From: Candidatus Heimdallarchaeota archaeon
GTDB taxonomy: Archaea > Asgardarchaeota > Heimdallarchaeia > Heimdallarchaeales > DAOWED01
Assembly (NCBI GenBank): GCA_030638685.1
Contig: DAOWED010000075.1
Coordinates: 1-17,688 of the forward strand
Reading direction: 5' to 3'
DNA length: 17,688 nt
A program made the translations under genes and the position numbers. Each line of letters starts with the position of its first letter. Positions within the stretch are counted from its first letter, which is position 1. Shown in pieces: positions 1 to 17,688 of this stretch. A model generated the notes under the pieces. The model did no database searches and was not told the DNA's origin. It saw nothing but the letters and a program-made list of their open reading frames with translations.

Positions 1-29
1 AGAAAAAGAAAAAAGGTTTAATTAAAAAG

Positions 30-710
30 TTGGTTTCAAAATTCAAGAAAGATTCAACACCAGATGACATGAAATTAGTAAAAGGAACAATTGGAGACTT
101 AGGAGAAGTAGTTGTCGTGATGTCAGATATTCTTGAAAGCTTCGATGTTGAGTATGAGAATGAAGTTGAAAATAAAAGAAATGCTGTCGATAAAGTATGG
201 GTAAAACTACCTAAGTTTATGCAAAGCAGACATCTTAAAGAACAAACAAGAGAAAGGGAAAGAATTAGTAAAGGGAAGAAACAATTAACCACCGTTAAAT
301 CATCATTAAGTAATATGATGACGGTGATTGAGCAATCACCAGATAATTTTGAAAAAGTAGCAGAAACATATGTTGAAGTTGTTTCACCTGCAGGAATAAC
401 TGATGAGAAGGCAGAGGAAATCGAAGAAAAGATAAATGCAATGCAGCTTGAATTTGTTCAATATATGGAAGAAATGCAGAAACAGTTACTTCTACTAAGA
501 ACAACAATGGATCATATGGCTCAAGATTTAGGAGAACATGGAGTTAAAATAGATCATATTACTGAAAAAGTAGAAGAAGTATCAACTAAGCTAGATTCTG
601 TCCAAGAAAAACTTAAGGAGATAAGTAGAAAACTTACAAAAAACAGACTTTTGATGTTTGCATTAGCAACAGGAGTAACTATAGTACTACTCAAAGCAAT
701 ACTGCCATAA
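30..710 (+). CDS. Coiled-coil tail-anchored membrane protein, SNARE-like; may be 5'-truncated because the frame stays open to the window edge
   Basis: Frame of 226 aa from a TTG. C-terminus is LRTTMDHMAQDLGEHGVKIDHITEKVEEVSTKLDSVQEKLKEISRKLTKNR followed by the hydrophobic segment LLMFALATGVTIVLLKAILP and stop. The heptad segment resembles a t-SNARE motif by eye. Confidence 0.75.
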   Translation: MVSKFKKDSTPDDMKLVKGTIGDLGEVVVVMSDILESFDVEYENEVENKRNAVDKVWVKLPKFMQSRHLKEQTRERERISKGKKQLTTVKSSLSNMMTVIEQSPDNFEKVAETYVEVVSPAGITDEKAEEIEEKINAMQLEFVQYMEEMQKQLLLLRTTMDHMAQDLGEHGVKIDHITEKVEEVSTKLDSVQEKLKEISRKLTKNRLLMFALATGVTIVLLKAILP

Positions 711-738
711 ACAAATCACAAACAGAAACTGATGTACA

Positions 739-2118
739 TTATTCAAAATCAACATGTTCTTTGTTGGCATGAGAAAAATCAATCGAGAGAAAATCAGACC
801 ATTGAGGAGTAGAATAAGTTTTTTTCTGTTTAGCCAGATCATATCTTGAGAAAGGCATTGTAAGATGTCTATGTGCTCCAATGGGAGGTAAATATCTTCC
901 TTTTTCAAGCGATCTAGATTCAAAAACGGGAACTTTGGTTGCAGAGGGATCTTTAATTTTACACTTTTTACACTTGTAACCGGCATTAACACCATCACTT
1001 TCCATTCTTTTATTACAGGAGGGACAAGGTGGATTAACCAATCGAGAAAAGGGTGCAACTTCAATAACATCTAATCGTTCAATATTAAAAGTGGGTAATT
1101 CACTAGGGGAAACACCTCTAATACTTCCACCTACAATTAATCGGTCATCAGGTCGAAGTTCTTTGACGGTAGATCGAAATGATTTAGAAGGTTCATAAGC
1201 CAATGCATGAAATTGAGAACCATCACTTGATCGTTCTAAAGTAAGAATAGTGTGACCTCCAGCAATAATATCGGGTTCATTAACAACTTTTGCTTCAATT
1301 AAACTCACTTCGTAAGGCTCAAGTGAGGGGAAAGCATTCACTAAATGTTCATCGGTTCCTTGATTAGTTCTAAAAACACACCAACCTTCAATTTTTTCCA
1401 GTTGTTTAATCACAGAATTGGCTGAAATAAGGAGATTAGCAGACTCTCCTCTGATTCCGTAAAGAACAGGATCGGGTCCATTTGGTACGGAAGCAATTCG
1501 ACCAGTATCAGAATCATATGAAGAAAAGGTTTGAAAAGAAGAATCATCGAGTCTAATAAAAGATTCACGGTCAATTCTTCGCTTAGTACCTCTATTATTA
1601 GCGATCCGGTACGCCAATAATTCATAAGTAAAGTCATTTTTTAGCTCATTGCCAATAGCTGCTAATGAGCCGATAAGACCTTGACCGGTTCCCTTGAAAG
1701 AATAGTAAACAGAGGGGTGATCAAGAAGAGAAATAGTTTCATCAATCGTTAAAACCTTAATTAACGCCCGTTGAGCAAAAGAAGATAACTCAGAGCCTAA
1801 TTCACCAACCAAAAGAATAAAACCGGGGTTAGTCATTTCATGATCAGCAGTGCGATTGAAAAGCCAAGTACTGAGTTCGTTATGAATTTTTTCAAAATTA
1901 AGAGAGGAGGGGACCAAAAAAGTTAGAGCCACACTTCCATTACCTCGCGTCTTAAAAGGAACATTAGGGTTGTTTCGGATCAAGCGGGGGAAATCGAGGG
2001 GCTTCCAGCCCTTTTCTTTGAGAATAGAGAGAAGTGAAAAAGCAAGATGAGTTGTACAGTTACCAAGAGGACTATCAGTGTCATCAAAACCAAGAGTAAC
2101 TTTCACAAACTGAGACAA
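739..2118 (-). CDS. tiaS: tRNA(Ile2) 2-agmatinylcytidine synthetase TiaS
   Basis: N-terminal VTLGFDDTDSPLGNCTTHLAF and internal SFKGTGQGLIGSLAAIG, followed by an OB-fold-like region and a zinc ribbon (CPSCNKRMESDGVNAGYKCKKCK). TTG start preceded by GGTGGT. Confidence 0.93.
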   Translation of the reverse strand: MSQFVKVTLGFDDTDSPLGNCTTHLAFSLLSILKEKGWKPLDFPRLIRNNPNVPFKTRGNGSVALTFLVPSSLNFEKIHNELSTWLFNRTADHEMTNPGFILLVGELGSELSSFAQRALIKVLTIDETISLLDHPSVYYSFKGTGQGLIGSLAAIGNELKNDFTYELLAYRIANNRGTKRRIDRESFIRLDDSSFQTFSSYDSDTGRIASVPNGPDPVLYGIRGESANLLISANSVIKQLEKIEGWCVFRTNQGTDEHLVNAFPSLEPYEVSLIEAKVVNEPDIIAGGHTILTLERSSDGSQFHALAYEPSKSFRSTVKELRPDDRLIVGGSIRGVSPSELPTFNIERLDVIEVAPFSRLVNPPCPSCNKRMESDGVNAGYKCKKCKIKDPSATKVPVFESRSLEKGRYLPPIGAHRHLTMPFSRYDLAKQKKTYSTPQWSDFLSIDFSHANKEHVDFE

Positions 2119-2230
2119 AGTACAACCACCATTACTTAGTAAAATATAGAACTGTTATATTAAAAAAAACTGGCTTTGTCTACTTTTGGAAGCAGAAAAG
2201 CTAGATACTGCGAGAAAAAAGGGACTAAAT

Positions 2231-2389
2231 CTATTCCTGTTCTTCCCCTTCAATCCACTCATGAGTGCAAGCACGACAAATGTACTTTTTACGATAAATA
2301 GGTTTGTGGTTGAAATAGCCAACCGGTTTACTCTTATCCTCTACAGTCTTAACATTTGTTTTACCACAATTTCTGCAAGTTATAGCCAA
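2231..2389 (-). CDS. Small zinc-ribbon protein (52 aa), not in the supplied ORF track
   Basis: Reverse-strand translation MAITCRNCGKTNVKTVEDKSKPVGYFNHKPIYRKKYICRACTHEWIEGEEQE from TTG. GGTGAT lies 5 nt upstream. CxxC...CxxC zinc ribbon. Confidence 0.75.
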   Translation of the reverse strand: MAITCRNCGKTNVKTVEDKSKPVGYFNHKPIYRKKYICRACTHEWIEGEEQE

Positions 2390-2550
2390 TTTATATCACC
2401 TTTTTATTATCTTAGTATCGAAAGCTATCGATAGCTATATCACAGAAAGTTAGATAATAAGCCTTTTGCTAAAACATAATCAAAACTATTCCATTATTCT
2501 TTTTTTTATACTTAGTTTTTTTCTTTGCTTTACTAGTTTATTCACTAATA

Positions 2551-3171
2551 TTACTCATTAATTTCATTCCCACAATTATAACAAAATTTTTGCTCACTGG
2601 CCATCTGCTCTATTCCACAATTTGGACACGTATCAGTTGCTTCTAGCTTTTTTTCTTTCGGTGGAGCTATTGTTTCTTTTACGGTTTGAGCTCTTTTAAA
2701 TGGAGATCTGCACGAATAACAAAATTTAGCTATTTCCGGATTCATGGCCTTACACTCTAGGCACTGTTTTGTCGCTCTTGATATGTGTTGCACTGGAACT
2801 GGACTTGTTGTTTTTTCTTGCTCGCGTCCTCTATAAGCGCCACTTTTGTCTTCGGGGATCTCTTTCCCTAACAGCTTCATAAACCAATCATAGCCTGATG
2901 GCCACAATCGATATGAATAATAAAGGGAAACAACTACAAAAACAACTTGCAAAAGATAACCAAAAATTAACACGCTTGGATCTCCTCCTGAGTTTTCAGC
3001 TTGGATTCTCCATGGAAGCAAAACTACTACGAAATAACTGAAGAGTGAATAAACTGCAAAAATGAAAAGAACAATTCCGGTTGTTTTGCGCTCAAAGATT
3101 GAAGATCCACAATTAATACAACGGTAACTGTTGGGAGTATTAGTTGTTCTACAGTTGCGACATTTTTTCAT
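2551..3171 (-). CDS. Membrane protein with three zinc ribbons and two predicted transmembrane helices
   Basis: CRNC-x9-CINC, then hydrophobic segments TGIVLFIFAVYSLFSYFVVVLL and VLIFGYLLQVVFVVVSLYYSY, then CLEC...CYSC and CPNC...CYNC ribbons. Confidence 0.8.
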   Translation of the reverse strand: MKKCRNCRTTNTPNSYRCINCGSSIFERKTTGIVLFIFAVYSLFSYFVVVLLPWRIQAENSGGDPSVLIFGYLLQVVFVVVSLYYSYRLWPSGYDWFMKLLGKEIPEDKSGAYRGREQEKTTSPVPVQHISRATKQCLECKAMNPEIAKFCYSCRSPFKRAQTVKETIAPPKEKKLEATDTCPNCGIEQMASEQKFCYNCGNEINE

Positions 3172-3243
3172 TAAGCTAATGATTACTTGAGCATTTAAAA
3201 CAAATACGATTTAAAAGAAAGGAGGGGGGGAAAAACGTTGATT

Positions 3244-3966
3244 CTACTTACCAAACAATCTTGAAAAGCGTTTCTTGACTGCTTGACGCTTCAGATAAGC
3301 AATTGCTTCTGTAGGATTAAGTTCTTTTGGACAAGCTTCACCGCAATTAAACGCCGTGTGACATCGCCATACACCATGATTACCATTGATTAACCCTATT
3401 CTTTCATCGGTCATTGCATCACGGCTATCTCTTACAAACCTAAAAGCCTTCAGAAGAGCTGCTGGTCCGAGATATTCTGGATCAGTCCATACTGTTACAC
3501 ACGAAGAGTAACATGAACCACACAAGATACAATCAATTGAGTTGCCCATTAGTTCTTTTTCCTCAGAAGACTGGATCACTTCTTTTTCCAGCGATTTCTT
3601 CAGGATTACAAAAGGATTCACTGCTCTGATCTTTGAAAAGAATGGCTCCATGTCTATTACTAGGTCTTTTATTATTGGATAGAAAGGTAGAGGTTCTATT
3701 TTTATTGTACCAGTGTAGAAGGATATCTGTTCTTGACAAGCTAGTACATATTTCCCATTAACGTATGCTGCATCAGATCCACATATACCGGCTCTGCATG
3801 CAAATCTAAAGGCTAAACTTCCATCCAAGTTTTCCATGATGTCGAATAATCCTTCAAGAAGAGTTTTACCCTTTTTACGATCCACTTTAAAGTCTTCCCA
3901 GTAGGAACCTTGTTCAGCGTTTTCGGGGTCAAATCTTTTAATTCTAAAAATTACTTGTTCACTCAT
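3244..3966 (-). CDS. sdhB: Succinate dehydrogenase/fumarate reductase iron-sulfur subunit (start likely internal to the tracked 3244..4005 ORF)
   Basis: [2Fe-2S] motif FRFACRAGICGSDAAYVNGKYVLAC, then CILCGSCYSSC and CHTAFNCGEACPKELNP. GGAGTGAT Shine-Dalgarno directly precedes ATG ATG AGT GAA, overlapping the sdhA stop. Confidence 0.93.
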   Translation of the reverse strand: MSEQVIFRIKRFDPENAEQGSYWEDFKVDRKKGKTLLEGLFDIMENLDGSLAFRFACRAGICGSDAAYVNGKYVLACQEQISFYTGTIKIEPLPFYPIIKDLVIDMEPFFSKIRAVNPFVILKKSLEKEVIQSSEEKELMGNSIDCILCGSCYSSCVTVWTDPEYLGPAALLKAFRFVRDSRDAMTDERIGLINGNHGVWRCHTAFNCGEACPKELNPTEAIAYLKRQAVKKRFSRLFGK

Positions 3967-3977
3967 CATTATCACTC

Positions 3978-5699
3978 CTAGTATTTTCTCTCCTCTGGTT
4001 CCCAAATTGAGAGGTCCACCTTTGAATATGATATTTTGCAGGTATCATTCTTGACATCGTAATGAGCCATGGTATGTTTCATGAACTTTTTGTCATTTCT
4101 TTTCATGAAGTCAGTTCTGCAATGTGAGCCTCTAAATTCTTCACGTTTGAGTGCTCCTTCAACGATGACTTCTGCTAAATGTAGTTGTCCACCAAGCATA
4201 TACAATCTGGCTAATTCCCAGTTATAGATTCTACCAGTATACTTGACCTTAATTTTCTTGTAGCGTTCCTTAAGGTCCTTAATAGTTTCTTGTGCTTTTG
4301 TTATGCCTTCCTTATTACGGAAAACACCTAGGTTCTTACTCAATACTTTTTGCATTTCAGCCATGAGTTTAAAGCCATCTTCTGACCCTTCACCATTGAA
4401 GAGATTTTGAATATTTGCTTCAACTTCATCTGCTTCTTTTTGGAGTACTTCTAATGCGTCATCATCCACTTTATTTGCTTCTACAAACTCAGAAGTTGAA
4501 ACACCTGAGATTTTACCAAAAACACAGCATTCGAGTAAACTGTTTCCTCCTAGACGATTAGCTCCATGAACAGAAATACAACTGCATTCACCTGCGGCAT
4601 ACAACCCCGTCATTTCAGATTCAGTCTTATCATTAACTGAAATTCCACCCATTGTATAGTGAGTAGAGGGTCTAATAGGTGCGGGTTCCTCTATCAAATC
4701 TGTTCCAGCAAAACGAATTGCAAGTTCTCTAACTTGAGGTAAGCGGCTTAGAATTTGTTCAGCAGGAAGATGAGTTAAGTCCAGTTCAACATAATCACCA
4801 TCGGGTCCACATCCTCTTCCTTCATTTATTTCAGTCTGGATTGATCGTGCAACAATATCTCGAGGAGCTAGTTCCATTTTATCAGCGGCATAATTTTTCA
4901 TGAAACGCTCTCCATCCTTGTTTCTTAGATAGCCACCTTCTCCTCTTGCTGCTTCTGAAAGAAGAACAGCATTTGTTGCCAAACCAGTTGGATGAAATTG
5001 TACAAATTCCATATCTTTCAGAGGTACACCTTTGAAGTAGGGCAATACAAAACCAAATCCACTATTATGCCAAGAATTAGTAGTGTCCTTGAACACTCTT
5101 CCGGCTCCTCCAACTGCAAAAATAACTGCAGATGCTTGGAAAATTTCTAACTTTCCAGTAATGAGATTTATTGCTACTACTCCTTTGATTTTATTCTCTT
5201 TTTCACCAATTGAAAGAACTATTCGGTCTTCATACATAGGAACTTCGTGGTATAAACATTGTTCATACAACCCCATCATTATTACAGCACCTGTTTTATC
5301 GGTTGAATAACAAGTTCGAGGATATCCTGCTCCACCAAAAGGTCTTTGAGCTATTTTTCCATCCTCTGTTCTTGAAAAGGGTATTCCCAGTTTATCAAGC
5401 TCAAGTATCCTTGGGATAGCTTGTTCTGTCATTGCCAGAACAGCTTTTTGATCAGCAAGATAATCAGATCCTTTTGTAGTATCAAATCCGTGTCTTTCAG
5501 CAGAATCATCTTCTGCTACATTAGCTAAAGCAGCATTGATTCCGCCTTGTGCAGCAGAACTATGAGAACGATATGCTTGAGTAATTGAAACGGTTGCTAC
5601 ATCTTTTCCTCTTTGAGCCGCTTCTACTGCGGCGGAAAGACCAGCCAGACCTGTTCCAACTATCAAAATATCATGTTTAAAGATTTCAACATCAGCCAT
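3978..5699 (-). CDS. sdhA: Succinate dehydrogenase/fumarate reductase flavoprotein subunit
   Basis: FAD-binding DILIVGTGLAGLSAAVEAA, covalent-FAD motif SHSSAAQGGINAAL, VQFHPTGL, HYTMGGI, and CISVHGANRLGGNSLLECCVFGK. Confidence 0.96.
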   Translation of the reverse strand: MADVEIFKHDILIVGTGLAGLSAAVEAAQRGKDVATVSITQAYRSHSSAAQGGINAALANVAEDDSAERHGFDTTKGSDYLADQKAVLAMTEQAIPRILELDKLGIPFSRTEDGKIAQRPFGGAGYPRTCYSTDKTGAVIMMGLYEQCLYHEVPMYEDRIVLSIGEKENKIKGVVAINLITGKLEIFQASAVIFAVGGAGRVFKDTTNSWHNSGFGFVLPYFKGVPLKDMEFVQFHPTGLATNAVLLSEAARGEGGYLRNKDGERFMKNYAADKMELAPRDIVARSIQTEINEGRGCGPDGDYVELDLTHLPAEQILSRLPQVRELAIRFAGTDLIEEPAPIRPSTHYTMGGISVNDKTESEMTGLYAAGECSCISVHGANRLGGNSLLECCVFGKISGVSTSEFVEANKVDDDALEVLQKEADEVEANIQNLFNGEGSEDGFKLMAEMQKVLSKNLGVFRNKEGITKAQETIKDLKERYKKIKVKYTGRIYNWELARLYMLGGQLHLAEVIVEGALKREEFRGSHCRTDFMKRNDKKFMKHTMAHYDVKNDTCKISYSKVDLSIWEPEERKY

Positions 5700-5940
5700 T
5701 TACCATCATCTATAAAATGTATTAATTATTCCGTTTAGTGCCATCAATTATGTTTTTTAAACTCTACGCTAGTAATCAAATGTTTGAATTTTGCATTTAT
5801 TAATAATTTAATGGCAAATTGGTGAATTATATAACTAGCATTGTTCAAAATGTCCTTTTAATAAAAAAATTACTCTTTGCAATAATATTATAAAACGAGT
5901 AAATGTAGTATATTTAAGAATAGAATTTTGGTGAGAAAAA

Positions 5941-6384
5941 ATAACTAATACATGGAAAATAACCTTTGAAGCAACAAGTCCAGTACCTGATGATGATTTA
6001 ATCTTAGAGTTCGTTGATGCTAGCGATCTTATAGGAGAACCAGTATTAAATGAGACTTTTATAGATCACATTGTTCAAAACGCAAAAATACATGATTCTT
6101 ATTCCATTTTTAGAAATGTAAAAGCTATTAAATCTGATACTGGAGAAGATCTAACTGGTCGAGCAATATGGGCCCTTCTTGGTATAACTAGTGAATCTGA
6201 AGAAAAAATAGGCTTTTTACTTGGAAGTTTACAAAAAGGTGGATATCATGTCATCGGTTTTTGGCCCAAAGAGTTTGCTGCCAAAATTGATAATGATGAA
6301 ACTATTTGGAGAGATAAAATTCAACAGTTTGGTGCCGACCCAAGTTTTTGGCGTCAAGTCGATCTCATAATCGGTTATGAGTAG
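5941..6384 (+). CDS. Uncharacterised ~147-aa protein lacking a canonical start codon (ATA start or +1 frameshift candidate)
   Basis: Open frame ITNTWKITFEATSPVPDDDLILEFVDASDLIGEPVLNETFIDHIVQNAKIHDSYSIFRNVKAIKSDTGEDLTGRAIWALLGITSESEEKIGFLLGSLQKGGYHVIGFWPKEFAAKIDNDETIWRDKIQQFGADPSFWRQVDLIIGYE*. It contains no in-frame ATG/GTG/TTG. GGTGAG (5930-5935) is 5 nt before ATA (5941). Composition looks protein-like. Confidence 0.6.
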   Translation: MTNTWKITFEATSPVPDDDLILEFVDASDLIGEPVLNETFIDHIVQNAKIHDSYSIFRNVKAIKSDTGEDLTGRAIWALLGITSESEEKIGFLLGSLQKGGYHVIGFWPKEFAAKIDNDETIWRDKIQQFGADPSFWRQVDLIIGYE

Positions 6385-6391
6385 GAAGTTG

Positions 6392-6412
6392 AAGGCGCCT
6401 CCAGCCTTTTTT
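6392..6412 (+). terminator. Possible weak hairpin followed by a T-run after the 5941..6384 frame
   Basis: AAGGC-(GCCTCCA)-GCCTT followed by a T tract, in the intergenic gap between convergent frames. The stem is only 5 bp. Confidence 0.3.
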
Positions 6413-6422
6413 ACAAAAAAGA

Positions 6423-6926
6423 TCAATCTATATTTAATTCAAACACGTGATCAGCTAAACCTTTGATAGCAACTGAAAAACCGGGATCAAAACCGGCTAC
6501 AGCAACCTCTTTCCCTTTTTCCTTAAGTTTCATTATAATTGGTGAAATACGTGCATCTCTAGAACAGATTAAGGTTAAATCGGTTGTTCCTTTATGATAT
6601 TGCTCCAAAGCATGAATCCCCATAGTTAGAGAAAGATCCCCGTGTGAAACAATTGGAGTATAACCAGAGTTAACTACTGCATCCATTAAACCATTGGAAG
6701 CTTTCTGATCAAGGAAGACTTTCTTTTCAACGATGGCACCTAAGAAGTTGGCAACCTCATTAATATCCTCAAGTTTAACTCGATGTCCTTTTACTGTGCG
6801 TAATATATTAGGTCCATCTACAAAGATAACTATTTTTTTTTCTCTTTTAAATAGAGATTTTAGAGTAGTCCACCTGCTAGATAACGTAGGTGATTGATCG
6901 TCTTTTTCTAAATTCATTTTAATCAC
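6423..6926 (-). CDS. NYN-domain (LabA/DUF88-like, PIN-fold) putative ribonuclease; start possibly ATG at 6917
   Basis: KIVIFVDGPNILR (catalytic Asp near strand 1), VVNSGYTPIVSHGDLSLTMGIHALEQYHKGTTDLTLICSRDARISPIIMKLKEKGKEVAVAG. This is the typical NYN D/D/D layout. Confidence 0.85.
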   Translation of the reverse strand: MIKMNLEKDDQSPTLSSRWTTLKSLFKREKKIVIFVDGPNILRTVKGHRVKLEDINEVANFLGAIVEKKVFLDQKASNGLMDAVVNSGYTPIVSHGDLSLTMGIHALEQYHKGTTDLTLICSRDARISPIIMKLKEKGKEVAVAGFDPGFSVAIKGLADHVFELNID

Positions 6927-8865
6927 TAGTCGTTTCTGAAGCGCTTATCAAACTATCAGGAGGCGTCATTTGTTCGTTCAAACGAACTACCGTGGTATCC
7001 TCGAGAGTTTCTGTTGTCACAAAACCAAATAATTCTAATTCAGCTACTGACTTTCGGACAACAGCAGGATGCATGGTAAGCATACGAGCAATATCCTGTT
7101 CCTTTAATTCAGAACTCAGTCCGTGCAGAAGGAAAATAATCATGTATTTTTGATCATTAACAAGATAGTTTTGAAGATAGGAGCCGAGTTCTTCCAAATG
7201 AACCAATTCATTTTGGTAAGAAACGAGTTTTTGTTCTAACTCATCTTTAACCTCAACATTCATTGTAATTTTGCCTTCATATCCTGACAATTCCTCTTTT
7301 AGAGTTGTAAGTTCGGTTTCAAGAACGCTCTTTTCTTCAATCATCAGTTCATGTTTGGAAAGAGAAGAATTGAATTCATCTTGGATGGAAGTTTTTTCAG
7401 TGGAAACCGCATCATATTTTTCTTGTATTGCGTCTAATGAAGTAGTAAATTCCTCCTTTTCTTTAGCAAGAGAAGAATAGTCATTCTTTACTCGATTAAT
7501 TTCGCTTTCCGTTTCTGAGAGTGATGCCTTCAATTCGGTTAGTGAACTTTCATATTCAGCTTTTTGAGTTGTAGATTCCGACATAATGCGTTCTCTTTCA
7601 GAATCCCATTGGCTTTGAATCTTAGAAATTTCGGTTGGGAACACTTCTTCACTAACTGTTGATTCTGACTCCAAGGATTGAAGTTTTTCATGATAAATTT
7701 GATTTTGTGCATCCAAAGCAGTCTTCTCTGATTCTAATTGAGAATGGGTCTTTTCAAGTTCGGTTAATTTATTTTCCACTGAAGTTTTGACTTCTCTAAG
7801 CTCGGTTAACTCATCGTTCAATTTAGTTGTTTCTTGATCAAGATTAAGTAATCTTGTTTCTAAACCATTCTTTTCTGTAGAAACAGTTTTGTGAGCAGCT
7901 TCTAACTGAGTTAGTTTCTCATTCACTGAAATACTATCTGTTTCACTGCTCTCCATTCTTACTTTCACTTGTGAAAGCTCTAAGTTAAGAGTTCTAATCT
8001 CTTCATTCTTACTAACCATTTCATTTCTAACACTGAACTGTTCTTCCCTTGATTTTTCAAGTTCTTCTTGAAGTGATTTAAAAGCATCACTTTGCTCCTT
8101 ATACTGTTGACTGATTAATTCTCGTTCTCTATTGCTATAATCAGAAAGTTGATTCCTTAAGGTTTTTAGTTCTTCTTGTTGACGATCTATTGTTGCTTTA
8201 AAGCGGGAGATGTCATTTTGTGTATCATCAATGTGTGTCTCCCTATCACCTAAAGCTTCCTGCATCTCTTCTTGCTCAAGACGCATTTGCATCAAAGTTG
8301 CTCCAAGCTGCATATTTTGGCTTTCAAGCCTTTCAATTCCGGCTTCAAGATTAGTTATTTCTGAATTTTTGAGTCTATTTTCTTCACTCAAAGAATTCAT
8401 TTGGTCGACAAGATCCACGTTTTCAGTGGATAGATCAGAGACTGTTTCTGACTGTTCAACAAGAGAGGCTTGATATTGAGCTACTCGTGCTTCTGACAAA
8501 CTGCTTTCAACAGGAGATTGTGTTTGTAAACGTCGGAGTTCTTCTAAAAATTCAGCCTCTATAACGTTTCCTTGTGCTAGTCCTGTTTCAATTCCCTCGC
8601 GTATCTTAGAACCTGATTCTGTCTCAATTTTGAGATAAACGGTTCTTAAGAAATGTATCAAACCATCCTTAAATCGGTTTGAAATTTCAGCAATTTCAGA
8701 GGCAGGATATTGTGAAACTCCAGGAGTTAGTGAGCTTGCTCTTAATTCCTCAGCTTTAGCTCTTAACTGGTCTTCATGCAATAATCTTTGATCTCTCATA
8801 TCTTTCAAATAGTCAAGAATTACTTCTCGAATCACTGTTACTCTGATTTCTTGAAAATGTTCCAT
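6919..8865 (-). CDS. Long coiled-coil protein with C-terminal winged-helix-like domain
   Basis: 648 aa. Extended heptad-rich Glu/Lys/Leu/Ser region across the middle ~450 aa. C-terminal MIIFLLHGLSSELKEQDIARMLTMHPAVVRKSVAELELFGFVTTETLEDTTVVRLNE resembles a wHTH. The stop overlaps the NYN ORF start. Confidence 0.8.
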   Translation of the reverse strand: MEHFQEIRVTVIREVILDYLKDMRDQRLLHEDQLRAKAEELRASSLTPGVSQYPASEIAEISNRFKDGLIHFLRTVYLKIETESGSKIREGIETGLAQGNVIEAEFLEELRRLQTQSPVESSLSEARVAQYQASLVEQSETVSDLSTENVDLVDQMNSLSEENRLKNSEITNLEAGIERLESQNMQLGATLMQMRLEQEEMQEALGDRETHIDDTQNDISRFKATIDRQQEELKTLRNQLSDYSNRERELISQQYKEQSDAFKSLQEELEKSREEQFSVRNEMVSKNEEIRTLNLELSQVKVRMESSETDSISVNEKLTQLEAAHKTVSTEKNGLETRLLNLDQETTKLNDELTELREVKTSVENKLTELEKTHSQLESEKTALDAQNQIYHEKLQSLESESTVSEEVFPTEISKIQSQWDSERERIMSESTTQKAEYESSLTELKASLSETESEINRVKNDYSSLAKEKEEFTTSLDAIQEKYDAVSTEKTSIQDEFNSSLSKHELMIEEKSVLETELTTLKEELSGYEGKITMNVEVKDELEQKLVSYQNELVHLEELGSYLQNYLVNDQKYMIIFLLHGLSSELKEQDIARMLTMHPAVVRKSVAELELFGFVTTETLEDTTVVRLNEQMTPPDSLISASETTSD

Positions 8866-9050
8866 AGATTACACCTATTATGTAATTGTGTTTTGATCAA
8901 ACAAAGTGATATTAGATCTAAAATATTAAAGAATTCCGCAAAAAGCACTTTAGCTGAATTTTTAACAAGGGCTTTGCTAATCGATTTTTTACTAGTATTA
9001 TAAGATAATTAACTAAAACTAACTAAAAACTGGAGAGAATCCAAATAAGA

Positions 9051-9656
9051 TTACCATTCATCATCTTCTTTTTCTTCACTACCTGCTTCAAAAGGATCAT
9101 GAGCATCATCTTCTGGGATAATAGCGTATGGATCATCTTCAAGAATTCTTTCGATATTATCTTCCTTAACAAGTTGAGCTAATTTCTTGCGATGATTTGT
9201 TTTCTTTTTTGCTGTAGGGTTTATTTTCAGTTCAGGATTTTCAGTTATCCAGGCTTGAATTTGATCGAGTATTTCTTCTCGATCTAGTAAATCAAAGAAG
9301 TCATCATCATCTTCCAGTGTTATTTTAAAAATCCAACCAACGTATGGTTCCTCATTTAGCTCTTCTGGATTAAGCTTTATCTCTGAGTTTTCTTCAACTA
9401 TATTACATGGGAATGGAGATTTAACAACTAGTTCATCTTCAATTGAAGTAACCGTGAAAAACTCATCACCTTCATCAAATTCTTCACTCTCTGTGAAATA
9501 GATTGATATAATGTCCCCTAGAATCCTCTGAGCAAAATCAGTAATTCCTATGGAATACGAATCTTCTTCATAGTCTCGTTTTACCCATAAAATTTTATCA
9601 ATATAGGAAATGTCTTCTGGTAAATCTAAATCATTGACATCCATTCTTTTCACCAT
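9051..9656 (-). CDS. Divergent GcvH-like (lipoyl-domain fold) protein lacking the lipoyl lysine, with acidic C-terminal extension
   Basis: YSIGITDFAQRILGDIISIYF...EGDEFFTVTSIEDELVVKSPFPCNIVEENSEIKLNPEELNEEPYVGWIFKITL follows the glycine cleavage H-protein pattern by eye. Confidence 0.72.
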   Translation of the reverse strand: MVKRMDVNDLDLPEDISYIDKILWVKRDYEEDSYSIGITDFAQRILGDIISIYFTESEEFDEGDEFFTVTSIEDELVVKSPFPCNIVEENSEIKLNPEELNEEPYVGWIFKITLEDDDDFFDLLDREEILDQIQAWITENPELKINPTAKKKTNHRKKLAQLVKEDNIERILEDDPYAIIPEDDAHDPFEAGSEEKEDDEW

Positions 9657-9769
9657 TATGCTAAGATTTGCCTCTAATGAATTAATCGTAAAGGGGCTTT
9701 TAAGGAGATCGATTGACCTATAACTAGTTTTTGCCTACTAAAAACAATTCAGCCTTTTATATTTTTTCT

Positions 9770-10858
9770 CTAGATTTGCTCAGACAGATGTCTTGAAAAA
9801 GGAAAAGAAATTATTCCTAACAATATTACAAATATGGGGCCCAAAAACGTGTTTAGCAAGGTCAAAGCCCCCGCCTCAGACGGGGTTAATCCTACAAGTT
9901 CAAGGAACAAGGCGCTTGAAAGTGTTCCTCCACCGATTCCTGCGGGAGTAAATGAAACCATTCCAACAACCATTGCCACAGAAATAACACCAAGCCCTTC
10001 AACTAAAGTAATGGGTTCAGTGGATAGAGCATGTGATAGAAGAACAACAACATATCCTTCCAAGATCCATCTTAGTGTTGAGCATAAGTAAACGAATAAT
10101 AAGACAAATTTTTTCTGCTGTATTTTTTTAGTTGAAGAATAGAATCCACCAATTCCTTCTTCTACCCTTTCTCTATTATTTTTCCAAAATGACAGTTTCA
10201 TGGAAGTGAAAAATCGGTCAACTAACCCGTAGATCCAGCGGCCAAAAACAGGGATATTGATAATTAGAAAAAAAATGATCAAAAGCACTAAAATCATTAC
10301 AACCAAAGTATTAAGTGAAACTCTAACCAAATCCATTCGTTCATCAGAAAGATTAGGTAAGTTATCTGCTAGTAAATCAGGGATAACGAAAATTAAGATG
10401 AGCGTAAATGAAAGACCAATTACAACTATATCCGCGAGACGTACAATTAGTATTGCGGCAAGAGAGTGTGTGGGAGCGATTTTTGCTCCTCTATTAAAAA
10501 TTTCAACTGCCCCTAAATCGCCTGATTTTGCAGGGAAAATAACCCCTATTCCATACCCAGCTAAAAAAGTAATTACAAATCGATTAATTGGTACAGGTCC
10601 GTGAAGAGGTTTGAGAGCAAAATAGACCCGTAAACCTCTTAAAAACAAACTGGAAAGCATTAGAATTATTGCTAGCAGAAGAAATTTCCATTTTATAGAA
10701 AGTGAGAAAACTTCAGACCATTCAATCCTAATAACAAAAATTGTTAGAAAAAGAATAGCCAATAGGCTCATTATGATGTCTCGCCATTTATTGCTTTTAT
10801 AAAGCTTGAACTCATTTTCTTTAGTTATGTCTTGCTTATCTTGCGAAATGTAGATCAC
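9770..10858 (-). CDS. UPF0104 / lysylphosphatidylglycerol synthase TM-region (AglD-like) membrane protein
   Basis: Many hydrophobic helices, with the family-typical LRGLRVYFALKP, FLAGYGIGVIFPAKSGDLGAVEIFNRG and GMVSFTPAGIGGGTLSSALFLELVGLTPSEAGALTLL. Confidence 0.85.
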   Translation of the reverse strand: MIYISQDKQDITKENEFKLYKSNKWRDIIMSLLAILFLTIFVIRIEWSEVFSLSIKWKFLLLAIILMLSSLFLRGLRVYFALKPLHGPVPINRFVITFLAGYGIGVIFPAKSGDLGAVEIFNRGAKIAPTHSLAAILIVRLADIVVIGLSFTLILIFVIPDLLADNLPNLSDERMDLVRVSLNTLVVMILVLLIIFFLIINIPVFGRWIYGLVDRFFTSMKLSFWKNNRERVEEGIGGFYSSTKKIQQKKFVLLFVYLCSTLRWILEGYVVVLLSHALSTEPITLVEGLGVISVAMVVGMVSFTPAGIGGGTLSSALFLELVGLTPSEAGALTLLNTFLGPIFVILLGIISFPFSRHLSEQI

Positions 10859-10874
10859 CGTATTGATTAGTGTA

Positions 10875-12203
10875 TTATTGCAGCATTGAGCTTATTTCTT
10901 TAAATGTTTGATCCAAGGCTTCAAGTGTATGATCCAATAAGTCCTTTTTATGTTCTGATGAAAGTGCACCTAAACCTCCTCTAACAAAGACACCTTTGTT
11001 TATCAAGCTCATCTGATGAAAAGTGTTCAAGTTTGGTAGGTTTGTTTTTTTGCTTTTTATTTTTTCTAATGAATTATAATTTATTGACATCAAAGAAGCT
11101 GCTCCTGATATTTTTACAGGTAAGGAATTATCACTAACCAAATCCTTTATGCTTTTTACGAAATCTTCACCAGTTTTGTTTAGGGTGTCATAGAAAGCAG
11201 ACCCTCTTTCTTTCAAAGCATTCAAGGTTGCTAATCCAGTAGATGAACTTAAAGGATTTCCACTAAAAGTTCCGCCTCCTACCCAGACAGATTCTCCATT
11301 TTCTGGATTAGCTATTGCCATTATCTCCTTTTTTCCACCATATGCACCGATCGCTAATCCTCCTCCTATAATCTTACCAAGACAAGTTAAATCAGGAGTA
11401 ACCCCAAAATAACCTTGAGCTGAAGAATAGCTTAACCGAAAGCCGGTTATTACTTCGTCAAATATTAGTACTGCACCATACTTGGTTGTTAAGTGTCTCA
11501 CTGTTTGTAAAAACTCTTTTGAAGCTGCTTCTACTCCACCTGATATTAACACCGGTTCAAGGATTACAGCAGCTATTTCATCACCAAATTGCTCAAAGCA
11601 TTTCTTTATTTCGTCAATATCATTATAGCTACAAGAAATAAGGTTTGGATCCTTCACAAGACCTCTGTACTTAACGCCAAATGGAGGACTTATATCTTTG
11701 AAAAGCTGGGAATTCCCTCCATGCCAGCCCCCTTGCATTTTAACAACTAATGAACGATGAGTAAATCCTCTTGCTAATCTCACCGAGTACGATGTTGCTT
11801 CAGAACCAGAACTACAAAATCTAAGTTGTTCAATGCTAGGTGTTGCTTTTCTTATCTCTTCCCCTAACTTAAGAGCTCGTTCGTTAACTGTTCCAAAATG
11901 GGTTCCTTCATGAGTTGCTTCTACTATTGCATCAATAAGTATGTCAGGTGTATGTCCTAGAATGTTGGAATAATGCCCTATCCAGAAATCTATCAATCTT
12001 TGTCCATCTTCTGTATAGAGAAAAGCTCCTTTAGCTTTTTTAATGAACGGCGGATAAAGACCTAATTTAGGAAAATCCCATGTTCTAATATTGTGACTTA
12101 TTCCTCCTGGAAAAAGGTCAACTGCTCTCTGCCAAAGTTCAGAAGAGCGTTTATTGTTGTTAAGATAAATTTCATTATTATCTAAGTTGTCCATACACGT
12201 CAA
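10875..12203 (-). CDS. Class-III PLP-dependent aminotransferase, glutamate-1-semialdehyde aminomutase-like
   Basis: FPGGISHNIR, YTEDGQRLIDFWIGHYSNILGH, FCSSGSEATSYSVRLARGFT, GGWHG, VLIFDEVITGFR, and the PLP-lysine context LTCLGKIIGGGLAIGAYGG. TTG start, or ATG at 12194. Confidence 0.88.
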   Translation of the reverse strand: MTCMDNLDNNEIYLNNNKRSSELWQRAVDLFPGGISHNIRTWDFPKLGLYPPFIKKAKGAFLYTEDGQRLIDFWIGHYSNILGHTPDILIDAIVEATHEGTHFGTVNERALKLGEEIRKATPSIEQLRFCSSGSEATSYSVRLARGFTHRSLVVKMQGGWHGGNSQLFKDISPPFGVKYRGLVKDPNLISCSYNDIDEIKKCFEQFGDEIAAVILEPVLISGGVEAASKEFLQTVRHLTTKYGAVLIFDEVITGFRLSYSSAQGYFGVTPDLTCLGKIIGGGLAIGAYGGKKEIMAIANPENGESVWVGGGTFSGNPLSSSTGLATLNALKERGSAFYDTLNKTGEDFVKSIKDLVSDNSLPVKISGAASLMSINYNSLEKIKSKKTNLPNLNTFHQMSLINKGVFVRGGLGALSSEHKKDLLDHTLEALDQTFKEISSMLQ

Positions 12204-12311
12204 ATTATGTGTGAATCTAAGCTTTGAAAGAGCTTTCTATTTTTCACAAATTGTTTATGGATTCTTTCTAGGAAATATCTTAAATGAGATGATTCAAAGT
12301 AAAATTAAGCT

Positions 12312-13997
12312 ATGGAATCATCGAATAAAAACGCCCTCAGAAAACAGATACTTATCTTCATCCTTCTTCTTGTTAATATCATAGTAAGGCTCCTTCCAAC
12401 TTTGAGTTCAAGAACTCTCTGGGGAGTGGATGCTTGGGACTATATTTATTATATTAAACAATCAATTGAGGGTTCCCAGATTATTTCTCCGGAGTTACAT
12501 GTTCCCGGTTTCTATATTCTGATGACATCCTACTGTCATATTGTTGACATCGATCCTGAAATAGCTTACCTTTTTCTTCCTCAATTAGTTCTAGGCCTTC
12601 TTACTTTAGAGATGTTCATTCTTGCAAGAGTTCTAACCAAAGATGATTCAGCTGGAATAATAGCTCTCCTTTTAACTAGTAGCGGTGGAATTTATGTTCT
12701 TAGAACAATGCTTGTTATTCCAGAATCTTTTGGTTTAAGTTTAATCCCCCTTGGTTTATGGTTATACTGGAAAATGCTTACTATTAGAACTAAAGAGTGG
12801 TCAATTTCATTTCTTATGATCGGTACTACTATTGTTTCTATGCATCATTTATCTGGAGGAGTTTTTCTATGTGCGATAAATTTCATTACTCTTTGGTTCA
12901 GTCTTAACAAGAACCATCGAAAAGATATTTGGGCAAAGGTTATCTTCTTGAACGTTGTAACGTTGATTATTTGGTCTATTACAAGCAAAAACTATCCTTT
13001 TATCGTTGCTCAAAGAGGGTCTCAGTATTTTCTAATTCTAGCACTAGTGATGATTGGTATTTCCATCATTCTTTTTTCAACTAGAGCTATGAAGCCTAGA
13101 GTAATCAAATTAATTCAGTCCGAACTCGTTCAACAATCTTGGTCTTACGTTCTATTCATAACAATTATTCTTCTTTCTTTATGGGTTGGCCTGCGAGCTG
13201 ATTTATCTTTCAAAGTTATAGCTTCATTTCTTCCTGTATCTCTTTTTATTCCCTTTACTCTTGTATGTATCCAAAAAGATTCATTTCAACTTCAACATGC
13301 TAGATCGTTTTTCCTTGGGATGATTTTTTCATATTTCATACTCTTTTCATTAATTGCCTTTAATCCATCAATACAGACACTATTAGGCAGATATGCAGAA
13401 TTCTTGATACAGATTGCTGTTCTTGGAACAGCTATGGGAGCTTCTATAAAACTGAAAGATAAGAACGGAAGGAGAAAATTATATGGATTCACTTTAGCAA
13501 TATTAATGATTACCAACTTTCCTCTTGCATATCCTGATCCCGACATTTGGATGGGTACAACTTTCAATTACTATAGTGAAGAATTAGAGGCAGCAGAATG
13601 GCTTGAAATAAGGATTGATGATCTTGGACTTGATCCAGAAATATCTATAATTGATACGGATAATCGTTTGGGAGTGATGCTTAGGGGGCACGTGGGATTA
13701 AATAGCAGTTGTGGAGAGCCAAGTGATAGCGAACTTGCTTACCTTATTCGTGAAAAACTATCTTTAATTGAAATTGCTTCATACCACTTTTCAAATCATT
13801 CTTTTATTTTCCTTTCACAAGTAATAGTGGATTCGACTTTTGCTATGGGTAAATTTGGGCATGGTCGAACTTTTTCAACAAGTGATATTGCACTTGAAGT
13901 AAGTTCCTACTTTATTTATGCCTTAAATCAACACCCTCAACTTGAAAAAGTGCTAGACTTAGGTAGCGTTTGGATATGGGAGATTAACAATAGCTGA
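12312..13997 (+). CDS. Polytopic membrane protein, GT-C-glycosyltransferase-like
   Basis: 561 aa with about 10 or more hydrophobic segments. An Asp-containing first loop (SSRTLWGVDAWDYIYYIKQSIE...PELHVPGFYILM) recalls GT-C/PMT-type enzymes. ATG start. Confidence 0.6.
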   Translation: MESSNKNALRKQILIFILLLVNIIVRLLPTLSSRTLWGVDAWDYIYYIKQSIEGSQIISPELHVPGFYILMTSYCHIVDIDPEIAYLFLPQLVLGLLTLEMFILARVLTKDDSAGIIALLLTSSGGIYVLRTMLVIPESFGLSLIPLGLWLYWKMLTIRTKEWSISFLMIGTTIVSMHHLSGGVFLCAINFITLWFSLNKNHRKDIWAKVIFLNVVTLIIWSITSKNYPFIVAQRGSQYFLILALVMIGISIILFSTRAMKPRVIKLIQSELVQQSWSYVLFITIILLSLWVGLRADLSFKVIASFLPVSLFIPFTLVCIQKDSFQLQHARSFFLGMIFSYFILFSLIAFNPSIQTLLGRYAEFLIQIAVLGTAMGASIKLKDKNGRRKLYGFTLAILMITNFPLAYPDPDIWMGTTFNYYSEELEAAEWLEIRIDDLGLDPEISIIDTDNRLGVMLRGHVGLNSSCGEPSDSELAYLIREKLSLIEIASYHFSNHSFIFLSQVIVDSTFAMGKFGHGRTFSTSDIALEVSSYFIYALNQHPQLEKVLDLGSVWIWEINNS

Positions 13998-14020
13998 AAT
14001 GAACATATTTCTAGGCTATA

Positions 14021-14644
14021 CTATTCACCTAATTCTTCCAAGATCTTAGCTAACTGAGGAGGTAATGCTTCGTTTTCTTTAAGACGTGAAAGATCGCTTA
14101 TCAAATCAATGTCATACCAACTAGCGATGCTTTCAATTTCAGTATAACGAAAATGATTCTCTTGGAATTGAGAAAGGTAGAGACTTGCTGAATGGGGTCC
14201 ATATGAAAATCTAAAAGTTGTACTAGCTCTTGCAGCAAGTATACTTGTTCCACCATCATGAGAAGGACAAATAACCGCATCATTTACTCGAAGAAGATAA
14301 TAAATAGTTGTTAGTAGTCTTGATGAAAGGTTAGGGAGGTCACCCATCACTACTATGTATTTTTCCGGATTTAATTGTTTAACGGCTTTAGAAATTGCAT
14401 TATTTAGATCAAATCCTTCATCATAGATAACTTTGAAAGAATAGTCTGTAAGTTCATCCGGTAAATTTCTATCCGCGGTAAGTAAATAGACTTCATAAGG
14501 TATAGAAAGTTCATTTATTGTATCAAATACTCGTTTCGTCATAGTTAGAACTAAACTATCTATAGATTGTGAATTACTTGGACCAGAACGTAACCTTTGC
14601 TTTGAGCTCGATGAACCACGCACAGGAACCAGTATTGTTACCAT
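14021..14644 (-). CDS. cofC: 2-phospho-L-lactate (or PEP) guanylyltransferase CofC
   Basis: MVTILVPVRGSSSSKQRL, VVMGDLPNLS, ICPSHDGGTSILAARA and FRFSYGPHSASLYLSQF match the CofC pattern. Adjacent to cofD. Confidence 0.9.
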   Translation of the reverse strand: MVTILVPVRGSSSSKQRLRSGPSNSQSIDSLVLTMTKRVFDTINELSIPYEVYLLTADRNLPDELTDYSFKVIYDEGFDLNNAISKAVKQLNPEKYIVVMGDLPNLSSRLLTTIYYLLRVNDAVICPSHDGGTSILAARASTTFRFSYGPHSASLYLSQFQENHFRYTEIESIASWYDIDLISDLSRLKENEALPPQLAKILEELGE

Positions 14645-14650
14645 TCTTTC

Positions 14651-15415
14651 TCACTTTAGTCTATCTTTAATCTCACTAAATAGCAGTGGATTTGAGAGAG
14701 CTGCTCTACCTATAGAAATAGCTGAGATACCTATATTTAACATTTTTAGTGCAATTCCAGTTGTGGTCACAGAATTATTACCGATTATTTTTCCTTGAAA
14801 CAAATCAGCAAAGTCTTTAAGCTTTGTAAGGTCCGCTTCTGGTTTACCGGGCAACATCGCATCTACATGAAGAATGTCAACTGAAGATAAATCATTCACG
14901 AAATCTTTTGGATTTTGGATCACTGAACTTCTGATCTTTAAAGATAAGGGAACTTTTACCCGCTTTTTATATTCATTAATGAAATCATTAAGAAATGAAA
15001 TGTTTGATAACAAGTTTTGACCAATATTAAGTTCTAAAAACTCTGGTTGTCGACAATGAGCATTTAATTCTATAAAGTCAAAAAAAGGAGAAAGGGCAGA
15101 AGCTGCTTTTGCAAAGTTTTCAGGGGAAGAAGCACGGATGTTTATACCTTTCATTACTTTCAAATTCTTAAGTTTAGAAACTTCTAACTTAACTTTTGTG
15201 AGTAAACCTTCGATTTCTTCAACTGTTCCCCACACAAATTCTTTTCTCCCTCTCTTGATTATTTGCTGTGAAGCAAGCTCTGATCGAGCATCTACACTTA
15301 TCCCACCAAGTATAACCCCTTGAGCACCTTGAAGGACTATTTTTCGGCAAAAATCACCATCAGTATATCCCGTCATTGGTGCTAGAAATAGTTGAGGAAA
15401 AGTGGTTTTATCCAT
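14651..15415 (-). CDS. TIM-barrel protein of the dihydrouridine synthase-like (archaeal MJ0144-type) family; start likely ATG at 15415 rather than TTG at 15451
   Basis: LFLAPMTGYTDGDFCRKIVLQGAQGVILGGISVD, FIELNAHCRQPEFLELNIGQNLL, VPLSLKIRSSV, IIGNNSVTTTGIALKMLNIGISAISIGRAAL. Confidence 0.75.
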   Translation of the reverse strand: MDKTTFPQLFLAPMTGYTDGDFCRKIVLQGAQGVILGGISVDARSELASQQIIKRGRKEFVWGTVEEIEGLLTKVKLEVSKLKNLKVMKGINIRASSPENFAKAASALSPFFDFIELNAHCRQPEFLELNIGQNLLSNISFLNDFINEYKKRVKVPLSLKIRSSVIQNPKDFVNDLSSVDILHVDAMLPGKPEADLTKLKDFADLFQGKIIGNNSVTTTGIALKMLNIGISAISIGRAALSNPLLFSEIKDRLK

Positions 15416-15416
15416 C

Positions 15417-16346
15417 CTAATCAACTGGTAAGGATAGAAGATAAGAAGCAAGTATTTCTTTAGTGACTAAACTTGTCATTAGCGTTGGAAAAGAGTAAAT
15501 ATTGAGATCATATTTTTGCTCTAGTTTATGTTTCAGTGCTTCATCAGCAACATCAATTACTAAATTTTTACAAAAAGGCTCATAATATGAAGCTACTCCA
15601 TCTGGAGAAACAGATATTCCTTGACTTTGCATAAGCTCAGCAGCTGGTCCACTTACTGGATTTGTACCAATTATCGGTGAGACTGTGATTACTTTGTGAC
15701 GATTTTTCTTCAAGTAATTGCCTATCTCTTTGATACCAATTATAGGATAGATTGAAGTTATTGGATTACTAGGGCCTATAATTATCCTTTCAGCCATTTC
15801 CAGAGCATTCAAGACCTCCTCTGTGGCTTTTGCCGTTTCCAAGCCTTTGAATAGTATTTCATCAACTAATATTTTTCCCCGATGCTTCACCCAATATTCT
15901 TGAAAGTGTATTATTCGATTTGAGCTTTTTATCCATGTTTGAATAGAATCATTTGAAGGAGGAAGTATTTTCGCTTTTATTCCAAGTTGTTTTGAAATCA
16001 TAGCTGTAAACTCAGTTGGTGAATGACCGTTCTTCAGACTATCTCCTCTAAGTATACATAATGCCAAATCTCTATCGCCAAGATTAAACCAAGGGTCCTC
16101 ATTTAATTCTCGTAGTGCTCCTATGCAATTATTGGTATCATCCTTCACTCCCCAGAATTTTTCTAAGTCTAGCCAGTCAGATAATAAATAAAGTAAAGTG
16201 TCTATGTCTGGAGACACAGGTATAGAATACCAAGAATAATCATCAGCAATGTTACCTATTATTGTTAGATCTTCTTCTTGGAGCTGTAACCTTAGACCTT
16301 GAATAAGTTTCGGGGTCCCCGTACCACCAGATAAAACAGTTATCAT
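15417..16346 (-). CDS. cofD: 2-phospho-L-lactate transferase CofD (coenzyme F420 biosynthesis)
   Basis: MITVLSGGTGTPKLIQGL, IGNIADDYSWYSIPVSPDIDTLLYLLS, GDRDLALCILR, IIIGPSNPITSIYPIIGI, ISPIIGTNPVSGPAAELM. Confidence 0.95.
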   Translation of the reverse strand: MITVLSGGTGTPKLIQGLRLQLQEEDLTIIGNIADDYSWYSIPVSPDIDTLLYLLSDWLDLEKFWGVKDDTNNCIGALRELNEDPWFNLGDRDLALCILRGDSLKNGHSPTEFTAMISKQLGIKAKILPPSNDSIQTWIKSSNRIIHFQEYWVKHRGKILVDEILFKGLETAKATEEVLNALEMAERIIIGPSNPITSIYPIIGIKEIGNYLKKNRHKVITVSPIIGTNPVSGPAAELMQSQGISVSPDGVASYYEPFCKNLVIDVADEALKHKLEQKYDLNIYSFPTLMTSLVTKEILASYLLSLPVD

Positions 16347-16378
16347 TATTACCCAGCCCAGTTACTTAGAAATTGCCT

Positions 16379-16945
16379 TTATGGAACAACTAAACGATAA
16401 ATAATAGATTCTTCAGCAAATACACTGCTTCTGACTATTCTTACAACATCTCCAGCCAACGCATGAATGGTTTTTATTGCAGGATCGTTTTCAAAAATTT
16501 TGGGTAAGTCTCTAACTCCAATGTTGTATCTTGTAGTCATTTCTTCGATTTCTTCTGAAGTTAGTATTTCATGAAGTGGAACTAAGTCATGCTTGAATAA
16601 ATCAAAAATAGGGTGAGAAGATGATAAAATTTCTATTCCTGTACTTTCAGCTTCCTTTTTAGCATAATGAGTAAATCGCCTTCTGCTTACTAATACTGCA
16701 GAACTTAATCCTTCCTTCTCGAGTTTTTCGTTTACTTCCCTTACAAAAGAAATACCTACAACTTCTTTCATAGGTATTCTAACAATCATTTTTTCAGAAG
16801 TTTTATCGGAATCAGCATAGATATCTAGTGATTTTTCGGTCTCTTCATAAGAAGTGACTGTGTAACCTCTTCTTTTAAGAATATCAGTTATACCTCTTTT
16901 GTATCTTTCAATTTCGTCTTCTGTGAGTCTTTGATTACTACTCAT
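16379..16945 (-). CDS. rpoH: DNA-directed RNA polymerase subunit H (Rpb5-like) with additional N-terminal domain
   Basis: C-terminus HPIFDLFKHDLVPLHEILTSEEIEEMTTRYNIGVRDLPKIFENDPAIKTIHALAGDVVRIVRSSVFAEESIIYRLVVP is a classic RpoH/Rpb5 domain. It is preceded by ~110 extra residues. Confidence 0.92.
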   Translation of the reverse strand: MSSNQRLTEDEIERYKRGITDILKRRGYTVTSYEETEKSLDIYADSDKTSEKMIVRIPMKEVVGISFVREVNEKLEKEGLSSAVLVSRRRFTHYAKKEAESTGIEILSSSHPIFDLFKHDLVPLHEILTSEEIEEMTTRYNIGVRDLPKIFENDPAIKTIHALAGDVVRIVRSSVFAEESIIYRLVVP

Positions 16946-17199
16946 TTGCTATCCTCATATTGGGTTTTCAATATCAATTTAATAAGCTATTGTATCATTG
17001 ACTTGTAAAGATTCAATTTACGCTTTTCGCTTTGATTACATAAATTTCTGTTGTGAGAGATTATGCATAATTTACTAAAACTTGAGCATTTAGTAGACTA
17101 TGATACTTTGTGTTTAACTAGATTGCTTAACCTCGTCTTACTTCACAGAAGAAGCCTTCATCATAGCACGTTAACAAACAAATGTGTCAAGTTAATTAG

Positions 17200-17215
17200 T
17201 GGTAAGTTAAATATA
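17200..17215 (+). promoter_or_regulatory. Candidate TATA-like element upstream of the 17272 gene
   Basis: AAGTTAAATATAATC ~60 nt upstream of the GTG start; the start has its own TAGGAG Shine-Dalgarno. Pattern-only call. Confidence 0.3.
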
Positions 17216-17271
17216 ATCTAGCGAAACAATAAAAAAGTAACCTTTTTATTACTCCTTAGGAGAATAAATCT

Positions 17272-17688
17272 GTGCAGTTAGAAATCCCCGAGAACGAGTT
17301 TGAGCAATTTAAATCAATTATTGCCTCCCGGAAAGCAGAAGAACCTTTACTTGAACAAAGATATGTAACTGAGCAAACTGCCATGCGAAGAGCAGTTCTC
17401 ATGAATGATAAAGGTGACCTCACTGATAAAAGAGTGATCTATTTGGGAGATTCTGACCTTAACAGTGTTGCAGCTATTTTAATTAGTACAACTAAAGAAA
17501 CCGTTGTAGCAGATAAGCAATGTAGTGAAGCATTAGCTTATTTTCATGTCATGGCTCAGATCAGAGAACGGGAGTATTCAGTTGAGATGTTGTGCAGTAA
17601 AGGATACGATACACTATGGTCCATCAATGACGATAATTGGTGTACATTCGTTGCATTTCCCACCGATGACCTGGAGTGCTTGAATTAA
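17272..17688 (+). CDS. Short protein resembling the N-terminal part of BpsA/DUF43 (COG1568-type) aminopropyltransferase/methyltransferase-like proteins
   Basis: LLEQRYVTEQTAMRRAVLMNDKGDLTDKRVIYLGDSDLNSVAAILI recalls the RRV..M...GDL.GK.IL.LGDDDL.S.A core. GTG start after TAGGAG. TAA at the window edge. Confidence 0.5.
   Translation: MQLEIPENEFEQFKSIIASRKAEEPLLEQRYVTEQTAMRRAVLMNDKGDLTDKRVIYLGDSDLNSVAAILISTTKETVVADKQCSEALAYFHVMAQIREREYSVEMLCSKGYDTLWSINDDNWCTFVAFPTDDLECLN

Follow-up and report, generated by a model that had tools for sequence, protein, structure and literature searches.

Tail-anchored SNARE-like protein with a histidine at the 0-layer in a Heimdall-group archaeon

The first reading frame of a 17,688-nucleotide stretch of DNA from a Candidatus Heimdallarchaeota archaeon (the whole stretch is called the window below) ends in a heptad coil and a hydrophobic tail. 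It raises the question of whether its product is a relative of the eukaryotic SNAREs or one of many coiled coils attached to a membrane. A sequence-only reading had placed a syntaxin-like SNARE motif followed by a C-terminal anchor at positions 495-707; this observation is real, and its peptide, coordinates and register are right. The class had also been taken to be a known one, as it is: the family was published in 2019/2020 by Neveu, Khalifeh, Salamin & Fasshauer (10.1101/810531; Curr Biol 2020), who described four ‘Heimdallarchaeota prototypic SNAREs’ (HPS), namely HPS1 (PWI47941.1, from B3_Heim/B3-JM-08), HPS2 (OLS22354.1, LC_2), OLS23218.1 (LC_3) and RMG36020.1. These proteins are tail-anchored; their SNARE-like motif is complete, has a Gln at its center and is followed by a short linker, and their N-terminal regions are helical and predicted to form a three-helix bundle. 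A single SNARE-like copy per genome was found in the original paper (10.1101/810531). The explanation favored here, with a probability of about 0.75, is that the window encodes a tail-anchored protein of the HPS family that would act by forming a helical bundle of the SNARE kind.

Protein anatomy and membership in the HPS family

The reading frame lies at 3-710 of the window on the forward strand, is open at the window's 5′ end and covers residues 8-242, plus the stop codon, of a 242-residue tail-anchored SNARE-like protein; its translation includes ...TTMDHMAQDLGEHGVKIDHITEKVEEVSTKLDSVQEKLKEISRKLTKNRLLMFALATGVTIVLLKAILP*. The window protein is 100% identical to P0001, the 242-residue protein KAR35_11890 at NCBI, from which it follows that only seven codons (MTNEHQK) are missing from the window. 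The true N-terminus, which the sequence-only reading proposed to seek upstream of position 1, is thus recovered. Residue r of the full protein maps to window nucleotide 3r-21.

The full protein begins with MTNEHQKKKKKG..., in which a lysine run at residues 7-11 is followed by a basic stretch; the polybasic part inside the window (3-50, forward strand) reads KKKKGLIKKLVSKFKK. Such a lysine run is common to about half of the family alignment. The N-terminal helical region that follows (60-383, forward strand) comprises three predicted helices, at residues 27-63, 83-117 and 123-134, which precede the motif in an AlphaFold2 model (m4c5a56a5e3ae, built with 20 homologues) whose mean pLDDT is 72.8 and whose pTM is 0.65. 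Further helices are predicted at 141-185, 191-218 and 222-240, and local pLDDT is about 82-88 at residues 31-100 and 78 at 101-110. Neither the N-terminal region of P0001 nor the N-terminal family consensus matches any Pfam family; syntaxin N-terminal families are absent from the matches, the nearest related one being STX6_10_61_N at E 0.23. Foldseek comparison of the monomer model with PDB structures yielded nothing at E<=0.001, designed helical bundles came top, and for an all-helical predicted model such a search is uninformative.

The SNARE-like motif itself occupies 465-623 (forward strand), from Met162 (layer -7) to Ile214 (layer +8). Its 16 heptad layers fall at residues 162, 165, 169, 172, 176, 179, 183, 186, 190, 193, 197, 200, 204, 207, 211 and 214, with 3-4-3-4 spacing, and every layer residue is M, L, I or V save His186. 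The same 16 layers are shared by 20 homologues, among which 15 layers are nearly always hydrophobic (the exceptions, a few small or polar residues, fall mostly at +6) and layer 0 has Q or H. The heptad coil therefore extends further than had been marked: position 495 marks the codon of Leu172 (layer -4), and the peptide first quoted begins only at nucleotide 507. The codons of layer 0, read directly, are CAT for His186 (537-539) and GGA for Gly187, together 537-542 on the forward strand.

Between layer +8 and the membrane lies a short basic linker, SRKLTKNR (residues 215-222; 624-647, forward strand), in which 38-39 of 45 family sequences keep T219, N221 and R/K222. The anchor, Leu223-Leu241 plus Pro242, spans 648-707 on the forward strand, 707 being the end of the final sense codon and TAA following at 708-710. 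The hydrophobic tail predicted at the stop is thus borne out as 19 residues (223-241) and a proline, with a mean Kyte-Doolittle hydropathy of 2.35 against at most 1.2 for every other segment of the protein. A hydrophobic tail is found in all full-length homologues. Layers at 162-214, a linker at 215-222, a transmembrane segment at 223-241 and one residue after it make up a tail-anchored layout.

Comparison with the published proteins was made with sequences machine-read from the supplement of Neveu et al., which contain a few errors; the C-terminus of HPS1 was confirmed from its locus in NJBF01000020.1 (L026), by DNA pattern scan. BLASTP aligns P0001 with HPS1 at E 2e-30 (30% identity over 227 residues), with HPS2 at E 5e-27 (32% identity) and with OLS23218.1 at E 3e-19 (28% identity), and the alignments are co-linear over 215-227 residues, essentially the whole length. 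Like the HPS proteins, P0001 has about 240 residues and the order helical N-terminal region, 16-layer motif, short basic linker and terminal transmembrane segment; the motif of HPS1, 159-211, corresponds to about 162-214 of P0001. P0001 is only 28-32% identical to these proteins and forms a separate branch in the family tree, its N-terminus carries a lysine run absent from HPS1, and it bears a His where Neveu et al. stressed a central Gln. Complexes with neuronal SNAREs in vitro, as seen on native gels, are reported for HPS1 and HPS2 only (10.1101/810531). Membership in the family is defined by homology and not by the central Gln, and P0001 is filed as a His variant. Both the membership and the tail-anchored layout are close to certain; as judged by homology, P0001 is a divergent His-bearing member of the HPS family and not a new kind of system.

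The relatives are few. A word-indexed protein search returned little, whereas exhaustive HMMER searching of 1.84 billion cluster representatives recovered the family, in only about 20 clusters of co-linear homologues of 235-250 residues. At the DNA level, a hand-built degenerate codon pattern with 18 constrained motif positions has one match in the window and none in 200 shuffles of it. Across one genome per species (185,579 species, 596 Gb) the pattern has 29 matches, 27 of them family members in metagenome-assembled genomes labelled Heimdall-, Hod- or Kariarchaeota, or, in a few cases, only archaeon, Promethearchaeota or Thorarchaeota. The two bacterial matches are not tail-anchored coiled coils and were set aside as chance matches. 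The family is almost only found in Heimdall-group archaea. Tandem SNARE-like paralogues, with Gln at the 0-layer in both copies, occur at L007 (5276-5908 and 5998-6711, forward strand) and at L019 (2990-3703 and 3760-4473, reverse strand); since two lineages carry such pairs, heteromeric complexes are conceivable in some genomes.

SNARE-like motif versus generic coiled coil

The main alternative reads the protein as a generic tail-anchored coiled coil whose likeness to SNAREs is convergent and which would serve as a static scaffold, tether or spacer, or in division or surface organization, without zippering. It is unlikely, and it draws first on the scores of the single sequence. The window translation reaches 22.8 bits (E 9e-5) against the Pfam SNARE family PF05739 and full-length P0001 20.9 bits, both below the gathering threshold of 26.8 bits; Bacillus_HBL scores 23.3 bits on the window protein, level with SNARE, and IFT57 and similar coiled-coil families are comparable. 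The PDB matches of the window protein alone are likewise led by designed coiled coils. The by-eye alignment from which the syntaxin likeness was first drawn has the right register, but its 8 identities in 29 with the syntaxin 1A core are not significant alone.

The signal emerges above chance only at the level of the family. The C-terminal 93 residues of the family consensus score 34.1 bits against PF05739 (E 2.7e-8; profile positions 3-53 of 53), above the Pfam cut-off and with a margin of 11 bits over every other family, the next best reaching 22.7 bits; V-SNARE_C and Synaptobrevin are also among the listed matches. Ten of the 20 family members each match Pfam SNARE at E<0.01, and any other family is matched by fewer. 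With 34.1 bits for the consensus against 22.8 and 20.9 for the single sequence, the family is SNARE-like at profile level, while this sequence alone is not annotatable as a SNARE. The comparison with generic coiled coils, which the sequence-only reading had named as a possible refutation, does not refute it: the single protein scores no better for SNARE than for such families, and the family consensus does, by 11 bits.

The Pfam match is confined to layers +1 to +8, the linker and the beginning of the transmembrane segment, with the 0-layer outside it; the N-terminal half of the motif and the 0-layer are backed by a profile search of the PDB. There the family profile matches syntaxin 7 (E 1.5e-4), syntaxin 6, SNAP-25, syntaxin 1A, syntaxin 13 and SNAP-29 in register, and the syntaxin 1A match extends through the linker and the transmembrane segment. 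The conserved ‘EQGvklDsIdeK’ of the family aligns with ‘EQGDVIDSIEANV’ of syntaxin 7, so that the family glutamine, His in the window protein, sits on the glutamine of syntaxin 7. The His at the 0-layer, first proposed from the triplet EHG, thus has its register supported by the family. In the same search designed coiled coils, reovirus sigma-1, chemoreceptors and GCN4 fusions score equal to or above natural SNAREs, a point on the side of a generic coil. Against it stand the single conserved buried polar residue and the invariant Gly placed exactly at the syntaxin 7 glutamine, the co-linearity with syntaxin 1A of the 16-layer length, the short basic linker and the terminal transmembrane segment, and the in vitro complexes of the homologues HPS1 and HPS2.

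Other observations that would suit a generic coil are contextual. Some relatives are annotated ‘chromosome segregation ATPase’ or ‘SbcCD ATPase subunit’, and there are weak NCBIfam matches to SMC and Rad50 families; these identities were rejected, since 242 residues, the absence of an ATPase domain and scores far below the cut-offs indicate that coiled-coil composition is being matched. No partner gene of the NSF, SNAP or SM type is encoded near the SNARE-like gene. In addition, a Heimdallarchaeaceae archaeon grown in culture, in which internal vesicles abound, was reported to be without SNARE homologues (10.1101/2025.11.06.686947), so SNARE-like proteins are not generally required for archaeal vesicles.

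The likeness to eukaryotic Q-SNAREs (PF05739; syntaxins 7, 6, 1A and 13) consists of 16 layers arranged round a single buried polar layer with a Gly after it (like the ‘QG’ of Qa-SNAREs), and of the basic linker and C-terminal transmembrane segment that come next. There are also differences. P0001 alone stays under the Pfam cut-off, and its 0-layer residue, in register with syntaxin 7, is polar but neither Gln nor Arg; exceptions at this layer exist among SNAREs, such as the Ser of Sec20 (supplement of Neveu et al., 10.1101/810531). The labels ‘syntaxin-like’ and ‘t-SNARE’ are too specific, as no Habc-type or other syntaxin N-terminal domain is detectable by sequence in P0001. According to Neveu et al., the HPS family falls outside the Qa, Qb, Qc and R types and is not assignable to any of them (10.1101/810531). 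Unlike eukaryotic SNAREs, it has no known partner of the NSF, alpha-SNAP or SM kind. SNARE-like heptad motifs are also present in prokaryotes in Chlamydia IncA, Legionella LseA and other Legionellales SNAREs, and IncA is among the non-significant Foldseek matches of the P0001 model. These bacterial effectors are secreted, act on host membranes, have in many cases been acquired from eukaryotes and use CAAX motifs or transmembrane hairpins as anchors, whereas P0001 is chromosomal, vertically inherited and tail-anchored.

For the HPS-family protein of the window, a mechanism can be sketched from HPS and eukaryotic SNARE biology. The tail would insert post-translationally, leaving the whole N-terminal part facing the cytoplasm, and the motif would zipper from N to C into a parallel helical bundle, with its own copies or with a partner. 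Such a bundle may pull or hold together two membranes, or two regions of one, as in SNARE-like tethering or fusion, and the N-terminal helices may fold back on the motif in an autoinhibitory ‘closed’ state. By analogy, this sequence of events is an even bet.

The adjacent gene and other neighbors

The SNARE-like gene stands alone, with a divergent gene upstream and a convergent TiaS gene on its other side. The upstream gene encodes a protein of about 350 residues (357 at this locus; L001:13-1086, reverse strand) and lies immediately upstream of window position 1. It has no meaningful Pfam or NCBIfam match, and its profile finds no PDB sequence at E<=1. Its homologues are 35-43% identical and share about 50 invariant residues (e.g. 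GFYLN.PV, TGPG, RG..SRN.F.PN and SAH); AlphaFold2 with five sequences gives a pLDDT of 44, too low for the model to be of use, with only residues about 10-95 confident. In all 11 loci where it was found (L001, L002, L004, L010, L011, L014, L015, L017, L021, L033 and L036), all within the window's half of the family tree, it directly adjoins the SNARE-like gene, in divergent orientation in seven loci, co-directionally upstream in three and co-directionally downstream in one, with gaps of 59-230 bp. Because the adjacency survives rearrangement, a functional link is suggested, and the protein is a candidate partner of the SNARE-like protein. A gene of unknown function was noted beside the LC_2 and J059 SNARE-like genes in the supplement of Neveu et al. 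(10.1101/810531), and it is probably the same gene.

A more elaborate reading joins the two genes in an archaeal membrane-tethering or fusion module, in which the His-0-layer proteins would form a homo-oligomeric bundle with a ring of histidines switchable by pH or metal ions and the neighbor would act as chaperone, regulator or disassembly factor. Its role would then be analogous to that of SM proteins or NSF/SNAP, with an unrelated fold. This proposal is distinctly improbable.

Elsewhere in the family the surroundings differ. Unlike P0001, HPS1 and LC_3 have a roadblock and TFE pair as neighbor (supplement of Neveu et al., 10.1101/810531), which is also seen in CP070695.1; at a Hodarchaeales-type locus (L005:6839-7971, forward strand) a roadblock/LC7 gene and TFE come after the SNARE-like gene. 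In another lineage (L006:6859-9092, reverse strand) the SNARE-like gene adjoins genes for a TPR protein and an Arf/Ras-like small GTPase.

Several other genes of the window merit mention in their own right. The product of the gene at 16379-16945 (reverse strand) has 188 residues; its C-terminal domain is that of Rpb5 (PF01191, E 6e-23) and its N-terminal domain resembles a restriction endonuclease (Mrr_cat, E 7e-8), which makes it a long RNA polymerase subunit of two domains, unlike the short archaeal subunit H. A frame at 5938-6384 (forward strand) aligns over 148 residues at 97% identity with a 150-residue gene at L004:15990-16442, the DNA being only 86% identical. The window copy lacks an ATG, GTG or TTG start and carries a stop codon where the orthologue has GTG, which explains its absence from the list of open reading frames; it may use a non-canonical start, or its start may be mis-called. 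At 6919-8865 (reverse strand) lies a 648-residue protein that is almost all coiled coil and has no Pfam family, followed with an 8-nt overlap by an NYN-domain (RNase-like) gene at 6423-6926 (reverse strand), and the pair is conserved in L004. A 561-residue polytopic membrane protein with no Pfam match is encoded at 12312-13997 (forward strand), and a 206-residue membrane protein with zinc ribbons at both ends at 2551-3171 (reverse strand). A search of the window for tRNA and Rfam elements found none.

Origin of the gene and histidine at the 0-layer

The gene for P0001 is the same on three independently assembled contigs (ENA, Logan and NCBI assemblies). An orthologue (P0002, locus L004), labelled Candidatus Kariarchaeaceae archaeon, is 89% identical and has its neighbor genes in the same order, and a dN/dS of 0.11 between the two indicates a real gene under purifying selection. 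Together with a GC content (32%) in line with that of the window (35.5%), these observations establish KAR35_11890 as a resident protein-coding archaeal gene under selection. A eukaryotic SNARE gene brought in by contamination of the bin or by recent horizontal transfer, for which the Legionellales SNAREs acquired from eukaryotic hosts offer a precedent, is effectively refuted by the matching GC, by the archaeal genes on its flanks (TiaS, SdhAB-like, CofC/CofD and an Rpb5-type subunit, in an order conserved between the two contigs that carry the 89%-identical SNARE-like genes), by the spread of the family across many Heimdall-group genomes and by the lack of any close eukaryotic relative, the motif identity to eukaryotic SNAREs being only 20-28% for the family (10.1101/810531).

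The 0-layer is strict. Among 45 distinct family sequences, a count that includes loci found later than the 20-member alignment, 40 have Q at position 186 and five have H, and no other residue occurs there. G187 and K196 are invariant (45 of 45), and L183, L204 and I214 nearly so. The positions from which the syntaxin likeness had been argued are also kept for the most part: I190 is I, L or M, D191 is D or E in 42 sequences, I193 is I in 38 and V197 is I, V or L in 44; only E198 is variable. Poor conservation of these positions, named by the sequence-only reading as a possible refutation, is thus not what the family shows.

All four proteins of the window's branch (P0001-P0004, 78-100% identical) retain His. 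It recurs in P0010 (L008, isolate S146_22, EEHGMK), in a branch otherwise with Gln, and in Dive100_bin10.34 (L010, DEHGVV), inside the HPS2-like group, which otherwise has Gln as well. Three separate branches imply at least three switches between Q and H, as counted on a neighbor-joining tree only. As only Q and H alternate there, in three lineages, the simplest view is that the buried layer tolerates His186 as a polar equivalent of Gln; a sensitivity to pH or metal ions that it might confer is speculation. Although CAT differs from the CAA or CAG of the relatives' Gln by a single third-position change, the idea that His186 is a sequencing or assembly error or the mark of a decaying gene is refuted by the same CAT on all three contigs and in the L004 orthologue, by the retention of His in P0002, P0003 and P0004 (78-89% identical to P0001), by the dN/dS of 0.11 and by the recurrence of His in two unrelated branches. 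The literature searched holds no report of a His 0-layer in the HPS family, nor of SNARE-like proteins in Kariarchaeaceae.

Few candidates exist for the precursors of the eukaryotic machinery of membrane fusion, and the SNARE-like proteins of Heimdall-group archaea are one of them; a role of these proteins in fusion in vivo is putative. The published set comprised only four sequences, all with a central Gln, to which the window locus adds a divergent branch. The gene that is always adjacent in this branch offers a concrete candidate partner, and the tandem paralogues of some genomes make heteromeric complexes possible. A buried layer that is strictly Q or H and has switched at least three times amounts to a natural mutant series for biochemistry.

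What the first reader, a model, noticed from the sequence alone, without database searches (positions are those of the whole stretch)
16379..16945. Two-domain Rpb5: archaeal RpoH carrying a eukaryote-like N-terminal domain
Typical archaeal RpoH is ~80 aa and matches only the C-terminal domain of eukaryotic Rpb5. This protein is 188 aa. Its first ~110 residues (ERYKRGITDILKRRGYTVTSYE...MIVRIPMKEVVGISFVREVNEKLEKEGLSSAVLVSRRRFTHYAKKEAE...) resemble the eukaryotic Rpb5 N-domain (helix with RGY.VT, then F.P...VGI..I......E.I..A.IV....T..AK). The linker then runs into HDLVPLHEIL as in eukaryotes (EHELVPEHVV). This could be an ancestor of the eukaryotic jaw-domain extension or independent domain recruitment.
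Basis: partly seen in the sequence, partly recalled or inferred. Interest (0 to 1): 0.88.

Follow-up and report, generated by a model that had tools for sequence, protein, structure and literature searches.

The report
Archaeal Rpo5 with eukaryote-type jaw domain
This archaeal gene encodes RNA polymerase subunit H/Rpo5 fused to an extra N-terminal domain that matches the "jaw" domain of eukaryotic Rpb5, a domain textbooks call eukaryote-specific, and the same two-domain form turns out to be common in Bathyarchaeia and several Asgard lineages.

Summary
Window 16379-16945 (minus strand) encodes a 188-aa protein. Residues 114-187 are a bona fide RpoH/Rpb5_C domain. Residues ~9-108 form a catalytically dead Mrr-type PD-(D/E)XK domain.

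With no C-domain in the query, a profile of archaeal N-domains finds only eukaryotic RPB5 among PDB sequences (E 3e-9). Against a eukaryotic N-domain profile, hhalign gives E 2e-17 over 99 columns. The AlphaFold model (pLDDT 93) superposes on whole RPB5 chains (TM 0.82-0.84). The junction length, the RGY motif and the T..AK motif are shared. Pfam's Rpb5_N cut-off is missed because that model omits the conserved half of the module.

This is not a Heimdall or Asgard oddity. Dozens of sequence clusters carry the architecture, in Bathyarchaeia, Kariarchaeaceae, Hodarchaeales and a MAG labelled Thorarchaeota. Some have tandem N-domains or paralogues, and some are truncated by gene callers.

I found no paper describing it; the literature calls the jaw eukaryote-specific.

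Still open:
- whether these genomes also keep a short rpoH;
- which archaeal lineage eukaryotic Rpb5 descends from (the tree is unresolved);
- whether the protein actually sits in the polymerase.

The parts
16379..16945 (-). Complete CDS (188 codons plus stop) of a two-domain RNA polymerase subunit Rpo5/H
   Evidence: ORF; domain hits; purifying selection, dN/dS 0.11 over the whole gene; AlphaFold2 model pLDDT 93.4, pTM 0.79
16616..16945 (-). N-terminal module (residues 1-110): an inactivated Mrr-type PD-(D/E)XK fold, homologous to the eukaryotic Rpb5 jaw module
   Evidence: Mrr_cat 34.8 bits and NA-iREase1 38.8 bits, both above cut-off. N-only profile hits RPB5 chains at E 3e-9. hhalign E 2e-17. 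N-only model pLDDT 94.4 with alpha-beta-beta-beta-alpha-beta-alpha-beta topology; its best PDB matches are RPB5 chains, TMq 0.64-0.73
16862..16870 (-). R26-G27-Y28 motif at the end of helix 1, equivalent to the eukaryotic invariant (D)RGY motif
   Evidence: R is conserved in 26/27 archaeal and 40/40 eukaryote-type sequences in the joint alignment. The yeast rpb5-R26E mutation is lethal (PMC1802627)
16772..16786 (-). Strand beta3 (I54-V-R-I-P58), occupying the place of the Mrr catalytic (Q/E)xK motif; the nuclease site is degenerate
   Evidence: The alignment to EcoKMrr puts Q219-A-K221 opposite archaeal R/W-x-(V/P/I). Column counts: position 56 is R/W/L and position 58 is never K
16658..16672 (-). 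T92-H-Y-A-K96 motif at the start of helix 3, equivalent to eukaryotic T-P-S-A-K
   Evidence: T in 24/27 archaeal and 31/40 eukaryote-type; A in 23/27 and 33/40; K/R in 24/27 and 30/40
16592..16621 (-). Hinge between the modules (about residues 109-118, SSHPIFDLFK)
   Evidence: The spacing from E105 to H119 is 13 residues in 21/27 archaeal and 40/40 eukaryote-type proteins. pLDDT dips to 82 here
16382..16606 (-). C-terminal assembly module (residues 114-188), the RpoH/Rpb5_C domain that binds the largest subunit
   Evidence: PF01191 E 5.7e-23; NF007129 88.2 bits; M. jannaschii subunit H E 1e-18. H119, P123, D154, R172 and R184 correspond to yeast H147, P151, D182, R200 and R212
16952..16956 (-). 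GAGGA Shine-Dalgarno-like motif, 7-11 nt upstream of the ATG (putative)
   Evidence: Read from the sequence; identical in the homologous locus L003; function not tested
16976..16986 (-). A/T-rich box CTTATTAAATT, 31-41 nt upstream of the ATG; possible TATA-like promoter element (putative)
   Evidence: Conserved within the block 'caatagcttattaaatt' between the window and L003 while the flanks diverge; function not tested

Best explanation
The gene encodes the Rpo5 (subunit H) component of the archaeal RNA polymerase in a full-length, Rpb5-like two-module form. SHOWN: the C-terminal module (residues 114-188) is an orthodox RpoH domain. It keeps all five residues that in yeast Rpb5 clasp the largest subunit. 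The N-terminal module (residues ~9-108) is a Mrr-family PD-(D/E)XK fold that has lost the (Q/E)xK catalytic motif. It is homologous, over its whole length, to the N-terminal 'jaw' module of eukaryotic Rpb5. The junction length and the predicted mutual orientation of the two modules are the same as in Rpb5. INFERRED: the C-module anchors the protein on Rpo1, as in all archaeal and eukaryotic polymerases. The N-module then sits at the far, lower end of the DNA cleft, where the eukaryotic jaw lies along downstream DNA 15-20 nt ahead of the bubble. There it would act as a non-catalytic DNA-proximal wall and a docking surface for factors. In Sulfolobales, Rpo13 partly occupies this position. INFERRED: the fusion of an inactivated Mrr-like domain to RpoH happened once, in archaea. 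Eukaryotic (and giant-virus) Rpb5 descends from such a protein, after gaining a ~15-residue helical insertion after strand 1 and ~4 residues after the TPSAK helix.
For: C-module: PF01191 E 5.7e-23; NCBIfam RpoH equivalog above cut-off; 46% identity and TMt 0.91 to T. kodakarensis Rpo5; H119/P123/D154/R184 invariant and R172 in 24/27 archaeal sequences (residue roles from PMC1802627). N-module homology to the Rpb5 jaw: the N-only profile finds 11 RPB5 chains and no nuclease in PDB sequences. hhalign gives E 2e-17 over 99 columns, and 41/41 eukaryotic N-domains score above all decoys. Genuine EcoKMrr scores only 12.6 bits against the same profile, versus 14-52 bits for eukaryotic jaws. The top N-only structural matches are RPB5. 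Whole-protein geometry: TM 0.82-0.84, rmsd 2.6-2.9 A to RPB5 in Pol I/II/III, and 0.74-0.79 to giant-virus Rpb5. Single fusion event: identical spacings E105-H119 (13), G64-T92 (27) and H119-R184 (64) in both groups. Dead nuclease. Real, selected gene: dN/dS about 0.1 in both modules. Family breadth: 39 hits at E<=1e-30; the 120 best hits of the N-only profile are all two-domain RpoH; 39 loci in reference genomes. Function of the jaw and of Rpo13: PMC1802627 and PMC2675907.
Against: Pfam's own Rpb5_N model is not passed (13.6-15.6 bits vs 27; only 5/31 archaeal N-domains hit it even weakly). That model stops before the best-conserved half of the module. Structurally, the N-module alone is only marginally closer to RPB5 (TMq 0.64-0.73) than to the Mrr-like AF1548 (0.61). 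No evidence here shows the protein in a polymerase. The gene is never next to rpoB in the seven loci whose called genes I read, and I could not exclude a second, short rpoH in the same genome. The distance tree does not place eukaryotes next to any particular archaeal lineage. The AlphaFold network has seen Rpb5 structures in training, so the predicted interdomain geometry is not fully independent evidence.
Confidence: 0.78

Rival explanations
1. Convergent architecture: archaea and the eukaryotic stem each independently fused a Mrr-like PD-(D/E)XK domain to the N-terminus of RpoH. The two N-modules would then be related only at superfamily level.
For: Mrr_cat and NA-iREase1 score better than Pfam Rpb5_N on the archaeal proteins. 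Mrr-like domains are abundant and mobile. The N-only model is almost as close to AF1548 and MspJI as to RPB5. Eukaryote-type sequences form a separate clade in 60/60 bootstraps.
Against: In like-for-like tests the archaeal N profile scores eukaryotic jaws at 14-52 bits over the full domain. EcoKMrr scores 12.6 bits over half of it, and no PDB nuclease reaches E<=10. The domain order, the 13-residue junction, the internal spacings, the RGY and T..AK motifs and the loss of the same catalytic motif are all shared. The interdomain geometry is shared.
Confidence: 0.1
2. Paralogue, not the polymerase's own subunit: the genome keeps a canonical short rpoH beside rpoB. This two-domain protein would then be an alternative or regulatory Rpo5 variant, comparable to plant NRPD5/NRPE5 or trypanosome RPB5z, or a non-polymerase protein.
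For: The gene lies between a BpsA-like gene and cofD, not beside rpoB, and none of the other six loci whose genes I read has it beside rpoB. Paralogy exists within the family: tandem copies in L048, two loci in MAG QDN_3. A 2026 paper lists a Bathyarchaeota Rpo5 accession two numbers away from Rpo1, i.e. in the canonical operon.
Against: No short rpoH was found in any fetched locus. The best-scoring 'short' candidate (P0064, 80 aa) is a mis-called start of a 186-aa two-domain gene. The C-module passes the RpoH equivalog cut-off and keeps every Rpb1-binding residue. The same paper lists Helarchaeota and Thorarchaeota Rpo5 accessions far from Rpo1, so a dispersed rpoH looks normal in Asgard archaea.
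Confidence: 0.15
3. Horizontal transfer of a eukaryotic or giant-virus Rpb5 gene into archaea.
For: Giant-virus Rpb5 models superpose well on the window protein (TMq 0.74-0.79). The tree is unrooted, so its direction is formally open.
Against: The C-module is of archaeal type: it is closer to M. jannaschii and T. kodakarensis subunit H than to any Rpb5. The hinge carries the archaeal P.F(D/N)IF.H signature rather than E.EL.VNIT.H. Archaeal N-modules lack both eukaryotic insertions and are more Mrr-like than eukaryotic ones. The archaeal family is deep, with dozens of 50%-identity clusters in two phyla.
Confidence: 0.04
4. Active nuclease or defence function: the Mrr-like domain still cuts DNA, and the RpoH domain merely tethers it.
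For: Mrr_cat passes Pfam's cut-off. The first acidic residue (D41) is kept in 14/34 members, with E in a further 6.
Against: The (Q/E)xK motif is replaced by R-x-P in the window protein, and the lysine position is never K across the family. The best Pfam hit is a family defined as inactive restriction endonuclease. The genomic context holds no restriction or defence genes.
Confidence: 0.03

Closest known systems
Eukaryotic Rpb5 / RPABC1 (jaw module plus assembly module; Pfam PF03871 + PF01191), shared by Pol I, II and III
   Same: Same two-module order, same 13-residue junction and same predicted mutual orientation (TM 0.82-0.84). N-modules are homologous (hhalign E 2e-17). Shared RGY and T..AK motifs, the same loss of the nuclease motif, and the same five Rpb1-binding residues in the C-module.
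   Different: The archaeal N-module is ~20 residues shorter: it lacks the ~15-residue helical insertion after strand 1 and ~4 residues after the TPSAK helix. It scores below Pfam's PF03871 cut-off and retains stronger similarity to Mrr_cat. The hinge motif is P.F(D/N)IF.H rather than E.EL.VNIT.H. The C-module is of archaeal type.
Canonical archaeal Rpo5 / subunit H (74-84 aa; e.g. 1hmj, 4qiw_H, 2waq_H)
   Same: The C-module is an orthologue-grade match (E 1e-18 to M. jannaschii H; TMt 0.91, rmsd 1.0 A, 46% identity to T. kodakarensis Rpo5).
   Different: The canonical form has no N-terminal module at all. The literature states that archaeal RpoH lacks it (PMC3906176, PMC6690254, PMC2675907). 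From my own knowledge, rpoH classically lies immediately upstream of rpoB; here it does not.
Mrr-family type IV restriction endonuclease catalytic domain (Pfam Mrr_cat PF04471; EcoKMrr, MspJI, AF1548/1y88) and NA-iREase1 (PF22722)
   Same: Same alpha-beta-beta-beta-alpha-beta core and the same VG(V/R)..(V/L) and T..A motifs. Pfam cut-offs are passed. Structural TMq is 0.57-0.61.
   Different: The catalytic (Q/E)xK is lost. There is no N-terminal DNA-recognition domain. The domain is fused to an RNAP subunit domain instead of standing in a restriction or NACHT context. EcoKMrr scores only 12.6 bits against the archaeal N profile.
Giant-virus (Nucleocytoviricota) Rpb5 homologues, e.g. ASFV D205R (8q3b_E), Marseillevirus and Pithovirus RPB5
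   Same: Two-module architecture with comparable overall fold (TMq 0.72-0.79).
   Different: The viral proteins carry the eukaryote-type hinge and C-module signatures and lower sequence identity (14-25%).
Rpo13 of Sulfolobales
   Same: Occupies part of the space next to Rpo5 that the eukaryotic jaw fills, and lies near downstream DNA (PMC2675907). It may therefore be a functional analogue of the N-module.
   Different: It is an unrelated helix-turn-helix protein encoded by a separate gene.

Membership tests
RpoH / Rpo5 (Rpb5 C-terminal assembly domain) | Match to PF01191 above the gathering score and to the NCBIfam RpoH equivalog NF007129 above its cut-off | tested here: met
   PF01191 80.9 bits vs 23.5; NF007129 88.2 bits vs 83
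RpoH / Rpo5 (Rpb5 C-terminal assembly domain) | Quasi-invariant residues that bind the largest subunit (yeast H147, P151, D182, R200, R212) | tested here: met
   Window H119, P123, D154, R172 and R184 are all present. They are invariant or nearly so in 27 archaeal two-domain and 40 eukaryote-type sequences (residue list from PMC1802627)
RpoH / Rpo5 (Rpb5 C-terminal assembly domain) | Physical presence as a stoichiometric subunit of the RNA polymerase | not testable with these tools
   Needs RNAP purification, mass spectrometry or cryo-EM
RpoH / Rpo5 (Rpb5 C-terminal assembly domain) | Gene position at the head of the rpoH-rpoB-rpoA operon (typical of the family, not strictly defining) | tested here: not met
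   The neighbours are a BpsA_C-domain gene and cofD, a dus-like gene and cofC. The other two-domain genes I examined are also away from rpoB
Eukaryotic-type two-module Rpb5 (Rpb5_N + Rpb5_C) | Match to Pfam Rpb5_N (PF03871) above the gathering score | tested here: not met
   13.6-15.6 bits vs 27, covering only residues 14-46; 5 of 31 archaeal N-domains hit it at E<=1. The model covers only the first ~90 residues of the eukaryotic module
Eukaryotic-type two-module Rpb5 (Rpb5_N + Rpb5_C) | Full-length homology of the N-module to the Rpb5 jaw, independent of the C-module | tested here: met
   N-only profile vs PDB: 11 RPB5 chains at E 3e-9 to 1e-3 and nothing else significant. hhalign probability 98.9%, E 2e-17, 99 columns; 41/41 above decoys
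Eukaryotic-type two-module Rpb5 (Rpb5_N + Rpb5_C) | Bipartite fold with the jaw packed against the assembly domain as in Pol I/II/III structures | tested here: met
   Predicted model only: TMq 0.82-0.84, rmsd 2.6-2.9 A over ~200 columns to RPB5 chains
Eukaryotic-type two-module Rpb5 (Rpb5_N + Rpb5_C) | Invariant (D)RGY motif on helix 1 and the T-P-S-A-K motif | tested here: met
   R26-G-Y and T92-H-Y-A-K96 are aligned and conserved in both groups
Eukaryotic-type two-module Rpb5 (Rpb5_N + Rpb5_C) | Eukaryote-type helical insertion between strand 1 and strand 2, and the E.EL.VNIT.H hinge | tested here: not met
   Y28-G64 spacing is 34-40 in archaea vs 50-56 in eukaryote-type sequences. The hinge is P.F(D/N)IF.H
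Mrr_cat / PD-(D/E)XK nucleases | Pfam Mrr_cat above the gathering score and the alpha-beta-beta-beta-alpha-beta core fold | tested here: met
   33.1-34.8 bits vs 21; 30/31 family members hit it; topology; 1y88, MspJI and AspBHI among the structural hits
Mrr_cat / PD-(D/E)XK nucleases | Catalytic D ... (D/E/Q)xK residues | tested here: not met
   D41 is kept in the window protein, but Q219-x-K221 of EcoKMrr aligns with R56-x-P58, and the K position is never K in 34 family members
NA-iREase1 (NACHT-associated inactive restriction endonuclease) | Pfam PF22722 above the gathering score | tested here: met
   37.1-38.8 bits vs 27; 28/31 members hit it
NA-iREase1 (NACHT-associated inactive restriction endonuclease) | Association with a NACHT NTPase module | tested here: not met
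   The only other domain in the protein is Rpb5_C. No NACHT domain appears among the neighbours

The most novel reading that the evidence does not exclude
The Rpb5 jaw module is not a eukaryotic invention. A full-length, two-module Rpo5 already existed in archaea before eukaryogenesis and was inherited by eukaryotes, so Rpb5_N should be removed from the list of eukaryote-specific polymerase features. In the stronger version, the two-module form was ancestral to the Asgard + TACK (Thermoproteota-related) archaea, and the 80-aa subunit H of model archaea is a secondary reduction. Paralogues and tandem-jaw variants would then hint at specialised polymerase forms in archaea.
Probability: 0.6. Interest if true: 0.8.

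Novelty: new variant of a known kind. Interest (0 to 1): 0.7.

Why it matters
Reviews and structure papers state that archaeal Rpo5 lacks the jaw and that the jaw is eukaryote-specific (PMC1802627, PMC2675907, PMC3906176, PMC6690254; PMC3424549 lists Rpb5_N as 'Eukaryota'). The Asgard eukaryotic-signature-protein (ESP) catalogue of Eme et al. 2023 does not list it.

A widespread archaeal Rpo5 with a homologous jaw has four consequences:
- It moves the origin of one more 'eukaryotic' polymerase feature into archaea.
- It gives a sequence intermediate that links Rpb5_N to Mrr-type nucleases and so explains where the jaw came from.
- It offers a tractable test of what the jaw does in a simpler polymerase, for example by yeast Rpb5/RpoH chimera complementation or by isolating RNAP from cultured Asgard archaea.
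- It warns that gene callers truncate these genes to the expected ~80-90 aa, which may be why the form has been overlooked.

Tried and rejected
1. The search for related loci on genome contigs with the N-only alignment (A2) and with the diverse full-length alignment (A3) failed for lack of a conserved stretch. The tighter alignment A1 worked, but its patterns found Bathyarchaeia only and no Heimdall-group genome. Asgard taxonomy therefore rests on a few source names.

3. My last homology search, with the window C-domain alone, was meant to reveal a separate short RpoH in Heimdall-group genomes. It returned no candidates. The second-copy question remains open.

4. The second and third cluster-member runs gave source names for only 4 of 20 clusters, and organism names for only 2 of them (P0017 and P0020).

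5. A neighbour-joining tree (176 columns, Kimura distances, 60 bootstraps) separates eukaryote-type from archaeal sequences. It gives no stable sister lineage (best 18/60) and had saturated distances. I rejected it as evidence for or against a Heimdall-specific link. A first attempt timed out.

6. Net charge of the N-module as a proxy for DNA binding was uninformative: 0 for the window protein, and -7 to +18 across the family.

7. I considered the 'RGY' arginine as a derived character shared by archaeal and eukaryotic jaws but absent from Mrr. EcoKMrr has R-L-G-Y at that place, so I give the motif little weight as a synapomorphy.

8. I searched ~465 kb of fetched loci for stand-alone N-like domains. 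Only one was found (L034), so there is no evidence for a split-gene precursor.
Full report
OBSERVATION. The window has an ATG-initiated ORF at 16379-16945 on the minus strand. Residues 114-186 match Pfam RNA_pol_Rpb5_C (E 5.7e-23). Residues 114-187 match the NCBIfam RpoH equivalog above its curated cut-off (88.2 vs 83 bits). The best single PDB sequence match is M. jannaschii subunit H (E 1e-18). The additional ~110 N-terminal residues are genuine coding sequence. Against the 90%-identical homologue on a 68-kb contig labelled Kariarchaeaceae (P0002, L003), dN/dS is 0.095 for codons 1-110 and 0.12 for codons 111-188. The start codon, a GAGGA motif 7-11 nt upstream and an A/T-rich box 31-41 nt upstream are conserved between the two loci. 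Source names place the window in a Heimdall-group Asgard archaeon ('Candidatus Heimdallarchaeota archaeon', 'Candidatus Kariarchaeaceae archaeon').

WHAT THE N-DOMAIN IS. Pfam places residues 16-108 in Mrr_cat (33-35 bits, cut-off 21) and in NA-iREase1, an 'inactive restriction endonuclease' family (37-39 bits, cut-off 27). Pfam's Rpb5_N reaches only 13.6-15.6 bits (cut-off 27) over residues 14-46. It is not, for three reasons.

First, Rpb5_N is itself a PD-(D/E)XK-fold domain (PMC3424549). In my control, 28 of 40 eukaryote-type Rpb5 proteins also hit Mrr_cat weakly, and 24 of 40 hit NA-iREase1.

Second, Pfam's Rpb5_N model covers only about the first 90 residues of the eukaryotic module. It therefore leaves out the best-conserved half (VGV...GI.V...T..AK...IE).

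Third, like-for-like tests without any C-domain show a specific relationship:
- A profile of 31 archaeal N-domains searched against all PDB sequences returns 11 eukaryotic RPB5 chains (E 3e-9 to 1e-3; the Arabidopsis NRPB5A alignment spans profile 8-94). It returns no Mrr-type nuclease even at E<=10.
- The same kind of profile scores all 41 eukaryote-type N-domains (14-52 bits) above the best of 1,230 shuffled decoys (9.2 bits). The reverse search puts 22 of 34 archaeal N-domains above the best decoy.
- hhalign between the two N-domain profiles gives probability 98.9% and E 2e-17 over 99 columns.
- Genuine E. coli Mrr scores 12.6 bits against the archaeal profile, and over half the domain only.

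STRUCTURE. AlphaFold2 was run on an archaeal-only alignment with no templates. It gives a confident model (pLDDT 93.4, pTM 0.79) with an alpha-beta-beta-beta-alpha-beta-alpha-beta N-module and the RpoH fold. Foldseek ranks 36 RPB5 chains from Pol I, II, III, IV and V and from ASFV first. TM is 0.82-0.84 (query-normalised) and rmsd 2.6-2.9 A over ~200 columns, so both modules and their mutual orientation superpose. Short archaeal Rpo5 chains cover only the C-half (TMq 0.38). The first nuclease, AF1548 (1y88), appears at rank 50. An N-module-only model (pLDDT 94.4) again finds RPB5 chains first (TMq 0.64-0.73). AF1548 follows closely (rank 6, TMq 0.61), then MspJI, AspBHI and EcoT38I. Structurally, then, this is a Mrr-type fold only marginally nearest to the Rpb5 jaw. 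The sequence profiles are what make the link specific. Giant-virus Rpb5 models also superpose as whole proteins (TMq 0.74-0.79).

INACTIVE NUCLEASE. The alignment to EcoKMrr puts its catalytic Q219-x-K221 opposite window R56-x-P58. Across 34 family members, position 56 is mostly R or W and position 58 is never K. The upstream acidic residue (D41) is kept in only 14 members, with E in 6 more. Eukaryotic Rpb5 has F-F-P at the same place.

SAME FUSION IN ARCHAEA AND EUKARYOTES. I made a joint alignment of 27 archaeal two-domain and 40 eukaryote-type proteins.
- From the last N-module strand (E105) to the first invariant C-module residue (H119) there are 13 residues in 21/27 archaeal and 40/40 eukaryote-type sequences.
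- G64-T92 is 27 residues in 20/27 and 35/40.
- H119-R184 is 64 residues in 27/27 and 37/40.
- Eukaryotes differ by a ~15-residue insertion between strands 1 and 2 (Y28-G64: 34-40 vs 50-56) and by ~4 extra residues after the TPSAK helix.

Shared motifs include R26-G-Y. This is the eukaryotic invariant DRGY, and yeast R26E is lethal (PMC1802627). T92..A95-K96 corresponds to eukaryotic TPSAK. The five residues that bind Rpb1 in yeast (H147, P151, D182, R200, R212; PMC1802627) correspond to window H119, P123, D154, R172 and R184, and all are conserved. This favours one fusion event over convergent recruitment.

DISTRIBUTION. The protein is not an oddity of this genome.
- An exhaustive profile search of 1.84 billion representatives gives 39 hits at E<=1e-30. 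Dozens of 50%-identity clusters of 175-195 aa align over the whole profile. Eukaryote-type Rpb5 of 200-220 aa follow, aligned from profile position ~40.
- The 120 best hits to the N-only profile in the 5.8-billion-protein collection are all 160-201 aa proteins carrying PF01191 + Mrr_cat + NA-iREase1. Many are already named 'RNA polymerase subunit H' by their sources.
- Named members come from Kariarchaeaceae, 'Heimdallarchaeota', Hodarchaeales, a MAG labelled Thorarchaeota, and Bathyarchaeia.
- In GTDB species genomes, two peptide patterns alone found 39 loci. Of these, 36 are titled Bathyarchaeota or Bathyarchaeia, one is an uncultured archaeon, and two are in MAGs labelled as bacteria, which is probably mis-binning.
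- Variants exist. P0025 has three tandem N-modules before one C-module, and P0026 and P0044 each have at least two. L048 has two tandem two-domain paralogues. MAG QDN_3 has two loci. L042 holds a frameshifted copy.
- Gene callers sometimes truncate the gene. P0064 (80 aa) is really a 186-aa GTG-initiated ORF. A 91-aa NCBI entry clusters at 90% identity with the 189-aa P0020.

CONTEXT. In the window, the gene sits between a divergently transcribed gene with a BpsA_C domain and a co-directional run of cofD, a dus-like gene and cofC. This order is conserved in L003. None of the seven loci whose called genes I read puts the gene beside rpoB. A 2026 paper on Rpo6 and Rpo8 lists Helarchaeota and Thorarchaeota Rpo5 accessions far from Rpo1, but a Bathyarchaeota Rpo5 accession two numbers away from Rpo1. 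I could not establish whether any of these genomes also has a short rpoH. The one 'short' candidate I followed was an annotation artefact, and my last search for others returned nothing.

MECHANISM (inferred). The C-module should anchor on Rpo1 as in all solved archaeal and eukaryotic polymerases. In Pol II the jaw marks the far lower end of the DNA cleft, and it accounts for Rpb5-DNA contacts 15-20 nt ahead of the fork (PMC1802627). In Sulfolobus the absence of the jaw exposes a basic groove that Rpo13 partly fills (PMC2675907). The archaeal N-module most likely occupies that place as a non-catalytic wall along downstream DNA and as a factor-docking surface. None of this is shown here.

EVOLUTION. 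The archaeal N-module sits between Mrr_cat and Rpb5_N. It hits Mrr_cat more strongly than eukaryotic jaws do (best 2e-10 vs 2.4e-5), and it lacks the eukaryotic insertions. Its C-module and hinge are of archaeal type. This argues against transfer from eukaryotes or giant viruses. It fits descent of Rpb5 from an archaeal two-module Rpo5. A distance tree separates eukaryote-type from archaeal sequences in 60/60 bootstraps but does not resolve their archaeal sister (best 18/60). I therefore make no claim of a Heimdall-specific link, and the presence in Bathyarchaeia argues against an Asgard-only origin. The window protein's N-module is nevertheless among the three most eukaryote-like of the 34 tested (41.8 bits).

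NOVELTY. Eight full-text searches, and targeted reading, found no description of an archaeal Rpo5 with a jaw-like module. The papers that address the point say the opposite (PMC1802627, PMC2675907, PMC3906176, PMC6690254; PMC3424549 gives Rpb5_N as 'Eukaryota'). The Asgard eukaryotic-signature-protein (ESP) catalogue of Eme et al. 2023 lists RNAP A and RPB8 but not Rpb5. The library lacks most subscription journals, so prior mention elsewhere cannot be excluded. The domain combination is also visible in precomputed Pfam annotations. I classify the finding as a new variant of a known kind, with interest 0.7.

Noticed in passing
window 30-710 (+): A 226-aa ORF (TTG start) with a sub-threshold SNARE-domain hit (23.0 bits vs cut-off 26.8, residues 174-219), plus COG6_N and coiled-coil hits. 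It may be one of the SNARE-like proteins that, from memory, have been reported in Heimdallarchaeota; I did not check this.
   Followed up: no
window 6919-8865 (-) and 12312-13997 (+): Two large ORFs (648 and 561 aa) with no Pfam hit at E<=0.001. Both are conserved in position in the homologous Kariarchaeaceae contig L003 (648 and 560 aa).
   Followed up: no
P0008; L046 8001-8429: A different N-terminal elaboration of RpoH: a 142-aa protein with a SAP-like domain (SAP_new25 21.6 bits, below cut-off) in front of an Rpb5_C domain whose H.LVPLHEI motif resembles the window protein's. It is not next to rpoB.
   Followed up: partly
P0025 (481 aa), P0026 (436 aa), P0039, P0044: Rpo5 variants with two or three tandem N-modules in front of a single RpoH domain. 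P0025 has N-like domains at 34-107, 148-246 and 262-367. NCBI names this cluster 'RpoH/Rpb5 C-terminal domain-containing protein'.
   Followed up: partly
L048 8001-8564 and 8639-9193; L037 and L038 (MAG QDN_3): Two-domain rpoH paralogues within one genome: a tandem pair of 187 and 184 aa, and two separate loci in one Bathyarchaeota MAG. This recalls the Rpb5 paralogues of plants and trypanosomes.
   Followed up: partly
L034 3618-4190 (+): A 191-aa ORF with a stand-alone N-like (Mrr-like) domain (41.8 bits against the archaeal N profile), followed by a Cys-rich tail instead of an RpoH domain. It lies directly upstream of the two-domain rpoH in a Bathyarchaeota MAG.
   Followed up: no
L045 383-943; P0064; P0281: Gene callers truncate two-domain rpoH genes to the expected short length. 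P0064 (80 aa) is the C-terminal part of a 186-aa GTG-initiated ORF. A 91-aa NCBI 'subunit H' entry clusters at 90% identity with the 189-aa P0020.
   Followed up: yes
L019 and L041: Bathyarchaeia-type two-domain rpoH genes sit on contigs binned into MAGs labelled Krumholzibacteriaceae and Patescibacteria. This is most likely binning contamination.
   Followed up: no
L034, L037, L038: A Bathyarchaeial subgroup replaces the near-universal H.LVP.HE motif at the start of the C-module with H.(L/Y)VSP(A/T)E. This shifts the proline that in yeast (P151) contacts Rpb1.
   Followed up: no
window 739-2118 (-), 3244-5699 (-): Other neighbours identified: a TiaS (tRNA-Ile2 agmatidine synthetase) homologue, and an SdhA/SdhB-like flavoprotein plus Fe-S subunit pair. 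No tRNA genes occur in the window.
   Followed up: no
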